Below, one piece after another: positions 1 through 64,000 of a stretch of 64,000 nt of DNA. The first letter of the stretch is position 1. Each line of letters begins with the position of its first letter. Below the pieces are notes generated by a model. The model did not search any database. It was given only the letters and a program-made list of their open reading frames with translations, and was not told the DNA's origin. The stretch is from Candidatus Nomurabacteria bacterium. GTDB taxonomy: Bacteria > Patescibacteriota > Minisyncoccia > Phycocordibacterales > UBA5272. The translations under genes were made by a program, and so were the position numbers. The stretch is from the NCBI GenBank assembly GCA_037130925.1, contig JBAXSC010000001.1, positions 176,182-240,181 on the forward strand. Reading direction: 5' to 3'.

Positions 1-2
1 TA

Positions 3-134
3 GTAAAAGAAGACGAATCATTAAGATCTCAATTAAAGAAACTTGGTTTTCTAAAAAGAGATCCAAGAAGTAAGGAAAGAAAGAAATTCGGTCTCAAGAA
101 AGCTCGTAAAGCTCCAACATGGTCAAAAAGATAG
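3..134 (+). CDS. 3' end of a truncated CDS encoding a very basic C-terminal tail (…[14 protein letters not shown]). Product not identified; possibly a ribosomal or RNA-binding protein.
   Basis: Open frame runs from the window edge to TAG at 132-134. Lys/Arg-rich tail. Confidence 0.3.
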
Positions 135-231
135 TAAACAAAGACTCAAAAGACTCAGTAGAAATACTGGGTTTTTTGTTTGACTTTATTTTTTTATTAA
201 GCTATTTTAGAGATATTAAATCTTATACATA

Positions 232-780
232 ATGATCAGTTCTTTAAAAGAATTAATGTTTGGTCTCGATCCATTGATCGCAGATCCTACATTAAAGAAA
301 TTCAAAGTTAAAATCGAAGATTTGAATAAAACTAATAGAATAGTTAAAGGAGGAATAAAAGGAATATTTTTTAATAGTTCATTTTTTAAAGGTCTTCCGG
401 CCATTAAAGATAAAAATAATAAAATCTATATTTTTTCTGTTAATTTTCATTCTTCTCAAATATCTTTTATAAGAGTGTTAGAAGAAATGAAAAATAGAAA
501 TTTAAGACCAATTAATATTTCTCTTTTTTTATATTTGAATTTAAAATCTTCAATATTAAGAAAAGAGTTTAAAAATATTGGCTATATGGATTCTAAGATT
601 AAAATGAATTTTTATTTAGCTTCTTTTAATGAAGAGAAAATTGATTTTTCTGTTTATAAAAGAGACGCTATTTTAGACAGGGAAATATATTTTCTTTGTG
701 AAAAAATTCCTTCCTTTTTTGAAAGATTGGTTAGTTTTATCAAAACCTCGGTTCCTAATATCCTTTTTTATTCAAGATAA
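232..780 (+). CDS. hypothetical protein
   Basis: 182-aa ORF, Phe/Lys/Ile-rich, no recognisable motif. Confidence 0.4.
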   Translation: MISSLKELMFGLDPLIADPTLKKFKVKIEDLNKTNRIVKGGIKGIFFNSSFFKGLPAIKDKNNKIYIFSVNFHSSQISFIRVLEEMKNRNLRPINISLFLYLNLKSSILRKEFKNIGYMDSKIKMNFYLASFNEEKIDFSVYKRDAILDREIYFLCEKIPSFFERLVSFIKTSVPNILFYSR

Positions 781-817
781 TTGAAATAAAGAAGGATATT
801 TTATTTTGTTAAAGTAT

Positions 818-845
818 TTGACAAATAATTTATAATATTATAGGA
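818..845 (+). promoter_or_regulatory. sigma70-type promoter (TTGACA 818-823; -10 weaker here) heading the repeated leader module (copy R1)
   Basis: TTGACAAAT box. Same architecture as the 22253 and 35466 copies. Confidence 0.45.
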
Positions 846-859
846 TATATTTAGTTAAA

Positions 860-888
860 TTTGCTCTTTAAAATCAAAAAAGAACAAA
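860..888 (+). promoter_or_regulatory. conserved leader inverted repeat TTTGCTCTTT-N-AAAGAACAAA (copy R1; one mismatch in the stem)
   Basis: Aligns with 22295-22328 and 35508-35542 (TTTTGTTCTT…AAGAACAAAA). Confidence 0.5.
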
Positions 889-938
889 TCTAAATTTCAA
901 AAACAATTATTTTTAAACAAAATTAAATTTTACAACAA

Positions 939-1631
939 ATGAAAAGTAAAAGAGTGGACTTGTGTGAATCACTTTTTGGTATTAAATTGCCAGAATTATT
1001 TCCTTACAAATCAAACAGAAAAATAGAAAGTGAGGAAAAAAATGAAAACGGAATTCTTGTTCCTGGTAAATGGGAATATAAAAATGAATCTGTTATTATT
1101 CATCCAGATTTGGAAAAATTTTTACCGGTAGAAACTATGACCCCAGAGCAAGCATTGCGACAGTTGAATATTTGCTCAAGTATTGCAATGGGTTGGGCAA
1201 ATGACAGCTACAAATATTTTGGACAAAAGCTTATGATGCATTTTTATTGCCAAGCAATATTAAATTGCATTTATTTTGCTTCAAAAAATTTTTCTGTTTG
1301 GGAAAAGGTAGTTTGTAATGATATGGATTTTTGGGGTTTTTTAGGAAAAGAGATTTTTGTATTTTGTGATGGATTTAAAGGGGAAAGACCAGATTTGTTT
1401 TATTATTCAAAAAAAATTACATTTTCTTTATTGAGATTAAAATTAGAAAATGGTGTATTACTTTATAAAGGACGAGAAAATAGTAAAAATGTTTGGGTTG
1501 GTAATGAGCTTTATAGTGCCATGACCATCGGACTTTTTTACAATGATAATCCTTTTAGTAAAGATGCTATTTTAAAAATTCTTAATGAGAAGTGTAATGA
1601 AGTAACAAAAAAACTGAATGCTACAAAGTAA
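939..1631 (+). CDS. hypothetical protein, member of a paralog family (related to the frameshifted gene at 35589-36127)
   Basis: 230-aa ORF. Shares the IKLP… and NEN..LVPGK(W)EY segments with the 35.6 kb gene and the same upstream module. Confidence 0.5.
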   Translation: MKSKRVDLCESLFGIKLPELFPYKSNRKIESEEKNENGILVPGKWEYKNESVIIHPDLEKFLPVETMTPEQALRQLNICSSIAMGWANDSYKYFGQKLMMHFYCQAILNCIYFASKNFSVWEKVVCNDMDFWGFLGKEIFVFCDGFKGERPDLFYYSKKITFSLLRLKLENGVLLYKGRENSKNVWVGNELYSAMTIGLFYNDNPFSKDAILKILNEKCNEVTKKLNATK

Positions 1632-1658
1632 TTTTTTGGTTTTAAAAGACATCAGAAA

Positions 1659-1686
1659 GGTCGGATATTTTCCGGCCTTTTATTTT
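1659..1686 (+). terminator. rho-independent terminator
   Basis: GGTCGGA-tattt-TCCGGCC stem (one G·U pair) followed by TTTTATTTT. Confidence 0.6.
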
Positions 1687-1793
1687 GCCCAAAAAGTCAT
1701 TTTATGATATTATATTTACAACACTAAGACGGTAGCTAAAGGATATTATTCAGAAAAGCATGTTTTAGTTTAGTGTTTTGTTATTTAAAAAAT

Positions 1794-2408
1794 ATGAAAG
1801 ATATTAACTCAAATCAAGAAGAAATAGAAGAATCAGAAAAAGATGATGTTGTCTTTGAAGAGCTAAATGCAGAAGGTGAAGAATTTAGTGAAAAAGATAA
1901 ACAAAAAAATGCTAAAAATAAATTAGCAGAAAAGTTTGCTGACAAAATAGAAAGATTAGAAAAAGAAAGAGATGAATATTTGAAAGGATGGCAAAGAATT
2001 CAAGCAGATTATAAAAATCGTGAGAAAGAAATAGAAGAATATAAAAAATCAGTTATTAAATTTGCGAATGCAGATTTTGTAAAAGATTTATTACCTGTGC
2101 TTGATGGATATGATCTGGCAAGAAGTAATAAAACTCAATGGGAAAATGTAGATAGTAATTGGAGAGTAGGTATAGAATATCTATTTTCTCAACTCTCAAA
2201 TGTTGTAGAAAGTAATGGTGTAGAAATTTTTGGTAAAGAAGGAGAAAATTATAATCCTGTCATACATGAAGCTATAGAAACTGTGAATTTATCAAGTGAA
2301 GAAAAAGACAAGAATGATAAAATAGTAAATGTAATACAAAAGGGATATAAAATTGGTGAGAAAATTTTACGACCTGCAAGAGTAAAAGTCGGAAAATTTG
2401 AAGAATAA
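1794..2408 (+). CDS. grpE: nucleotide exchange factor GrpE
   Basis: GrpE C-terminal signature …FANADFVKDLLPVLDGYDLA…, coiled-coil N-terminus. ATG at 1794 preferred over the GTG at 1773. Confidence 0.85.
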   Translation: MKDINSNQEEIEESEKDDVVFEELNAEGEEFSEKDKQKNAKNKLAEKFADKIERLEKERDEYLKGWQRIQADYKNREKEIEEYKKSVIKFANADFVKDLLPVLDGYDLARSNKTQWENVDSNWRVGIEYLFSQLSNVVESNGVEIFGKEGENYNPVIHEAIETVNLSSEEKDKNDKIVNVIQKGYKIGEKILRPARVKVGKFEE

Positions 2409-2439
2409 AATTATTAGAGTAAAAAATCAAAACAAATTA

Positions 2440-2485
2440 TTTTAAAATTTCTTAACCCTAAAGGGCTCCGACAAAATTTTAAAAA
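2440..2485. repeat. conserved 30-nt motif TTCTTAACCCTAAAGGGCTCCGACAAAA (copy 1), in the grpE-dnaK intergenic region
   Basis: Same core as 33937-33964. Flanked by TAAAATTT…AATTTTAA. Confidence 0.5.
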
Positions 2486-2528
2486 ATTATTTTGATTTTA
2501 TATAATATAAAAAATAAATTATAAAAAT

Positions 2529-4418
2529 ATGTCAAAAATTATTGGAATCGATTTAGGAACAACAAATTCAGCGGTGGCTATCATCGAAGGTGGTCAACCA
2601 AAAATTATAGAAAATGTAGAAGGATATCGTACAACTCCTTCTGTAGTTTCATTTTCAAAAAATGGAGAGAAGTCAGTAGGTATAACAGCAAAGAGACAAT
2701 CTGTAATTAATCCAGAAAATACAATTTATGGAGTAAAAAGATACATGGGTCACTCTTTTTCTGATAAAGAAGTACAAAATGATATTCCAAATGTTGCCTA
2801 CAAATTAAAAGAAGGAACTGGAGGATCAGTAACTGTGACTTTGGATGGAAAAGAATATCGTCCAGAGGAATTGTCTGCGATGATTCTTCAAAAAATAAAA
2901 TCAGATGTAGAAGCAAAGCTTGGTGAAAAAATTACAGAGGCTGTGATCACAGTACCTGCGTATTTTAATGATTCACAAAGACAAGCAACTATAGACGCTG
3001 GAAAAATTGCAGGACTCGATGTAAAAAGAATTATCCCAGAGCCAACAGCAGCTGCTCTCGCTTATGGATTTAATTCAAATAAAAATGAAAAGCTTGCAGT
3101 ATTCGACCTCGGAGGAGGAACATTTGATATTTCTATTCTTGAAGTAGGTGATGGAGTTGTGGAAGTTAAATCTGTAGATGGAGACTCTCATCTTGGAGGG
3201 CGCGATATTGATCAACAAATCATTAAATTTATTTCAGAGAAATTTAAAAATGAGACTGGTATCGATGTTTCAAAAGATCCTCTTGCAATACAAAGAATTG
3301 ACGAAGCTGCAGAAAAAGCAAAACATGAGCTTTCAACTCAATCAGAATCAGAAATCTTTTTACCATTCCTTGCAGCCGGACAAGATGGACCAAAGAATTT
3401 ACAAATGAAATTAACTCGTGCTGAGCTTGAAAATATTGCTCGTCCTTTTGTAGAAAGAGCAATTGAAATTACAAAGAGAGCACTTGCAAATTCTCCTTTC
3501 AAAAAAGAAGAAATCAATGATGTTATTTTAGTTGGAGGACAAACAAGAATGCCAATGGTTATCGAGGCTGTTAAAAATCTTTTTGGTAAAGATCCAAATA
3601 GATCAATTAATCCTGATGAAGTTGTGGCACTCGGTGCAGCAGTACAAGCTGGAGTTTTACAAGGTGATGTCAAAGATGTTCTTCTTCTTGATGTTATTCC
3701 ACTTTCACTTGGTATCGAAACAATGGGTGGTGTTGCGACAAAACTAGTTGAGAAAAATACAACTATTCCAACACAAAGATCACAAACTTTCTCAACTGCA
3801 GCTGACAATCAGACTTCAGTAGAAATTCACATTGTTCAAGGTGAAAGACCATTAGCGGCTGATAATAAATCTCTAGGAAGATTTATTCTTGATGGTATTC
3901 CTCCAGCACCTCGTGGTATGCCACAAGTCGAAGTATCATTTGATCTTGATGCGAATGGTATTCTTCAGGTGAAAGCAAAAGATAGAACTTCAGGAAAAGA
4001 GCAATCAATCAGAATCGAGGCTTCATCTGGTCTTTCAAAAGAAGATATTGAAAAAATGCAAAGAGAAGCAGAAGCAAATGCAGAAGCTGACAAACAAAAA
4101 ATGGAATTAATTGAAGCAAAGAATTTTGCTGATCAAGTAATTCATACAGCTGAAAAAGCTTTGAAAGATGCTGAAGGAAAAATTTCTGATGAAATTAAAA
4201 ATGATGTCACAGAAAAAAGAATTAATTTAACTTCAGTTAAAAATAATCCTGATTCATCTCTAGAGCAAATTAAAAAAGCTACAGAAGAATTGTCAGAATC
4301 AATGATGAAAATAGGTGAGGCTATGAAGACTGCAAATGATCAAGCAAATCCAAATCCAGAAAATCCAACTGGAGATGCAAATCAAGCTGATCAAAATTCT
4401 TCAGAACAAACTCAATAA
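2529..4418 (+). CDS. dnaK: molecular chaperone DnaK (Hsp70)
   Basis: [17 protein letters not shown]…, DLGGGTFD and [11 protein letters not shown] motifs. 629 aa. Confidence 0.97.
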
Positions 4419-4499
4419 TTGAAATTTTTTAGAGTAGAAAATAGAAATATTTTCTACTTGGTAAAGAATTTAATTCTGATATAATTAAAAAATAAAAAT

Positions 4500-4877
4500 A
4501 TGACACCAAAATTAAAAAATTTAACAATCTGTGAAAATGTTATTATTGCACAAAACAAAACAAGAAGTTATATTAATATTTTTGATAGAGTAAAATCTGA
4601 TTTGCCGGTTGTTTTTCCAAAATTTTACATAGTTTCATCAATTGAAAGTGATCAAGAAAGTGAAAAGTATATTGAAAAAATAGAAATAATAGATCCTGAT
4701 GGAAATGTTTTATCTAAGATCGAAGGTGATACACAAACTGAATTATATAAAAGTCATTTTATATGTCAATTTAATAATATAAATTTTCAAAAATCTGGAA
4801 AGTATTTAGTTAGAGTTTATATTAATGGTAGTGAAATAACAAATAGTAATGAATCTTTTGTTGTTGAAAATATATAA
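4500..4877 (+). CDS. hypothetical protein (small, soluble)
   Basis: 125-aa ORF wedged between dnaK and dnaJ. Confidence 0.4.
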   Translation: MTPKLKNLTICENVIIAQNKTRSYINIFDRVKSDLPVVFPKFYIVSSIESDQESEKYIEKIEIIDPDGNVLSKIEGDTQTELYKSHFICQFNNINFQKSGKYLVRVYINGSEITNSNESFVVENI

Positions 4878-4881
4878 AAAT

Positions 4882-5286
4882 ATGAACTCTGTTGAAAGCA
4901 AAATTTTTTATAATACTGAATCTAACATTATTGATGTTAGTAATGATGGTGATTATAATAAAAAGCCATTATCAACAAACGATTTAATTAATATTTTAAT
5001 TAAAAAAGTAGACGAAACAACTGTAACATCAAATAAAGCAGAAAAAATTTCTAAAGATGCTTATAATTTAACTTTATTTGGTTTTCTTGTGCTTTTGGTT
5101 ATGGTTGCAGGATTGATTCTTTCCGGGTATTCTATAGTACAACAGTCTTCTCATAATGAAAATGATTATAATAATAAGATTTTTGAATACGATAGTAAAA
5201 TTTCTAAAAATGAAAATGACATTAAAAATTTAAAGATATGTTTATCTATTAGTAAATGGTTAAATCCAAAATGTTTAGATAATTAA
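4882..5286 (+). CDS. hypothetical membrane protein (one central TM segment)
   Basis: ATG at 4882 follows the stop of the previous gene. Hydrophobic stretch LFGFLVLLVMVAGLILSGY. Confidence 0.4.
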   Translation: MNSVESKIFYNTESNIIDVSNDGDYNKKPLSTNDLINILIKKVDETTVTSNKAEKISKDAYNLTLFGFLVLLVMVAGLILSGYSIVQQSSHNENDYNNKIFEYDSKISKNENDIKNLKICLSISKWLNPKCLDN

Positions 5287-5302
5287 ATTATAAAATAAAA
5301 AT

Positions 5303-5584
5303 ATGAAAACAAAAAAAGAATTAGAAGGAAAAGTTTGGTATAGAATATTAAAAGTTTTATTTATTATTTTATTTATTTTTTCAATTATGGGAATTTTAGT
5401 TTTTTCATATAATGATTCTCACAATGTTTTATATTATAAAGGATATATATTGTCTAATAGTATGGATTATATAAAAGATTCATTTGATTTAATAACTCTT
5501 TCAATTATCAATATATGTTTATTTATATTAATTAGAAATACTTTCTATTATATTGTTTTAGGGAAATTTAGACCAAAAGATTAA
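5303..5584 (+). CDS. hypothetical small membrane protein (2 TM)
   Basis: 93-aa ORF with two hydrophobic segments. Confidence 0.4.
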
Positions 5585-5588
5585 AATT

Positions 5589-6710
5589 ATGTCACAAAAA
5601 AATTATTACGAATTATTGGGAGTTTCAAAATCGGCAAGTAAAGAAGAAATTAAAAAAGCTTTTTATAAACTTGCGTCTAAATATCATCCAGATAAAAAAG
5701 GTGGTGATGAAGCAAAATTCAAAGAGGTAAATGAAGCTTACCAAGTTCTTTCTAATGATCAAAAAAGAAAAGAGTACGATACATATGGACAAACATTTTC
5801 TGGAGCAGGATCAAATGGTCGAAGTGGATTTGGACAGCAGCAAGGTCAAGGATTCGGTGGATTTGATTTCTCTGGATTTCAAGGATTCAATCAAGGAGAT
5901 TTTCAAGACATGGATTTTGATTTAGGTGATATTTTCGGAGAAATGTTTGGAGGTGGTGGATTTGGTGGACAGCAAAGAGAAAAGAGAGGTCGTGATATGT
6001 CTCTCGAAATTGATATTAATTTTGAAGAAGCAGTATTTGGAATTGAAAGAAATATTTTAATCTCTAAAATCTCAAAATGTAAGACCTGTACAGGTTCTGG
6101 AGCAAAAGTAGGTACGAGTATGGAAACTTGTCATAAATGCGCAGGAAAGGGCAAAATTCACGACGTGAAGCGTACTATATTCGGTGCTATGCAATCAGTG
6201 AAGACTTGTGATGAATGTAATGGAAAAGGTCAGGTTCCAAAAGAGAAATGTGAGACATGTAAAGGTAATGGAGTTTTGAATACAAAAGAAGATATTAAAA
6301 TTTCAATTCCAGCTGGAATAAATAATGGAGAAGTAATCAGAATGGGTGGAATGGGTGAAGCTGTAAAAGATGGTAAAGCTGGAGATCTCTATATTAAAAT
6401 TTTTGTAAAAGCACACAAGATTTGGAAGAGAGAAGGAAATGATCTTGTGATGAATCATGATATAAAATTATCTGATGCATTACTCGGAGCAAAGCATATC
6501 ATCTCAACGCTTGATGGAAATGTAGAAGTTATAATTCCTATCGGAGCTCATGCGAATGATATTTTGAGGGTGAAAGGAAGAGGTGTGCCTCATACTTCGA
6601 ATCCAAAAGTTAGGGGAGATATTTTAATTAAATTAAATATTCAAATTCCTAAAAAACTTTCGAGAAAAGCAGAAGAATTAGTAAATAAATTAAAAGAAGA
6701 AGGTCTCTAA
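5589..6710 (+). CDS. dnaJ: molecular chaperone DnaJ
   Basis: J-domain with HPD (…YHPDKK…), G/F-rich linker, four CxxCxGxG zinc-finger repeats, C-terminal domains. Confidence 0.95.
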
Positions 6711-6740
6711 AATTTTCTAAAAATAATTTATAAAAATAAA

Positions 6741-6770
6741 AATCCTGAAATTAATTTCAGGATTTTTATT
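6741..6770. terminator. bidirectional rho-independent terminator
   Basis: Perfect 11-bp inverted repeat AATCCTGAAAT/ATTTCAGGATT with T-runs on both sides, between convergent genes. Confidence 0.7.
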
Positions 6771-6779
6771 TAAAGAATT

Positions 6780-7037
6780 TTAATTTCCAACTACACGAGA
6801 TCCATTCATATAAGAAAGTGTAAATAATGTAATTATTATAATAACAATAGCAAATACAACTAAAATTGTAGAATTTAATCTTTTTTTATCTTTAACTTCT
6901 TCTTGTTCAACTTTTTCGTAAAGAGCTTCAAGATTTGCTATATGAGGATCTACAGTAAAAGGTGCAACTTTATGAAGCTCTGTATCTGGAACCATATTTT
7001 CTGGTTTAGGAATATTATTTATATTTGGATTTTCCAT
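6780..7037 (-). CDS. hypothetical tail-anchored small membrane protein
   Basis: 85-aa ORF with a C-terminal TM helix. Confidence 0.35.
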   Translation of the reverse strand: MENPNINNIPKPENMVPDTELHKVAPFTVDPHIANLEALYEKVEQEEVKDKKRLNSTILVVFAIVIIIITLFTLSYMNGSRVVGN

Positions 7038-7139
7038 ATTTTTATAAATTATTTATTATATTAAATTATAACATACATAAAATATGTATTTAAAATATTT
7101 TTTTAGTTTTCCACACTTTGGTGTATAATAGTAAAAAAT

Positions 7140-7210
7140 TACCTGATCGTCTAATGGTAGGACAACAGTTTCTGGCACTGTTAATTGGGGTTCGAATCCC
7201 TATCGGGTAG
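7140..7210 (+). tRNA. tRNA-Gln (anticodon CTG)
   Basis: Manually folded cloverleaf. Acceptor TACCTGA/TCGGGTA (one G·U), D-arm GTCT/GGAC, anticodon stem ACAGT/ACTGT with loop TTCTGGC, T-arm TGGGG-TTCGAAT-CCCTA. No encoded CCA. -10 TATAAT at 7124-7129. Confidence 0.75.
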
Positions 7211-7235
7211 CAAGATAATGATTAATATTTTTATA

Positions 7236-8003
7236 TTATTCTATAACTGTAAATAAACCAGCTTTTAAGATATTTTTTCTTAATTCTGTTCTTTTTTCTT
7301 TTTCATTTGTATGACTTTCATCTCCGACTGTTTGACCTTTAATTAAATTATCTGATACATATACAAGTGCTGTACTTGGAACATTAAAATATTTAGATAC
7401 TGCAAAAATTGTAGAGATTTCCATTTCAACTCCATAATATCCATCATTAGACCAAGAAAGAATATCTTCTAAAGATTCTCCTAGCATTGCTTGATTAGTT
7501 ATTATTGGTCCTCTTTTAGTTGAAAAATTTGTTCCTAAATTCTTTTGAAGTAATTCAGATAATTTTTCATCTGAAAAATGTTTAAAATCTTTTGCTTCTT
7601 TATTATATATTCTTGTAGTACTTTCGTCTCCATAGCTATATGTAGGAATAATTAAATCTAAAGAATTGATATCTTTTTCTAGTCCACCACAACTACCAAG
7701 ATGAATATTTTTCTTTGAACCAAATAGACAAGCTAAATGAACAAATTCAGAAAGCATGGCTCCACCATACATTACAACAAACCAATAATTTTTATTATTT
7801 ATTTTAATTTCTAAAACATGAGATAGAAATCCTTCTAAAATTTTTAAAGAATAAGAAATATTACTTTCTTTTAAAACAGATTCTATTTCTTCTCTTTGCT
7901 TTTCTTCCATCCATCCTCCATAGGAAATAAAACCCTCAACTTGATAATCAAGTGGTAAATTAAGTTGTTTTTTAAAATCTTCTGCTGTAAATGTTTTATA
8001 CAT
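7236..8003 (-). CDS. nucleoside phosphorylase-family protein (PNP/UDP phosphorylase or MTA nucleosidase-like fold)
   Basis: GSCGGL and GVEMEISTIFAV motifs typical of phosphorylase family 1. Confidence 0.5.
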   Translation of the reverse strand: MYKTFTAEDFKKQLNLPLDYQVEGFISYGGWMEEKQREEIESVLKESNISYSLKILEGFLSHVLEIKINNKNYWFVVMYGGAMLSEFVHLACLFGSKKNIHLGSCGGLEKDINSLDLIIPTYSYGDESTTRIYNKEAKDFKHFSDEKLSELLQKNLGTNFSTKRGPIITNQAMLGESLEDILSWSNDGYYGVEMEISTIFAVSKYFNVPSTALVYVSDNLIKGQTVGDESHTNEKEKRTELRKNILKAGLFTVIE

Positions 8004-8074
8004 ATATTTATATTATAATCATATAATAAATAATGTCAAAATAAGAAAATTGTTATATAATATATTCAAAATAT

Positions 8075-8521
8075 ATGTATCGTAAAGGCGTTGCGGCAAT
8101 TATAATAAATAAAAATCAAGAATTTCTTTTGATAAATTTAATTTCTTTTGAAGAGAAATATTTTGCTATTCCTGGCGGAGGAAGTGAAGATAATGAAAGT
8201 CTTGAAGAAACTGTTTATAGAGAAATAAAAGAAGAACTAGGAATAGGAAAAGATTCTTTGGAATTGATAGGAAAAAGTGAAAATCCTTTATGTTTTAAAT
8301 TTGCAGAAATAAAACTTTCTCGTAATGGAGTTGAATACGAAGGTTCAGAAAAATATTATTTTGGATTTAAATTTATAGGTGAAGATAGCGAAATAAAACT
8401 CAAAGAAGATGAAGTGAGATCTTATAAATGGGTTTCCTTTTCTGATTTAAAAGATTATTTATTATTTGATGAACAATTAAAAGATACTGAAGAAAAAATA
8501 AAGGAAATATTTATTATATAA
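8075..8521 (+). CDS. NUDIX hydrolase
   Basis: Nudix box GGGSEDNESLEETVYREIKEELGI. Confidence 0.75.
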   Translation: MYRKGVAAIIINKNQEFLLINLISFEEKYFAIPGGGSEDNESLEETVYREIKEELGIGKDSLELIGKSENPLCFKFAEIKLSRNGVEYEGSEKYYFGFKFIGEDSEIKLKEDEVRSYKWVSFSDLKDYLLFDEQLKDTEEKIKEIFII

Positions 8522-8529
8522 TTATTATT

Positions 8530-9855
8530 ATGGAAGAAATAGGGTCTAATATTCAAAAAAAAGAAAATCAGAAATCGATACGTGAACGTATTTATTTTCC
8601 TCATATAGATGCTATTACAAAAGCTTGGGAAAAACATTTTGGTACTATTGAACAATTTGAGTTCCATGCTATTAGAGAGATACTATATACATATATCGAA
8701 CAAAGAATAGACAAGACTTCTATTTATAATTCAGAAAAAATTGGTGCTTCTTTTGTTTACAGTATTACTGATCCAGGTGAATTAGCAAAAAATATATATA
8801 GTAAAATTACTAATGGTAAAATTTTAGATTTAAAGAAGAATATTACAGAAAATTCTAAAAAAGAAAAAGAATTTATGTTTATTGGTGGACTGGTTGGTAC
8901 ATCATCTGGAAATGAATATGCTTCTCAAGAAGAAGTTTTGCATAGAATGATAGAAGAATTACCTCGTGCATTTGAAGATATTAAAAATGGCGTAGAGCCA
9001 AAACAAAAAGAGATCTATACACTAGGATCACCTACAAATGAGCTTGGCGAAATTTCAGATAGATTTATATATTCTTTAAAAGATAAAAAAGCATCAGAAG
9101 AATTTGGTATGCTTTATGCTGATTTTATTTCTAATCTCTTAGCTAAAGAAGTTGATAATGATAAAACTACTAATATATATTTTAATGGAATTTCTATGGG
9201 TGCGGGTTTTGCAATTGAAACAGCAAAAGAATTAAAGAAAGAAAATTTTATCACACAAATACATGAAGAAATAAATAAACCTTTTTTACAGGTTCAGATA
9301 AATACACCTCCAGGGCAAAGTGATCCTTTAACAAAGTTTAAGAAAATAAAAATAAAAGCAGGATTTGTATTGCAGGTTTTGTATTCTATGGTAAACGATC
9401 CTTATATGAGAGATGTGATGATGCAAGATAGAAAATTTTTATCAAGTAAAAATAAAATACTTTCTGATAGAGGTATCGTATTAAATATGTCACCTGAGCA
9501 AAAGAATAAAAAAGAGAAAGTTATTTCTGAAGTCGTTCAAGATCTTGTTGATGGTGTATTTATTCCTAATGATTTAAAAATTACTGAAATAATAGGTAAA
9601 TCTGACCCACTAATGTATTCTAGTAAATTTAATGATAAATTAAAAGAACAAAGAAATAGATTTACAGAAAGAAGAGACATAGAAGGTGAATCTCTTGGAG
9701 AAAATATTGTTTCAAATGATAATGAACCAAACAGAAGAACTTTTGGAATTGGGACAAATCATAGTATTCCCTTTTTAAGGCCAAGTGAATTTCAAAGATT
9801 AAAAAAAGTTGTTAATTTGATTCAGGAATTAAAAACAGAACTTAATAATAAATAA
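8530..9855 (+). CDS. hypothetical protein with a GISMG nucleophile-elbow-like motif (possible alpha/beta-hydrolase-like)
   Basis: 441-aa ORF. GxSxG pentapeptide (GISMGAG) is the only recognisable feature. Confidence 0.4.
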   Translation: MEEIGSNIQKKENQKSIRERIYFPHIDAITKAWEKHFGTIEQFEFHAIREILYTYIEQRIDKTSIYNSEKIGASFVYSITDPGELAKNIYSKITNGKILDLKKNITENSKKEKEFMFIGGLVGTSSGNEYASQEEVLHRMIEELPRAFEDIKNGVEPKQKEIYTLGSPTNELGEISDRFIYSLKDKKASEEFGMLYADFISNLLAKEVDNDKTTNIYFNGISMGAGFAIETAKELKKENFITQIHEEINKPFLQVQINTPPGQSDPLTKFKKIKIKAGFVLQVLYSMVNDPYMRDVMMQDRKFLSSKNKILSDRGIVLNMSPEQKNKKEKVISEVVQDLVDGVFIPNDLKITEIIGKSDPLMYSSKFNDKLKEQRNRFTERRDIEGESLGENIVSNDNEPNRRTFGIGTNHSIPFLRPSEFQRLKKVVNLIQELKTELNNK

Positions 9856-9864
9856 AATATATTT

Positions 9865-10239
9865 ATGAATTATAAATTAGATTTAAACGAGAGACCTTTT
9901 AAAGCTATAAAAGCTGGTACTAAAAAAGTTGAAGGTCGTACACCAGAAAATGATACTGATACGATGTTTGATGATATGAAAGCTGGTGATACTATAACTT
10001 TTATAAATAATATTTCTCAAGAAGAAATAACTTGTGAAGTTTTGTATGTTTCTAAATATCCAAATGTAAAATTGATGCTCGAAACAGAAGGAACTAAAAA
10101 TGTATTATCTAGTGGTGGGAATGTAGAAGAAGGAATTAAAAGTTTTGATAGTTTAGAAGGGTATAAAGAACGTATTTTAAAATACGGAGTATATGCTATT
10201 GCTATTTCTTATATTTCTGAAAATGTAAAATCTATTTAA
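9865..10239 (+). CDS. ASCH (PUA-like) domain protein
   Basis: N-terminal …FKAIKAGTKKVEGR… matches the ASCH pattern (fkaIksGkKtiEiR). 124 aa. Confidence 0.5.
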   Translation: MNYKLDLNERPFKAIKAGTKKVEGRTPENDTDTMFDDMKAGDTITFINNISQEEITCEVLYVSKYPNVKLMLETEGTKNVLSSGGNVEEGIKSFDSLEGYKERILKYGVYAIAISYISENVKSI

Positions 10240-10246
10240 TATTATT

Positions 10247-10894
10247 ATGCAAACGACAGAAATATTTGAAGAACTAAATAAATTACATAAAATTTATGGA
10301 GATAAAAATCTTGATAGTATTTATGGTTGTGGAAAAATAAATAAACCAAAACTTTGTTTAGTTTTTATGAATCCTACTGCCAGAAATGTTGCAGCAAATA
10401 AATCTTGGAAAGGTTTAAAAGCTCCATGGATTGGAACAAAAAATGTCTGGAATATGTTTTTTCAACTTGGTTTAATAAATGAAAAATTAATACAAGAAAT
10501 AAATGATAAAAAACCATCTGATTGGGATTATGATTTTTCAGAAAAAGTGTATAAAGAAATTATAAAAAATAATATTTATATTACTAATTTATCTAAAGCT
10601 ACTCAATTAGATGCGAGACCTTTACCTGATGAAGTATTTCAACAGTATTTAAATATATTTAAAAGAGAAATCGATATTGTAAAACCAAAAGTAATTATCA
10701 CATTTGGTAATCAAGTCAGCTCTGTGCTTTTGGGTATGGATATTAGAGTGTCTGAACACAGAAAAAAGTTTGAAGAATTAGAAATAAATAATAAGAAATA
10801 TAAGGTTTATCCAGTTTATTATCCTGTTGGTCAGGGTATGAGAAATATTAAATTAGCAAAAGAAGATATAAATTTTATTTTAAAAACTATATAA
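10247..10894 (+). CDS. uracil-DNA glycosylase-superfamily-like protein (motif-A-like VFMNPT)
   Basis: Length and xxNPx motif A resemble MUG/SMUG-type UDGs. C-terminal motif B is not canonical. Confidence 0.35.
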   Translation: MQTTEIFEELNKLHKIYGDKNLDSIYGCGKINKPKLCLVFMNPTARNVAANKSWKGLKAPWIGTKNVWNMFFQLGLINEKLIQEINDKKPSDWDYDFSEKVYKEIIKNNIYITNLSKATQLDARPLPDEVFQQYLNIFKREIDIVKPKVIITFGNQVSSVLLGMDIRVSEHRKKFEELEINNKKYKVYPVYYPVGQGMRNIKLAKEDINFILKTI

Positions 10895-10901
10895 ACTATT
10901 T

Positions 10902-11414
10902 ATGAAAATAATTACAGTAAATGATAAAATGCAAAAAGATTATAGATATGATCTAGTTGAGCCTATTGGAAAAAATTTTCATAAGGAATTCAAACCAGAT
11001 CTGTCTCCAAAAGAAATGCTTGAGCTGGGAGTATTTGGTGGTAGATATATGCGTGATTGTCGAGATGAATTTCCAAAAGAATGGTTTACAAAAGCAAAAC
11101 TTTTACCAGAAGGAAAATCTGGTCATGATAAAAATTTAAATTTTTTCAAAATAAATGCTTCACAGCCACTATCTGTCTGGTTAGAAAAAGGATGGATATA
11201 TAAAGATGACCCTAGAGGATGGTTTCAATGGTATTGTCGATATTATATGGGTCGTCGTATAGAAAGTGAAGATGAAAGACAAATAAAGCGTTGGAAGGCG
11301 ATGAGGAGACATGTTTCTCAATTATTTAATTCATGTCGAGCGGGAGATATTAATTGTAGGCCAAGACAAAGACAAGCTCTTTTACACTGGGCATATGATG
11401 GTAGAAGAATATAA
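10902..11414 (+). CDS. conserved hypothetical protein (basic, Trp-rich C-terminus GWFQWYCRYYMGRR)
   Basis: 170-aa ORF. Family not recognised with certainty. Confidence 0.4.
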   Translation: MKIITVNDKMQKDYRYDLVEPIGKNFHKEFKPDLSPKEMLELGVFGGRYMRDCRDEFPKEWFTKAKLLPEGKSGHDKNLNFFKINASQPLSVWLEKGWIYKDDPRGWFQWYCRYYMGRRIESEDERQIKRWKAMRRHVSQLFNSCRAGDINCRPRQRQALLHWAYDGRRI

Positions 11415-11508
11415 ACTGCATTTTTGTCAACATTATTTTTTTACTTTTTCGTGTATAATGTATATATAATAAAATTATTTTAATCATTTAAAATTTTAAT
11501 TTCCAATT

Positions 11509-12156
11509 TTGGACCTTTTTATGAACCTGCACGATCATTCTTCTTTATTGTTTGCACATCAGCTTGGATCATTTTGGAGCTATCTTATTATTTTATTTTT
11601 TGCTTTTCTTGATACTGTTTTTATTGTTGGTACCATTTTCCCTGGAAGTATTTTTATTATGGTTGCAGGATTTTTGGCTGCCATTTCCTCTTTAAATATT
11701 TTCTTATGTTTTGCTGTTGTTATGATTGGAGGAGTGACTGGAGATGTTTTGACTTATTATATTGGTACTCATGGTACAAACTGGTTCCATAGCGAAAGTA
11801 AATGGCTCAAGTTTGCTTATTTGAAAAAGGGTCAAGAATTTTTTGATAAACATGGTGATAAAAGTATTTTACTTGGAAGGTTTATGGGGGTTATAAAAGC
11901 TATAGTTCCTTTTATTGCAGGACTTATTAGAATGGATTTTAAAAAATTTTTATATTTAAATATAATTTCTGGATTTATTTGGGCGGTATTTTATTTGGGA
12001 CTCGGATATTTCCTAGGGTCTTCTTTTCATAGTTTATTTATTCCAAAAGAAATTAAAGTTTTAATAATAGTGGCTCCATTTTTACTATTTTTTATTTGGG
12101 TATTATACGAATACAGAAATAAGATTTATAAAGGATTTAAAAATATTTTTAAATAA
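11509..12156 (+). CDS. DedA/VTT-family membrane protein
   Basis: …LGRFMGVIKAIVPFIAGLIRMDFKKF…NIISGFIWA… matches the DedA (SNARE-associated) core. Confidence 0.75.
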   Translation: MDLFMNLHDHSSLLFAHQLGSFWSYLIILFFAFLDTVFIVGTIFPGSIFIMVAGFLAAISSLNIFLCFAVVMIGGVTGDVLTYYIGTHGTNWFHSESKWLKFAYLKKGQEFFDKHGDKSILLGRFMGVIKAIVPFIAGLIRMDFKKFLYLNIISGFIWAVFYLGLGYFLGSSFHSLFIPKEIKVLIIVAPFLLFFIWVLYEYRNKIYKGFKNIFK

Positions 12157-12168
12157 TCTTTTAATCTA

Positions 12169-13110
12169 TTAGTTTTTAACTATTACTGTAGTACCTACTT
12201 CTGTCCAAGAGTAGAGCTTTTCTGCCTCTTCTGGGCTCAAATTTACGCATCCATGAGACCATTGTGAGCCAAAGCTATTATGCCAATAGGCTCCGTGTAT
12301 TGCCGCACCGCTACCTGTAAAATACATTGTCCAAGGTACGCCAGGTAGATCATAATATTGATCTGACACATCAGGGAGAGGGCCTTGCATATATCTGCTT
12401 GGAGTTTTACTGAAAATATGAAATGTGCCGACAGGTGTTGGTAGATCATCTAATCCAGAAGAGATGAGTGTTTCCACAAATAATTTGTCTCCTTCATAAG
12501 CGTATAATTTTTGCTCAGTTAGATTTACAATAATTTTTTTATTAGTTACTATTTTATTTGCGTCGCTGATAGAGGATTTTTCTTTCAAGCTATTTATTAA
12601 TTCTAAATAATCTGATGATATATACCAATCTTTCGCGGTTCTTTCTGGATATCTGACCCACTCACTAAAAACAATGTGATACCAAGATATCCCGTCGGCC
12701 TGTGTTACTTCTCCGTCTGTCTCGAGTACCATTTCGTCACGAAGACTTGCGATAGTAGGGCAATTTAATCCTGGACAAGCTCTTGCTCTTACACAATCTC
12801 CATCAAAATGTATAGAACAACTATTTATTATTTTTACATATTGGTTATTAGTAGTTGTTACACCATTTGTATCTGTTGTCGAAGATGATGTCTGTGTCAA
12901 AGAAATAGGTGAGATATTTGTAGAAATTAATTTATCTAAATATTTATAATCAGAATAAATATTATCAGAAGTATTTTGAATATTTTGTTTTAAAGTTTTT
13001 TCTTTATTTAGGCTTAAAAAATATCCAATCAATATAAAAAGTAAAATTATTAGTAATGTTGTATTTAAAAAATGATAATTTACTTTTATTTGTTTATTCT
13101 TTATATTCAT
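12169..13110 (-). CDS. L,D-transpeptidase (YkuD domain) with N-terminal membrane anchor
   Basis: Catalytic …HGCVNLSPEEAEKLYSW… motif. Confidence 0.85.
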   Translation of the reverse strand: MNIKNKQIKVNYHFLNTTLLIILLFILIGYFLSLNKEKTLKQNIQNTSDNIYSDYKYLDKLISTNISPISLTQTSSSTTDTNGVTTTNNQYVKIINSCSIHFDGDCVRARACPGLNCPTIASLRDEMVLETDGEVTQADGISWYHIVFSEWVRYPERTAKDWYISSDYLELINSLKEKSSISDANKIVTNKKIIVNLTEQKLYAYEGDKLFVETLISSGLDDLPTPVGTFHIFSKTPSRYMQGPLPDVSDQYYDLPGVPWTMYFTGSGAAIHGAYWHNSFGSQWSHGCVNLSPEEAEKLYSWTEVGTTVIVKN

Positions 13111-13159
13111 GCATTTATTGTAGCATTTAAAAGTGTTAAGTCTCTTAAATCCTTATTTA

Positions 13160-13188
13160 TTGACTTTATTTAGATAATATATTATTAT
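13160..13188 (+). promoter_or_regulatory. sigma70 promoter TTGACT-N17-TATTAT (copy A of the duplicated upstream module)
   Basis: TTGACT 13160-13165, TATTAT 13183-13188. Identical architecture at 13927-13955. Confidence 0.55.
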
Positions 13189-13321
13189 CTAAATAGGGGT
13201 TCTTTGTAGATTTTTTGATTAAATTAATAGCTTTTTGGTGGATTATTTTTACTTTTCTGAATACAGGAAAATAGAAATAATTCACTAAATATTTTATTAA
13301 CTATTAAATTTAAATTAAAAA
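13189..13321 (+). promoter_or_regulatory. conserved 5' leader of about 130 nt (copy A), candidate cis-regulatory RNA
   Basis: Roughly 85% identical to 13956-14081, whereas the downstream CDSs are only weakly similar. Confidence 0.45.
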
Positions 13322-13861
13322 ATGAACAAACAGGAAAAAGTGTCAATTTCAAAAAAAGAGATTAGAAAAAAGAAATTCGATTTAGGTATCTCATTGGTAG
13401 GCTTTATTGCTATTTTTATAATTACTTACTTTCTTTTTGAGTGGTATTTTAAATTTAAATTTCAAGAATTTTGGAGTTTAAGTTTAAAAGAAACGGTTAT
13501 TAAAGATAAAAAGTTTTTAATACCTATTATATTTTCTTATATTTTAATTTGTATAAATTTGTATTCTGTATTGGATATAATTGATAAGATTAAAGATTTA
13601 AGAAAAAAGGAAAAATATAAAATAGTCGTAGAGAATTATTCTGTATTAGATCGTATCTTATTATCCTTTGCTTTAAATCTGGTAGTCACGTTTGCAATAT
13701 CATTAGCGGGCATTGTTGTCGGAACAGTAAATGGTCTTCGTAATGGTTTTGTTTTTGTGGGACCTCTAACTTTCTTTTTCAATTGGGGTTTATTTATAGG
13801 ATTATACGCAGGTTTGGTGTATGGTGTGTATAAGTTATTTGGTAAACCTAAACAAAAATAA
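13322..13861 (+). CDS. hypothetical multi-pass membrane protein (paralog A)
   Basis: 179 aa, 4 TM segments. Weak similarity to 14082-14561 (FKFQEFWSLSLKETVIKDKKF vs FKLQEFWDLKLRYTTIRDSWF). Confidence 0.5.
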   Translation: MNKQEKVSISKKEIRKKKFDLGISLVGFIAIFIITYFLFEWYFKFKFQEFWSLSLKETVIKDKKFLIPIIFSYILICINLYSVLDIIDKIKDLRKKEKYKIVVENYSVLDRILLSFALNLVVTFAISLAGIVVGTVNGLRNGFVFVGPLTFFFNWGLFIGLYAGLVYGVYKLFGKPKQK

Positions 13862-13884
13862 TTGAAAATATTTTTTAAAATTAA

Positions 13885-13918
13885 AAAACCGGTCTTTATG
13901 ACCGGTTTCTTGTTTTAT
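13885..13918 (+). terminator. rho-independent terminator
   Basis: AACCGGTC-tttat-GACCGGTT perfect stem followed by a T-run. Confidence 0.7.
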
Positions 13919-13926
13919 TACTTTTA

Positions 13927-13955
13927 TTGACTTAATATTTTGAATATATTATTAT
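13927..13955 (+). promoter_or_regulatory. sigma70 promoter TTGACT-N17-TATTAT (copy B)
   Basis: Duplicate of the 13160 promoter. Confidence 0.55.
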
Positions 13956-14081
13956 CTAGCTTGAATGGTTCTTTGTAAGTCTTTTGATTAAATCAATAGT
14001 TTTTTGGTGGATTATTTTTGTTTTGCTAAATATAGAAAAATAGAAATAATTCACTAATTATTAACTATTAATTTAAACAAA
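13956..14081 (+). promoter_or_regulatory. conserved 5' leader of about 125 nt (copy B)
   Basis: See copy A at 13189-13321. Confidence 0.45.
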
Positions 14082-14561
14082 ATGGAAAAGGAACAAAAAA
14101 ATGAAACTAGTTTATTTACGGAAATGCTGATATTAATTGATCTAATTTTATTAAATTGTGTGGCAATTAGTTATTATTTTATTTTTAAATTACAAGAGTT
14201 TTGGGATTTAAAATTAAGATATACAACGATTCGAGACAGTTGGTTTTTTTTAAATTTTATTATTTTTTATTTTTTAATTAATATTACTTTTTATTTTATA
14301 ATAAAGGTATATGGATTAATAAAATTTAAATTAAACAAAGAAGAATATGAAGATTTTATTGATTCAGCAAAGCTAACACTTTTTATGGTAAGTGCTTTGA
14401 GTTTTATTATGGGTATGATTATAGGTATTATTTTAGGAATAATGCTTAGCTTTTTTTACAGTTTCTCTATAATATTTTTTATATTATGGGGAATGGTAAT
14501 AGGCTTGATAATCGGATCTGTGGCAGGTCTGATATTGTCTTTTAAAGAGAATAATATTTGA
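14082..14561 (+). CDS. hypothetical multi-pass membrane protein (paralog B)
   Basis: 159 aa, 4 TM segments. Confidence 0.5.
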   Translation: MEKEQKNETSLFTEMLILIDLILLNCVAISYYFIFKLQEFWDLKLRYTTIRDSWFFLNFIIFYFLINITFYFIIKVYGLIKFKLNKEEYEDFIDSAKLTLFMVSALSFIMGMIIGIILGIMLSFFYSFSIIFFILWGMVIGLIIGSVAGLILSFKENNI

Positions 14562-14573
14562 TTTTATTTTTAA

Positions 14574-14606
14574 AAACCGGTCTTCGTGACCGGTTTTGTT
14601 TTTTTA
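14574..14606. terminator. bidirectional rho-independent terminator
   Basis: AAACCGGTC-ttcgt-GACCGGTTT with T-runs. Same hairpin family as 13885. Confidence 0.7.
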
Positions 14607-14610
14607 TATT

Positions 14611-15267
14611 TTAATTATATTCTAAATATTCTCCCTCTGAAATAATCTCTACTTCTCCATCAATTATTTTTAATGCTGAATTATCATCGAGTGCGTATAC
14701 TTTCTTTTGAATAGTATCTGCTATATTTTTAATATTTTCTTCTCTTGCTAGAGAAAAGTAAGAATTATTTAAATGTGGTAGAAAATAAAAATCAGTATAA
14801 TTTAATGCTGGAATGTCGCTATCTTTTTCAAGATCTTCATTATATATAAGTTTAGATATTTCAATATTTAAATTTGGATTTGTTATCATGCTTCCAGCAG
14901 AAACTCCAACATAAACTTTTATTTTTAATAATTCAGGAAGAAGATCGGCGAGTCCAGATTTATTTACCCATTCCATTAAATAATAAGTATTTCCTCCTTC
15001 AAAAAATATCACATCAGCTTCTTCGATTTGTGGTCTCCAAATGTTTTCTGGTACAGCAGAAATGTCAGTAATACTAATAGATTTGAGATTTAATTTATAT
15101 AAATTATTTAAATCATTTATAAGCCAGCTTTTATCTCCTGTTTCAATATTTGACGCTGTAGGGATAAATACAAGGGAAGTATCTTCTGGATTTTTTCCAG
15201 CTAATTCAAATAATGCTTTTGCTATTGATTGATTTGTTATTCCACTGGAAGTTAGTAGTAATTTCAT
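14611..15267 (-). CDS. peptidase E-like (family S51, dipeptidase E/cyanophycinase-like)
   Basis: …ADVIFFEGGNTYYLM…KVYVGVSAGSMIT… aligns with the E. coli PepE core including the GxSAG serine. Confidence 0.7.
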   Translation of the reverse strand: MKLLLTSSGITNQSIAKALFELAGKNPEDTSLVFIPTASNIETGDKSWLINDLNNLYKLNLKSISITDISAVPENIWRPQIEEADVIFFEGGNTYYLMEWVNKSGLADLLPELLKIKVYVGVSAGSMITNPNLNIEISKLIYNEDLEKDSDIPALNYTDFYFLPHLNNSYFSLAREENIKNIADTIQKKVYALDDNSALKIIDGEVEIISEGEYLEYN

Positions 15268-15348
15268 AAATATTTATTAAATAATATTTTTAGATTATAT
15301 CATTTTAAAAATATTAACAAACCAGTTTTTTTATGTCGGTTTTGTTTT

Positions 15349-15807
15349 TTATTCAAAATGAAATTTATATGATAATTCATTATATTCTTCAGTATTGTAT
15401 AATTTAATACCAGTATCATGCCATAAAGCAAAATATTTAACTCCATTATCAAGTGCAAGTCTACTACATACAGTACAATATGGCTCACAAGACTTTAAAA
15501 TATTATTTTCATTATCAACTCTTGTAAAGTATAAAGTACTACCTGATATATCTTTTTTATTTTTAATTGCATCTATAATAGCTCTCCATTCTGCATGTAG
15601 ACAGCATGTTCTATCTGATTTTGGTTTAGGGGAATTAATTAAATTTAAATGACATTTACGATTAGATATATCATTATTAGCTGGACCATTAAATCCTGTT
15701 CCGATTATTTCATTATTTAAAACAATAACAGATCCACATTTATCTTTTAGACATAGAGCTTTCTCTGCTTCTTTTGCAGCTTCATAAAAATATTTTTCTT
15801 CGTTCAT
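15349..15807 (-). CDS. CMP/dCMP-type zinc deaminase (dCMP deaminase-like)
   Basis: CLHAE…PCxxC zinc-binding motifs (CCLHAEWRAI, CEPYCTVCSRL). Confidence 0.7.
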   Translation of the reverse strand: MNEEKYFYEAAKEAEKALCLKDKCGSVIVLNNEIIGTGFNGPANNDISNRKCHLNLINSPKPKSDRTCCLHAEWRAIIDAIKNKKDISGSTLYFTRVDNENNILKSCEPYCTVCSRLALDNGVKYFALWHDTGIKLYNTEEYNELSYKFHFE

Positions 15808-15847
15808 ATATAGGATTATATCAAAAAAATACTCTTGAAAAATTATT

Positions 15848-15921
15848 TGGCTGCCAGACCTGGGATCGAACCAAGATTCACAGCTTCAAAGGCTGCTGTC
15901 CTACCATTAGACGATCTGGCA
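15848..15921 (-). tRNA. tRNA-Gln (anticodon TTG), CCA encoded
   Basis: Reverse complement folds as TGCCAGA…TCTGGCA-G-CCA. Anticodon loop CTTTGAA. D-arm identical to tRNA-Gln(CTG). Confidence 0.85.
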
Positions 15922-15989
15922 ATATTTTTGTTTAAATAGTATATCAAAAAATCATTAAAAAATAAAGTCTATTAAAATCTAGTTTAAAT

Positions 15990-16760
15990 TTAAAATTCTC
16001 CCTTTAGATATCTCTTTCTCTCTTCTTCATGCATTTTTTCAATAGAGTATCTGAGTGTTGTTCTTGGTATATTTTTATAGTTCTTTTTTATAAAGTCTCT
16101 AATGACATCTTGATCTATTCTTTTAAAAATCTCTCTCATCATCCAGCCGTTGGCTTTTTGAATAAGATCATGCTCGTGAGTCAGGAGTTTCTTTACTAAT
16201 TCGATTGTGTATTTATAATTATTTTCTTTAACTATAAAATAAAAAGTTGATATCACAGCGACTCTATTTTCCCAAATATTTTCACTTTCAGATAATTTTA
16301 AAAGAATATCTTTTATTTCATTTTTATTTTTTAATCCTGATAAATATCCACCGACTATTTTTGGTGCGGAGGTGTCTACCAGATCCCAATTATTGATTTT
16401 CTTTTTAATATTTTTTAAATAAAGATCAAAGATTTCTTTTCGAATTTCTTGCTGCGTTTCTACCTCTTTATTAAAATTGGGTGATTCTGTTTTTTCAAAT
16501 TTATTATTTAAAATTATCAAAGCTAAAAGTCTTTCATCATGAAATTCAGAATGAAGTAATTCTTCTGTTTCTTTTAAGGTGATATCACTATACGCTCTAG
16601 CGAGCTTTCTTGTTTGAGGGACGGTGAGACCTAGAAATTTGTCTCCTTCACCATATTCTCCTTTTCCTGTTTTAAAAAACCATAAAGCTGTCTCAGCTCT
16701 TTCCATGCTAGCTATTTTTAAAATGTGATTGTGTATGTTTTTAATAGCATCTTTATTCAT
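15990..16760 (-). CDS. DNA alkylation repair enzyme family (AlkD/AlkC-like HEAT-repeat glycosylase)
   Basis: N-terminal …TALWFFKTGKGEYGEGDKFLGLTVPQTRKLARAY… matches PF08713-type proteins. Confidence 0.6.
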   Translation of the reverse strand: MNKDAIKNIHNHILKIASMERAETALWFFKTGKGEYGEGDKFLGLTVPQTRKLARAYSDITLKETEELLHSEFHDERLLALIILNNKFEKTESPNFNKEVETQQEIRKEIFDLYLKNIKKKINNWDLVDTSAPKIVGGYLSGLKNKNEIKDILLKLSESENIWENRVAVISTFYFIVKENNYKYTIELVKKLLTHEHDLIQKANGWMMREIFKRIDQDVIRDFIKKNYKNIPRTTLRYSIEKMHEEERKRYLKGEF

Positions 16761-17274
16761 GAATTTTTAATTCTTTAATTTCTTTTTTTAAAATTCCTTT
16801 TGAAAATATTTTTAATTCTAAAGATAATTTAAAAATAAAAATAGCTATTAATATTGAGGCTAATATATCGTAAATGTCATGGACTTTTAAATAAAGTCTG
16901 GCAGAGATAATTAATATTAGCCAGATAATCCCAAATATCTTTACAAAATCTTTCCAAGATTTATTTTTAATAAATCTAGATAAATAAAATAATAAAAATA
17001 ATGTGATAGCTGCTGCAGCTGTATGACCAGAAGGGAATGCGTAGCTACTCTCATGTACAAGAGCGAAAGGATTGCGAGGTTTATGAATTAAATATTTTAA
17101 AACCACAACTAGAGACATTGTGGCTATATAATTAAAAAATATAAATCCAGCCAAAATTTCTTCTTTGTGCCAAAAGAAAATTATTATAGAAATTATAGTA
17201 GTAGCGGCTACCATCATAGTCTCACCACCGATATTTGAGATGATAATAAAAAAATTAAATAGTAAACTTTGCAT
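16753..17274 (-). CDS. PAP2-superfamily phosphatase (membrane)
   Basis: KxxxxxxRP / PSGH / SRxxxxxHxxxD tripartite motif (…HKPRNP…AFPSGHT…SARLYLKVHDIYD…). Confidence 0.7.
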   Translation of the reverse strand: MQSLLFNFFIIISNIGGETMMVAATTIISIIIFFWHKEEILAGFIFFNYIATMSLVVVLKYLIHKPRNPFALVHESSYAFPSGHTAAAAITLFLLFYLSRFIKNKSWKDFVKIFGIIWLILIISARLYLKVHDIYDILASILIAIFIFKLSLELKIFSKGILKKEIKELKIHE

Positions 17275-17331
17275 ATAAAACTAGCTTGGTGCTATAATTA
17301 TATCATTATCAGTCTATTTAATCACAAAATT

Positions 17332-18144
17332 ATGCTTCAAAAAATAAAAAATTATTTTAAAAATGATTTTTCAGGTCTCGCATCATCTCCATCTTTCGTA
17401 TTTGGAGTTTTACTTTTATTAGGTTTTATAATTTTTTCTATATCTTTCAGGTCTGGATTAAATAATATTTCTGTCCTCACAAATGCACAAGGCATAACAG
17501 TTTCTGGTACAGCAGAGAAATTTGTGACAAGTGATAGAGGAACTATTTCTGTAAATTTAAAAACAGATTCTTTAAATAATTCAGGGTCAGTAGCTATTAA
17601 AACATTATCTGATGCTAGAGATTCTTTAATTAAATATTTGGTAAGTTATGGAATCGATGTAAAAGATATTGATGTATTAGCATTTAACACTTTAGATCAA
17701 TGTACTAATCGTGATAAGAATAGTTGGGATACTTGTCTAGGTAAAAAATATTCTGAATTTAATCAGACTATTAATATCTCTTCAAATGATGTAAACAAGA
17801 TTAAAGATCTTTCTTTAAATGTGAATAGCTATATTGATAATAACCTTTCTCAATATTTTGGAGATGTAAATATTACTGTACAAAATACACAGTATTTTTA
17901 TACAAAATTAACAGATGTAAAAACAGAAATGCTTAATGAGTCTACAAAGAATGCTTTTGAAAGAGCAGAGGCAATAGCGAATTCGACAGGGAATCATGCT
18001 GGAGCAGTCATTACTGCTTCTCAAGGAGTATTTCAAATTACTTCTAAAGATAGTGTGGATACTAGTGATTATGGATCATATGACACAAGTACAATAGACA
18101 AGAAAATTACAGCAGTAGTCAGAGTTTCTTTTAAAGTTAAATAA
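17332..18144 (+). CDS. SIMPL/DUF541-domain protein (secreted or anchored)
   Basis: …ITVSGTAEKFVTSDRGTISVNLKT…VVRVSFKVK fits the SIMPL pattern. ATG at 17332 preferred (TATAAT at 17293-17298 lies upstream); the track start at 17269 overlaps the divergent gene. Confidence 0.55.
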   Translation: MLQKIKNYFKNDFSGLASSPSFVFGVLLLLGFIIFSISFRSGLNNISVLTNAQGITVSGTAEKFVTSDRGTISVNLKTDSLNNSGSVAIKTLSDARDSLIKYLVSYGIDVKDIDVLAFNTLDQCTNRDKNSWDTCLGKKYSEFNQTINISSNDVNKIKDLSLNVNSYIDNNLSQYFGDVNITVQNTQYFYTKLTDVKTEMLNESTKNAFERAEAIANSTGNHAGAVITASQGVFQITSKDSVDTSDYGSYDTSTIDKKITAVVRVSFKVK

Positions 18145-18163
18145 TTAAAATAAAATAATTTTT

Positions 18164-20230
18164 ATGAAAAATACAGAAAATACACAAGTTTTTCCAAATT
18201 GGAAAATGATTGCAAAGATACAAAAGTGGCAGAAGAAAGATTTTGATAAATTGTTGACAGACTATTTTGAAAATAAAAAAGAAGTTTATTCTCAAATAAA
18301 ATCTCTTAAAAAAGAAGACAGAAATTTTGAAAATACTATTCTTGCTTTAGAAAATTGTGGTGAAGAATTTAGTGATATATTTTTCCAGACATACGTGTTC
18401 GAAGTAACACATAAAGATAAGAATTATAGAGATATAATAAGCGAATTCAAAAAAGAACTAGCTGATAGATCTGTAGATATCGAATTTGATAAAGATTTAT
18501 ATTTTGCTTTAAAAGATTATATTGAAGGAAATTATTTAACAGAGAAAAATAAATTAGATAAGAGCTTCGGTATCGGTAGTATAAAGTTGGTAGAAGATAC
18601 TTTTAGATCATACAAAAGAATGGGATTTGATTTGGATAAAAAATCTCAAACTAAATTTAAAAATAACTTAAAAAAGATTTCTAGTCTTTCTATAGATTTT
18701 TCTAAAAATGTTAATGATTATAAGGATTTTATTTTGTGTACTAAAGAAGAGTTAAAAGGTTTACCTGAAGACGTTATTTCAAGCTTTGAAAAAGTTGATG
18801 GTAAATATCAAGTAACTTTAGCCTATCCTCACATGTCTCCTTTTATTAAATTTGCTGAGAGTCGCGAAAAAAGAAAAGAAATATCTGATAAGAATTACAA
18901 AAAAGGAGGAAAGAAAAATCTTGATATTTTAACAAAAGTTGTAGCACTTCGTGATGAGAATGCAAAATTGCTTTCTTATGCAAATCATGCTGATTTTGTC
19001 ACAGAAGAAAGAATGGCGAAAAACGAAAAAACTGCTAGAGAATTTTTGATTGATTTTATGTCAAAGCTTGAAAAAAGAGCGACACAAGAAATGAAAGATT
19101 TGAATGTTTTTGCTAAAGAGAATTTGGAAGAATATAAAGATTTAAAAAAAATAGAGTATTATGATCTAACTTTTGTAATGAATAAATTAAAAGAGCAAAA
19201 ATATTCTTTTGATAGCGCTAAATTAAAAGAATATTTTGAATTAGAACATGTATTAACAGAGATGTTTAATATTTTTGGAGAATTGTTTAATTTTAAAGTA
19301 AAAGAAATTGATGCGGTACAGAAAAAAGAAAAAGGAATAGTTTTGCAAGATAAAGACGTAAAATTATTTGAACTTAAAGATAAAAAAGATAATTCTGTGA
19401 TTTCTTATCTAGCTTTAGATCTCTTTCCAAGAGATGGAAAATATGGACATGCTTGTTCTGCGGAATTTGTTAATGGTGGAAATGTAAAAGTAGAAGATAA
19501 AACATTAAGAAAAGTTCCTTTAAATTTTATTATTTGTAATTTTCCAAGACCACAAAAGAAAACTCCTTCACTATTATCTGTTTATGAAGTAGAAGTTCTT
19601 TTCCATGAGTTTGGACATTCTCTTCATTATATGATGACAAAGGCTGTACATGTGTCACAGGCAGGATATCAGACTGTTTGGGATTTTGTGGAGGCTCCAT
19701 CACAATTTATGGAGAATTTTGTTTATCAAAAGAAATATCTATCAAAAATAGCAAAGCATTATATTACTAAAAAAGCTTTAGATGATAAAACTATTGAAAA
19801 AGTTATTGAATCTAGAAAATTTGGTAATAGTTCTAATTATTTTAGAATAGCAATATCTTCTATGTTTGATTTAGATCTTCATTCAAATAAAATTTCTGGT
19901 GATTCTGCGAAATATTTTAATTCCTTACTTAAAAAACATTTTGATTTTGATTTAGAACCGGATGCTATTTTCCCTGCAGGATTTGAGCATATTATGGGTG
20001 GTTATGATGCTGGATATTATTCTTATATGTGGGCACTTGTATATGCGCAAGACTTTTTCTCTATATTTAAAAATAATATAGACAATAAAGAAAAATTAAA
20101 AGAAATAGGTGAGAAATACAGAAAAGAAATACTTGAAGTTGGAAGTAGTCGCGACGAGCTCGAGTCTGCTAAGAAGTTTTTATGTAGACAGTCAAACAAT
20201 AAGGCTTTTTTGAAAGATATTTCAGCTTAA
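18164..20230 (+). CDS. M3-family oligoendopeptidase (thimet/oligopeptidase F-like)
   Basis: Zinc motif FHEFGHSLH. Length and context typical of M3 peptidases. Confidence 0.85.
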   Translation: MKNTENTQVFPNWKMIAKIQKWQKKDFDKLLTDYFENKKEVYSQIKSLKKEDRNFENTILALENCGEEFSDIFFQTYVFEVTHKDKNYRDIISEFKKELADRSVDIEFDKDLYFALKDYIEGNYLTEKNKLDKSFGIGSIKLVEDTFRSYKRMGFDLDKKSQTKFKNNLKKISSLSIDFSKNVNDYKDFILCTKEELKGLPEDVISSFEKVDGKYQVTLAYPHMSPFIKFAESREKRKEISDKNYKKGGKKNLDILTKVVALRDENAKLLSYANHADFVTEERMAKNEKTAREFLIDFMSKLEKRATQEMKDLNVFAKENLEEYKDLKKIEYYDLTFVMNKLKEQKYSFDSAKLKEYFELEHVLTEMFNIFGELFNFKVKEIDAVQKKEKGIVLQDKDVKLFELKDKKDNSVISYLALDLFPRDGKYGHACSAEFVNGGNVKVEDKTLRKVPLNFIICNFPRPQKKTPSLLSVYEVEVLFHEFGHSLHYMMTKAVHVSQAGYQTVWDFVEAPSQFMENFVYQKKYLSKIAKHYITKKALDDKTIEKVIESRKFGNSSNYFRIAISSMFDLDLHSNKISGDSAKYFNSLLKKHFDFDLEPDAIFPAGFEHIMGGYDAGYYSYMWALVYAQDFFSIFKNNIDNKEKLKEIGEKYRKEILEVGSSRDELESAKKFLCRQSNNKAFLKDISA

Positions 20231-20370
20231 GTTTAAAACTTTAAATAAAACAGTTGTATTTATACGGCTGTTTTATTTTGCTTTAATTTAGATTTTGTGG
20301 TATTATTATGAAATCTTAAAAGCAGAAAATGCTTTTATTTTTATCACTTAAATTATAAAAATTTAAAATT

Positions 20371-22179
20371 ATGAATCAAGAATATACAGAAATTAGAAAT
20401 ATAGCTATTATTGCTCACGTGGACCACGGAAAAACAACTTTAACAGACGCTCTTATGAAGGAGTGTGGAGTTTTGGAAGAAGGTTTTTCAATGGATACAA
20501 ATGATCTTGAAAAAGAAAGAGGTATTACTATTTATGCTAAAAACACTTCTGTATTTTATAAAGGTGTGAAAATCAACATTCTTGACACTCCGGGCCATGC
20601 TGACTTTGGATCAGAAGTAGAGCGTGTTCTTCGTTCTATTGACTCAGTTTTGCTTTTAGTTGATGCTCAAGAAGGACCAATGCCACAAACAAGATTTGTG
20701 CTTAAAAAGTCTCTAGAGCTCGGTTTAAAGCCTATAGTCGTGATTAATAAGATTGATAAACCAGCATCTGATTGTCAGAGAGTTCATGATGAAGTTTTTG
20801 AATTATTCTTAGAGCTTGGCGCAAATGATGAGCAATTAGACTTTACAACTGTATATGCTATTGGTCGTGAGGGAGTTGCGATGAAAAATCTTATTGATGA
20901 AAGAAAAAATCTAGAGCCACTTTTAAATACAATTTTAGAGAAAGTTCCAAAGGCAGTAGGTGATAAAAATAATTCTTTTGTAGCACAAGTATTCAATCTT
21001 GCTTATGACAATTTCCTTGGACGTATGGCAGTAGCTCGTGTTTATGAAGGAGAAGCTAAAGTCGGAGAAACAATTTTTGTAAGAGATCAATTTTCTGGAA
21101 AAATTACAAGTGGAAAAATTACAAAAATTTATACATTTATTGGTGTTAAAAAAATAGAGTCAGAATCATGTAGTGCTGGAGACATTGTTATGATTGCAGG
21201 ATTCCCTGATATTTTCATTGGAGAGAGTTTCTTGAAAGATCAAAATGGTCAAGGAAAGCCAGCTATTCATGTAGATGAGCCAACAATCTCTCTAAACTTT
21301 TTAGTGAACGACTCTCCATTTGCAGGAAAAGAAGGAAAATTTGTGACATCACGCCAAATTAGAGATAGATTAGAAAAAGAATTAGAAGTAAATGTGGGAT
21401 TAAAAGTTGATTTTGATAATACAGATAAATATCTTGTTTATGGTAGAGGAGAAATGCATGTTGCTGTGCTTCTTGAAAATATGAGAAGAGAAGGATATGA
21501 ATTACAAGTTTCTCAACCACAAGTTATTTTTCATGAAAAAGAAAATGGTGATAAAGAAGAGCCTTTTGAAGAAGTGGTAGTTGATGTACCGACAGAATTC
21601 TCTGGAGTTGTGATGGAAAAACTTGGAAGAAGAAAAGGTATGGTTCTTGATATGACAGAAAGAGAAGGAATTACTCGTATCAAGGCTGAAGTTCCTACAA
21701 GAGGATTATTAGGATACAGAGGTGAATTTATTATTGATACAAAAGGTCTCGGAATTCTTTCTTCACGCTTTAGAAAATTTGCTGACTATGTTGGTCCAAT
21801 CCAAAGAAAATTATTCGGATCTATGACAAGTATGGAAAGTGGAAAAGCTCTCGGATTCTCACTTTGGAATTTACAAGACAGAGGAGTTATCTATATTGGT
21901 CCAGCTACAGAAGTTTATGCTGGTATGATTATTGGAAATACAAGTAAAGGAGAAGAAATGACAGTTAATCCAACAAAAGGAAAGCAATTATCAAATATGC
22001 GTTCTTCTGGTGCTGATGAAGCTATTAATCTTGTTCCGGCATGGGAGATTTCAATCGAAAGAGGACTTGAAATTATGAATGAAGATGAATATCTTGAAGT
22101 TACTCCAAAATCAGTGAGATTAAGAAAACAAATACTTGATGAAGGAATGCGTGCGAAAGTAAATAGAAATAAATCATAA
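20371..22179 (+). CDS. typA: translational GTPase TypA/BipA
   Basis: N-terminus [25 protein letters not shown]-like domain order. 602 aa. Confidence 0.95.
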
Positions 22180-22203
22180 TTTTAAAAATTATAATTATAA
22201 TAA

Positions 22204-22236
22204 AAATATCCTTACAAAATAAGGATATTTTTGTTA
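22204..22236 (+). terminator. rho-independent terminator after typA
   Basis: ATATCCTTA-caaaa-TAAGGATAT followed by TTTTTGTT. Confidence 0.65.
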
Positions 22237-22252
22237 TTCAAATTAAATATAC

Positions 22253-22280
22253 TTGACAAATAATATTAAAAGAGTATAGT
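22253..22280 (+). promoter_or_regulatory. sigma70 promoter TTGACA-N16-TATAGT (leader module copy R2)
   Basis: TTGACAAAT 22253-22261, TATAGT 22275-22280. Confidence 0.6.
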
Positions 22281-22294
22281 GATTTATAGATAAA

Positions 22295-22328
22295 TTTTGT
22301 TCTTTTAAATTAAAATTAAGAACAAATT
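22295..22328 (+). promoter_or_regulatory. conserved leader inverted repeat TTTTGTTCTTTT…AAGAACAAA (copy R2)
   Basis: Aligns with the copies at 860 and 35508. Confidence 0.5.
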
Positions 22329-22370
22329 TAAATTTCTAAAAATATTTTTTAATTATTCAAATTTTAAACA

Positions 22371-22910
22371 ATGAATAGCAATTTATCAATTTACAAAGAT
22401 GGTGAAAAAATCACAGGTAATGAACATGTAATTAAAACAGAAGTTATTGCAGGAGCTACCTGCTATTTTATCTCAGAACTTTGTTTTAAAGTTTCTACTG
22501 AAGATCTTGTATTGTTACAAGATAATACTGAAGCAATTAATGTTTTTAGTAAACTTGGAGATAGAGAAGAAAATGTGTTAAATGAATGGCCAAAAGCAAA
22601 AATACTTCCAAATTGGATTTATTTTGTAAAAAAAGGAAAACACATTTCTAGTAACGAAGTAGAAAAACTTTATGAAGAAATCATGCTGAGAGTAGAATTA
22701 AATGTTATTGCAGCATTTAATTCAAAATATCCAGAATTTCATAAAAGTGTCCGAAATGGGATTCAAATAAAAAATTCTAAAGGTGACTTCTGTTCTGCTG
22801 TTTTTGGTTGCTGGCCAGAAGATTCAAGTGTTCATATTGAGCTGTTACATTTACATGATAGTGAATATGAGTGGGGATTTTATTGGTGGTTTCCTGGGTT
22901 TATTAAGTAG
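22371..22910 (+). CDS. hypothetical protein (Trp/Phe-rich C-terminus)
   Basis: 179-aa ORF driven by the R-module. Confidence 0.45.
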   Translation: MNSNLSIYKDGEKITGNEHVIKTEVIAGATCYFISELCFKVSTEDLVLLQDNTEAINVFSKLGDREENVLNEWPKAKILPNWIYFVKKGKHISSNEVEKLYEEIMLRVELNVIAAFNSKYPEFHKSVRNGIQIKNSKGDFCSAVFGCWPEDSSVHIELLHLHDSEYEWGFYWWFPGFIK

Positions 22911-22974
22911 TTTTTTCTTTTCAAACTTTGTTTTTTATTAGACCTTTAACTTTAAAAAAAGTTGAAGGTCTTTT

Positions 22975-23649
22975 TTGTTATATAATATATTCACTATTGT
23001 ATTAATATTTAATATGCATATACGCTCAAAAAAGAATTTAAAGCCAGGACTGAATGATAGATCTATTAGTCGATTAATTTTTTCTATTGTGATTGTTTTT
23101 ATAATGCTCGGATTAGTTTTTTCTTTAGGAAATATTGGAAAGAGTCGTAAATTGGATTTTAATTTTTTATCCAGATTCCAAGATAAATTTAAAAAACAAG
23201 AAGTTGCTACGACTACTAGTATGGCTTGGATTTTAAATCCTTCTAAAATTTTAAAAACAAATGATGGGCAGGAAATATATATACAAATTGCATCTACATC
23301 ACAAGAAGAAGCAGATGGACTTTCTTGGAAAGACCAATTAAAAGTTTATAATCAAAATGGAAAAATAAATACTGAAGGAATGCTTTTTGATTTTAAATTT
23401 CCAAAGATAGAAAATTTTTGGATGAAAGATATGAATTTTGATCTTGATATGATTTGGCTTGATAGTAATTATAAAATAGTTCATATAGAGAAAAATGCTT
23501 TAGCAAGTTCATATAATAAAGAAGATCCAAATTCTTCGCAGATTTTTTCTAATGATAATGATCATTTAGCTCAATATGTTTTAGAAATAAATGCTGGATT
23601 AGTAGATAAAATGAATTTAAAAGAAGGGGATACTTTAATCACTAATTAA
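22975..23649 (+). CDS. DUF192-domain protein with N-terminal membrane anchor
   Basis: …FWMKDMNFDLDMIWLDSNYKIVHI…YVLEINAGLVDKMNLKEGDTL… matches the DUF192 (COG1430) consensus. Confidence 0.65.
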   Translation: MLYNIFTIVLIFNMHIRSKKNLKPGLNDRSISRLIFSIVIVFIMLGLVFSLGNIGKSRKLDFNFLSRFQDKFKKQEVATTTSMAWILNPSKILKTNDGQEIYIQIASTSQEEADGLSWKDQLKVYNQNGKINTEGMLFDFKFPKIENFWMKDMNFDLDMIWLDSNYKIVHIEKNALASSYNKEDPNSSQIFSNDNDHLAQYVLEINAGLVDKMNLKEGDTLITN

Positions 23650-23733
23650 TTTATTTTAAATTTTATAGAATATCTGATTGGTTAAAAAGGCTAATTTGTG
23701 CTATATTTTAATAGATTAAATCAAAACTAAGCA

Positions 23734-25509
23734 ATGCAAAATATCAGAAATTTCTCAATTATTGCACATATTGATCACGGGAAGTCTACTTTGGCTGACC
23801 GTCTTTTAGAGTTTACTCATACAGTAGAAAACAGAAAAATGAAGAATCAGGTTCTTGATTCTATGGATCTTGAAAGAGAAAGAGGTATTACAATTAAAAT
23901 GACTCCAGTGAGAATGGAATATAAAAATTATATTTTAAATCTTATTGATACTCCAGGACATATAGATTTTTCTTATGAAGTTTCTCGTAGTTTGAGAGCT
24001 GTAGAAGGAGCTTTGCTTTTAGTTGATGCGACACAAGGTGTTCAGGCTCAGACTTTAACAACTCTAGAAATGGCACAAAATGCAGAGCTGACAATTATTC
24101 CTGTTATTAATAAAATAGACTCTCCTATTGCTGACGTGGAAGGTGTAAAAGCACAAATTATAAGTTTATTAAAAATAAAATCAGAAGATATTATTTTAGT
24201 TTCTGGAAAGACTGGTGAAGGAGTAGAAACTTTGCTTGAAGAAATAATTACAAAAATACCAGAACCTAAAATTGAAAAAGTTGAAAAAAAATCTTTCCGT
24301 GCACTTATTTTTGATTTTGAATATTCAAATCACGAAGGAGTTATTTTGTATGTGAGAATTTTAAATGGAAGCGTCAAAAGAAATGACGAATTAACTTTTA
24401 TAAAATCCAAATATAGATTTTTAGTGAGAAATGTCGGAGTATTTAAACCGCAAAAATTAGAAAACAAAGAATTAACAGAAGGCGAAATTGGATACATTGT
24501 GACAGGCATAAAAGAGCCTGGAGTTGCAAGAGTTGGAGATACTGTGACTACTTTTGCTCATCCTCTTCCAGCTTTTGCTGGATATGAAGAACCTACACCT
24601 TTGGTATTTGCTTCTGTATATCCTGAGACTCAAGATGAATTTGATGATTTACGCTCTGCATTATGGAAATTGCGTTTATCTGACTCATCTTTAACTTTTG
24701 AAGAAGAGGCTAGTGGTGCGCTCGGTAGAGGCTTTAGATGTGGATTTTTAGGTATGTTACACCTTGAAATTGTCACAGAAAGACTAAGAAGAGAGTTTGA
24801 TCAAGAATTAATTGTGACTCAACCATCTATTACTTATGATGTGGAATTAAAAGATCGTTCACATGAGAAAGTTTATACTCCTATACATTTTCCAGATCAT
24901 GGATATTATTTATCTGTCAGAGAACCTTGGATTGTTTTAACTATTATTTCTCCTAATGATTATTTATCAAATATGATACAGCTCTTCCAGAGACATGAAG
25001 GAGAGATTTTGGATATGAAAGATTGGGGAGAAAACAGAATTAATATTCAGCTTTCAATGCCTCTCCGTGAATTGATGAGAAACTTTTTTGACGAATTAAA
25101 ATCTGCGTCTAGTGGATATGCTTCTATTTCTTACAAAATGGGCGAAATGCGTGACGCCCAAGTGACTCGTCTCGATGTGTATATTGCCGAAGAAAGAGTT
25201 GCTGCTTTTTCAAGAGTTATACCAGAATACAGAACAGAAGAAGAGTCTGAAGAAGTGGTAGAAAAACTTTTTAAAATTTTACCTAAAGAATTATTTAGAG
25301 TTAAAATTCAAGCAATGGTAAAAGGAAGAATTGTCGCATCAAGATCTATTGCTCCAATGAAAAAAGATGTGACAGGATATCTTTATGGAGGAGACATTAC
25401 TCGTAAAATGAAGCTTCGTGATAAACAGAAAAAAGGTAAAAAGAGAATGCAGAGAGATGGAAAGGTACATATAGAGCATGACACATTTTTACAAATGATG
25501 AAAAAATAA
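23734..25509 (+). CDS. lepA: elongation factor 4 (LepA)
   Basis: IRNFSIIAHIDHGKSTLADRLL. LepA C-terminal domain. 591 aa. Confidence 0.95.
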   Translation: MQNIRNFSIIAHIDHGKSTLADRLLEFTHTVENRKMKNQVLDSMDLERERGITIKMTPVRMEYKNYILNLIDTPGHIDFSYEVSRSLRAVEGALLLVDATQGVQAQTLTTLEMAQNAELTIIPVINKIDSPIADVEGVKAQIISLLKIKSEDIILVSGKTGEGVETLLEEIITKIPEPKIEKVEKKSFRALIFDFEYSNHEGVILYVRILNGSVKRNDELTFIKSKYRFLVRNVGVFKPQKLENKELTEGEIGYIVTGIKEPGVARVGDTVTTFAHPLPAFAGYEEPTPLVFASVYPETQDEFDDLRSALWKLRLSDSSLTFEEEASGALGRGFRCGFLGMLHLEIVTERLRREFDQELIVTQPSITYDVELKDRSHEKVYTPIHFPDHGYYLSVREPWIVLTIISPNDYLSNMIQLFQRHEGEILDMKDWGENRINIQLSMPLRELMRNFFDELKSASSGYASISYKMGEMRDAQVTRLDVYIAEERVAAFSRVIPEYRTEEESEEVVEKLFKILPKELFRVKIQAMVKGRIVASRSIAPMKKDVTGYLYGGDITRKMKLRDKQKKGKKRMQRDGKVHIEHDTFLQMMKK

Positions 25510-25510
25510 A

Positions 25511-25544
25511 AACCAGAAATATATTTCTGGTTTTTATTTTTTTT
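25511..25544. terminator. rho-independent terminator after lepA
   Basis: CCAGAAAT-at-ATTTCTGG perfect stem followed by TTTTTATTTTTTTT. Confidence 0.75.
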
Positions 25545-25551
25545 AATATCT

Positions 25552-25659
25552 TTAGCGTAAAAGAGGTATTAATAAGAATCCAATCATTGCTACAGCCATT
25601 AATACAGCTACGACTTTATATATTCTATCTACGGTCTTTTTATGATGAGTTTTAAACAT
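25552..25659 (-). CDS. possible 35-aa small membrane protein (MFKTHHKKTVDRIYKVVAVLMAVAMIGFLLIPLLR)
   Basis: Short ORF with one TM helix in an otherwise empty intergenic interval. Unverified. Confidence 0.2.
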   Translation of the reverse strand: MFKTHHKKTVDRIYKVVAVLMAVAMIGFLLIPLLR

Positions 25660-25748
25660 AAATTTATTTTATTTATAAATTATAGCATTTTGCTTTATTT
25701 TTTAAAAGTTTATTTTTCTATGTTAAAATATCTTAATAAATCAATTTT

Positions 25749-26129
25749 ATGAGACAATATAAGGAAAAATTCCTTTGGAGAAATATTTTCTATAGTAATT
25801 TTACTATAGTCGTCATATCTATTTTACTTTTTTTTGTGATAAGTGGTCTTTATAAACTTTATGTAAAATATGAGATAACTCAAGCTGATTTGGTTTCTGT
25901 AAATAAGGATAAATTAGATGAACAGCAAAAGCTTGCTGCTACTCAAAATAAATTAGATGCTATAAATACTGAGCCAGGACAAGAAAAATATATTCGTGAG
26001 ACTTATTCTCTTAAAAAGCAAGGTGAGGGTGTGATTATTATATACGATACACCTTCATCTACCTATGTTATTCCTAAAAGTTCCACATTTTGGGATTCTG
26101 TAAAATCTTTCTTTCAAAATTTGTGGTAA
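25749..26129 (+). CDS. septum formation initiator-like protein (FtsB/DivIC-like)
   Basis: N-terminal TM, coiled coil, C-terminal …YIRETYSLKKQGEGVII typical of FtsB/DivIC. Confidence 0.45.
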   Translation: MRQYKEKFLWRNIFYSNFTIVVISILLFFVISGLYKLYVKYEITQADLVSVNKDKLDEQQKLAATQNKLDAINTEPGQEKYIRETYSLKKQGEGVIIIYDTPSSTYVIPKSSTFWDSVKSFFQNLW

Positions 26130-26182
26130 GAAATATACGTGATATACTATTTAAATAACAAAGATTAAAAATTAATAAATTT

Positions 26183-26431
26183 ATGAATAATACAAAAAAA
26201 ATAGAAATCTTTAGTACTCCGGTCTGTCATTTTTGTAGTTTAGCAAAAGATTGGCTAAAGGAAAAAGGTGTCGAATATACAGAATATAATGTAGCTGCTG
26301 ATATTGAAAAAAGAAAAGAAATGGTAGAAATGACAGGTCAGCTAGGTGTACCAGTTATAAAAATAGGTGAAGATGTATTAATCGGATTTAATCCTAACAA
26401 AATGGCGGAAATACTTTCTATTACTCTCTAG
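26183..26431 (+). CDS. glutaredoxin-like protein (NrdH/YruB-type)
   Basis: …IFSTPVCHFCSLAKDWL… CxxC on a thioredoxin fold. 82 aa. Confidence 0.7.
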   Translation: MNNTKKIEIFSTPVCHFCSLAKDWLKEKGVEYTEYNVAADIEKRKEMVEMTGQLGVPVIKIGEDVLIGFNPNKMAEILSITL

Positions 26432-26523
26432 AATTTGAATAATAAATAAAATAAAATCTCAGATAACCTGGGGTTTTATTTTTGGAAAAAAAGGATTTTT
26501 ATGATAATATGTATATAACCCTT

Positions 26524-26596
26524 GCCGAGATAGCTCAGTTGGTAGAGCATTTCCCTGAAGAGGAAGGGGTCGCCAGTTCGAGCCTGGCTCTCGGCA
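26524..26596 (+). tRNA. tRNA-Phe (anticodon GAA)
   Basis: GCCGAGATAGCTCAGTTGGTAGAGC…anticodon loop CTGAAGA…GGTTCGAGCC…TCTCGGCA. Confidence 0.9.
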
Positions 26597-26617
26597 CAAA
26601 GAAGTTTAAATAAACAA

Positions 26618-26650
26618 AAAAGACAAATATTTAATTTGTCTTTTTTGTTT
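26618..26650. terminator. bidirectional terminator
   Basis: AGACAAAT…ATTTGTCT stem followed by TTTTTTGTTTT. Confidence 0.6.
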
Positions 26651-26657
26651 TGTGTAA

Positions 26658-26984
26658 TTATTTTCCTATACTATTCAATACTGATTTTACTTTTCCAAAG
26701 TCTGGTAAATTATTTAGTCTATCTGAAATATTTAATATTACGTTTTTTAATCCTATGAATTGATTCAAGATTGAGTTTGCAGCTGGTTGTAATAAATAAT
26801 AAGCACCAAAGGCGACACTGATAACTATTATCCAATATGCAATCTTTAAATTATTTGCTAATTTTTGACTGCTTCTTATTTTTTTTAATAATTCATTATT
26901 TTCTTCCAAAATTTCGAGCATTCTCTTTTCTAGAGATATTATTTTCTCTTCATTATTAAGATGATTATTATTTTCTTTTTCCAT
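26658..26984 (-). CDS. hypothetical coiled-coil protein with a C-terminal TM segment
   Basis: 108-aa ORF. Confidence 0.4.
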   Translation of the reverse strand: MEKENNNHLNNEEKIISLEKRMLEILEENNELLKKIRSSQKLANNLKIAYWIIVISVAFGAYYLLQPAANSILNQFIGLKNVILNISDRLNNLPDFGKVKSVLNSIGK

Positions 26985-27010
26985 AATTTTATTTATTTAA
27001 TTATAACATG

Positions 27011-27082
27011 TGCTCTCGGCAGGAATCGAACCCACAAACCCTCCTTAGGACGGAGGAGTTATATCCATTTAACTACGAGAGC
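27011..27082 (-). tRNA. tRNA-Arg (anticodon CCT)
   Basis: Reverse complement GCTCTCG-TA-GTTA…TAAC…CCTCC-GTCCTAA-GGAGG…GTGGG-TTCGATT-CCTGC-CGAGAGC-A. Confidence 0.75.
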
Positions 27083-27180
27083 TTTGAAATTAATAATAAC
27101 ATAATAATTTGCTTTTTTATAGATTTGTGTTAGATTAACTCTGATATTTCGTTATTTTAAATCTATTAAATTTATTAATC

Positions 27181-27549
27181 ATGTCAAAATGTATTTATTT
27201 AACACCAGAAGGTGTTTGTCCTATTTGTGGTGGAAAAACCAAGAATTCTATCAGAAGGTTTAATATTTGGCGTACAGATTTTTATTATGGAGAAGAAGGT
27301 TTTTCTATTAATGAAAAAGTAAACCCTTCTGTTGACGTTGAAACTAGTATTTGTAACAAATGCTGGAATAATGGTAACAAATTTGGACTTGTTGGGATCA
27401 ATGAGAATGCTATTCTCGATGACTTGAGAAAGGTTTATCATTTTAAAAATGGAGCCGAATTCAGGCCGATTTGTTATTTTTTCAAGTACGGAATAAAAAT
27501 AGTTGTTCCGTACAGAGAAAAAAAAGAAAACATAAGTATGAGGGTTTAA
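27181..27549 (+). CDS. hypothetical Cys-rich (zinc-ribbon-like) protein
   Basis: CPICGG…CNKCWNN cysteine pairs. 122 aa. Confidence 0.4.
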   Translation: MSKCIYLTPEGVCPICGGKTKNSIRRFNIWRTDFYYGEEGFSINEKVNPSVDVETSICNKCWNNGNKFGLVGINENAILDDLRKVYHFKNGAEFRPICYFFKYGIKIVVPYREKKENISMRV

Positions 27550-27572
27550 AAATTCTTTTAACTTTTAATTGA

Positions 27573-27607
27573 AAAAGCCGATGAAATTTTCATCGGCTTT
27601 TTGTTTT
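27573..27607. terminator. bidirectional rho-independent terminator
   Basis: AAAGCCGATGAAA/TTTCATCGGCTTT 12-bp stem with flanking T-runs. Confidence 0.75.
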
Positions 27608-27615
27608 GATTTTAT

Positions 27616-28125
27616 TTAGATACTTTTAACTTTCACTTTCGCTAATTTTGCTTTATCAACTTTTGGTAGGCGAATGATTAGTAAACCATGTTTTTCTACA
27701 GCTTCCACATTTTCAATTTCTATTTCATGAGGAAGTAAAATACTTCTTGAAAATGATCCCCAGTATAGCTCACGATAGAAGTAGTCATCTTCTGAGATTT
27801 GAGTATTACCGTCACGGCGACCTTTTATTGTGACCATATCACGAGTAATTGAGATCTGAAGATCTTCTGGCTTTACTCCAGCAAGCATTGCTTCTATGAT
27901 CATTTCATTTTGAGTTTGATAAACATCTACAGATAGTTCACCATCTTCTTCTTCGAATTCTTCTGTTGGAGTTAAATTGCTAATTGTTCTCTCTGCTTCG
28001 TTGAATTTTTTCATTCCTCCTCTTCTTTCGATTTGGACTTCCATTTCTTCTTCCTCTGGATCAGTATCTTCAACCATTACAGATCCTGCAAGTCTTTCAA
28101 AAAATGATTTTTTTTCTTTTGACAT
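27616..28125 (-). CDS. small heat-shock protein (Hsp20/alpha-crystallin family)
   Basis: Alpha-crystallin domain …VTIKGRR…YRELYWGSFSRSILLPHEIE…EAVEKHGLLIIRLPK. Confidence 0.85.
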   Translation of the reverse strand: MSKEKKSFFERLAGSVMVEDTDPEEEEMEVQIERRGGMKKFNEAERTISNLTPTEEFEEEDGELSVDVYQTQNEMIIEAMLAGVKPEDLQISITRDMVTIKGRRDGNTQISEDDYFYRELYWGSFSRSILLPHEIEIENVEAVEKHGLLIIRLPKVDKAKLAKVKVKSI

Positions 28126-28269
28126 AAATTTAATAGTACCTAATTTTTATAAATAAAATCTAAACTAACTTTTTAATATTATATTTATTATACAATATTA
28201 TTTTAAATAGTATTAATAAAAATGCAAGAGTTATCCACAGTAAAGAAAAAATAAATTAAATTACAAAAA

Positions 28270-30456
28270 TTAATTTATCCATTTTGTAACTAAAAGTAAA
28301 TCGTCATTTTCATTTTTAATATTTCTCCAGATCTCTTCTGTTACAAATGGCATGAATGGATGAAGTGAAATAATCTGTTCACGAAGTAGTATTATTAATA
28401 ATAATTGAGCAGATTTTTTATTTTCTGTTTCTTCAATTATTTCTTTTTTACAATCTTCTATTATCACATCAGCGAAAGTTTTCCAAAAATAATCATATAA
28501 TTTTTCTCCAGCTAAATAGAATCTATAATTTTCTAAATCACTTGTGATATCAGCTATTTTATCTTTCCAGGTATTGTAAATATTTTTATGATCAGTAGTT
28601 AATAAATTAATATCTAAATCTCCTTCATAATCTGTAGTTTTTTCTAATACGAATCTTGTAGCATTCCAGATCTTATTTGCAAAATGTTTATAAGCTTTTA
28701 ATTTATCATCTCCGAGCTTTGAGTCATTTCCTGGTCCTGTGCCAATAATTAAAGCCATACGTAGAGCATCAGTACCGTATTTTGCTATGACTTCAAGTGG
28801 ATCCATTGCATTATTTAAACTCTTACTCATTTTTCTTCCTTGTGCATCTCTTACAAGTCCGTGGAAATAAACTGTACGAAATGGAATTTCATTTAATAAA
28901 TATTTACTCATTAATATCATTCTTGCAACCCAGAATGGTAAGATATCATATCCTGTTTCTAATACATCTGTAGGATGAAATTCTAAGAAGTCAGAAGTTT
29001 TTTCTGGCCAACCAAGAGTTGAAAATGTCCAAAGTCCAGATGAAAACCAAGTATCAAGAGTATCCTCATCTTGATACCAATTTTCTATATCAGTAGGAGG
29101 GTTAATATCACAGTAAATTTCTTTTGTTTCTTTGTGATACCAAACAGGTACTCTATGTCCATACCATATTTGACGAGAAATACACCAATCATGAAGATTT
29201 TCAATCCAGTGAGTATAAACTTTTTCAAAACGATCAGGAATAATTGTTATTCCATCTTTAGTTACAGCTTCCAACATTAATTCTTTCAATGTTTTATTTT
29301 CACGATCTACAATAGATTTATTAACATTTACAAACCATTGTAATTTTGGCATTGGTTCAATTATTCCTCCTGTTCTTTCAGCAGTTGATACATTTTGAGA
29401 TATTTCTTCTTCTTTTTCTAAGAGATTATTTTCTTTTAACCAATTTACAATTATTTCTCTAGCTTCTCCGACTTTTTTACCATCTAATTTTTCGTTACAG
29501 TTAATCATCTTTGCATATTCGTTGATAACTTGTTTTTTAGCTAAATTATGTCTTTCTGCTATTTCCCAGTCTATTTTTGAGTGAGCAGGTGTTACGCCGA
29601 GTGCGCCAGTACCAAATTCTTTATCAACTTCTTTATCAGCTATGATTTTTATTGTTATAGGAACATTACAAAAATTACATTCAAAAGTTTGTCCTACATA
29701 TTGTTGATATCTTTCATCTTCAGGATGAACAGCGACAGCAGTATCTCCAATTTTTGTTTCTGGTCTTGTTGTAGAAATAGAAATAGGGAATTCTTTACTG
29801 TATTTAAAAGTGTAAAACATTGCTTTTCTTTCTTCGTAAACCAGTTCATCATCACTTATTACAGTTTGACCTTTAGGATCCCAATTTACTATTCTATTTC
29901 CTCTATAAATAAGTCCGTCATCATACATTTTTTTAAATGCGGTACGTACAGCGAAATTTCTTTTTTCATCTAAAGTAAAAGCTTCACGACTCCAATCTAG
30001 TGAAGAGCCCATCTTTTTTGATTGGGTAACAATAGTATTATGACTTTGCTCGGCAAATTCATTTACTTTCTTTAAGAATTCTTCTCTTCCTAAATCATAT
30101 TTACTTTTCTTTTCTTCTTTTAATAGATTTTTCTCTACTACTGATTGAGTTGCTATAGCCGCATGGTCTGTTCCTGGTATCCATAATGTTCTATATCCTT
30201 GCATTCTTTTATATCTGACCATTATATCTTCAATAGCGAGCATTATAGCGTGTCCTGTATGCAGAGTTCCTGTCACATTTGGTGGAGGTAAAACTATAGA
30301 AAATTTTTTTTCTTTACCATTTTCATCTTTTGAAATATTTTCTGATTTTAAATTATCAGGATTAAAATACCCAGAATTTAGCCATTCTTGATAGATTTTG
30401 TCTTCTACTTGATTAGAATCGTATGGTTTTAAAAAAGTTTCTGGTAGTGTTTTCAT
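28270..30456 (-). CDS. valS: valine--tRNA ligase (compact, 728 aa)
   Basis: PPPNVTGTLHTGHA (HIGH region, ValRS-type) and RKMSKSLNN (KMSKS). Confidence 0.9.
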   Translation of the reverse strand: MKTLPETFLKPYDSNQVEDKIYQEWLNSGYFNPDNLKSENISKDENGKEKKFSIVLPPPNVTGTLHTGHAIMLAIEDIMVRYKRMQGYRTLWIPGTDHAAIATQSVVEKNLLKEEKKSKYDLGREEFLKKVNEFAEQSHNTIVTQSKKMGSSLDWSREAFTLDEKRNFAVRTAFKKMYDDGLIYRGNRIVNWDPKGQTVISDDELVYEERKAMFYTFKYSKEFPISISTTRPETKIGDTAVAVHPEDERYQQYVGQTFECNFCNVPITIKIIADKEVDKEFGTGALGVTPAHSKIDWEIAERHNLAKKQVINEYAKMINCNEKLDGKKVGEAREIIVNWLKENNLLEKEEEISQNVSTAERTGGIIEPMPKLQWFVNVNKSIVDRENKTLKELMLEAVTKDGITIIPDRFEKVYTHWIENLHDWCISRQIWYGHRVPVWYHKETKEIYCDINPPTDIENWYQDEDTLDTWFSSGLWTFSTLGWPEKTSDFLEFHPTDVLETGYDILPFWVARMILMSKYLLNEIPFRTVYFHGLVRDAQGRKMSKSLNNAMDPLEVIAKYGTDALRMALIIGTGPGNDSKLGDDKLKAYKHFANKIWNATRFVLEKTTDYEGDLDINLLTTDHKNIYNTWKDKIADITSDLENYRFYLAGEKLYDYFWKTFADVIIEDCKKEIIEETENKKSAQLLLIILLREQIISLHPFMPFVTEEIWRNIKNENDDLLLVTKWIN

Positions 30457-30558
30457 AATTTTAAGATAAATAATTAACTTTTGCTTTGCTATATGTCTAT
30501 ATTATCACATTTTCTTTTTATGATAAAATGAAAAAATACTTAAAAATAAACAATATTT

Positions 30559-31224
30559 ATGCAAAAGAAAATGGTGATATTCGATTTCGATGGAACGATT
30601 TGGGATTCTATTAAAGAAGTTGAATTAAACAATATAGAAAAATTTAAAGAAGAATATAGAGGTCAAATTTCTATTTCAGAGCTTTATACTCATAATGTGA
30701 ATATTTTTTTTAATTTAGAAAAAAATAGAAAAGAAAATGAGAAAAGGTTGGTAAGTGATGAAGAATTAGAATTAGTAGAAAAAAGATATACAGAAAGAAA
30801 GCGATCAACTCTTCCTTGGCAAGGAGTAAAAGAATTAATGCAAGAGTTAAAAGATAAAAATATTTTAATTTCACTTTTATCTTTAACAAGATCTGGAAAT
30901 ACAGATCCTTTATTAGAAAAACATGATTTTAAAAAATATTTTTCAGATATTATTTTTGGAGATAATGTTTTAGGAAAAATTTCTAAAGTAGAAAATTTTG
31001 AATATCTTTTAAAAAAGAATAATTTAGTAGCTGATGAAGTTGTTTTTGTGACAGATACATTGAGTGATGTGCGTGAAGCGAATTCTGTAGGTATAGATAC
31101 TATTGCTGTGACATATGGTCAGCATAATAGAGAATTTTTTGAAAGAGAGAAAAATCAAAATGTTTTATTTATTGTAGATTCAGTATCTGAATTATCAGAA
31201 AAGCTATTAAATCTTATTAATTAA
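30559..31224 (+). CDS. HAD-superfamily hydrolase
   Basis: MVIFDFDGTIWDS motif I. Downstream D-rich motifs. Confidence 0.7.
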   Translation: MQKKMVIFDFDGTIWDSIKEVELNNIEKFKEEYRGQISISELYTHNVNIFFNLEKNRKENEKRLVSDEELELVEKRYTERKRSTLPWQGVKELMQELKDKNILISLLSLTRSGNTDPLLEKHDFKKYFSDIIFGDNVLGKISKVENFEYLLKKNNLVADEVVFVTDTLSDVREANSVGIDTIAVTYGQHNREFFEREKNQNVLFIVDSVSELSEKLLNLIN

Positions 31225-31232
31225 AATAATTT

Positions 31233-31820
31233 ATGATTTTAGATTTTAAAACTATTTTTAGTATTGCTGCGGCAATATTGGTTTTTGTGAGTTACTTCTT
31301 TTATATAAAAAGTATTTTAAAAGGTAATGCAAAGCCTCATGTTTTTACATGGGGACTTTGGTCTTTAATAGTTTTTATTTTATTTTTATTACAGAGATCT
31401 GGTGGAGCAGGACTTGGATCTTTACCGACACTTTTGGTTTCTATTTTATGTTTAGTCGTTTTGACTTTAAGTTTAATAAAAGAAAGTAATAAAAATATTC
31501 GAAAGATAGATATTGTATTTCTTATTCTTACTTTGATTTCTATTCCAATTTGGATATTGGCAAAGTCTCCAGAAATTTCAACTTTACTTTTATTAGTAGT
31601 TTATTCTTTAGCAGGTGAGGCAACAATTAGGAAGTCTTGGCTTGATCCATATTCAGAAACTATTTCTCTTTGGTCTATTAATTCTGTGAGAGCTATACTT
31701 TCTATTTTAGCTTTATCAAAATATACTTTTCTAACACTCGCATTTCCAACTTTAGTATTTTTTTCAGCAGCATCTTTTACTATTATTTTAATAATTAGAA
31801 GAAAAAATTTTAAAAAATAA
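31233..31820 (+). CDS. hypothetical multi-pass membrane protein
   Basis: 195 aa, 5-6 hydrophobic segments. Confidence 0.4.
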   Translation: MILDFKTIFSIAAAILVFVSYFFYIKSILKGNAKPHVFTWGLWSLIVFILFLLQRSGGAGLGSLPTLLVSILCLVVLTLSLIKESNKNIRKIDIVFLILTLISIPIWILAKSPEISTLLLLVVYSLAGEATIRKSWLDPYSETISLWSINSVRAILSILALSKYTFLTLAFPTLVFFSAASFTIILIIRRKNFKK

Positions 31821-31852
31821 AAAAATAATGATATAAGTTATAAAATAAATTT

Positions 31853-32407
31853 ATGAAAAAAAAATTAGCAAAACAAGATAAAGTTTTAAAAAAAGTTTCT
31901 CCTCTTGCAAAAGATTTATCAAAAAAATTAGATAAGACAGTTTCAAAGAGAATGAATGCTGCAGAAAAATATCATTTACCAGATCATCATTTTAAAAAAG
32001 TTGTAGTTAAAAAAAGTAAATTTGGTCTAGGACTTTTTGCTGGTGAGAATATTAAAAAAGGTGAAGTGATAATAGAGTACATTGGAAATATAATGACAGA
32101 CAAAGAAGCTGATCAAATAGCTGATAGTAGATACATTTTTTGGGTTAAAAAAGATTTTAATATCGATGGATCACCACGATGGAATATAGGCAGATACTGC
32201 AATCACTCTTGTAATCCAAACTCAGAAAGTGAAATAAAAAAAGGAAGAGTTTTTGTAAGAGCGATAAAAAATATTAATCTTGGAGAAGAAATAGTTTATG
32301 ATTACGGAGAAGAATATGTAAAAGATATTTTAATTGCAAAAGATGGTGGATGTGGATGTGATGCGAAAAAACATTTGTATCATGAAGTAGTAAAAATAAA
32401 AAAATAA
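31853..32407 (+). CDS. SET-domain protein-lysine methyltransferase
   Basis: GLGLFAGENIKKGEVI (motif I), RYCNHSCNPN (NHSCxPN), EIVYDYGEEY (ELxFDY-like), post-SET Cys cluster GGCGCDAKKH. Confidence 0.8.
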   Translation: MKKKLAKQDKVLKKVSPLAKDLSKKLDKTVSKRMNAAEKYHLPDHHFKKVVVKKSKFGLGLFAGENIKKGEVIIEYIGNIMTDKEADQIADSRYIFWVKKDFNIDGSPRWNIGRYCNHSCNPNSESEIKKGRVFVRAIKNINLGEEIVYDYGEEYVKDILIAKDGGCGCDAKKHLYHEVVKIKK

Positions 32408-32602
32408 AATTAAAAATAAAAAATAATTTTTTAAAAAAATATTTTTATAAAAATAAAAAATAAAAAGTTATCCACAAATTTTTTTGCAAAAAGTATTGTA
32501 TAAATTTTTTATGAATGAGATAATTAATATTAAGAGAGGCAGACCGAAGGTCCAAGGTCAAAATTTATAAGCGCACTCTCATAAATATTTATATCTAAAA
32601 AT

Positions 32603-32692
32603 ATGGCAGCAAAGAAAAAAGCAGCAAAGAAGGTTGCAAAGAAAAAAGCAACTAAAAAAGTTGCAAAGAAAGTAGCAAAAAAGAAAAAGTAA
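32603..32692 (+). CDS. 29-aa Lys/Ala-rich histone-H1-like peptide (MAAKKKAAKKVAKKKATKKVAKKVAKKKK)
   Basis: Not in the ORF track (<60 aa). Periodic GCA/AAG/AAA codon structure unlike the surrounding AT-rich noncoding DNA. AAAAATATG start context typical of this genome. Strong terminator immediately downstream. Confidence 0.5.
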   Translation: MAAKKKAAKKVAKKKATKKVAKKVAKKKK

Positions 32693-32709
32693 TTAACTTT
32701 TTAAAATAA

Positions 32710-32747
32710 AATCCTCTGCGTCTCCCACGACAGAGGATTTTATTTTT
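32710..32747 (+). terminator. rho-independent terminator
   Basis: AATCCTCTG-12 nt-CAGAGGATT followed by TTATTTTTG. Confidence 0.75.
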
Positions 32748-32837
32748 GCTTATTAAAATAGTCTATATTCTGGTATAATGTATATATTATTAGTTATTTG
32801 AGTTTTGTATAAAAACATTAAAATATAAAGAAATTTT

Positions 32838-33203
32838 ATGAATATAAAAGTAAAAGGAACAGATATCGAAGTTACAGAAGCTATAAGAGATTATGCTGAG
32901 AAAAAAATAGGTGAAACTTTAAAAAAGTTTAATAGTTCTTCAAAAGGAAATATTTTAGTAGAAATAGAATTAGGTAAAACTAATAATCATCATACTCATG
33001 GAGATAATTATAAGACATCCGTGACAATCACAGGTCTTTCAAAAAATATTTTTGTTGATGTTGTTAAAGATGATCTTTATGCATCAATAGATGAAGCAAA
33101 AGATAAATTAGAAAATAGATTAGCAGAAACAAAAGATAAAAAGAAAACTCTTTCAAATAAAATATCTTTAAAGTTTAAAAATCTTTTTAAAGGTAATGAT
33201 TAA
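32838..33203 (+). CDS. hpf: ribosome hibernation promoting factor (RaiA/HPF short form)
   Basis: MNIKVKGTDIEVTEAIRDYAEKK…VTITGL…VDVVKDDLYASIDEAKDKLENRL. Confidence 0.85.
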   Translation: MNIKVKGTDIEVTEAIRDYAEKKIGETLKKFNSSSKGNILVEIELGKTNNHHTHGDNYKTSVTITGLSKNIFVDVVKDDLYASIDEAKDKLENRLAETKDKKKTLSNKISLKFKNLFKGND

Positions 33204-33208
33204 TTAAT

Positions 33209-33898
33209 ATGAAGAAAAATTGGAAAAATATTTTATATATAATTTTAGCTTTAGTTATAGTTATATTTTTAATAAATTTAGTTTTAAAAAAGAGTAATGT
33301 GTCAGACAATATTGTTATTGATAATAATTCGAATGCTACAAGTACAGAAAATGTAGCAACTGATACAAATATTCTTAAAGATAATAAAAAAAATAATATG
33401 GATAATACAAACGAAAATAAAACTTATACAGAAGCAATCTTACATACAAGTTTAGGTGTAATAACTTTTGAATTTTCATCTAATAAACCTTTAACTACTG
33501 AAAATTTTAAAAAATTAGCAGCAGAAGGATTTTATAATGGTGTAAAATTTCACAGAGTTATTAAGGGATTCATGATTCAGACAGGAGATCCTCTTTCAAA
33601 AGATAATACAAAGAAAGCTTATTGGGGTACAGGTGGACCAGGATATAAATTCCAAGATGAATTAACCGGTACAGAGAAATATGAAATTGGTACAGTTGCT
33701 ATGGCAAATTCAGGACCAAATACAAATGGCTCACAATTTTTTATTATGACAAGCAATACTCAGCTTCCTCCGGCATATACAGTGTTTGGTAAAGTCGTTG
33801 CGGGTATTGATGTTGCAATGAAGATTCAAGATGTCGCAACAGATAGTAGCGATAAACCTCTTGAAGATATTACAATTAGTTCAATTGAATTAAAATAG
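33209..33898 (+). CDS. peptidyl-prolyl cis-trans isomerase (cyclophilin type) with N-terminal membrane anchor
   Basis: …FHRVIKGFMIQTGDP…GYKFQDE…VFGKVV… cyclophilin signature. Confidence 0.9.
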   Translation: MKKNWKNILYIILALVIVIFLINLVLKKSNVSDNIVIDNNSNATSTENVATDTNILKDNKKNNMDNTNENKTYTEAILHTSLGVITFEFSSNKPLTTENFKKLAAEGFYNGVKFHRVIKGFMIQTGDPLSKDNTKKAYWGTGGPGYKFQDELTGTEKYEIGTVAMANSGPNTNGSQFFIMTSNTQLPPAYTVFGKVVAGIDVAMKIQDVATDSSDKPLEDITISSIELK

Positions 33899-33924
33899 AT
33901 ATTACATAAAACAAAAAATACTCT

Positions 33925-33975
33925 TTCGAATTTTCTTAACCCTAAAGGGCTCCGACAAAAATTCTTAAGAGTATT
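33925..33975. repeat. conserved 30-nt motif TTCTTAACCCTAAAGGGCTCCGACAAAA embedded in an inverted repeat (copy 2). Likely bidirectional terminator or structured element.
   Basis: Near-identical core to 2446-2477. Flanked by AAAAAATACTCTT…AAGAGTATTTTTTG. Confidence 0.5.
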
Positions 33976-33986
33976 TTTTTGTTTTA

Positions 33987-34871
33987 TTAAATTAGATATC
34001 CTCTTTCAAAATCTTCAAAATTCATTTCAGATTTTCCTTCTGGAATAACTTTTTCTATTATTTCTTTTGCTAATTTATCTTTTGCAAAATCTTTTATTAA
34101 ATTTATTTGAGATATTTTCACTCTCATTTCTTTATCTTTATGATTTATAAAAAAGAAAAGTGGAATATGAGGCAAGAATGCTTTGAATTTATTTTGTATA
34201 TCTTCTGCTTTATCTTCTAATTTTATCTCTCCTTCTTTTTTATCAAATTTTCTAGTGAAAGTAGCAAGATCATGATCTTGATCTATTAATTTTATATTTC
34301 CTTCGAGATAATGTTCTAAAATTTGTAATATCATTTCTCCTCCTTCTGCTCCACATTTTCTTTCTAATTTCTCATTTATATCTTCATCTAAAATATTTAT
34401 TTCTTTTTGTATTAAAATTGGTCCATGATCAACTTCTTTGTCGAGCTTTATGATTGTAATGCCTGTAGTATTGTCTCCATTTAATAAAGCTGTCTGAATA
34501 GGTGAAGGTCCTCTATATTTTGGTAAAAGTGAAGGGTGAACATTTAATGTTCCACTTTTTGGAATATTTAAAATACTTTCTGGTAAAATTTTTGGATAGC
34601 TCGCCACTATAAATACATCAAATTCTTCTGAAAGATATTTATTATTTTCTTCTGTATCTTTAAAATTTATCGGTTGCCAAACTTTTATATTTTTACTTTC
34701 ACACCAAGTCTTGATAATAGGCGAATGTAATTCCATTTTTCTTCCAGATCTTTTATCTGGAGAAGTTATCACAAGTGAAGGTATTAAATTATTTTTATAA
34801 AGAGAATACAAAGCACTCTCTGCAAGTGGTCCTGTACCAAAAAAAGCAAATTTTATATTTTTATTTTCCAT
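33987..34871 (-). CDS. fmt: methionyl-tRNA formyltransferase
   Basis: …LNVHPSLLPKYRGPSPIQTALLNGD… formyltransferase core plus C-terminal domain. Confidence 0.9.
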   Translation of the reverse strand: MENKNIKFAFFGTGPLAESALYSLYKNNLIPSLVITSPDKRSGRKMELHSPIIKTWCESKNIKVWQPINFKDTEENNKYLSEEFDVFIVASYPKILPESILNIPKSGTLNVHPSLLPKYRGPSPIQTALLNGDNTTGITIIKLDKEVDHGPILIQKEINILDEDINEKLERKCGAEGGEMILQILEHYLEGNIKLIDQDHDLATFTRKFDKKEGEIKLEDKAEDIQNKFKAFLPHIPLFFFINHKDKEMRVKISQINLIKDFAKDKLAKEIIEKVIPEGKSEMNFEDFERGYLI

Positions 34872-35409
34872 GTTTTTCTATTTCTATTTCTTGAATATTT
34901 TCTGCATGATCTATAAAGAGTATTCCGTCTAAATGATCACATTCATGCTGAAATATTTGTGCTATTAAATTTGACGCACCAAAGCTAAATTTATTTCCCA
35001 TAAAGTCATAAGCCTCTATTGTGACACTTGCATGTCTCTCTGTTGTACCATAGAGTGGTCTTACTGATAGGCATCCTTCATCTGCGAGCATTGTTTTTTT
35101 ACTTGCTTTTGTGATTGTTGGATTGATGAATACTAGAGGCTTCCAGACAGGATTTTTATTTCCTATTTCATAAGCTGACTCTCTCACTAAGAAAATTTTT
35201 TTAGATATTCCTATTTGTGGTGCTGCTATAGCTACTCCATCGCTTTCTTGATTCATTGCTTCTTTCATATCATCAAGTATCTTTTTTAATTCTGGAGTTC
35301 CAAATTCATTTTTATTTACATTTTTTGCTTCATGTCTCAATACACTTGTCTCATCAAGCTTTTGTTCTTCATCTTCCTTTTTCCAGTCAATTTGTACTAT
35401 TTTGACCAT
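34861..35409 (-). CDS. def: peptide deformylase
   Basis: Motifs GVAIAAPQIG, EGCLSV, QHECDHLDG. Overlaps fmt by 11 nt (def-fmt operon). Confidence 0.9.
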   Translation of the reverse strand: MVKIVQIDWKKEDEEQKLDETSVLRHEAKNVNKNEFGTPELKKILDDMKEAMNQESDGVAIAAPQIGISKKIFLVRESAYEIGNKNPVWKPLVFINPTITKASKKTMLADEGCLSVRPLYGTTERHASVTIEAYDFMGNKFSFGASNLIAQIFQHECDHLDGILFIDHAENIQEIEIEKHGK

Positions 35410-35465
35410 ATATTTAAATAGATATTAATAAGCTGATTTTATCATATTAGTTTTTTGAAATATAC

Positions 35466-35493
35466 TTGACAAATTAGTAAATAAGAGTATAAT
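35466..35493 (+). promoter_or_regulatory. sigma70 promoter TTGACA-N16-TATAAT (leader module copy R3)
   Basis: TTGACAAAT 35466-35474, TATAAT 35488-35493. Confidence 0.65.
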
Positions 35494-35507
35494 AATATAT
35501 AGTTAAA

Positions 35508-35542
35508 TTTTGTTCTTTAAAATCAAAAAATTAAGAACAAAA
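35508..35542 (+). promoter_or_regulatory. conserved leader inverted repeat TTTTGTTCTT-N15-AAGAACAAAA (copy R3)
   Basis: Perfect 10-bp arms. Confidence 0.5.
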
Positions 35543-35588
35543 TTAAATTTCTAAAACAATATTTTAATATTTTTAAATTTTATTCAAA

Positions 35589-36127
35589 ATGAACACAAAT
35601 TCAAAACGTTGGATCAAAAACGGTCGTATTTATTTTTCAGTAATAGGCCTGGGTCTTACAGCTGAAAAGTGGAAAACAAGGCTTAAAAAAATGGTCATAA
35701 AATTACCAATTCCGCAGATAAACTTCTTACAAAATCAGATTATAATGAAAATCATAGACTAGTACCTGGAAAAGAGTATCATTTAGTGTTGGTTGAAAAT
35801 AATAAAATGGGAAAAGATTTTAAATTTACAGATGAGAACTTAAAAACTTTCTCTATAAAAGAGTTTGGTGAAAGTTCTGTATCGGAATTGAAAGGTGAAT
35901 TAGCCTTACTTATTCGTGAAAAATTTTCTAATGAAGAATTGGAAGAGATGGGTTTAGCTTATATAGCTGTACTTCATAAACCAATTATTTCTTTTTCCGT
36001 TGATAATTCTGCAGGTACTCTTCGTTCTGGTCAAAATATTGGGTATTCTTTAATAGATTCTTATTATGATATCAGGTATGATGACTGGGTTATTGACCGT
36101 GGTTCTTTTGCTTTTTTGGTAAATTAA
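35589..36127 (+). pseudogene. frameshifted paralog of the 939-1631 gene (or a programmed frameshift). ORF-a 35589-35762 continues in the +2 frame as 35687-36127.
   Basis: Frame-0 product …MVIKLPIPQ… and frame-2 product …YNENHRLVPGKEYH… both align to the single R1 protein (…GIKLPELFPY…KNENGILVPGKWEY…). Confidence 0.45.
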
Positions 36128-36153
36128 TTTTTTGATTTTCTTTTTTTTAAAAT

Positions 36154-36182
36154 CCTCTTCGTGAAAGCGGGGAGGTTTTTTA
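36154..36182. terminator. bidirectional terminator
   Basis: CCTCTTCG-tgaaag-CGGGGAGG (with G·U pairs) followed by TTTTTTA. Confidence 0.6.
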
Positions 36183-38186
36183 TTTATATATACTCACAGG
36201 ATCAACTTCTAATTTAAAGCTCGTTAATAATTGATTCATTTTTTTAGCTAGATTTGTCGGATAAATTTTATTATCTTCCTCATATTCCCAGAATTCTTTT
36301 TTAATCATAATCATAGCAACATAATTTTTCGTAGTTTTTTCTTTCCACCAACTAATATTTTCTTTTTCCAATTTTTCTTCTTTAAAGATTTTTTCTATCA
36401 GATTTTCTATATCATTTTTTATTTTCAATTCTTTTTCTAAAAGTCTAAATTTTAATATTTTTTTAAACGGAGGAAGATCTAAAGCTTTTCTAGTATTAAT
36501 TTCATCTTCTAAAAATTTCTTATAATCATTTTCTTTCACATATTGCCATACATTCGCATCTGCTAATCTTGTCTGTATTAAAATATTTTCTTTAGTATTA
36601 CATTTTTCTTTTATTTCTAAAATGAGATTTAAAATTTTTTCATCTATATTCATTTCTGGAATTGAAAATAAAGTATCTAAAGAAATAATAGAAGCTAAAT
36701 CTATTTCTAGATTTTTTGAAAAAGAAGTTATAGCTAAATCTGTCCCAATGAGCACAGAAAGTTCTTCTTTTTGCCATTCTTTTATTATATCTTTAACTTG
36801 TTTATTGGTTTTTGCATTTTTTGAATCTAAAATAAAAGTTTTCCAGCCAATTTCTTTTAAGCTTTCTTCTATTCCTTCTACACCGATACCAATTGGACTC
36901 ATTCTCCAGCTTCCACAGTTTTTACAAAGCAAATTCTCTCTTTTCTCTAATTCAATTTTATTTTTACATCCTACACAGACGTATTCTCTGGTATTATTGT
37001 CTTTATCTTTAAATAAGACAAAAGGTTTGTCACATTTTTCACATTTTAAAATAGAATTACAATCCTGACAGATTGTCTCAGCTGACATTCCTTTTCTTTT
37101 TGTATAGAGAAATACTTTTCCAGATTTTTTTTCTCTTAAATTTTCTAATTTAAATATTAATTCTTTACTAAAATATACATTACTATATTTATAATACTTT
37201 TCTTCAGATTCGTCTGATATTTTAATAATTCTTTTTTCTAAATCTATTTTTTTTCTGCTTTCTTTTTCTTTAATCATGTCTATGATTTTTATTTTTGCGT
37301 GTTTTTTAGACTCTGATTCTATTATTTTATTTTTATTTAATTCATTAAAAGATTCTAAAGATAATATTCCTCCACTTAATAACAAATCTAAATTTAAATT
37401 CTTTGTTAAAGCTTTGATTATTTTTCTTCCATCAATTTGTTTCCTGGCACTGTGTGTAAAATAATTATAAGAGCTTTCTTTTTCTATAATTACTTTTGTT
37501 AAATTAATTTTATCTACCAAAATAAAAGGTAATAATGAAGTAGTTGATAAAATTAAAAAAGTTTTTCCATTATGAAGTTTTTTTATGTTTTCTTTTTGAT
37601 CTTTTTTTGTTTGTTGAGAGTTGAAAGATATTAAAAATTCTTTAAAATCTTCAGTTAATTCTTTTTTGAGATTTTCTAAATCATTTATAGTTGGGAAAAA
37701 TATCACAACAGATTCATTATTTTTTAATTTTTTTACTATTTCTTTTTTATAATAATCAATTCTTTCTGAAATCGGTAATAATAAAGCTTTGGTTTTGTTA
37801 TTTGTTTTAATATTCTCAAATTGTTCTATTTTCTTTTCTAAATAAATCAAAGGGGATTCGAAAATAAATTTCGGTATAAAATTTTCCAAGATATCACTTT
37901 CTCTAACTCCTGTTAAAAGGGAAATATCTTTTAATGCGTCAAATGATGTCTCAAACATAAAATTATCTGAAACTATTCTTTCTATTTTCTTTAATACAAA
38001 GCTTTGAGATTTTAAAGTCATTTTTTCATTTTTAGCATTTATGACATTTGTGACTATTCCAAAAATTTTGCGATTTCTGACTTTTATTTCGACTAGAGTA
38101 CCAATTATAACTTTGTCTTTAGAAAAGTAAGAGAAGTAGTTTTCTGGCAGTCCTGTAGCAATTGGTGAGACTTGGAGGATATACAT
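36180..38186 (-). CDS. priA: primosomal protein N' (PriA)-like; helicase Walker A apparently degenerate
   Basis: N-terminal 3'-DNA-binding domain (…GTLVEIKVRNRKIFGIV…) and PriA-type Cys cluster CQDC…CEKC…CVGC…CKNCGSW. Expected GSGKT region reads NNKTK. Confidence 0.65.
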   Translation of the reverse strand: MYILQVSPIATGLPENYFSYFSKDKVIIGTLVEIKVRNRKIFGIVTNVINAKNEKMTLKSQSFVLKKIERIVSDNFMFETSFDALKDISLLTGVRESDILENFIPKFIFESPLIYLEKKIEQFENIKTNNKTKALLLPISERIDYYKKEIVKKLKNNESVVIFFPTINDLENLKKELTEDFKEFLISFNSQQTKKDQKENIKKLHNGKTFLILSTTSLLPFILVDKINLTKVIIEKESSYNYFTHSARKQIDGRKIIKALTKNLNLDLLLSGGILSLESFNELNKNKIIESESKKHAKIKIIDMIKEKESRKKIDLEKRIIKISDESEEKYYKYSNVYFSKELIFKLENLREKKSGKVFLYTKRKGMSAETICQDCNSILKCEKCDKPFVLFKDKDNNTREYVCVGCKNKIELEKRENLLCKNCGSWRMSPIGIGVEGIEESLKEIGWKTFILDSKNAKTNKQVKDIIKEWQKEELSVLIGTDLAITSFSKNLEIDLASIISLDTLFSIPEMNIDEKILNLILEIKEKCNTKENILIQTRLADANVWQYVKENDYKKFLEDEINTRKALDLPPFKKILKFRLLEKELKIKNDIENLIEKIFKEEKLEKENISWWKEKTTKNYVAMIMIKKEFWEYEEDNKIYPTNLAKKMNQLLTSFKLEVDPVSIYK

Positions 38187-38391
38187 ATTTTATTGAATTA
38201 TATAATAAAATCAGAAAATAAAGAATCTATTTTGATGAATAATCTGAGTTTGTCAATTAAATTTTATTCTGCAATGAAATTTTATTTCCGCTATATTGCT
38301 TTCCTATTTTGCTTTAGAGTATAATTGATATATAAAAAATTGTGAGTGAAAATAAGTTTGTTTTTATTAATTTTTTAATCAAATTAAAAGT

Positions 38392-38589
38392 ATGACACCA
38401 GAAAATCAAGAAAACCAAATAGTAGAAAATTTATCAGAATCTACAGAAATTCTTAAAACAGATATTTCTTCACTTACAAATCTCGAAAAAGAAAGATTTT
38501 CAAGTCTCAATTTAAATGAATTTTTAAATATTTATAACATAGTTTCAAACGCCGCATTTAAATATTCAAATCAAAGTAAAATAAAATAA
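38392..38589 (+). CDS. hypothetical small protein
   Basis: 65-aa ORF. Confidence 0.3.
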   Translation: MTPENQENQIVENLSESTEILKTDISSLTNLEKERFSSLNLNEFLNIYNIVSNAAFKYSNQSKIK

Positions 38590-38618
38590 TCTTCACATAC
38601 TAGAAGATTATTTTTTAT
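38588..38618 (+). terminator. rho-independent terminator
   Basis: AATCTTC-acatact-AGAAGATT followed by ATTTTTTATT. Confidence 0.6.
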
Positions 38619-38718
38619 TGTGGATAAAATTTAGTTTTATCTTTTTATGCGTGATAGAATAACTAAGTAATAAAAGCTACAGTTTTCTTATTTAAAAACA
38701 AAAATAATTATTAAAAAT

Positions 38719-39030
38719 ATGGATTACGACAATCAAGAAGACCAAGATCTTAATATTAAGATCAAAAATATTTTACACAAGTCAAATCTCTCTTTTGATG
38801 AGACTCGTGCATTTTTTGACGGATTGCAATATTTGCCTATTGAAGACAAAAAGCAATTTATAGAAATGATTAATCAGGATCCTGAGCTTATTTATCCTCT
38901 TTATATTAATTTCAAAGCTAAATTAAAAGCTTTAGAAGAAGATAGTACCGGCAGATCTTGGGATCAAATTGTAGAAGATGAAATTAAACAATTAGAACAA
39001 TATTTGAACAACAAAGGTATTAGTAATTAA
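38719..39030 (+). CDS. hypothetical protein
   Basis: 103-aa acidic ORF. Confidence 0.35.
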   Translation: MDYDNQEDQDLNIKIKNILHKSNLSFDETRAFFDGLQYLPIEDKKQFIEMINQDPELIYPLYINFKAKLKALEEDSTGRSWDQIVEDEIKQLEQYLNNKGISN

Positions 39031-39034
39031 AGTT

Positions 39035-39229
39035 ATGCATCATTTAGCGAAGATTTTTGTAATTATCGGCGGTCTTAATTTAGGTATTTTAGGTGTTGGA
39101 AAACTTATTGGAACTAAAAACGATTTAAATATGATCGAATTATTTCATTCTTTTTATCCTTTACTTCCAACAATACTTTATTTAATAATAGGCTTAGCCG
39201 CCATTGTTTTAATTTTTAAAAGATATTAA
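39035..39229 (+). CDS. DUF378-family small membrane protein
   Basis: …FVIIGGLNLGILGVGKLIG…YLIIGLAAIVLIF matches the DUF378 (YuzA-like) pattern. Confidence 0.6.
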   Translation: MHHLAKIFVIIGGLNLGILGVGKLIGTKNDLNMIELFHSFYPLLPTILYLIIGLAAIVLIFKRY

Positions 39230-39239
39230 TATTTAATAT

Positions 39240-39926
39240 ATGTTTCTTTTTGATTTTTCTAGTATTGGTCAGCCAGCCAAGACATTTTTAAGATTAATAA
39301 TATTTGTTATTATTATGGCTATTTTTTCTTTTGCTTCAGCAGAATATGCATATTATTTTGGAGATATTTTTCCTAAAAGTGAGATAGCTATTCAAAATGA
39401 AGTTGATCAAAAATTTTTGTCTTCTCTTAATTTTGAATATAAAATAGTAAAAGTCGTGGACGGAGATACTTTAGATATAGAAAGAATAGATGGAGAAAAG
39501 GTTTTAGGAATAAAAGATACAGAAAGTGTCAGATTATTAGGAATTAATACTCCAGAAACTGTTGATCCGAGAAAGCCTGTAGAATGTTTTGGAAAAGAGT
39601 CTAGTAACTATTTAAAAAATATAGCCAGTGGTAGAGATGTGGCTATAGAATTAGACTCAACACAAGGCAATCTGGATAGGTATGGGAGGGTTTTGGCTTA
39701 TGTTTATATTAAAAAAGAAGGTGTAAAAGATCAAAATATTTTCATGTTAAATAGTGATATGATTAAAAATGGATATGCTTATGAATATACTTATGAATTG
39801 CCTTATAAATATAAAGATGAATTTAAAATGTTAGAAACGGTTTCTAAAAATAATCATATTGGTCTTTGGTCTCCAAAAACATGCAATGGTTTAAAAACGC
39901 CAGTAGCTATATCTCCAACAAATTAA
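39240..39926 (+). CDS. thermonuclease (staphylococcal nuclease, SNase-like) with N-terminal anchor
   Basis: …VKVVDGDTLDIER…VRLLGINTPET…RYGRVLAYVYI… SNase core. Confidence 0.75.
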   Translation: MFLFDFSSIGQPAKTFLRLIIFVIIMAIFSFASAEYAYYFGDIFPKSEIAIQNEVDQKFLSSLNFEYKIVKVVDGDTLDIERIDGEKVLGIKDTESVRLLGINTPETVDPRKPVECFGKESSNYLKNIASGRDVAIELDSTQGNLDRYGRVLAYVYIKKEGVKDQNIFMLNSDMIKNGYAYEYTYELPYKYKDEFKMLETVSKNNHIGLWSPKTCNGLKTPVAISPTN

Positions 39927-39933
39927 TAAACTT

Positions 39934-40665
39934 ATGAGTGATTTTTTTAAAAAAGTATTTTATACAGGATTTAAAATTTTAATAGCAATAGCTATTGTTT
40001 GGATAATATATTTTTTATTTGCTTTTCTTAGTCCAAATTCTATAGATAAAAACAATACGTCTAAAAATACAAATTCAACAACTTCTACTGTTGTTGTGCA
40101 AAAAGATAATAGAAGTTTGGGTTATAGAATATATGATGCATTATTTAATAATAGTTCTAAAAAAGATAATTCAGCAGCTGCTTCTTCGTCTACAGTAAAG
40201 AAAATTTCAAAATGGGGTAGCAATGACGCAAGTACTACTTATGTGTGGGGCAGTGGTAATTCAAGCCAAGTTTTTGGTGGTAGAAATATTTTCGGAGGTC
40301 ATACTATCCTTATTCCAAATATAGATAAATCTCCTGTTCAAAACATGATGATAAACAATTTTAATGTTAATTATTTTTCTCAAAATGACCTAGTTAACAA
40401 TGATTATATATCTGGTTTAATATATTCCGGATTTCAAAGTGAATATTTTTTCTATATAGATTTATATAATAAAGATGAAAAATTAGTTTTTTCTATACCT
40501 GCATATTCAGCTGTCGATTTAAAGAATAAAGGTTTTTATAATTTTCACGCTACATATAAAGATGGTTGGAATTTTTCTAAATACAAAGGAGAAGGTTATT
40601 TAGTTATCCATACAAATAATCCCGATGTTAATGGGGTTCTTGTATTAAAAGTTAATATTAAATAA
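39934..40665 (+). CDS. hypothetical secreted/anchored protein
   Basis: N-terminal TM or signal, Ser/Asn-rich. 243 aa. Confidence 0.4.
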   Translation: MSDFFKKVFYTGFKILIAIAIVWIIYFLFAFLSPNSIDKNNTSKNTNSTTSTVVVQKDNRSLGYRIYDALFNNSSKKDNSAAASSSTVKKISKWGSNDASTTYVWGSGNSSQVFGGRNIFGGHTILIPNIDKSPVQNMMINNFNVNYFSQNDLVNNDYISGLIYSGFQSEYFFYIDLYNKDEKLVFSIPAYSAVDLKNKGFYNFHATYKDGWNFSKYKGEGYLVIHTNNPDVNGVLVLKVNIK

Positions 40666-40668
40666 TTT

Positions 40669-41130
40669 TTAATATTCTTTTTTAATTTCTTTCTCTAACT
40701 TTTCTATTTCTAAAGAAATTAAAGCATGTTCTTCATCATATCTATCCCTTTCTTCTCCTGTCTCATAAAGCTCTTTTCTTAAATCAGACATATCTTTACC
40801 AGAGCCATCTAATCTGTCATATTCTTTACTCAAGCTTTCATGTTCAGAAATAGATCTATTTAAATTATTTTCTAATTCTTTTGCTTCATTTTTTAAATTT
40901 TCAAGTTTTTTTGTTTTTTCTTTTTTATTTAATTCAAATATTTTTTCATCAAGCTCTTCTTCTTTATTTAAAAATCTTAAAGCAAGACCACTCATTGAGC
41001 TCTCAGTAATCTTTTTGTTTCTATAGGAATTTATTTCTTCTTTTATAGATAAAAGAGTCTCAAGACTAAGTTCTTGATCCGATTTTATATTTAGATCTTT
41101 CTTTGGGTTATTGTCAGATTCTAAAGTCAT
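40669..41130 (-). CDS. hypothetical coiled-coil protein
   Basis: 153 aa, E/K-rich heptad-like. Confidence 0.4.
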   Translation of the reverse strand: MTLESDNNPKKDLNIKSDQELSLETLLSIKEEINSYRNKKITESSMSGLALRFLNKEEELDEKIFELNKKEKTKKLENLKNEAKELENNLNRSISEHESLSKEYDRLDGSGKDMSDLRKELYETGEERDRYDEEHALISLEIEKLEKEIKKEY

Positions 41131-41145
41131 ATATATAAGAATAAA

Positions 41146-41592
41146 TTATTTAACTAATTCATCAATTACTTCTTTTACAAGTGATCCGTCAGCGTTGCTT
41201 CCTAATTCTTTTAACATTGTTCCTACGAATTGTCCTTTTTTAGTTGGATCAATTGGAGATTCTGCTAATTTCGCTGAGATTTTTGTAACTATTTCTTCAC
41301 GAGACATTTGTGCTGGTAAGAATTCTTCAAGTACAACCATTTCTGCAGTTTCTGATTCTGCTAATTCTGGTCTTCCGGCTGTAGTAAATTGATCTATTGA
41401 ATCTTTTCTCTTTTTAACTTCTTTTTTAATAACTTTTATTGCTTCATCATCTGTTAAAAGATCAGTAGGCATTTTGCCTATCGATACTAATTCGTTAGTA
41501 AAAGCTGCAGAGAGCATACGAAGAACACCTAATCTGTCCATTTCTTTAGCTATCATTGCTTTTTTAATTTCTGCTTTTATGTTTTCTTGCAT
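41146..41592 (-). CDS. GatB/YqeY-domain protein
   Basis: …LGVLRMLSAAFTNE…GQFVGTMLKELGSNADGSLVKEVI… YqeY signature. Confidence 0.8.
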   Translation of the reverse strand: MQENIKAEIKKAMIAKEMDRLGVLRMLSAAFTNELVSIGKMPTDLLTDDEAIKVIKKEVKKRKDSIDQFTTAGRPELAESETAEMVVLEEFLPAQMSREEIVTKISAKLAESPIDPTKKGQFVGTMLKELGSNADGSLVKEVIDELVK

Positions 41593-41713
41593 AGATTTGT
41601 TATTTGATTATTTTTGAATTATATCATAAAAGCTTTTAACTATAAATTCTTTTATTTATATTGACTAGCGTTTAATTGTATTTTGTGGTAAAATGGTTTT
41701 TATATATACAATT

Positions 41714-42736
41714 ATGTTAATAGATCATGTAATCTTAAGAGTTAAAGCTGGTGATGGAGGAACAGGCGTCGTAAGATGGCGTAGAGAAAAAGGAATTCCT
41801 TATGGAGGGCCAGCTGGTGGTGATGGAGGAAACGGCGGAGATGTTTATCTTCGTGTTGTTCAGGATATCCAAGCGTTGGATGATTATAAGAATAAAAAAG
41901 ATTGGGCTGGACCAAATGGCGAAGCTGGAAAGAAAAGAAGTATGTTTGGTGCAGATGCTGAGGATATGTATTTAAATATTCCTGTAGGATCAACTGTTTA
42001 TAATAAGACATACAACATTAAATATGAATGCAATAAAGTCGGTGAAGATATTTTAATATTACACGGAGGAAAAGGTGGACTTGGAAATGAGAATTTTAAA
42101 ACTTCTACAAATCGTGCCCCAGAAGAATTTACAAAAGGCACAAGAGGTGAAGATGCTGAATTTGAAATTGAATTAAAATTGATCGCTGATGCTGGATTTG
42201 TAGGCCTCCCAAGTGCCGGAAAAAGCTCTCTATTAAACGCGGTGACAAATACTAATGCGAAAGTGGGAAGCTATGCTTTTACGACTCTAGAGCCAAATTT
42301 AGGAGCTTTTAGAAAATTTATTTTAGCTGACATTCCAGGACTTATTGAAGGAGCTAGTGAAGGAAAAGGTTTGGGGCATAAATTCTTAAAACATATTGCT
42401 CGTACAAAAATTCTTTTTCATTTAGTTGCTGCAAGCGAGACTGATGTCACAACTTCATACAAAACTATTCGTAATGAATTAAAAGCTTTTGATAAACAAA
42501 ATATTGATAATGATCTTGTTTTAGATAAAAATAATTTACTTTCTAACAAAAAAGAAGTTATTATACTTTCAAAAGTAGACGAAATTACAGATCAAAAAGA
42601 ATTAACTAAAAAGATAGCAGATCTAGCCAAGGTTTCTAAACAAAAGAAAGAAGATATTATTTTAATCTCATTATTTGATGATAAAAGTGTTAAAGATTTC
42701 GAAAAGAAATTGGAAAGTATCTTAAAAGGGGAATAA
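41714..42736 (+). CDS. obg: GTPase Obg/CgtA
   Basis: MLIDHVILRVKAGDGGTGVVRWRREKGIPYGGPAGGDGGNGGDV… followed by G1-G4 GTPase motifs (GLPSAGKSSL, DIPGLIEGA). Confidence 0.9.
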   Translation: MLIDHVILRVKAGDGGTGVVRWRREKGIPYGGPAGGDGGNGGDVYLRVVQDIQALDDYKNKKDWAGPNGEAGKKRSMFGADAEDMYLNIPVGSTVYNKTYNIKYECNKVGEDILILHGGKGGLGNENFKTSTNRAPEEFTKGTRGEDAEFEIELKLIADAGFVGLPSAGKSSLLNAVTNTNAKVGSYAFTTLEPNLGAFRKFILADIPGLIEGASEGKGLGHKFLKHIARTKILFHLVAASETDVTTSYKTIRNELKAFDKQNIDNDLVLDKNNLLSNKKEVIILSKVDEITDQKELTKKIADLAKVSKQKKEDIILISLFDDKSVKDFEKKLESILKGE

Positions 42737-42786
42737 TATTAAAAACCTATCAATAAAATGATAGGTTTTTAATTATTTATTACATA

Positions 42787-42815
42787 TTGACAAATAAATT
42801 AACTATAATATACTT
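42787..42815 (+). promoter_or_regulatory. TTGACAAAT promoter-leader module (copy P4a)
   Basis: Aligns with 43146-43217, including the ATGT start context. Confidence 0.4.
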
Positions 42816-42854
42816 ATTAAGTTAAAATTCTTTTTTAATTTTAAAAACGTTCGT

Positions 42855-43085
42855 ATGTGTGATAAAAATTGCGGTATGTGTATTTATTTTAAATATACAA
42901 CTAAAGGGAATTGGGTTAAAAGTGGAATATGTAGTCCTCAATCTGGAACAAAATTCAATAAAGATTTCTTTGATGAAAGTTGTAGTGAATTTTCTCCAAG
43001 ATTAACTTCTGATAATGATGACGATGATGATTTTTCCACAAGAGAAGCCTGGTCTATATATTCTTCTTCTTTAAGAAGTATTTAG
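42855..43085 (+). CDS. hypothetical Cys-rich protein with poly-Asp C-terminal tract
   Basis: 76 aa, CxxC pairs, DNDDDDDF. Confidence 0.4.
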   Translation: MCDKNCGMCIYFKYTTKGNWVKSGICSPQSGTKFNKDFFDESCSEFSPRLTSDNDDDDDFSTREAWSIYSSSLRSI

Positions 43086-43145
43086 AGTTTATTAAAATGT
43101 GTACAATTTAATTATTGTATGCATTTTTTGTTTATTTTTATCTAT

Positions 43146-43173
43146 ATTGACAAATAATTTAATTATATTATAT
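43146..43173 (+). promoter_or_regulatory. sigma70 promoter TTGACA-N16-TATATT (copy P4b)
   Basis: Paralogous to 42787. Confidence 0.45.
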
Positions 43174-43217
43174 TTAAATAGTTAAATTATTTTTTAAAAA
43201 ATTAAATCGTTCTTTTT

Positions 43218-43577
43218 ATGTACAAACTTTCATCTATATTTTCCAGTATACTACTTTTTAGTATTTTTTTAATTCTTTATTTGTGTTATTTAGATATTGA
43301 AAATAAGAATATTTTTATTTGTATATTTTTATTGCTTTGCTTAGTATTTTTTTTATTAAAAATAATTTATTCTTTTGTTGGATTTTTTAATCCAAATATT
43401 GGACTAATTAAAAAAGTAAAGGAAGAAATTGATTTTGATGAAGATTACTTAAGGTTTACTAAATTTGCACTAGAAGATAGAAATTGGAATCCTGAAGAAA
43501 TAAAAAGAGAACTTAATATTCAAAAAGGAAAACTTGAAAAGAAAAAAAGATTATTGGTAGTATTAAAAATGAAATAA
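43218..43577 (+). CDS. hypothetical membrane protein (2 TM) with K/E-rich tail
   Basis: 119-aa ORF. Confidence 0.4.
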   Translation: MYKLSSIFSSILLFSIFLILYLCYLDIENKNIFICIFLLLCLVFFLLKIIYSFVGFFNPNIGLIKKVKEEIDFDEDYLRFTKFALEDRNWNPEEIKRELNIQKGKLEKKKRLLVVLKMK

Positions 43578-43601
43578 AAATTATTTTCATTTCTAATAAA
43601 A

Positions 43602-43637
43602 AGCCATCATGTTGATAAGACTGATGGTTTTTTTATA
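43602..43637. terminator. bidirectional terminator
   Basis: AGCCATCA…TGATGGTT stem followed by TTTTTTTAT. Confidence 0.6.
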
Positions 43638-43639
43638 TT

Positions 43640-45145
43640 TTATTTCAATTTTTCTTTAATTATTTCACTAAATAATTGAGGATTACCAGAACCTTTTGCT
43701 TCTTTCATTGCTTGTCCAACGAAAAACATAATTAATTTCTCATTTCCATTTGCAAATTGCTCTTTTAATTCATTCCACTGTTTTTCATTATTTGAAATAG
43801 CTGTATCAATTATTTTTTCAAGACTTTCTTTATCATTTTTCTGAATAAGTCCTTTCATGTCAGCAATTTCTCTGACTGACAATTCGTTTTCTGTCATCTC
43901 GAGCATATTATCAAAAGCCATTTCTGTCATCATAAATAGAATTAAATCTTTTGCTCCACGACTTGATAATTCATTAGTTATGAGCATGCTCATAATTTCT
44001 ATAAAGTCAGCTTCATCTACAAAATGAACCAATTTTTCTTTTTCTTCTTTTTGTAAAATTGAAGCAACATCAACACAGATATAATTCACAGATAATTTGA
44101 TTATATTTTTCTTTTTTTCTAAATCAAAATCATGTGTATTGATCTCTTTATTTACTTCGTTAAAGTATTTTGAAAGAGTTAAATTATTTAAAAGTAATTC
44201 TATATATTCTTCTTTTATATCAGCTTCTCTCAATTTATTTCTCTGTACATCAATATTTTCTGGAAGATTATTTTTTATTTCTTCTAAATTAAATAGAGAA
44301 TGTAAATATAATTTTGGTAAATCTGGATCAGGGAAATATTTATAATCCGCAGAAGATTCTTTTTTTCTTTGTGATACTGTCACTCTTTTATTTTCTTCAA
44401 ATCCACGAGTTTCTTGAACTATTTCATCTCCTTTTCCTGCTTCTAATAATTCAATATGTCTCTTTGCTTCATATCTCACAGAGTCTTCAACAGATTTAAA
44501 TGAGTTGATGTTTTTTACTTCAACTTTTGTTCCGTAAACATTTTTATCTTTTGTTACAGAAAGATTTACTTCAATACGCATTTGTCCTTTACTCATTTCC
44601 GCTTCACTAGCATCGAGAGTTCTTAAAATTAATTGTAATTCTTTTGCAAAGTCACTACTTACTTTCGCAGCAGTTTCAATATCGTCATAAGTCACAGCTT
44701 CAGTCACTAATTCCATCAAAGGAACTCCGGCTCTATTAAAATCTATTAAAGTATGATCTCCTTGATCATGAGTTGATTTAGCAGTGTCTTCTTCTAAATG
44801 AATACGAGTCAAAGGAATATTATTAATAGTTCCTCCTGATACTACTGGATATTTGTATTGAGTGAGCTGATAAGCTTTTGGCATATCAGGATAAAAATAA
44901 TGCTTTCTATCCCATTCTGTAAAATCAGCAATATCAGATCCAATATAAAGACCTATCTCTATCATTTTTTTAATAGCTTCTTTGTTTAAAGTTGGAAGAG
45001 TTCCAGGATGAGCCATGCAAACAGGGCAGACATTTTTATTTGGAGAGTCTTCGAGTGGTACATTTGCACAAGAGCAGAACATTTTACTCTTTGTTTTTAA
45101 TTCTGCATGAATCTCAAGCCCAATAGTTATATAGTATTTTTCCAT
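43640..45145 (-). CDS. gatB: Asp-tRNA(Asn)/Glu-tRNA(Gln) amidotransferase subunit B
   Basis: MEKYYITIGLEIHAEL…FCSC…HPGTLPTLN… GatB N-terminal signature plus C-terminal YqeY-like tail. Confidence 0.9.
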   Translation of the reverse strand: MEKYYITIGLEIHAELKTKSKMFCSCANVPLEDSPNKNVCPVCMAHPGTLPTLNKEAIKKMIEIGLYIGSDIADFTEWDRKHYFYPDMPKAYQLTQYKYPVVSGGTINNIPLTRIHLEEDTAKSTHDQGDHTLIDFNRAGVPLMELVTEAVTYDDIETAAKVSSDFAKELQLILRTLDASEAEMSKGQMRIEVNLSVTKDKNVYGTKVEVKNINSFKSVEDSVRYEAKRHIELLEAGKGDEIVQETRGFEENKRVTVSQRKKESSADYKYFPDPDLPKLYLHSLFNLEEIKNNLPENIDVQRNKLREADIKEEYIELLLNNLTLSKYFNEVNKEINTHDFDLEKKKNIIKLSVNYICVDVASILQKEEKEKLVHFVDEADFIEIMSMLITNELSSRGAKDLILFMMTEMAFDNMLEMTENELSVREIADMKGLIQKNDKESLEKIIDTAISNNEKQWNELKEQFANGNEKLIMFFVGQAMKEAKGSGNPQLFSEIIKEKLK

Positions 45146-45149
45146 AAAA

Positions 45150-46061
45150 TTATTTTGACATTATAACATTTTTGTATCTTTTATTCCAAAGTATTTGTCT
45201 TTTTGCAAATTGCCAGATTTTATTTTGTAAATTTTCTACCATTTCATCATAAGATAATTCTTCTCTCAAGTACATTGTCACATATTTGTATTCTAGACCG
45301 AGTGAAAGTAGCCATTCATCAGAAACTTTTAATTTATTTCTTAAGAATTTAATTTCATTTACGAGACTATTTTTTCCTTTTGCCTCAAGTCTTCTTTTTA
45401 ATCTTAAATTTATTCTTTCTCTCAATTCTTCTTTGCTTTTATTTGTAACTACAAATTCAATTTCGTATTTAGGAATTTTATTTAATTCTGAGATTTCTAT
45501 TATTTCATTTTCTGATTTTTTACTTTCTAAAATCTCTATTATTCTTATTAATCTTCTTTTATTATTTCTTTCACTTGGATTTTCATTTTTTGTTAATTCT
45601 ATCCATTTATCTTTATTTAGTTTTTTAATTTGTTTTAAAAGATTTTCAAGAGTTTCATTTTCTAATTCTTTACGGAGTAGAGGATTTGGTTTTGCGTTTT
45701 TTGGAATTCCGTAAATTATAGAATCAATATAAAATCCAGTTCCACCACAAATTATTGGAGTTTTATTTTTAGCTAAAATTTCTTTGATTGCTTTATTTGC
45801 GAATTTTAAATAATCAGTCACAGTTTTTGTTTTTCCTGGTTCAAAAATATCAAGACAATAATGAGGAACTCTTTTCATTTCTACTTTTGTAATTTTTCCA
45901 GATCCAATATCTAAATATTTATAAATCTGACGAGAATCAGCAGAAATTATTTCTCCTTTTACTCTTTTAGCTATTTCCACAGCGAGATCACTCTTTCCGC
46001 TAGCTGTCGGTCCAACGACCACAATGATTTTTGGTAAAGTTTTTTTATTTCCTTTTTTCAT
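45150..46061 (-). CDS. miaA: tRNA dimethylallyltransferase
   Basis: P-loop VVVGPTASGKSDLAVEIAKR and DSRQIYK motif. Confidence 0.9.
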   Translation of the reverse strand: MKKGNKKTLPKIIVVVGPTASGKSDLAVEIAKRVKGEIISADSRQIYKYLDIGSGKITKVEMKRVPHYCLDIFEPGKTKTVTDYLKFANKAIKEILAKNKTPIICGGTGFYIDSIIYGIPKNAKPNPLLRKELENETLENLLKQIKKLNKDKWIELTKNENPSERNNKRRLIRIIEILESKKSENEIIEISELNKIPKYEIEFVVTNKSKEELRERINLRLKRRLEAKGKNSLVNEIKFLRNKLKVSDEWLLSLGLEYKYVTMYLREELSYDEMVENLQNKIWQFAKRQILWNKRYKNVIMSK

Positions 46062-46111
46062 AAAATGAATAATAACATGAAAGTGATTGATTAATAAAGA
46101 TTTTTATAGTA

Positions 46112-46139
46112 TTGACAAATTTATATTTAGGTATATAAT
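46112..46139 (+). promoter_or_regulatory. consensus sigma70 promoter TTGACA-N16-TATAAT
   Basis: TTGACAAAT 46112-46120, TATAAT 46134-46139. Confidence 0.65.
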
Positions 46140-46180
46140 ATATAAGGATTAAATTTTTAAAACATATAAAATCATTTTAA

Positions 46181-46861
46181 ATGAAAAAGTTAGTATTGTT
46201 GTTTGTTATTTCTATTTCGATTTTTACTTTAAGTACTGTATTTGCGCAAAATCAAACAAAAGATTCTTCTGCCGAATGGCATAAAATGCCACCCACTTAT
46301 AAACAGTGGGAAGATAGTCAGGTTGTAAAAGATTCATTAAAACTTACTTCCGTGGAACTGTGTTCTGGAAAGGGAGCAGTTGCATCCGGCCTTTATGGTT
46401 GGACAACTTTTGAAAATAAAAAGTCTTCTTTGATGCTCACTTTGAGTGCGGAAGATCTTGAGGTTACTTACCTTAAGAAAATTTCAAAAACTTTTTCCAC
46501 TGGGCTGAATGTTGGATACTGGATTAACGTGCCCTATATTTCAGGGCAAATAACCTGGAGTCCTACTAAGTATTTTGGAACATTTCATTGGGTTGGTTAC
46601 GGGTTTGGGGATCCAGGAGGAAGTATTAGTGGACCAAGATTTTTCTTTTCAGTGCAACAGGCAACTGTGACATTGAATAAAAATTTGTCTGGCAATTATA
46701 CTCTTATCCATTATTTAAATAATATTCCAACTCATGTTGGTAATATTAAATATACAGGAAAAGTGAATAAAGACTTTTCTGTATATACCAATGTTGGCTG
46801 GGATTTTACCAAACAGAGTCAATTACTTCAGTTAGGTTTGGTTTATAAACCATTCAAGTAA
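46181..46861 (+). CDS. hypothetical secreted protein (signal peptide; beta-rich, Trp/Tyr/Gly-rich)
   Basis: N-terminal MKKLVLLFVISISIFTLSTVFA. Confidence 0.45.
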   Translation: MKKLVLLFVISISIFTLSTVFAQNQTKDSSAEWHKMPPTYKQWEDSQVVKDSLKLTSVELCSGKGAVASGLYGWTTFENKKSSLMLTLSAEDLEVTYLKKISKTFSTGLNVGYWINVPYISGQITWSPTKYFGTFHWVGYGFGDPGGSISGPRFFFSVQQATVTLNKNLSGNYTLIHYLNNIPTHVGNIKYTGKVNKDFSVYTNVGWDFTKQSQLLQLGLVYKPFK

Positions 46862-46874
46862 AAAAAATTTTAAG

Positions 46875-46905
46875 GACCGTCTCGAAAGGGGCGGTTTTTA
46901 TTTTT
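46875..46905 (+). terminator. rho-independent terminator with GNRA tetraloop (copy 1)
   Basis: GACCGUCUC-GAAA-GGGGCGGUU followed by TTTTATTTTT. Confidence 0.7.
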
Positions 46906-46945
46906 CTCAATAATGTTATAATTTAATTATTAATTAATAATTTAT

Positions 46946-47620
46946 ATGAAAAATAGATTTGAAAAAGATTTAAGAGATTATAATGATAAGCTTGTAATGC
47001 TAAATGCTTGTAATGAAACATTAAGATTGGTAATGGCTTTTGAATTTAAAAAAATATATAAAAAAGATTTAAAGGTTATAGAATTGGGTTGTGGAGAAGG
47101 ATTTTCTATTAAACCTTTACTTGAAAACACAGATTCAAATTTTGATTTGCTCGACGCTTCTAAAGAAATGATTGCTTCAAATAAGAAAAATCTTAAGAAA
47201 TTTAGTAATAGATTAAATTATATTTGTGAAGACGCTTTAGATTACTTAAAAAAATCAAACACTTATAATGTAGTTCTTTCTTCTTGGACTATTCATAATT
47301 TTGATAAAAAAGATCGCCTCGAACTTTTTAAAGAAATTTATAATAAGTTATCAAAAAATGGATATTTTATTTTAATGGATAAAGTTTATCCAGATTCTGA
47401 AAAAACAGCTAAAAGTTTATTAGATTTACAATTAAAGAGATATAAATATTTACCAAATCAAGTCTGTAAAGATATAACAGAGCATGAAATAGAAGATTTT
47501 TCTAAAGACTTTAGAATTTCTCAATCAAACCTAATCAAAACACTCAAACTTATAGGTTTTAAAGATTTAACTATAGTAGATAGAGTGGAAAGGGATATAG
47601 TGTTGGTTGCAAAGAAATAA
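46946..47620 (+). CDS. class I SAM-dependent methyltransferase
   Basis: Motif I VIELGCGEGFSI. Rossmann-like motif spacing. Confidence 0.7.
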   Translation: MKNRFEKDLRDYNDKLVMLNACNETLRLVMAFEFKKIYKKDLKVIELGCGEGFSIKPLLENTDSNFDLLDASKEMIASNKKNLKKFSNRLNYICEDALDYLKKSNTYNVVLSSWTIHNFDKKDRLELFKEIYNKLSKNGYFILMDKVYPDSEKTAKSLLDLQLKRYKYLPNQVCKDITEHEIEDFSKDFRISQSNLIKTLKLIGFKDLTIVDRVERDIVLVAKK

Positions 47621-47637
47621 AACTAAAGATCGTCTCG

Positions 47638-47670
47638 AAAGGGGCGGTTTTTATTTTTGAATCACCCTGT
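47638..47670 (+). terminator. rho-independent terminator, identical copy 2 (CGTCTCGAAAGGGGCGGTTTTTATTTTT)
   Basis: 28 nt identical to 46878-46905. Confidence 0.7.
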
Positions 47671-47785
47671 TTCTACAAATTTTTATTTCATATTCATTCA
47701 TAAAAATTTAAGAAACAGACCTCTTTTAAGAAAGAGGTATTAAAATACAAAAAATATTAATTAAATTAATTTTATATTTATGATT

Positions 47786-48529
47786 CTATTCCCCCAAAAC
47801 CAATCTTTTGAATTCAATAATATTTTCATTTCTGATCTGTATTGATTCTCCCAAAATTTCCGGTTGTCTATTTGTTAAAAAATCCCAAACAGCGATGTCT
47901 CTTGCAAGTATTTCTCTGGTAAAAGTTTTTATGTTTATAAAAATATCTTGAAAATTTAATTTATATGGATATTCTGCATTGAATGCTATCGCTTCTATTC
48001 CATTTTTTCTAGCTATAAATACAGCTCTCTCATTATGAAATTTCTGAGAAATGATTGTTATTTTATTTTGATTAAATATTTCATAGCTTCGTAACACAGA
48101 GTCGAGAGTTCTTCTTCCAGCAAAATCTGAAATTATATATCCAGAATCAACTCCTAATTTTAAAAGAGAGTTTCTCATATATTTTGGCTCGTTGTATGAA
48201 GCTGTCCTATTATCACCTGAGACTATTATGTATTGTATTTTTTTGCCTTCCATTAATTCTTTTCCAGCATTCATACGAGTAGTAAAAAATTTACTAGCTT
48301 CACCAGAAAGTGTGACAGGGGATGTCCCGAGTAAAAGACCAACTTTATTATTTGGTAAATTATTTATATCAGAGTAAATAAATGGTTTTGAATAATTAGA
48401 TACATAAGAGTAAATGAATAATGAGATTATGATAAATAGAGATATTAATATAATAAGAAAAACAAAGGCTTTCTTTAATATTTTTTTGAAAGCTAGATTC
48501 TTGATCTTTTCTATTAAAATTCCTTTCAT
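47786..48529 (-). CDS. SanA/YdcF-like (DUF218) membrane-anchored protein
   Basis: N-terminal TM followed by …YIIVSGDNRTASYNEPKYM… DUF218 core. Confidence 0.6.
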   Translation of the reverse strand: MKGILIEKIKNLAFKKILKKAFVFLIILISLFIIISLFIYSYVSNYSKPFIYSDINNLPNNKVGLLLGTSPVTLSGEASKFFTTRMNAGKELMEGKKIQYIIVSGDNRTASYNEPKYMRNSLLKLGVDSGYIISDFAGRRTLDSVLRSYEIFNQNKITIISQKFHNERAVFIARKNGIEAIAFNAEYPYKLNFQDIFINIKTFTREILARDIAVWDFLTNRQPEILGESIQIRNENIIEFKRLVLGE

Positions 48530-48587
48530 AGCTTTTATTTTTAAATAATAGCAATTATTTATTAAAAAGTCATTATTATAAATATAC

Positions 48588-48616
48588 TTGACAAATATAT
48601 ATTAATATGCTAAGAT
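48588..48616 (+). promoter_or_regulatory. sigma70 promoter TTGACA-N17-TAAGAT
   Basis: TTGACAAAT box. Confidence 0.5.
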
Positions 48617-49005
48617 ATATACAGGTTGAGATTAAGTTTATTTCAACAAAAAACATTAAAATTAAAAAAATAATAATGGAAAGTACATTTAAATTTACAG
48701 AAAACAATCCTGGAAAGAAAGATCTAATTATCGATGCGAACATACATAAGTTCCTGGGAACATTATTTATCGCATTAATTATTTTTGTGACAGGTATAAT
48801 ATATACTTGTTCAAAAAATTTTGCAGAATTTGGATCTTTTGAAAAAACAATTGGAATAGATCTTATTTTATTTTTTATTGGAACGCTCGTTATATTAAGA
48901 GCCTTCAGTAAGACAATAAAATATGGAAAGAAAGCAATAACTTTTTTTCTTCCAAATGTATTATTATTAGCAATTTCAGTTTTGTTTTACATATTTTTTA
49001 CATAA
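48607..49005 (+). CDS. hypothetical membrane protein
   Basis: 132-aa ORF with two hydrophobic segments. The true start may be the internal ATG (MESTFKF…). Confidence 0.35.
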   Translation: MLRYIQVEIKFISTKNIKIKKIIMESTFKFTENNPGKKDLIIDANIHKFLGTLFIALIIFVTGIIYTCSKNFAEFGSFEKTIGIDLILFFIGTLVILRAFSKTIKYGKKAITFFLPNVLLLAISVLFYIFFT

Positions 49006-49076
49006 TTGTAAAAAAGACTGAATTGCAATGAATGTTTCGACCTAAAAAGTTGGAGCATTTTTTTATTTTATAATTG

Positions 49077-49157
49077 TGCCGAAGGTGGGACTTGAACCCA
49101 CAAGCCGTAAGGCATGCGATTTTGAGTCGCACGTGTATACCATTCCACCACTTCGGC
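49077..49157 (-). tRNA. tRNA-Leu (anticodon CAA), type II with long variable arm
   Basis: Reverse complement GCCGAAG…anticodon loop CTCAAAA…variable arm TGCCTTACGGCTT…GTGGG-TTCAAGT-CCCAC-CTTCGGC-A. Confidence 0.8.
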
Positions 49158-49243
49158 AAGTGTTGCTTTCTATAATATCATTCTAGCATATTTTGGATTT
49201 TTTTTCATGCTATAATAGCCTCATAAAAAGTTTAATTAAAATT

Positions 49244-50464
49244 ATGGCAGAGCTACAAAATGCAATTTTTTGGATAGAAACAGAAAAAATTTTACCAAAT
49301 CCATATCAACCTCGCAGAGAGTTTGATCCGAATAATTTAAAAGATTTAGCTGAAAGTATACGTCAGTATGGTGTTTTGCAGCCTCTTGTGGTGACTCGTA
49401 GAGAGGATCCACATGATGATGGATCTATTTCTGTAGCTTATGAATTAATCGCTGGAGAAAGAAGACTCCGTGCTTCAAAATTAGCAGGAGTAAAAGAAGT
49501 ACCTTGTGTTGTACGTATTGGTGATGACAATAGATCAAAATTAGAATTAGCTATTATTGAAAATATTCAAAGAGAAGATCTTAATTCTGTAGATAGAGCA
49601 AAATCATTTCAACAATTAGCAGATGAATTTAAATTATCTTGGAGTGATATTGGAAAGAAAGTTGGAAAAAGTCGTGAGTATGTTTCAAACACTGTTCGTA
49701 TTTTGATGCTTCCTCAAGAAATACTTGAAGCTTTGATTTCTGGAAAGATTTCAGAAGGGCATACTCGTCCACTTTTGATGCTTATTGATAAACCAGCAGA
49801 GCAAATTACTTTATTTAAAGAAATGCTCATGAGAAAAATGACTGTTCGTGAAGCAGAAAGTCTTGCACGCAGAGTTGCTTATGAAAAAATTCGCAAAAAG
49901 TCATTAATGGCAAATCCTGAAGTGATAGATTTAGAAGAAAAATTAGCAGAGAGTCTTGGTACAAGAGTTCATATTGAGCCAAAAGAAAAAGGAGGAAAAA
50001 TTACAATTGATTATTTCTCTTATGATGAATTACTTTCTCTTGCGACTCTTATTAAAAGAGCTGGCGTAGGAAAAACTCATGAAGGAATGTTTGATAAAAT
50101 TAGAAAAGAGATGAATTTTGATTCGGCTTCACCACTTGCGAATGCAATAATGTCAGAAATGGCAAAGCAAGAATTAGAAAATAATCCAGAGCCTATCTTG
50201 CCTTCAGTGGAAGTTGAAGAAAATTTACCAGAAGTAGTAAATCAAGAAAGTCATACTGGAGAAATTTTAGTTGAAAATAATTTCAATAATAATTTCCAAA
50301 ATCAAAATACTTTTAATAATTCAAATAATCTAAACAGTCTAAATGATTTCAGTTTTAATAATCATGAAGATTCAAAATTAGAAGATGATAGAAGTAAAGA
50401 TGAAATAAAAGCAGCAGAAGAAAGAGAAGATGATTTGTATGATATAAAAAACTTTAGTTTATAA
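49244..50464 (+). CDS. parB: ParB/Spo0J-family protein with Asn/Gln/acidic-rich low-complexity C-terminal extension
   Basis: …LQPLVV…ELIAGERRLRASKLAG… ParB box. HTH region. -10 TATAAT at 49211-49216. No adjacent parA. Confidence 0.85.
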   Translation: MAELQNAIFWIETEKILPNPYQPRREFDPNNLKDLAESIRQYGVLQPLVVTRREDPHDDGSISVAYELIAGERRLRASKLAGVKEVPCVVRIGDDNRSKLELAIIENIQREDLNSVDRAKSFQQLADEFKLSWSDIGKKVGKSREYVSNTVRILMLPQEILEALISGKISEGHTRPLLMLIDKPAEQITLFKEMLMRKMTVREAESLARRVAYEKIRKKSLMANPEVIDLEEKLAESLGTRVHIEPKEKGGKITIDYFSYDELLSLATLIKRAGVGKTHEGMFDKIRKEMNFDSASPLANAIMSEMAKQELENNPEPILPSVEVEENLPEVVNQESHTGEILVENNFNNNFQNQNTFNNSNNLNSLNDFSFNNHEDSKLEDDRSKDEIKAAEEREDDLYDIKNFSL

Positions 50465-50509
50465 AAATAAAAAGCTACAAATTTGTAGCTTTTTATTTTA
50501 ATTAAATTT

Positions 50510-52057
50510 TTAACTAATAAAAAATCTATCAAGAGTACCACCAAATTCTTTTAGATAATTTTTAATATGTCTCTTTGCTAGAGCTGTAGAAGCATATTCG
50601 ATCCATTTACGAGTTGGCTTTGCATCTTCTTTTGTAATTATTTCTACTATATCTCTATCTTTTAATTTAGTATTTAGTGCTACGAATTTACCATTAACTA
50701 TAGCGCCAGATGTATGAAGTCCAACATCAGAATGTACTGTAAAAGCAAAATCTAAAACTCCTGATCCATGAGGAAGCTCTATAATATCTCCTTTTGGAGT
50801 ATGTATAAACAATTTTTTATCTAAAAATTCTTCTTTAATATTTTTAATAAAATCTTTATTTTCAGAAATGTTTTCTTGGGCTTTTAATAATTCTTTTGTC
50901 CAAGATATTTTTTCATTTAGATTTTCTATTCTGTGTTTTTGTTTTTCTGTTTTTATTTTTTCCGTATCTCCGGTTTCTTTATAAAATAAGTGAGAGGCGA
51001 TACCATATTCAGCTTCTTCATGCATTTGTTGTGTACGAATCTGAACTTCAAATGTTCCTCCTTCACCGTCAAAAACTGTCGTATGGAGAGATTGATATCC
51101 ATTAGGCTTAGGCATGGCGATATAGTCCTTAAATCTTCCAGGAACAGGCTTGTAGAGCCCGTGAATAACTCCTAGTACTTGATAACAAGTACCAAGATCA
51201 TCAACTATGATACGCATGGCTGCAATGTCATATACTTTTTGTATATCCCAATTATATTTCTTTAATTTTTCATAAAGAGAATAGAGATGTTTTAATCTGT
51301 GATCGATTTTAATAAAATTAATATTAAAAATACCAAGCTCTTCTTTTACTCTGTCTAAAATTTTTAATAGATAATCTTCAGATGAAGATTTTGTGCTATC
51401 AAACATTTCTTTTACTTTTTTATAATCTTCATGGAAAGCATAAGGAAAAGCTTTGTCTTCTAATTCTGATTTTAATCTACCCATGCCTATACGATCGGCA
51501 AGGCGAGCATGGATTTCTAGTGTTTCTATTGCTATTCTTTTTGCTTTATCTTCTCTTAAATATTGTAAAGTTGAAACGTTATGAAGTCTATCGCAGAGCT
51601 TTATAACAACGACACGAATATCTTCTGCCATTGCGATAAAAAATTTACGCATACTTTCTACATGACGCTCTACACCTTTATATTTAATTGTTCCAAGCTT
51701 TGTCACACCTTCAATTAAAAATAAAGTTTCTTTTCCGAATTCTTTTTCAATTTCTTCTTTTGTTATTTCGGTATCTTCGAGAGTATCATGTAAAAGTCCA
51801 GCCGCAATAGTAAATGTGTCCATATTTTGCTTTGTAATATTTATAGCTGTTGCTATACAGTGATTAAAATATGGCTCGCCAGAATTACGAACTTGTCCTT
51901 CATGTGCTTCTTTAGAAAAATTATATGCTTTTTCTATGTATTTTTTATCTTCTTCACTTAATAAATGTCCAGCAGGGACTGCAGAAAATATCTCTTCTAC
52001 ATCCGCTGTTAAAAAAGTTGTGTTCACATTATTTTCTGTTATTGGTGTTTCTGTCAT
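50510..52057 (-). CDS. rel: (p)ppGpp synthetase/hydrolase, RelA/SpoT family (HD + synthetase + TGS; no ACT domain)
   Basis: HD motif …HDTLEDT…, synthetase …YQSLHTTV…, TGS-like …IHTPKGDIIELP…. Confidence 0.85.
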   Translation of the reverse strand: MTETPITENNVNTTFLTADVEEIFSAVPAGHLLSEEDKKYIEKAYNFSKEAHEGQVRNSGEPYFNHCIATAINITKQNMDTFTIAAGLLHDTLEDTEITKEEIEKEFGKETLFLIEGVTKLGTIKYKGVERHVESMRKFFIAMAEDIRVVVIKLCDRLHNVSTLQYLREDKAKRIAIETLEIHARLADRIGMGRLKSELEDKAFPYAFHEDYKKVKEMFDSTKSSSEDYLLKILDRVKEELGIFNINFIKIDHRLKHLYSLYEKLKKYNWDIQKVYDIAAMRIIVDDLGTCYQVLGVIHGLYKPVPGRFKDYIAMPKPNGYQSLHTTVFDGEGGTFEVQIRTQQMHEEAEYGIASHLFYKETGDTEKIKTEKQKHRIENLNEKISWTKELLKAQENISENKDFIKNIKEEFLDKKLFIHTPKGDIIELPHGSGVLDFAFTVHSDVGLHTSGAIVNGKFVALNTKLKDRDIVEIITKEDAKPTRKWIEYASTALAKRHIKNYLKEFGGTLDRFFIS

Positions 52058-52097
52058 AAATTCATTTTAACATTAAATTATGTTTTGACAAGTGTAT

Positions 52098-52126
52098 TTG
52101 ACATATTTAAATTAAAATTATATAAT
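52098..52126 (+). promoter_or_regulatory. consensus sigma70 promoter TTGACA-N17-TATAAT
   Basis: TTGACA 52098-52103, TATAAT 52121-52126. A second TTGACA lies at 52085-52090. Confidence 0.65.
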
Positions 52127-52150
52127 ACAAACAGTTACTAACTATTAAAT

Positions 52151-52492
52151 TTGTTATTTATGTGTTTACCCAGAATTCATATAGAGAGGTTAGAAAATAC
52201 CTCAGAATTCAAAGAAGTTATTTTAAATGATCCTGCAGAGTGTTATAAGGATTTTAATCCCGATTTAACAAAACCCTGGTCTAAGGGTATGTGTATTTTA
52301 ATTTCTAATACAGAATACAGTTATGTGTTTGTGGTATTAATCAGAGGTGTGCAAACTTATTTTGCGCATATTCCAAAATACAAATTTGCTAAATTTGGAT
52401 CAGATTGCGTATTTCTTGCAAAAGAAGTTGATAGAGAATTGATGAAAAATAAACAATCTCCAATTAATTTTTTTCACAAAAAAGCTTCTTAA
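52151..52492 (+). CDS. hypothetical protein
   Basis: 113-aa ORF downstream of the consensus promoter. Confidence 0.4.
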   Translation: MLFMCLPRIHIERLENTSEFKEVILNDPAECYKDFNPDLTKPWSKGMCILISNTEYSYVFVVLIRGVQTYFAHIPKYKFAKFGSDCVFLAKEVDRELMKNKQSPINFFHKKAS

Positions 52493-52529
52493 ATCTAAAA
52501 AGAATTTAGATTTAGTAAAAACAAAGTTA

Positions 52530-52571
52530 TTAAAAAAGCATTACAAAAATCGGTAATGCTTTTTATTTTTT
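52530..52571. terminator. bidirectional terminator
   Basis: AGCATTAC-7 nt-GTAATGCT followed by TTTTATTTTTT. Overlaps the topA stop. Confidence 0.65.
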
Positions 52572-54779
52572 CTCTATTTTATGAGGATTGTGATTTGGAC
52601 AAGCTTTATTTGAACATCTTTCAGGAATAGTTTTTGTACCTTGCATCATTAATTCATGACAAAGATTACAATAATTTCCAGTAGGCTTTGCTTTAATGGC
52701 TAATTTACAATCAGGATAATTTGAACACGAATAAAATACTCCAAATCTTCCACGTCTTTCTTCTATATATCCAGTCTCGCATTTATTACATTTAACTCCT
52801 GTATTTTTCTTTTGTTTTTCTTCTTCAGATTGCTCTATATATTTACATTTTGGATAATTACTACAAGCTACAAATTTTCCAAATTTTCCAGATCTTTCAA
52901 TTAACTTTCCTTTTTCACATTTTGGACAAATCTTTCCTGTATCTTTTGGACCTTCCATTATTTCTCCATCAATTGTTCTGGCGCCAGAGCAATCAGGAAA
53001 TCTTGAACATGATAAGAATTTACCAGACTTGGAAAGTTTTACTATCATCTTTGATTCACAAAGAGGACATTTAATATTTTCTGGAGCTTCACCAAAATTA
53101 TTTGTCTTTTCTATTTTATCTTTGGCTTTTATTTCTTTTTGAAATGGTGCGTAGAAATCTGTTAATAATTTTTTATAAGTTAATTTTCCTTCAGCAACTT
53201 CATCTAATTCATTTTCCATTTCTTTTGTAAAGTCATCAGAGATATATTTTGCAAAATTTTGCTCAAGAAAATCAGATACGACCTCTCCTGTATCAGTAGG
53301 TATAAGTGCTTTATTTACTTTTTCTACATATCCACGATCTTCAATTGTTGAGATTATGGATGCATAAGTAGAAGGACGACCAATATCTCTTTTTTCTAAT
53401 TCTTTAATTAAACTCGCTTCACTATATCTTCCTGGAGGAGTTGTTTCTTTTTCGAGACTTCCTAGAGCTTTTAAATTTAAATCATCACCAGCTGTGAATT
53501 TTGGTAAAGTTACATCTTCACTTTTTCCATCTGGATCAACTTTTAGCCAGCCACTAAATAAAATTACAGACCCATTTACTGAAAAATTTGGATAATCTTT
53601 TTTATTTTTTAAATTTGCTAAAACTTTTGTTCTTAAAAGTTTTGCGTCACTCATCTGTGAGGCTACTGTTCTATTCCAAATTAAATCATAAAGTCTCTTT
53701 TCATCACTATTTGCTCCAACTGATTCTGTATTTACATGTGTAGGACGAATAGCTTCATGAGCTTCTTGAGCATTTTTAGATTTTGCTTTATAAAATCTTT
53801 TTTCTAAATATTCTGGTCCATATCTTTTAAGAATTAATTTTTCTATTTCAAATACAGCAGAAGATGCAAGATTCGTAGAATCTGTACGCATATAAGTAAT
53901 AAAACCTTTTTCGTAAAGTTTTTGTGCTACCATCATTGTCTTTTTTGGAGCAAAGCCAAGTCTACTTGATGCTGTTTGTTGAAGTGTTGATGTTGTAAAT
54001 GGTGCACGAGGAGATGATTTTGCATTTGTTTCTTTTACATCTTTTATTTCCCATTCACTTTCTTTTCCTTCTTTAATTATTTTTTCAGTTAAATTTCTAG
54101 CATCATCTGCACTTAATTCTGGATTAATACCAGGCTCTAATTCACAATCAAAGACTAATTTATATTTCTTAGACTCTTTCATTTTTCCAACAGTCTCTAA
54201 TTCTGCTGAGATATTAAAATAAGTTACAGGAATAAAAGCTCTGATCTCGCGCTCTCTTTCCATAATAATACGAAGAGCAGGTGATTGAACTCTACCAGCA
54301 GAAAGTCCATAACGAACTTTTTTCCAAATTATTCCAGATAAATCATATCCTACCAATCTGTCTAGTACACGACGAGCTTCTTGAGCTTCTTTTAAATTCA
54401 TATCTATCTCACGAGTATTCTTTAATGCCTCTAAAACAGCATCTTTTGTAATTTCGTAAAATACTGCACGTTTTGATTTTTTAAGATCACAAGCTTCACG
54501 TACATGCCAAGCTATCGCTTCTCCTTCACGATCGGGGTCAGTTGCGAGAATTATCTCATCTGCTTTTTTACCTAAAGATCTTATTTCTGAGATAACTTTT
54601 TCTTTTCCTTTTGAAATTTCATATGTAGGAATAAAGCCGTTTTCAATATCGACGGCTTTTTTATTTGATTTAGGGAGGTCTCTCACATGACCTACAGATG
54701 CACGAACTGTATATTCTCCACCTAAATACTTCTCAATAGTCTTTGCTTTGCTAGGGGACTCTACAATTAATAATTTCAT
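52563..54779 (-). CDS. topA: DNA topoisomerase I
   Basis: Toprim N-terminus MKLLIVESPSKAKTIEKYLG, catalytic region …YITYMRTDS…, C-terminal C4 zinc ribbons. Confidence 0.95.
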   Translation of the reverse strand: MKLLIVESPSKAKTIEKYLGGEYTVRASVGHVRDLPKSNKKAVDIENGFIPTYEISKGKEKVISEIRSLGKKADEIILATDPDREGEAIAWHVREACDLKKSKRAVFYEITKDAVLEALKNTREIDMNLKEAQEARRVLDRLVGYDLSGIIWKKVRYGLSAGRVQSPALRIIMEREREIRAFIPVTYFNISAELETVGKMKESKKYKLVFDCELEPGINPELSADDARNLTEKIIKEGKESEWEIKDVKETNAKSSPRAPFTTSTLQQTASSRLGFAPKKTMMVAQKLYEKGFITYMRTDSTNLASSAVFEIEKLILKRYGPEYLEKRFYKAKSKNAQEAHEAIRPTHVNTESVGANSDEKRLYDLIWNRTVASQMSDAKLLRTKVLANLKNKKDYPNFSVNGSVILFSGWLKVDPDGKSEDVTLPKFTAGDDLNLKALGSLEKETTPPGRYSEASLIKELEKRDIGRPSTYASIISTIEDRGYVEKVNKALIPTDTGEVVSDFLEQNFAKYISDDFTKEMENELDEVAEGKLTYKKLLTDFYAPFQKEIKAKDKIEKTNNFGEAPENIKCPLCESKMIVKLSKSGKFLSCSRFPDCSGARTIDGEIMEGPKDTGKICPKCEKGKLIERSGKFGKFVACSNYPKCKYIEQSEEEKQKKNTGVKCNKCETGYIEERRGRFGVFYSCSNYPDCKLAIKAKPTGNYCNLCHELMMQGTKTIPERCSNKACPNHNPHKIEKK

Positions 54780-54892
54780 AAAAAGTTTTAAGTTAAAATA
54801 AAAATAGATTTAAATATAAAAGAAATACAGTAAATTAAATATGTTTTTTATTATAACACGGGAGTATACACGAGATTTTATTTTTTGCAAAA

Positions 54893-55168
54893 TTATAAAG
54901 CAATTGTATGTACAAAATTTATCATAAACAAAAAAATAGATAAAATCAAAACTAGGTTAGCTAGTATATTAAATACATATTCTTTATTCTTAATTTTGTA
55001 CCAAAAATACACTATTAATAAATCAGATATTATGAATACAGTCCATACTGTAATTGGATTATCTAAATATATTCCTCCTGGGTGAGAAATTTGTAAAAAC
55101 ATATACTCTAAAAATATAAATGCAGATGAATTTATTGTCGTTAGTATTATAGAAATTATTTTTTTCAT
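54893..55168 (-). CDS. hypothetical small membrane protein (3 TM)
   Basis: 91-aa ORF. Confidence 0.35.
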   Translation of the reverse strand: MKKIISIILTTINSSAFIFLEYMFLQISHPGGIYLDNPITVWTVFIISDLLIVYFWYKIKNKEYVFNILANLVLILSIFLFMINFVHTIAL

Positions 55169-55261
55169 ATTTGTTTTTCTTCATTATACCACTTTATAAA
55201 AAACAAAAACCATACTTCTTCTTATCTCGTATTATTAATTAAATTAGTAATAATAATAGGA

Positions 55262-55430
55262 AATTTAAGTATGTATGGTTTTAGCTCGAGATGGTCAAAC
55301 ATCCGATAAGCATTAGCTTTTTTACCTATTTTATCCAGCATAAGCATTAGTTTGGATAGGTAAATTTTTAATCGTCGCAGTGACGGCTTGTAAGAACTAG
55401 AAGAGTAGTATAACTCTTTTAAAATTTTTT
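55262..55430 (+). ncRNA. candidate structured small RNA (unclassified)
   Basis: Local GC rise. Stacked hairpins (TTTACCTAT…ATAGGTAAA enclosing TATCCAG…TTGGATA; CGTC-gcagt-GACG; AAGAGT-agtata-ACTCTT followed by TTAAAATTTTTT). Duplicated 11-mer ATAAGCATTAG in loop positions. The overlapping minus-strand 70-aa ORF reads the repeat in two different frames. Confidence 0.3.
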
Positions 55431-55461
55431 GCAAGAAAATTATTTTATAAATAAAAAGCTT

Positions 55462-55490
55462 TGTATTTTTACATACAAAGCCTAAATAAT
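55462..55490 (-). terminator. terminator of the 55499-55789 minus-strand gene
   Basis: GCTTTGTAT-tttttac-ATACAAAGC, with a T-run on the minus strand. Confidence 0.55.
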
Positions 55491-55498
55491 TATTAATT

Positions 55499-55789
55499 TC
55501 AAATTAAAAAGAAATTACAAAAAAAGCTTTTTTTTAATAATATTTCAATTTCTTTTGAAGTATCAGAAAAATTTTTAATTAAAGGATCATTGCGATCATT
55601 AAATTCTTTACCGAATGAAATTTTCCCACATTTAATTTCATTGGCCAGCTTTTTTGTTTTTCTAGATATTATCTTTAATTTAAATATTTTTATCCATATT
55701 ATAAAAATAATAAATGGATTTTTTACTATTATTTCCATTGAAAATATTTTATTTGTTTTTAAATAAATTTTACTTATATAGTATAACAT
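55499..55789 (-). CDS. hypothetical protein
   Basis: 96-aa ORF. Confidence 0.35.
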   Translation of the reverse strand: MLYYISKIYLKTNKIFSMEIIVKNPFIIFIIWIKIFKLKIISRKTKKLANEIKCGKISFGKEFNDRNDPLIKNFSDTSKEIEILLKKSFFCNFFLI

Positions 55790-55809
55790 TTATTATTACT
55801 AAGTCAAGT

Positions 55810-58200
55810 TTATTTTGCGTATTCTGTCGCTTGATCAAATTTAATTGAAAGTAATTTTGAACATCCTTCTGATCCGACAGTCACACCATAAAGCACATCA
55901 CACTGATTCATTGTTTCTCTATTGTGTGTAATAACTAAAAGCTTTGACTTCTCTGAAAGTTTCTTGATCATTTTTCCATATCTTCTCGCATTTGATTCAT
56001 CAAGAGCAGCATCTGTCTCATCTAGCACCATAAATGGTGGATGATTTATTGAGCTCATAGCAAAAATAAGAGCAATAGAGGAGAGCGCTCTTTCTCCACC
56101 AGAAAGCATTTGAAGATCTTTAACTTTCTTTTCTGGAAGATTCACAGAAATTTCTATACCTGGCTCTCTTTGTTTTCCTTCATCAATATCATCATCTTCT
56201 CCATTTTCATTTGGAATTTTGGCTGTGATTTTTTCTAAAGCAAGAGAAGCTTTTCCTCCTTGGAAAATCTCATTAAAATAATTATTGAAATTAAAATTAA
56301 TTTGTTCTAATCCAGAATTAAATTCTAACAATAAAGAATCTTTCAAATCTTTAATTAAATTTTCTAAGCTTAATCTGGTATTTTCAAGATCGTTTATTTC
56401 AGTTGAAAGGAAAGTGTCTCTTTCAGAAAGATTTTTATATTCTTCCATAATATCTCCAGCATTAATGATTCCACTTTCTTCAATTTTAATTTTACTTCTC
56501 TCGACTTTACGAAGAAGATCATGTTGATTGATATTTAAAATATTTCTCTCATTTTCATCAGCTTCATTTTCATTCCAATTTTTATATTTAAAAGCAGAGC
56601 TTCCGATCAAAACACTCATTTCTTTTAATAAGTTTTCAAATTCATTTTCTTGCTCTAGAAGTCTGTCAGTTTTCATTCTTAGAGAATCTTTTTGTGAGTG
56701 AAGCTTTTCTAATTCCAATCTTAAAGTAAGGACTTTATTATCAAGCTTATAAGTTTTTTCTTTTTCTTCATTTTCTAATTTAGTTTTTTCTTCTCTTTTT
56801 GAATTAATATTATTGAGTAATATTTCTCTTTCTTGATTTAATTTGTCTAATTCTTCTTTTTTAAAATTAGATTTTTCTTCTAATTTATCTATTTCTTTTT
56901 GTTTATCTTCTTCTCTTTGTTCTATCTTTTTATTTTCATCTTCATGTCTAATCTTTTTAATAAAATCTTTTTCTTCTAAACTGGCTTTTTCTAGATCAGA
57001 TTTTAATTCTGAATATTTTTGTGATTCATATAAAGAGAAAATATTATTCCAAAGAGTTTCTCTTTTTCCTTCAAAAGAAGAAAGTTCATTTTTCTCAATA
57101 AAATATGTTTCAAATTCTTTTTTTACTTCTTCAATATTTAAATTTTTATTCTTTAAAATTTCTTCTTGTTTATTTTTTAAGAATTTTATTTCAAGATCAA
57201 GATTAACTGATTCTTTATAAAACTCATCACGATTTCTGTTTAAATTAGAAAGCTTTTCATTTTCAATATTTATTTGAGAATGGAGTTCTATTAAAAGATT
57301 TTTTAAATGCCCGTTTATAGATTCTCCTGATTGCTCTTGGTTAATTTTTTGAGAATTAAGTAAGAATAATTCATTTTCTAATGAAATTATAGTTTCTTCA
57401 AAATTTTGATGATGACTTAACTCTTCTTTTTTAATTAAAATCTCTTTATCTTCTTTATGTAAATAAACTTTTAATAGAGAAGTCATTGAATTTATTTCTT
57501 CTTCTCTTTTTTCTAATTCTTTTACTTGTTTTTTAAGGAAATTTAAATGAGGAATATTTTCTCTTCTTAATAAATCAATTTCTTGTAAATGATTTTTAAC
57601 TTTATCAAGCTTCTTTTCTCCTTCTTTGATACGCATATGATAAATACGAAGTCCAAGAGCGTCTTCTATCATTTCTCTTCTGTCATTATTATTTGAAAGT
57701 AGAATTCTATCAGCTTCACCTTGATTTACTATTGTATGTCCTGAGGCTGAGATATTTGCCATAGCGAGGAGCTCTTGTACGTCTTTAAGACGAACTTTTG
57801 TACCATTGATTAGATATTCGCTTGATCCGTCAGTAAAGATCTCTCTAGTCAAAATAATCTCATCAAGATTAATAAAGTTTAAAAGAGTATCATTGATCTC
57901 TGAATTTTTACTTAATAATTTTTCATTTATATTCTTATCTGAATTATCTAAATGAATAGAAACACTAGCGCGAGAAAGAGGAGATAAAAAAGAAGATCCT
58001 TTGAAAATCAAATCACTTCCAGATTTTGAACGAAGACCTTTCATCGATTGCTCTCCAAGCACAAATCTTATAGCTTCTGCTACATTTGATTTACCGGATC
58101 CATTTGGACCAACAACCCCAGTGACACTACTAGAAAGATCAATGTTTATTTTTTTAGCAAAGCTTTTAAAGCCTTGCATACTAATAGATTTTAAATACAT
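55810..58200 (-). CDS. smc: chromosome segregation ATPase SMC (compact, 796 aa)
   Basis: N-terminal Walker A GPNGSGKSN, long coiled coils, C-terminal LSGGERALSSIALIFAM…VLDETDAALD signature and D-loop. Confidence 0.85.
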   Translation of the reverse strand: MYLKSISMQGFKSFAKKINIDLSSSVTGVVGPNGSGKSNVAEAIRFVLGEQSMKGLRSKSGSDLIFKGSSFLSPLSRASVSIHLDNSDKNINEKLLSKNSEINDTLLNFINLDEIILTREIFTDGSSEYLINGTKVRLKDVQELLAMANISASGHTIVNQGEADRILLSNNNDRREMIEDALGLRIYHMRIKEGEKKLDKVKNHLQEIDLLRRENIPHLNFLKKQVKELEKREEEINSMTSLLKVYLHKEDKEILIKKEELSHHQNFEETIISLENELFLLNSQKINQEQSGESINGHLKNLLIELHSQINIENEKLSNLNRNRDEFYKESVNLDLEIKFLKNKQEEILKNKNLNIEEVKKEFETYFIEKNELSSFEGKRETLWNNIFSLYESQKYSELKSDLEKASLEEKDFIKKIRHEDENKKIEQREEDKQKEIDKLEEKSNFKKEELDKLNQEREILLNNINSKREEKTKLENEEKEKTYKLDNKVLTLRLELEKLHSQKDSLRMKTDRLLEQENEFENLLKEMSVLIGSSAFKYKNWNENEADENERNILNINQHDLLRKVERSKIKIEESGIINAGDIMEEYKNLSERDTFLSTEINDLENTRLSLENLIKDLKDSLLLEFNSGLEQINFNFNNYFNEIFQGGKASLALEKITAKIPNENGEDDDIDEGKQREPGIEISVNLPEKKVKDLQMLSGGERALSSIALIFAMSSINHPPFMVLDETDAALDESNARRYGKMIKKLSEKSKLLVITHNRETMNQCDVLYGVTVGSEGCSKLLSIKFDQATEYAK

Positions 58201-58307
58201 AAAATATTTACCAAAGTTAAAATTAAATAAATTATATCACAGAAAATTTACTACTTTTTTGTATTTGTATTATTAAAATAATTATAGTCGATAATATCTC
58301 TATTGAC

Positions 58308-58336
58308 TTGACAAATTATTTATTATGATATATACT
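58308..58336 (+). promoter_or_regulatory. sigma70 promoter TTGACA-N17-TATACT (with an overlapping TTGACT)
   Basis: TTGACTTGACAAAT. Confidence 0.55.
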
Positions 58337-58380
58337 ATATATCGTTAAAAATCATTCGTTCATACATAAAACAATATTAA

Positions 58381-58689
58381 ATGGAAAATTTATCCAAATT
58401 AATGGAAGCAATCCTAGGTATTAGTGGCAGTAATTTTATTTTTGTTCTGTACGCAAACAACAAACCTATTACCGAGGATAAAATAAAAGAAGTAAAGCAT
58501 TTAAAAGAAGAACATGTGCTTGTATTTCAATTAGAAAATGCCGGTGAAATTAGAAAACATTTAGCTTTCAATTTCATTGAAGTTAAATCAGATACCGAAA
58601 TACATATCATATGTAAAGGTAGGACATCTAATTTTGTTGTTCTTTCAAAAGAAGAACAAGAGAATAAGAATGAAAACCATTCTTCTTAA
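58381..58689 (+). CDS. hypothetical protein
   Basis: 102-aa ORF. Confidence 0.4.
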   Translation: MENLSKLMEAILGISGSNFIFVLYANNKPITEDKIKEVKHLKEEHVLVFQLENAGEIRKHLAFNFIEVKSDTEIHIICKGRTSNFVVLSKEEQENKNENHSS

Positions 58690-58713
58690 CTACCTCTTTT
58701 TAAAAATAAAGGG

Positions 58714-58754
58714 AACCCGTATACAAAAAACAAACTGTACGGGTTTTTTATTTG
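58714..58754 (+). terminator. rho-independent terminator
   Basis: CCCGTA-16 nt-TACGGG followed by TTTTTTATTT. Confidence 0.6.
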
Positions 58755-59249
58755 CCTAAATATGATATTATTGTCTCTATTGTTCATTTTAAAAACAAAA
58801 TAATAATGCTAATAGAAAACAAAATGCATTTGAATGATGTGTGTAATGAAAAGGATAATAAATGTAGATTTTTAACATTAACTGCTATAGGATTTCAATG
58901 TGAGAAATATTCTCATTTGATGAGCTATATAAACAGAGATGTTAAAAATGGAATTTTAAAAGATAAAGGAGACAATTGTAATCTTCCTTTAGATATAATT
59001 TTAGAAATGAAAGACAAATTGAAAGACAAAGAGATTTTAATTTTTAATCACGAGATATCTAGATCGAGAGGAACAGTAAAAGATATTTTCATAAATAAGA
59101 CTAATTTTATAATTAAAACAAGTTATAAAAATGAGCCTTTAGAAATATTTTTTAATCTTCAAGATTTAGAAATCGCAATCTCAGAAGAAGAAATATCTTT
59201 AATATCAGGAAGTATTATTTCTAAAATTTATTTATTACACACAAAATAA
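58752..59249 (+). CDS. hypothetical protein
   Basis: 165-aa ORF. Confidence 0.4.
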   Translation: MPKYDIIVSIVHFKNKIIMLIENKMHLNDVCNEKDNKCRFLTLTAIGFQCEKYSHLMSYINRDVKNGILKDKGDNCNLPLDIILEMKDKLKDKEILIFNHEISRSRGTVKDIFINKTNFIIKTSYKNEPLEIFFNLQDLEIAISEEEISLISGSIISKIYLLHTK

Positions 59250-59283
59250 GGAGATTGATTTTTTATGATTGATCTCCTTTTAG
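59248..59283. terminator. bidirectional terminator
   Basis: AAGGAGAT…ATCTCCTT inverted repeat between convergent genes. Confidence 0.6.
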
Positions 59284-59284
59284 T

Positions 59285-60073
59285 TTATATAAAAAATACT
59301 AAAGCAAAAATTATTGCAATGATAATACGATACCAACCAAAAGATACGAAATTGTGCTTTTGTACATAAGAAATTAGCCATTTAATAAAGATTAAAGCAA
59401 ATATAAATGCCGTAATAGTACCAATTGCTAAAGAATGAATTTCTGAAGAAGAAATATCTTTATAATTTTTTAATAAATCAAGACCTGTCGCTGCGAGCAT
59501 TGTTGGTACTGCAAGTAAAAATGAAAATTTAACGATAGTTTCTCTTTTAATATCCATTAAAAGTCCTCCGATAATTGTCGCTCCACTACGAGAAACTCCA
59601 GGGATCATTGCAACACTTTGCCAAAGTCCAAGATAAAAAGCTTTTTTATAACTTACTTCTTTAATATCAAAATTTACATGAGAAGATTTTACAATATTCT
59701 TCTTCGCATAATTTTTCTCTACTAATATCATTACTATTCCGCCAATAAATAGAGAAATTATTACAACTAAGAAATTATTTAATAAATATTCTTTTAAAAT
59801 TTTATAAACTGTTAAGCCTATTATTCCTGTTGGTATAAAAGCGACTATTAATTTTTTAATAACTTCTAAATTAAAGAATTCTTTAAAATATAAAACTACT
59901 ACAGCTAAAATTGCACCTAATTGAATAACTATCTCAAAATCTTTTAAAGCATTTGTATCTGGAATCTTAAAAAGATGAGCTACAAGTATCATATGACCTG
60001 TAGAAGATATTGGTAAAAACTCTGTTATTCCTTCAACTATTCCTAAAATTACCGAATGTAATGTTGATAACAT
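59285..60073 (-). CDS. uppP: undecaprenyl-diphosphatase (BacA/UppP)
   Basis: …GIVEGITEFLPISSTGHMIL… and …PGVSRSGATI… UppP motifs. 8 TM. Confidence 0.9.
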   Translation of the reverse strand: MLSTLHSVILGIVEGITEFLPISSTGHMILVAHLFKIPDTNALKDFEIVIQLGAILAVVVLYFKEFFNLEVIKKLIVAFIPTGIIGLTVYKILKEYLLNNFLVVIISLFIGGIVMILVEKNYAKKNIVKSSHVNFDIKEVSYKKAFYLGLWQSVAMIPGVSRSGATIIGGLLMDIKRETIVKFSFLLAVPTMLAATGLDLLKNYKDISSSEIHSLAIGTITAFIFALIFIKWLISYVQKHNFVSFGWYRIIIAIIFALVFFI

Positions 60074-60108
60074 ATTTTAAAAAATGAGATTATTTATTGT
60101 TTTTAATG

Positions 60109-60189
60109 TGCCCAGGGCGAGACTCGAACTCGCAAGCCGTGAGGCAAAAGATTTTAAGTCTTTCGTGTATACCATTCCACCACCTGGGC
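60109..60189 (-). tRNA. tRNA-Leu (anticodon TAA), type II
   Basis: Reverse complement GCCCAGG…anticodon loop CTTAAAA…variable arm…GAGTT-CGAGTCT…CCTGGGC-A. Near-paralog of tRNA-Leu(CAA). Confidence 0.8.
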
Positions 60190-60292
60190 AATACTAATAT
60201 ATTATCATAAAATTTATTTTTTAAAAAGTTTTTTATCCAGACTTAAATAAAATTTTATATTCTCAGAATTTATGTTAGAATTACATAGAATT

Positions 60293-60366
60293 GGTGCGGT
60301 GGCGAAGTGGCCTAACGCTGCGGTTTGCAAAACCGCCATTCGCGGGTTCGACTCCCGCCCGCACCT
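60293..60366 (+). tRNA. tRNA-Cys (anticodon GCA)
   Basis: GGTGCGG…anticodon loop TTGCAAA…GCGGG-TTCGACT-CCCGC-CCGCACC-T. Confidence 0.85.
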
Positions 60367-60374
60367 CAAAATAT

Positions 60375-60839
60375 ATGAAAGAAAAAAGTATCTTTAAAAG
60401 AATAATAGAATCTTTTTCTGGATTTGAGTTAAAAAACAGATCTTATCTTTCTCGTCATAAGTTTTTATATGCTCTAATAGCTGGAGCAGGTGTTGTACTT
60501 TACTGGAGAGGAGTTTGGCATCTTGGTGACTCATTACAAGAAAATAGTAATGTCTTTTTAAGAATAATATTCTCTCCTTTAGGGTCTATTGTGTTAGGAG
60601 TTATAATTTTAGCTTCTATTGGTATTCTTGTTCAGCAATTTATCGGATCTGATGTGATAATCTCTGGAATTAAAAAAGAGAAAGAAGATATAGATAAAAC
60701 AGAAGAAGAAATATTAAAAGAAGAAGAGAAAGAAAAGAAAGAAGCTTCTTTAATTAAAGAAATAGATGAACATCTTCATGATATAGAAAAAAGAATAGAT
60801 AAAATTGATCATGAAGTTAAAACTGAATTGAATAAATAA
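60375..60839 (+). CDS. hypothetical membrane protein with K/E-rich coiled-coil tail
   Basis: ATG at 60375 chosen because the longer track ORF (60291) starts inside tRNA-Cys. Confidence 0.45.
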   Translation: MKEKSIFKRIIESFSGFELKNRSYLSRHKFLYALIAGAGVVLYWRGVWHLGDSLQENSNVFLRIIFSPLGSIVLGVIILASIGILVQQFIGSDVIISGIKKEKEDIDKTEEEILKEEEKEKKEASLIKEIDEHLHDIEKRIDKIDHEVKTELNK

Positions 60840-60892
60840 GTTATTTGGAAAAATAATAATTTATGTTATAATTTTAAAACTAAAAATAGTCT

Positions 60893-60965
60893 GGGCCCTT
60901 AGCTCATTTGGTAGAGCGCCGGTTTTGCACTCCGGAGGTGAGCGGTTCGAATCCGCTAGGGTCCA
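60893..60965 (+). tRNA. tRNA-Ala (anticodon TGC)
   Basis: GGGCCCT…TTTGCAC loop…AGCGG-TTCGAAT-CCGCT-AGGGTCC-A. G3:U70 identity pair present. Confidence 0.85.
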
Positions 60966-61022
60966 CATTGATTTATAAAATAATAGTTGTATAATTAATT
61001 TATTATTAAATTATTTATTTTT

Positions 61023-61916
61023 ATGAAAAAATTATTTTATATCTTATTAATTGTTATCTTAGTTTTTTCATTAAAAGAAACTTCTGTATATGCCCAGATA
61101 CTTCCCGGGGTAAATACTTTTTCTTTTACTGTAGTTGATTTTAATAACCAAGTGATTGGTTCCGGAACTGGTACAGGAGAAACACAAAAATATATTTTTT
61201 CAATCAATAATCATAACTATTCTTCCTATGTTTCTGGTGTAACAACTTACTTACAAAGTGGAAAATCGCCATGGCACGACTCTTTATTTACAATACTTGC
61301 CTCTTCAAAAACTATAAATGGAATTACTTATTATAAAGATAATCTTGGGAATATTTTAGGTTCTTCTCAAATTATTTCAGATAATATTATATATACACCT
61401 TCAAATTCTATAACAAATATTACTTCTTGTGGAAGTGGTTATGGTGATTTTTCTTGCATATCCACAAGCTTAAATAATTTAAATAATATTTACGTTTACA
61501 TGTTATCTTCTTTAACATTATTATCTTCTAATAATTTAAATATTAATCCTTCATCTTGTAATGACGGGTATACTTTCTTCCCTACGCAAAAATTATTTAA
61601 TGGCCAAATACAATATATTTGTTTTTCATTGAGTTCAGCTCAAACAATTTCATCTACTTCATCTACAAATAATATTGCTTCAACAACCCAAACTTCAATA
61701 TCAATTCCAACACAATTAAATTCTTCTTCTACTGTTGCTACACAAACACAATATAAAACTATTCAAAGTTCAATTCTTCCAATATTGGGAAACCAAAAAA
61801 CTATACCAAATTTAGAATCCTCATCGTCAATTATTACCAAACTAAACACAATGTCCACAACAAGCAATATTACTTCTTTTTTTCATAAAATTTTAAAATT
61901 TTTTAAATTTTGGTAA
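61023..61916 (+). CDS. secreted Ser/Thr/Asn-rich protein (signal peptide), possible surface protein
   Basis: N-terminal signal sequence ending VYA-Q. S/T-rich C-terminal half. Confidence 0.5.
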   Translation: MKKLFYILLIVILVFSLKETSVYAQILPGVNTFSFTVVDFNNQVIGSGTGTGETQKYIFSINNHNYSSYVSGVTTYLQSGKSPWHDSLFTILASSKTINGITYYKDNLGNILGSSQIISDNIIYTPSNSITNITSCGSGYGDFSCISTSLNNLNNIYVYMLSSLTLLSSNNLNINPSSCNDGYTFFPTQKLFNGQIQYICFSLSSAQTISSTSSTNNIASTTQTSISIPTQLNSSSTVATQTQYKTIQSSILPILGNQKTIPNLESSSSIITKLNTMSTTSNITSFFHKILKFFKFW

Positions 61917-62091
61917 AAACTTTAAAAACAAAATTAATATAATACTTGAATATTTTAATAAAAAATAAATAATTTGCCTCAAATTAATTTTTGTGGTATT
62001 TTATTTTCGGAAAATTCTGTTTCTTTTTGTGTTTAGCAAATTGAAATTCTATATATAAAACAATATTTGTTCATTTCAAAATTTATAAACA

Positions 62092-63168
62092 ATGAAAATA
62101 ATTATTTCATTAATTAAAACTATTGCTATATGGTTAATTTTATTAGCTTTTGAAGAATGGAGATTTCCAGGTCCAAGTAATTATCTAGTACAAATACCTG
62201 CTTGCATATGGTTCTTTATGAATGCTTATGTGGGAGTAGATCCTCATGATTACAAAGAAGTTCACAGAAGAACAGGATCTTTGGTTGCAAAACTAGATCC
62301 AGGATTTTATTTTTATCCATTTTTATGGTTTTGGGGAATTGTTTATTACAGTCCTAAAATAAAATACACAAATACAAAAAGGAGTAATTTTGATCAATCA
62401 AAAGCAATCTTGAAAAGAGAAATTGGGTTTTGGGAAGGTGTAAGTAGGGAATTTATTATTCCTTTTATAATGAGAAACGGACTCTGGGCAATTTTTGTAT
62501 CGATTATTTTTGGAAGTACTTTAGGATTTTATAGTGTAAAATATAAAAATAAAATAGTTTACAAAATAGAAAATAGTTTTGATCCTTTTCTTTATATTTT
62601 TAGCAAAAACAAAACTGAGGAAAAAGATAAAACAAATTTTTCCGGAATAAAATCCGATAAAGAAAATCCCCAAATTAGATCAGGAAATAATACAAATAAT
62701 TCCTCGTCAGTTTCAGATCAATCACCTGAACAAAATAATGGTATAACTTGGGATTATACAAAGATTCCTGGTTACTATAAACACAAAGACATAGCAAAAT
62801 TTGTAAAATTACAAAAAGGCGAAAACAAGGTTAGGATAAGAGGTTATTTTTATTCAGATATAATAGACGGTGTGGTATATCCTCAAATTTATGTTGATGG
62901 GTATAAAGATTTAAATCCTTTAGAACTTTTTTATATCTCAGTCGACTCTTTAATTTATAAAAATAAAATGCTCTTTAAAAAGCCTGAGGAAAAATCTAAA
63001 ATTGAAAGCTATTATAGAGCTATAGAAAAAAACAATTTTAATTCCGATTGTTATAGAGACATAGTAATTGGTGTTAAAGATGAATTTAAAAATAAGATTT
63101 CATGGCTGATAATAGATTATTCTTCTTCCTATTCTAATTTTTCTATGGAAATTCTTTATGATAAATAA
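62092..63168 (+). CDS. hypothetical membrane protein with large C-terminal domain
   Basis: 358 aa. Several N-terminal TM segments. Confidence 0.45.
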   Translation: MKIIISLIKTIAIWLILLAFEEWRFPGPSNYLVQIPACIWFFMNAYVGVDPHDYKEVHRRTGSLVAKLDPGFYFYPFLWFWGIVYYSPKIKYTNTKRSNFDQSKAILKREIGFWEGVSREFIIPFIMRNGLWAIFVSIIFGSTLGFYSVKYKNKIVYKIENSFDPFLYIFSKNKTEEKDKTNFSGIKSDKENPQIRSGNNTNNSSSVSDQSPEQNNGITWDYTKIPGYYKHKDIAKFVKLQKGENKVRIRGYFYSDIIDGVVYPQIYVDGYKDLNPLELFYISVDSLIYKNKMLFKKPEEKSKIESYYRAIEKNNFNSDCYRDIVIGVKDEFKNKISWLIIDYSSSYSNFSMEILYDK

Positions 63169-63194
63169 ATACTTGATAAATATTTCCACAATTA

Positions 63195-63236
63195 ATACTC
63201 TGTAAAACTAAAACTTTTACAGAGTATTTTATTTTA
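63195..63236 (+). terminator. rho-independent terminator
   Basis: Perfect 13-bp inverted repeat ATACTCTGTAAAA…TTTTACAGAGTAT followed by TTTTATTTTAT. Confidence 0.8.
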
Positions 63237-63273
63237 TAAAATTTTATATAAATCTTCATGTTAAAATATAGAA

Positions 63274-64000
63274 ATGTATAAAGAAGAATCTATTAAAATT
63301 TCAAAAGATGATTTTCATAAATTTAAACTACTTTCTCCGCTTTTAAATATTCACGACATACCAAAGCAGCTTTACTTTAAAGCTAAAAATGAAGATATAT
63401 TAAATAATTTTTTAAATAAAACTTGGGATAATCAAGAATATAGAATATTAACTATTGTAGGATCAAGAAAAAATTCTAGTTATAGCAAAGAGGCTTTAGA
63501 TTATCTTTTAAAAAATTTATCAGGAGAAAAAATAATTATAATCTCAGGACTCGCGCTCGGTATAGATTCTCTTGCTCACACAGGTGCCATAAAAAACAAT
63601 TTTCCTACTATTTCTATACCCGGATCAGGATTAGATAAAAATCATTTATATCCAGCAACGAATGTAAACTTAAGTGAAGAAATTTTAGAAACTGAAAATA
63701 CTTTAATTTCAGAATATGAAGATAACAGAAAAAGTGAATTGTATATGTTCCCAGCCAGAAATAGAATAATGGCCGCATTAGCTGATGCAGTACTTATAGT
63801 CGAAGCTGGAGAAAAAAGTGGGACATTAATAACAGCAAGACTTGCAATGGAATATGGTAAAAATGTCGGTGTCATACCAAATAATATTTTTGCTGAAGGA
63901 GCAAAAGGATCAAATCAACTTTTAAAAGATGGAGCTTTAACTATTTTAGATGAAGAAGATATTTTGCAAATGCTAAATATTAGCAAAGATGGACAAGGAT
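63274..64000 (+). CDS. dprA: DNA processing protein DprA/Smf (3' end truncated by the window edge)
   Basis: …IVGSRKNSSYSKEAL…ISGLALGIDSLAHTGAI…FPARNRIMAALADAVLIVEAGEKSGTLITARLA… DprA Rossmann-like core. Frame open to position 64000. Confidence 0.8.
   Translation, partial: MYKEESIKISKDDFHKFKLLSPLLNIHDIPKQLYFKAKNEDILNNFLNKTWDNQEYRILTIVGSRKNSSYSKEALDYLLKNLSGEKIIIISGLALGIDSLAHTGAIKNNFPTISIPGSGLDKNHLYPATNVNLSEEILETENTLISEYEDNRKSELYMFPARNRIMAALADAVLIVEAGEKSGTLITARLAMEYGKNVGVIPNNIFAEGAKGSNQLLKDGALTILDEEDILQMLNISKDGQG

Follow-up and report, generated by a model that had tools for sequence, protein, structure and literature searches.

Results

A strain-specific block between SMC and topA

The window analysed here is a stretch of 64,000 nt from Candidatus Nomurabacteria (Patescibacteria). 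The organism occurs in SRR12676973, and its TopA has the NCBI accession MEI6352561.1. The interval under study, 55262-55430, lies in a slot flanked by the core genes SMC and topA, in the following context:

54863..54890, minus strand: site A upstream of topA, TTGCAAAAAAT-AAAATCTCGTG-TATACT followed by TGTTATAAT, conserved in relatives
54893..55168, minus strand: orf91, a predicted small three-helix membrane protein of a fast-evolving family
54900..55808, minus strand: strain-specific replaceable block of 909 nt, from the SMC stop codon to the topA promoter
55183..55191, minus strand: extended -10 promoter of orf91, TGGTATAAT, 14 nt before the orf91 ATG (sequence reading)
55198..55282, minus strand: candidate terminator, a long AT-rich imperfect hairpin with a U-tract, about -18 kcal/mol (inverted repeat and folds)
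55222..55434, minus strand: 70-aa ORF with a TTG start, the only long ORF over the interval, within a 93-codon stop-free frame that extends to 55503
55407..55434, minus strand: promoter-like site B, TTGCAAAAAAT-N11-TATACT, which repeats exactly the boxes and spacing of the topA site
55456..55483, minus strand: intrinsic-terminator hairpin AGGCTTTGTAT-GTAAAA-ATACAAAGCTT with a U-run, -12.8 kcal/mol, which ends the orf96 unit
55499..55789, minus strand: orf96, an orphan ORF with a marginal coding score, a gene call on the identical Logan contig L161

The block 54900-55808 comprises orf96, its terminator, the candidate interval and orf91. In a relative whose TopA is 99.2% identical at the amino acid level and whose flanks are 93-95.5% identical to the window at the nucleotide level (L206), homology ends at 55809 and restarts at 54899, with 493 nt of unrelated sequence in between. 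Other relatives carry 0 to 5 unrelated small ORFs at the SMC-topA position, and the sole other copy of the interval is on a 100% identical contig (Logan L161) from the same organism. Homologues were sought by TopA synteny in genome contigs and metagenome contigs, and by protein database and contig look-ups. Searches with 55222-55434 using blastn, tblastx and nhmmer gave no match in 80 genome, 80 metagenome and 20 close-relative loci; the last group has TopA identities of 83-90% and none of its members contains the interval. By contrast, matches to the topA promoter and to the orf96 terminator hairpin were obtained in these loci. The comparison with related genomes that a first-pass annotation of this DNA had proposed as a check on a small RNA found no counterpart, even next to the 99% identical TopA. 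Because there is no counterpart in relatives, including L206, the interval is strain-specific accessory DNA within a hypervariable slot or cassette hotspot and is not a conserved structured RNA. Its absence despite about 95% flank identity shows that it is dispensable, which counts against a functional minus-strand unit of the kind considered below.

The two small genes next to the interval are themselves obscure. In NCBI the orf91 product is a hypothetical protein recorded for a MAG of Candidatus Nomurabacteria. It matches, weakly but over its full length, ORFs in the corresponding gap of three relatives (L172, L202 and L162), from which a family alignment can be obtained; the family motif is SW-x-x-YKK-x-x-Y-x-F. 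In front of genes of this family (L202, L172, L006) there is a (T)GGTATAAT promoter, 9-14 nt from the ATG, and nothing longer. For orf96, a promoter-like site TTGACT-16-TATACT lies at 55807..55780. Both orf91 and orf96 score poorly on the native coding model. PADLOC, PHROGs and NCBIfam returned no significant match for the three small ORFs, and Pfam, PADLOC and NCBIfam none for orf91. Two simple genealogies of the interval were rejected. A decayed paralogue of the orf91 family is not supported, as the family HMM scores about zero on all six frames, nor are orf96 and the open frame a single frameshifted gene, since stop codons 3 nt apart separate the two frames, which one indel would not be enough to connect.

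Hairpins, repeat and composition

Four small hairpins and a direct repeat, given here without strand, are found between 55290 and 55418:

55290..55303: GATG/CATC mini hairpin, -3.9 kcal/mol
55306..55316: first copy of the 11-mer ATAAGCATTAG (sequence reading)
55321..55364: interrupted 13-bp hairpin TTTACCTA...TAGGTAAA plus ATCCA(G)/(T)TGGAT, about -10 kcal/mol on either strand
55340..55350: second copy of ATAAGCATTAG, in the loop of the hairpin 55321..55364
55373..55385: CGTC-GCAGT-GACG mini hairpin, about -4.4 kcal/mol
55401..55418: AAGAGT/ACTCTT hairpin, -8.3 kcal/mol on the plus strand and -5.4 kcal/mol on the minus strand

The first-pass annotation had described this interval as rich in hairpins with a duplicated 11-mer. 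These elements exist, but they are modest, with stems of -4 to -10 kcal/mol. What was taken for a nested 15-bp hairpin at 55321-55364 has 13 bp in two segments with a 4-nt bulge, at about -10 kcal/mol, while the CGTC…GACG hairpin at 55373-55385 is present as described. The AAGAGT-AGTATA-ACTCTT hairpin at 55401-55418 is also real, but the T-run reported to follow it, TTTTAAAATTTTTT, lies partly in the stem, and the hairpin is weaker than any native terminator of the genome. The 6 nt of its loop, read on the minus strand, form the TATACT -10 hexamer of site B. The 11-mer occurs twice as reported, but only the second copy is in a loop. The match between the copies extends to 13 of 14 nt with a spacing of 34 nt. 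An 11-nt direct repeat is uncommon against dinucleotide shuffles (P = 0.0095-0.0275), and one is present in 5.5% of all 169-nt windows of the 64 kb.

Elevated GC content had been offered as a further sign of a structured RNA. At 31.4%, the interval is well above its flanking spacers (11-20%), but among all 169-nt windows it ranks only at the 72nd percentile. Such a GC content is usual for coding sequence here and makes for a weak argument. Folding z-scores for 55262-55430 are -2.0 on the plus strand and -3.5 on the minus strand, with ranges of -2.3 to -3.5 (minus) versus -1.4 to -2.4 (plus). Folding is thus more significant on the minus strand, a point in favour of a unit transcribed from it. 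Across the whole window, the background z-score averages -0.47 (sd 1.41) and is -3 or lower in 5% of cases. The whole-interval values fall within the 3-12% tail of this background, a point against such a unit. Neighbouring windows reach -6.0 and -5.6 on the plus strand because of the hairpins 55206-55282 and 55456-55483, which are outside the interval coordinates.

Transcription signals on the minus strand

The pattern TTGCAAAAAAT-N11-TATACT has two matches in the 64 kb, both on the minus strand, against 0 expected. One is site A upstream of topA, which is kept in relatives with 83-99% TopA identity, and the other is site B. In one relative (L201) the terminator hairpin and the topA promoter are contiguous, whereas in the window they are 544 bp apart, with the repeated TTGCAAAAAAT on both sides, a layout that speaks for a separate minus-strand unit. 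Site B may also be read as the -35 half of an ancestral topA promoter, left by an insertion, which counts against such a unit. A further point against it is that promoter-like sites at 9/12 matches are no more frequent in this AT-rich DNA than chance predicts (12 found versus 10.4 expected). The promoter scan found no plus-strand promoter-like site in 54946-55514.

The hairpin 55456-55483 is the sole terminator call in a 1.2-kb scan. It is 100% identical over 33 nt to the hairpin of L201 and 82-92% identical to those of L169 and L198. The orf96 unit upstream of the interval already has its own terminator in this hairpin, which favours a separate unit downstream of it. The second hairpin, 55206-55282, was not called by the terminator scan. 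Its arms (55282..55251 and 55237..55206) are 32 nt long and 75% complementary, around a 13-nt loop, and its 3' tail on the minus strand is UGUUUUUU. Native terminators of the genome have perfect 10-16 bp stems, beside which the AT-rich hairpin is atypical. The length and imperfection of this hairpin, together with the weakness of the individual stems, also count against a minus-strand unit. However, orf91 and its homologues have their own promoter, and therefore the AT-rich hairpin with its U-tract has nothing else to terminate.

The interval is thus bracketed by promoter-like and terminator-like signals, and a small transcript is therefore possible. To this extent the proposal of a small RNA survives, but the signals favour the minus strand and not the plus strand for which it was made.

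The 70-aa open reading frame

The first-pass annotation was right that no long ORF other than the 70-aa one on the minus strand spans the interval and that this ORF reads the two ATAAGCATTAG copies in different frames. The use of that observation as an argument against coding fails, since it has no bearing on the question and the 93-codon frame is itself beyond chance. ORFs in shuffled sequences reach 33.5 ± 11.3 aa (P = 0.008 for the 70-aa ORF), and a stop-free run of 93 codons has P = 0.0015. This unexpected frame is an observation that also counts against a non-coding RNA.

Composition argues in the other direction. The codon log-odds of the ORF are -0.258 bits/codon versus +0.33 ± 0.11 in real genes, and its periodic Markov score of -0.328 bits/codon is below 172 of 172 real-gene chunks. 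GC at the three codon positions is flat (0.32/0.25/0.28, versus 0.40/0.30/0.16 in real genes), with GC3 about 3 sd above that of real genes. The TTG start of the ORF coincides with the TTG of the site B -35 box, and an internal AUG at 55347 in the same frame would give 41 aa. AlphaFold2 predicts five helices with a pLDDT of 62, and there is a weak match to the Mga helix-turn-helix (E = 0.043). Searches of 5.8 billion clusters and of 1.84 billion representatives gave no homologue, and the sole match was an artefact: phmmer paired the ORF with P0122 by summing more than 20 weak matches to tandem repeats. A Shine-Dalgarno sequence precedes only 1 of 51 genes. As the genome uses none, the lack of one is no evidence against the ORF. 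The earlier impression that the interval is unlike a native protein gene is upheld by the codon and Markov scores, by GC3 (0.28 versus 0.16) and by the empty protein searches, and the 70-aa ORF is probably not a native protein gene.

RNA-family and homologue searches

Rfam 15 at the gathering score identifies only 8 tRNAs in the whole window. The Rfam check suggested by the first-pass annotation assigned no family even at E ≤ 10, a permissive search over 55100-55600 that gave no match in the core. It did return a chance-level match to U7 snRNA (14 bits, E = 1.8) at the terminal hairpin, 55403-55429, and three further chance-level matches beyond 55428. ARAGORN found no tmRNA. No paralogue of the interval was detected within the window by blastn, nhmmer or tblastx, and a single-sequence covariance model of the core recovered only the query in 807 kb. 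Searches of phages and plasmids by blastn and tblastn returned nothing. A scan of viral contigs for the paired 11-mer gave 25 matches, all of which were rejected as relatives, being unrelated tandem repeats in coding sequences rich in Ala, Asn or Tyr.

6S RNA takes the form of one long hairpin with a central bubble, and it and SRP RNA were both rejected for the interval, whose fold is a multi-branch of short stems without a GNRA or GGAA helix-8 motif. An integron attC site appears unlikely: by eye there are no GTTRRRY/RYYYAAC boxes, and no integrase is nearby.

Discussion

A putative minus-strand transcription unit

Our best guess, made with low confidence, is that the interval may be the body of a separate, putative transcription unit on the minus strand, about 200 nt in length. 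Its RNA would begin some 7 nt downstream of promoter-like site B (55434..55407), which matches the conserved topA site. The transcript would then pass through four weak hairpins and stop at the AT-rich hairpin and U-tract (55282..55198), just before the orf91 promoter TGGTATAAT. Codon statistics suggest that a peptide is a less likely product of such a unit than a non-coding RNA. The hairpins noticed on the plus strand would then largely be the complement of the promoter region of the unit and of its internal stems.

Nearly as likely as the minus-strand transcript, and a real possibility, is a functionless by-product of cassette turnover, in which the interval is filler or a truncated 3' gene fragment from a donor, carried along with orf91. 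The hairpin and U-tract would be the terminator of the lost gene, site B the leftover half of a topA promoter, and the stems incidental. Such a relic fits a slot that is a replacement hotspot with 0-5 unrelated ORFs, and an interval missing from every relative, including one with a 99% identical TopA. It also fits the end of the stop-free frame, whose TAA (55224-55222) falls within the hairpin ahead of the U-tract, like the 3' end of a gene, as well as the coding-level GC and the weak stems. The frame has no credible start, its TTG being part of the promoter -35 box, 22 nt after the terminator. However, a decaying fragment in a genome of 27% GC should gain stops quickly, yet 93 codons are open, and the frame has neither coding periodicity nor a homologue. 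In addition, a simple insertion does not explain TATACT at the exact spacing after TTGCAAAAAAT.

It is unlikely that the minus strand encodes a small orphan protein, which would be basic and helical, with 41 aa (from AUG 55347) or at most 70 aa (from the TTG). The frame is the best-scoring of six and far longer than in shuffles (P = 0.008 for the ORF and 0.0015 for the run), and the first AUG after the predicted start site is in frame. The missing Shine-Dalgarno sequence is not counted against it, given 1 of 51 genes, and the native coding model likewise gives low scores to the accessory neighbours orf91 and orf96; the five AlphaFold2 helices and the Mga match (E = 0.043) point the same way. 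This has to be set against codon and Markov scores under every tested real-gene chunk, a GC3 about 3 sd too high, a pLDDT of only 62 and two exhaustive searches that found no homologue. The ORF is not a gene call on the identical Logan contig, and its AUG is preceded by C-rich sequence, in contrast to the real starts of the genome.

The order of elements, with a promoter, about 200 nt of structured RNA, a hairpin with a U-tract and an ORF 30 nt downstream, is the classic layout of a cis-acting 5' leader or attenuator, in which transcripts from site B would end at the AT-rich hairpin and U-tract or read through into orf91. We consider this improbable. An extended -10 promoter serves orf91 itself, and the homologues in relatives have this alone, without a long leader. 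No riboswitch or leader family matches in Rfam, and no alternative antiterminator pairing was identified.

The original proposal, a plus-strand sRNA (about 55262-55430) that ends at the AAGAGT hairpin and T-run and sequesters a protein through its loop motifs in the manner of CsrB or RsmZ, is very improbable: the hairpin is stronger on the plus strand (-8.3 versus -5.4 kcal/mol) with T-rich sequence after it, and plus-strand windows that include the flanking hairpins reach z-scores of -6.0 and -5.6, but upstream there is no promoter-like site on that strand, native terminators are stronger than the terminal hairpin, whose T-run is interrupted, folding of the core on this strand is not significant (z = -1.35), the motif has two copies only, without GGA and in non-equivalent structural contexts, and there is neither an Rfam match nor conservation.

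Comparison with known systems

CsrB/RsmZ-type sRNAs carry many GGA or A(N)GGA motifs in hairpin loops and have CsrA or RsmA as partner. The interval resembles them in its several consecutive hairpins and its recurring short motif. The likeness ends there, and the CsrB/RsmZ logic of the first-pass annotation has to be abandoned: GGA occurs once on the plus strand and twice on the minus strand of the interval, never as A(N)GGA; the 11-mer has two copies and contains no GGA; and the better transcription signals are on the minus strand. Within the 64-kb window, a crude motif search in six frames turned up nothing resembling CsrA.

Type III toxin-antitoxin systems (ToxIN/CptIN/TenpIN) have tandem full repeats of 34-45 nt upstream of a toxin gene. 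The locus is similar in having a minus-strand promoter-like site, a repeat with a 34-nt period, a hairpin with a U-tract and then a protein gene. However, there are just two copies, which share 13-14 of the 34 nt, and Tandem Repeats Finder reported no tandem array at the locus. The downstream orf91 encodes a membrane protein with its own promoter and not a ToxN/AbiQ-type RNase.

On flexible genomic islets, strain-specific sRNAs and small ORFs likewise occupy a fixed slot, here between the core genes SMC and topA. The content is wholly different between close strains, in short units that each have promoter-like and terminator-like signals. The present locus differs in that no recombinase or mobility gene is nearby and the transcript is putative. 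On the minus strand a U-run follows each of the hairpins 55456-55483 and 55206-55282, as in Rho-independent terminators and attenuators; the former is a typical native terminator and the latter unusually long and imperfect.

TIGR arrays consist of two alternating 8-12-nt repeats with 9-nt spacers, usually in 5-15 units, with UG...CCA boxes; they adjoin a Tas gene with a Nop domain, and TIGR-Tas systems have been reported in CPR/Patescibacteria (PMC12045711). The interval shares with them the host group, short repeats (about 11 nt) that recur roughly every 34-36 nt, and a terminator-like hairpin after the repeats. It has, however, one repeat type in two copies and no UG...CCA boxes, and of its neighbours, SMC, TopA and three small ORFs, none has a Nop domain.

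Implications for the SMC-topA gap

As a candidate RNA the interval carries little weight, being an unconserved orphan of weak structure with no assignable family. If the minus-strand transcript were confirmed, it would be among very few candidate regulatory RNAs in Patescibacteria. A more speculative scenario, to which we give little credence, is that the 544-bp segment with the interval and orf91 is a mobile mini-cassette with its own promoter that entered by Campbell-type integration at the TTGCAAAAAAT core of the topA promoter. If that were true, two hybrid promoters would have been left, one of them driving a strain-specific regulatory RNA, and the slot would be a previously undescribed exchange site with crossovers at promoter -35 regions.

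The broader significance may lie in the slot itself. The SMC-topA gap in this Nomurabacteria lineage is a precise replacement hotspot with 0-5 unrelated small genes, the content of which varies even between genomes with about 95% flanking identity. It is populated by a fast-evolving family of three-helix membrane proteins, each with its own TGGTATAAT promoter.

Strain-specific DNA between SMC and topA

The interval at 55262-55430, which the first-pass annotation took for a candidate small RNA, lies in a Patescibacteria genome fragment of 27.6% GC. NCBI assigns the window's 91-aa protein and TopA to a Candidatus Nomurabacteria MAG, where they lie on a 321,411-nt contig. All genes around the interval are on the minus strand, in this reading order:

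58200..55810 (-), SMC
55789..55499 (-), orf96, a 96-aa ORF
55483..55456 (-), terminator hairpin, between orf96 and the interval
55168..54893 (-), orf91, a 91-aa ORF, after the interval
54779..52563 (-), topA
minus strand, relA/spoT, next after topA

Relatives were gathered with TopA as anchor in three sets: 80 loci from species-representative genomes (best TopA identity 78%), 80 from metagenomes, and 21 that a protein-database search added from closer relatives (TopA identity 83-90% and 99.2%). Close relatives maintain the order SMC, gap, topA, relA, parB, and the content of the SMC-topA gap varies completely among relatives:

L204/L205, a 119-nt promoter region and nothing else
L201, one 37-aa ORF
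L200, one 130-aa ORF
L169, L162 and L202, two ORFs each
L172, five ORFs

In these relatives' loci, L206 included, the interval has no counterpart that could reveal covariation: neither blastn, tblastx nor nhmmer detected similarity to 55222-55434. Sensitivity was adequate, for the same loci gave matches to the topA upstream region (54895..54793) and to the terminator hairpin (55487..55438). At the sequence level, the decisive case for strain specificity is L206, with TopA 99.2% identical and flanking DNA 93-95.5% identical to the window. Its homology breaks off precisely at 55809, the SMC stop, and restarts at 54899; in between lie 493 nt of unrelated sequence, with a 125-aa soluble protein and its own terminator. 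Run over 807 kb, a covariance model built on the minus-strand core matched only itself. Since the interval is absent from relatives and its sole other copy is a 100% identical Logan contig of the same organism, it is strain-specific accessory DNA. We conclude with good confidence that the interval is real and moderately structured, and that it is a strain-specific part of a cassette block that can be replaced.

Repeat, hairpins and composition

The duplicated 11-mer, ATAAGCATTAG, is present at 55306 and 55340 (spacing 34 nt), and the match extends to 13/14 nt. This direct repeat is rare against shuffles (P = 0.0095-0.0275), yet 5.5% of the 169-nt windows in the 64 kb contain an exact repeat of at least 11 nt. 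The CGTC/GACG and AAGAGT/ACTCTT hairpins both exist; the nested hairpin, at 55321-55364, has 13 bp in two segments rather than the 15 bp claimed for it. Stem energies are weak (-3.9, -4.4, -8.3 and about -10 kcal/mol). GC had been called clearly above background, but at 31.4% it is coding-typical and at the window's 72nd percentile, and is higher only than that of the flanking spacers, which are very AT-rich. The interval folds with z = -2.0 (plus strand) and z = -3.5 (minus strand); the background over the whole window averages -0.47 ± 1.41, and 5% of windows score -3 or lower. Of the 750 windows of 170 nt, the two neighbouring ones come 2nd and 4th, owing to two hairpins outside the interval's coordinates, a long AT-rich one (55206-55282) and the terminator (55456-55483).

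The strongest folding z in the 64 kb, -8.6, belongs to 25422-25591 (+), which spans the terminator region after ORF 23734-25509 plus a second adjoining hairpin. Elsewhere, an exact 28-nt sequence, TTCTTAACCCTAAAGGGCTCCGACAAAA, occurs twice (2449-2476 and 33933-33960, +; 0 expected by chance), each copy central to a long intergenic hairpin whose outer stems differ yet remain complementary. Rfam gave no convincing match to it. It could represent a small structured repeat or a family of terminators that share a conserved loop.

Known RNA families

We hold with good confidence that the interval belongs to no known RNA family. Rfam reported only tRNAs over the window, ARAGORN found no tmRNA, and Infernal/Rfam left the core of the interval without a match even at E <= 10. 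Over the terminal hairpin (55403-55429), the same permissive scan gave one chance-level match, to U7 snRNA (14 bits, E = 1.8). The suggested CsrB/RsmZ-type logic fails on the motif, which, in contrast to those RNAs, occurs in only two copies and lacks GGA; of the 1-2 GGA triplets in the interval, none has the A(N)GGA form. TIGR-Tas systems are found in Patescibacteria but were rejected here, as both an alternating dual-repeat array and a Nop-domain neighbour are missing. Type III toxin-antitoxin was rejected too (no tandem array at the locus, no ToxN-like toxin), and viral-contig matches to the paired 11-mer were all tandem repeats within coding sequence.

A putative minus-strand transcript

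The window contains exactly two copies of the pattern TTGCAAAAAAT-N11-TATACT (0 expected):

54890..54863 (-), site A, upstream of topA, conserved in relatives, followed by TGTTATAAT
55434..55407 (-), site B, at the upstream edge of the interval

The 11-nt spacer differs between them; because just the boxes and their spacing are shared, a maintained promoter would fit site B better than simple duplication. In L201 the terminator hairpin (33 nt 100% identical to the window's) leads directly into the topA promoter; in the window, hairpin and topA promoter are 544 bp apart and the stretch is flanked by the repeated TTGCAAAAAAT. Downstream of the interval, reading along the minus strand, come the imperfect AT-rich hairpin (77 nt, about -18 kcal/mol), then UGUUUUUU, and directly thereafter the extended -10 element TGGTATAAT, which lies 14 nt ahead of the orf91 start codon. 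The upstream orf96 unit has a terminator of its own, so the AT-rich hairpin and U-tract would serve only transcripts starting at site B. Taken together, the signals predict a minus-strand unit of ~200 nt, from ~55400 to ~55200. Our low-confidence reading is that the interval would constitute the body of a separate transcript of this length on the minus strand, more likely non-coding than coding.

Promoter-like matches occur in this DNA at chance frequency, and the AT-rich hairpin is atypical as a terminator, native ones being perfect 10-16 bp hairpins between an A-tract and a U-tract, flanks that enable them to act in both directions. The interval could also be a functionless relic of cassette turnover, which we regard as almost as probable as the transcript.

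Coding potential

The 70-aa ORF across the interval (55222-55434, -) had been judged non-coding, and its scores speak against a native gene: codon log-odds of -0.258 bits/codon (long genes +0.33 ± 0.11, spurious shadow ORFs -0.30), a three-periodic Markov score of -0.328, lower than 172/172 in-frame chunks of real genes, and GC1/2/3 of 0.32/0.25/0.28 against 0.40/0.30/0.16 for such genes. A word-indexed protein search and tblastn against phages and plasmids returned no homologue, and the single match in an exhaustive HMMER search is artefactual, produced by a tandem-repeat protein of 2009 aa. The AlphaFold2 model is helical, with pLDDT 62. The TTG start coincides with the -35 box of site B, 22 nt past a terminator.

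Coding nevertheless stays a live rival. The surrounding 93-codon frame is stop-free, a run reached in 0.15% of dinucleotide shuffles (0.8% equal the ORF's length), and the predicted transcript has its first AUG (55347) in this frame, which would yield 41 aa. The genome makes no use of Shine-Dalgarno sequences (such motifs precede 1/51 ORFs of at least 150 aa in the whole window; starts are ATG behind nearly pure A/T), and the accessory neighbours also score low on the native coding model. For these reasons we retain both a truncated gene fragment brought in with orf91, as a live alternative, and a small minus-strand protein, which we consider unlikely.

The orf91 family

orf91 is a real gene. 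Its product belongs to a fast-evolving family of small membrane proteins with three helices, and the same gap holds other members in L172, L202, L162 and L006. These multi-helix membrane proteins of 56-161 aa carry the motif SW-x-x-YKK-x-x-Y-x-F, vary in copy number in the gap and have no Pfam, PADLOC or NCBIfam match:

window, 54893-55168 (-)
L172, 754-1074, 1556-2041, 2056-2364
L202, 1263-1484, 1534-1881
L006, 3379-3549

In the window, L202 and L006, the cases in which upstream DNA was read, the ATG is preceded at 9-14 nt by an extended -10 element, (T)GGTATAAT, so near that a nearly leaderless mRNA is implied. With this element of its own, orf91 needs no leader from the interval; its homologues have no riboswitch or leader element and no such family matched, so a riboswitch was rejected and an orf91 leader is quite improbable. 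Least probable is the plus-strand sequestering sRNA first proposed: besides its GGA-free motif pair, the scan reported no plus-strand promoter-like site upstream, and the terminal AAGAGT hairpin with its T-run is weaker than every native terminator and has the TATACT of site B as its loop.

The SMC-topA gap as a replacement hotspot

From the SMC stop codon to the topA promoter, the gap is a precise replacement hotspot (window 54900-55808; L162, L166, L169, L172, L200-L206). Relatives carry between 0 and 5 unrelated small ORFs there, and the content is wholly different even at 99% TopA identity. Its boundaries adjoin -35-like motifs, TTGACA-like after SMC and TT(T/G)(A/C)CAAAAAAT before topA. 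Genomes with TopA just 84% identical share the terminator hairpin AAGCTTTGTAT-N6-ATACAAAGCTT (window 55456-55483) at 100% identity over 33 nt. The hairpin occurs in this gap only, once or twice per gap, with copies at:

L201, 1856-1883
L169, 1912-1939 and 2355-2382
L198 and L199

This hairpin appears to move together with the cassettes.
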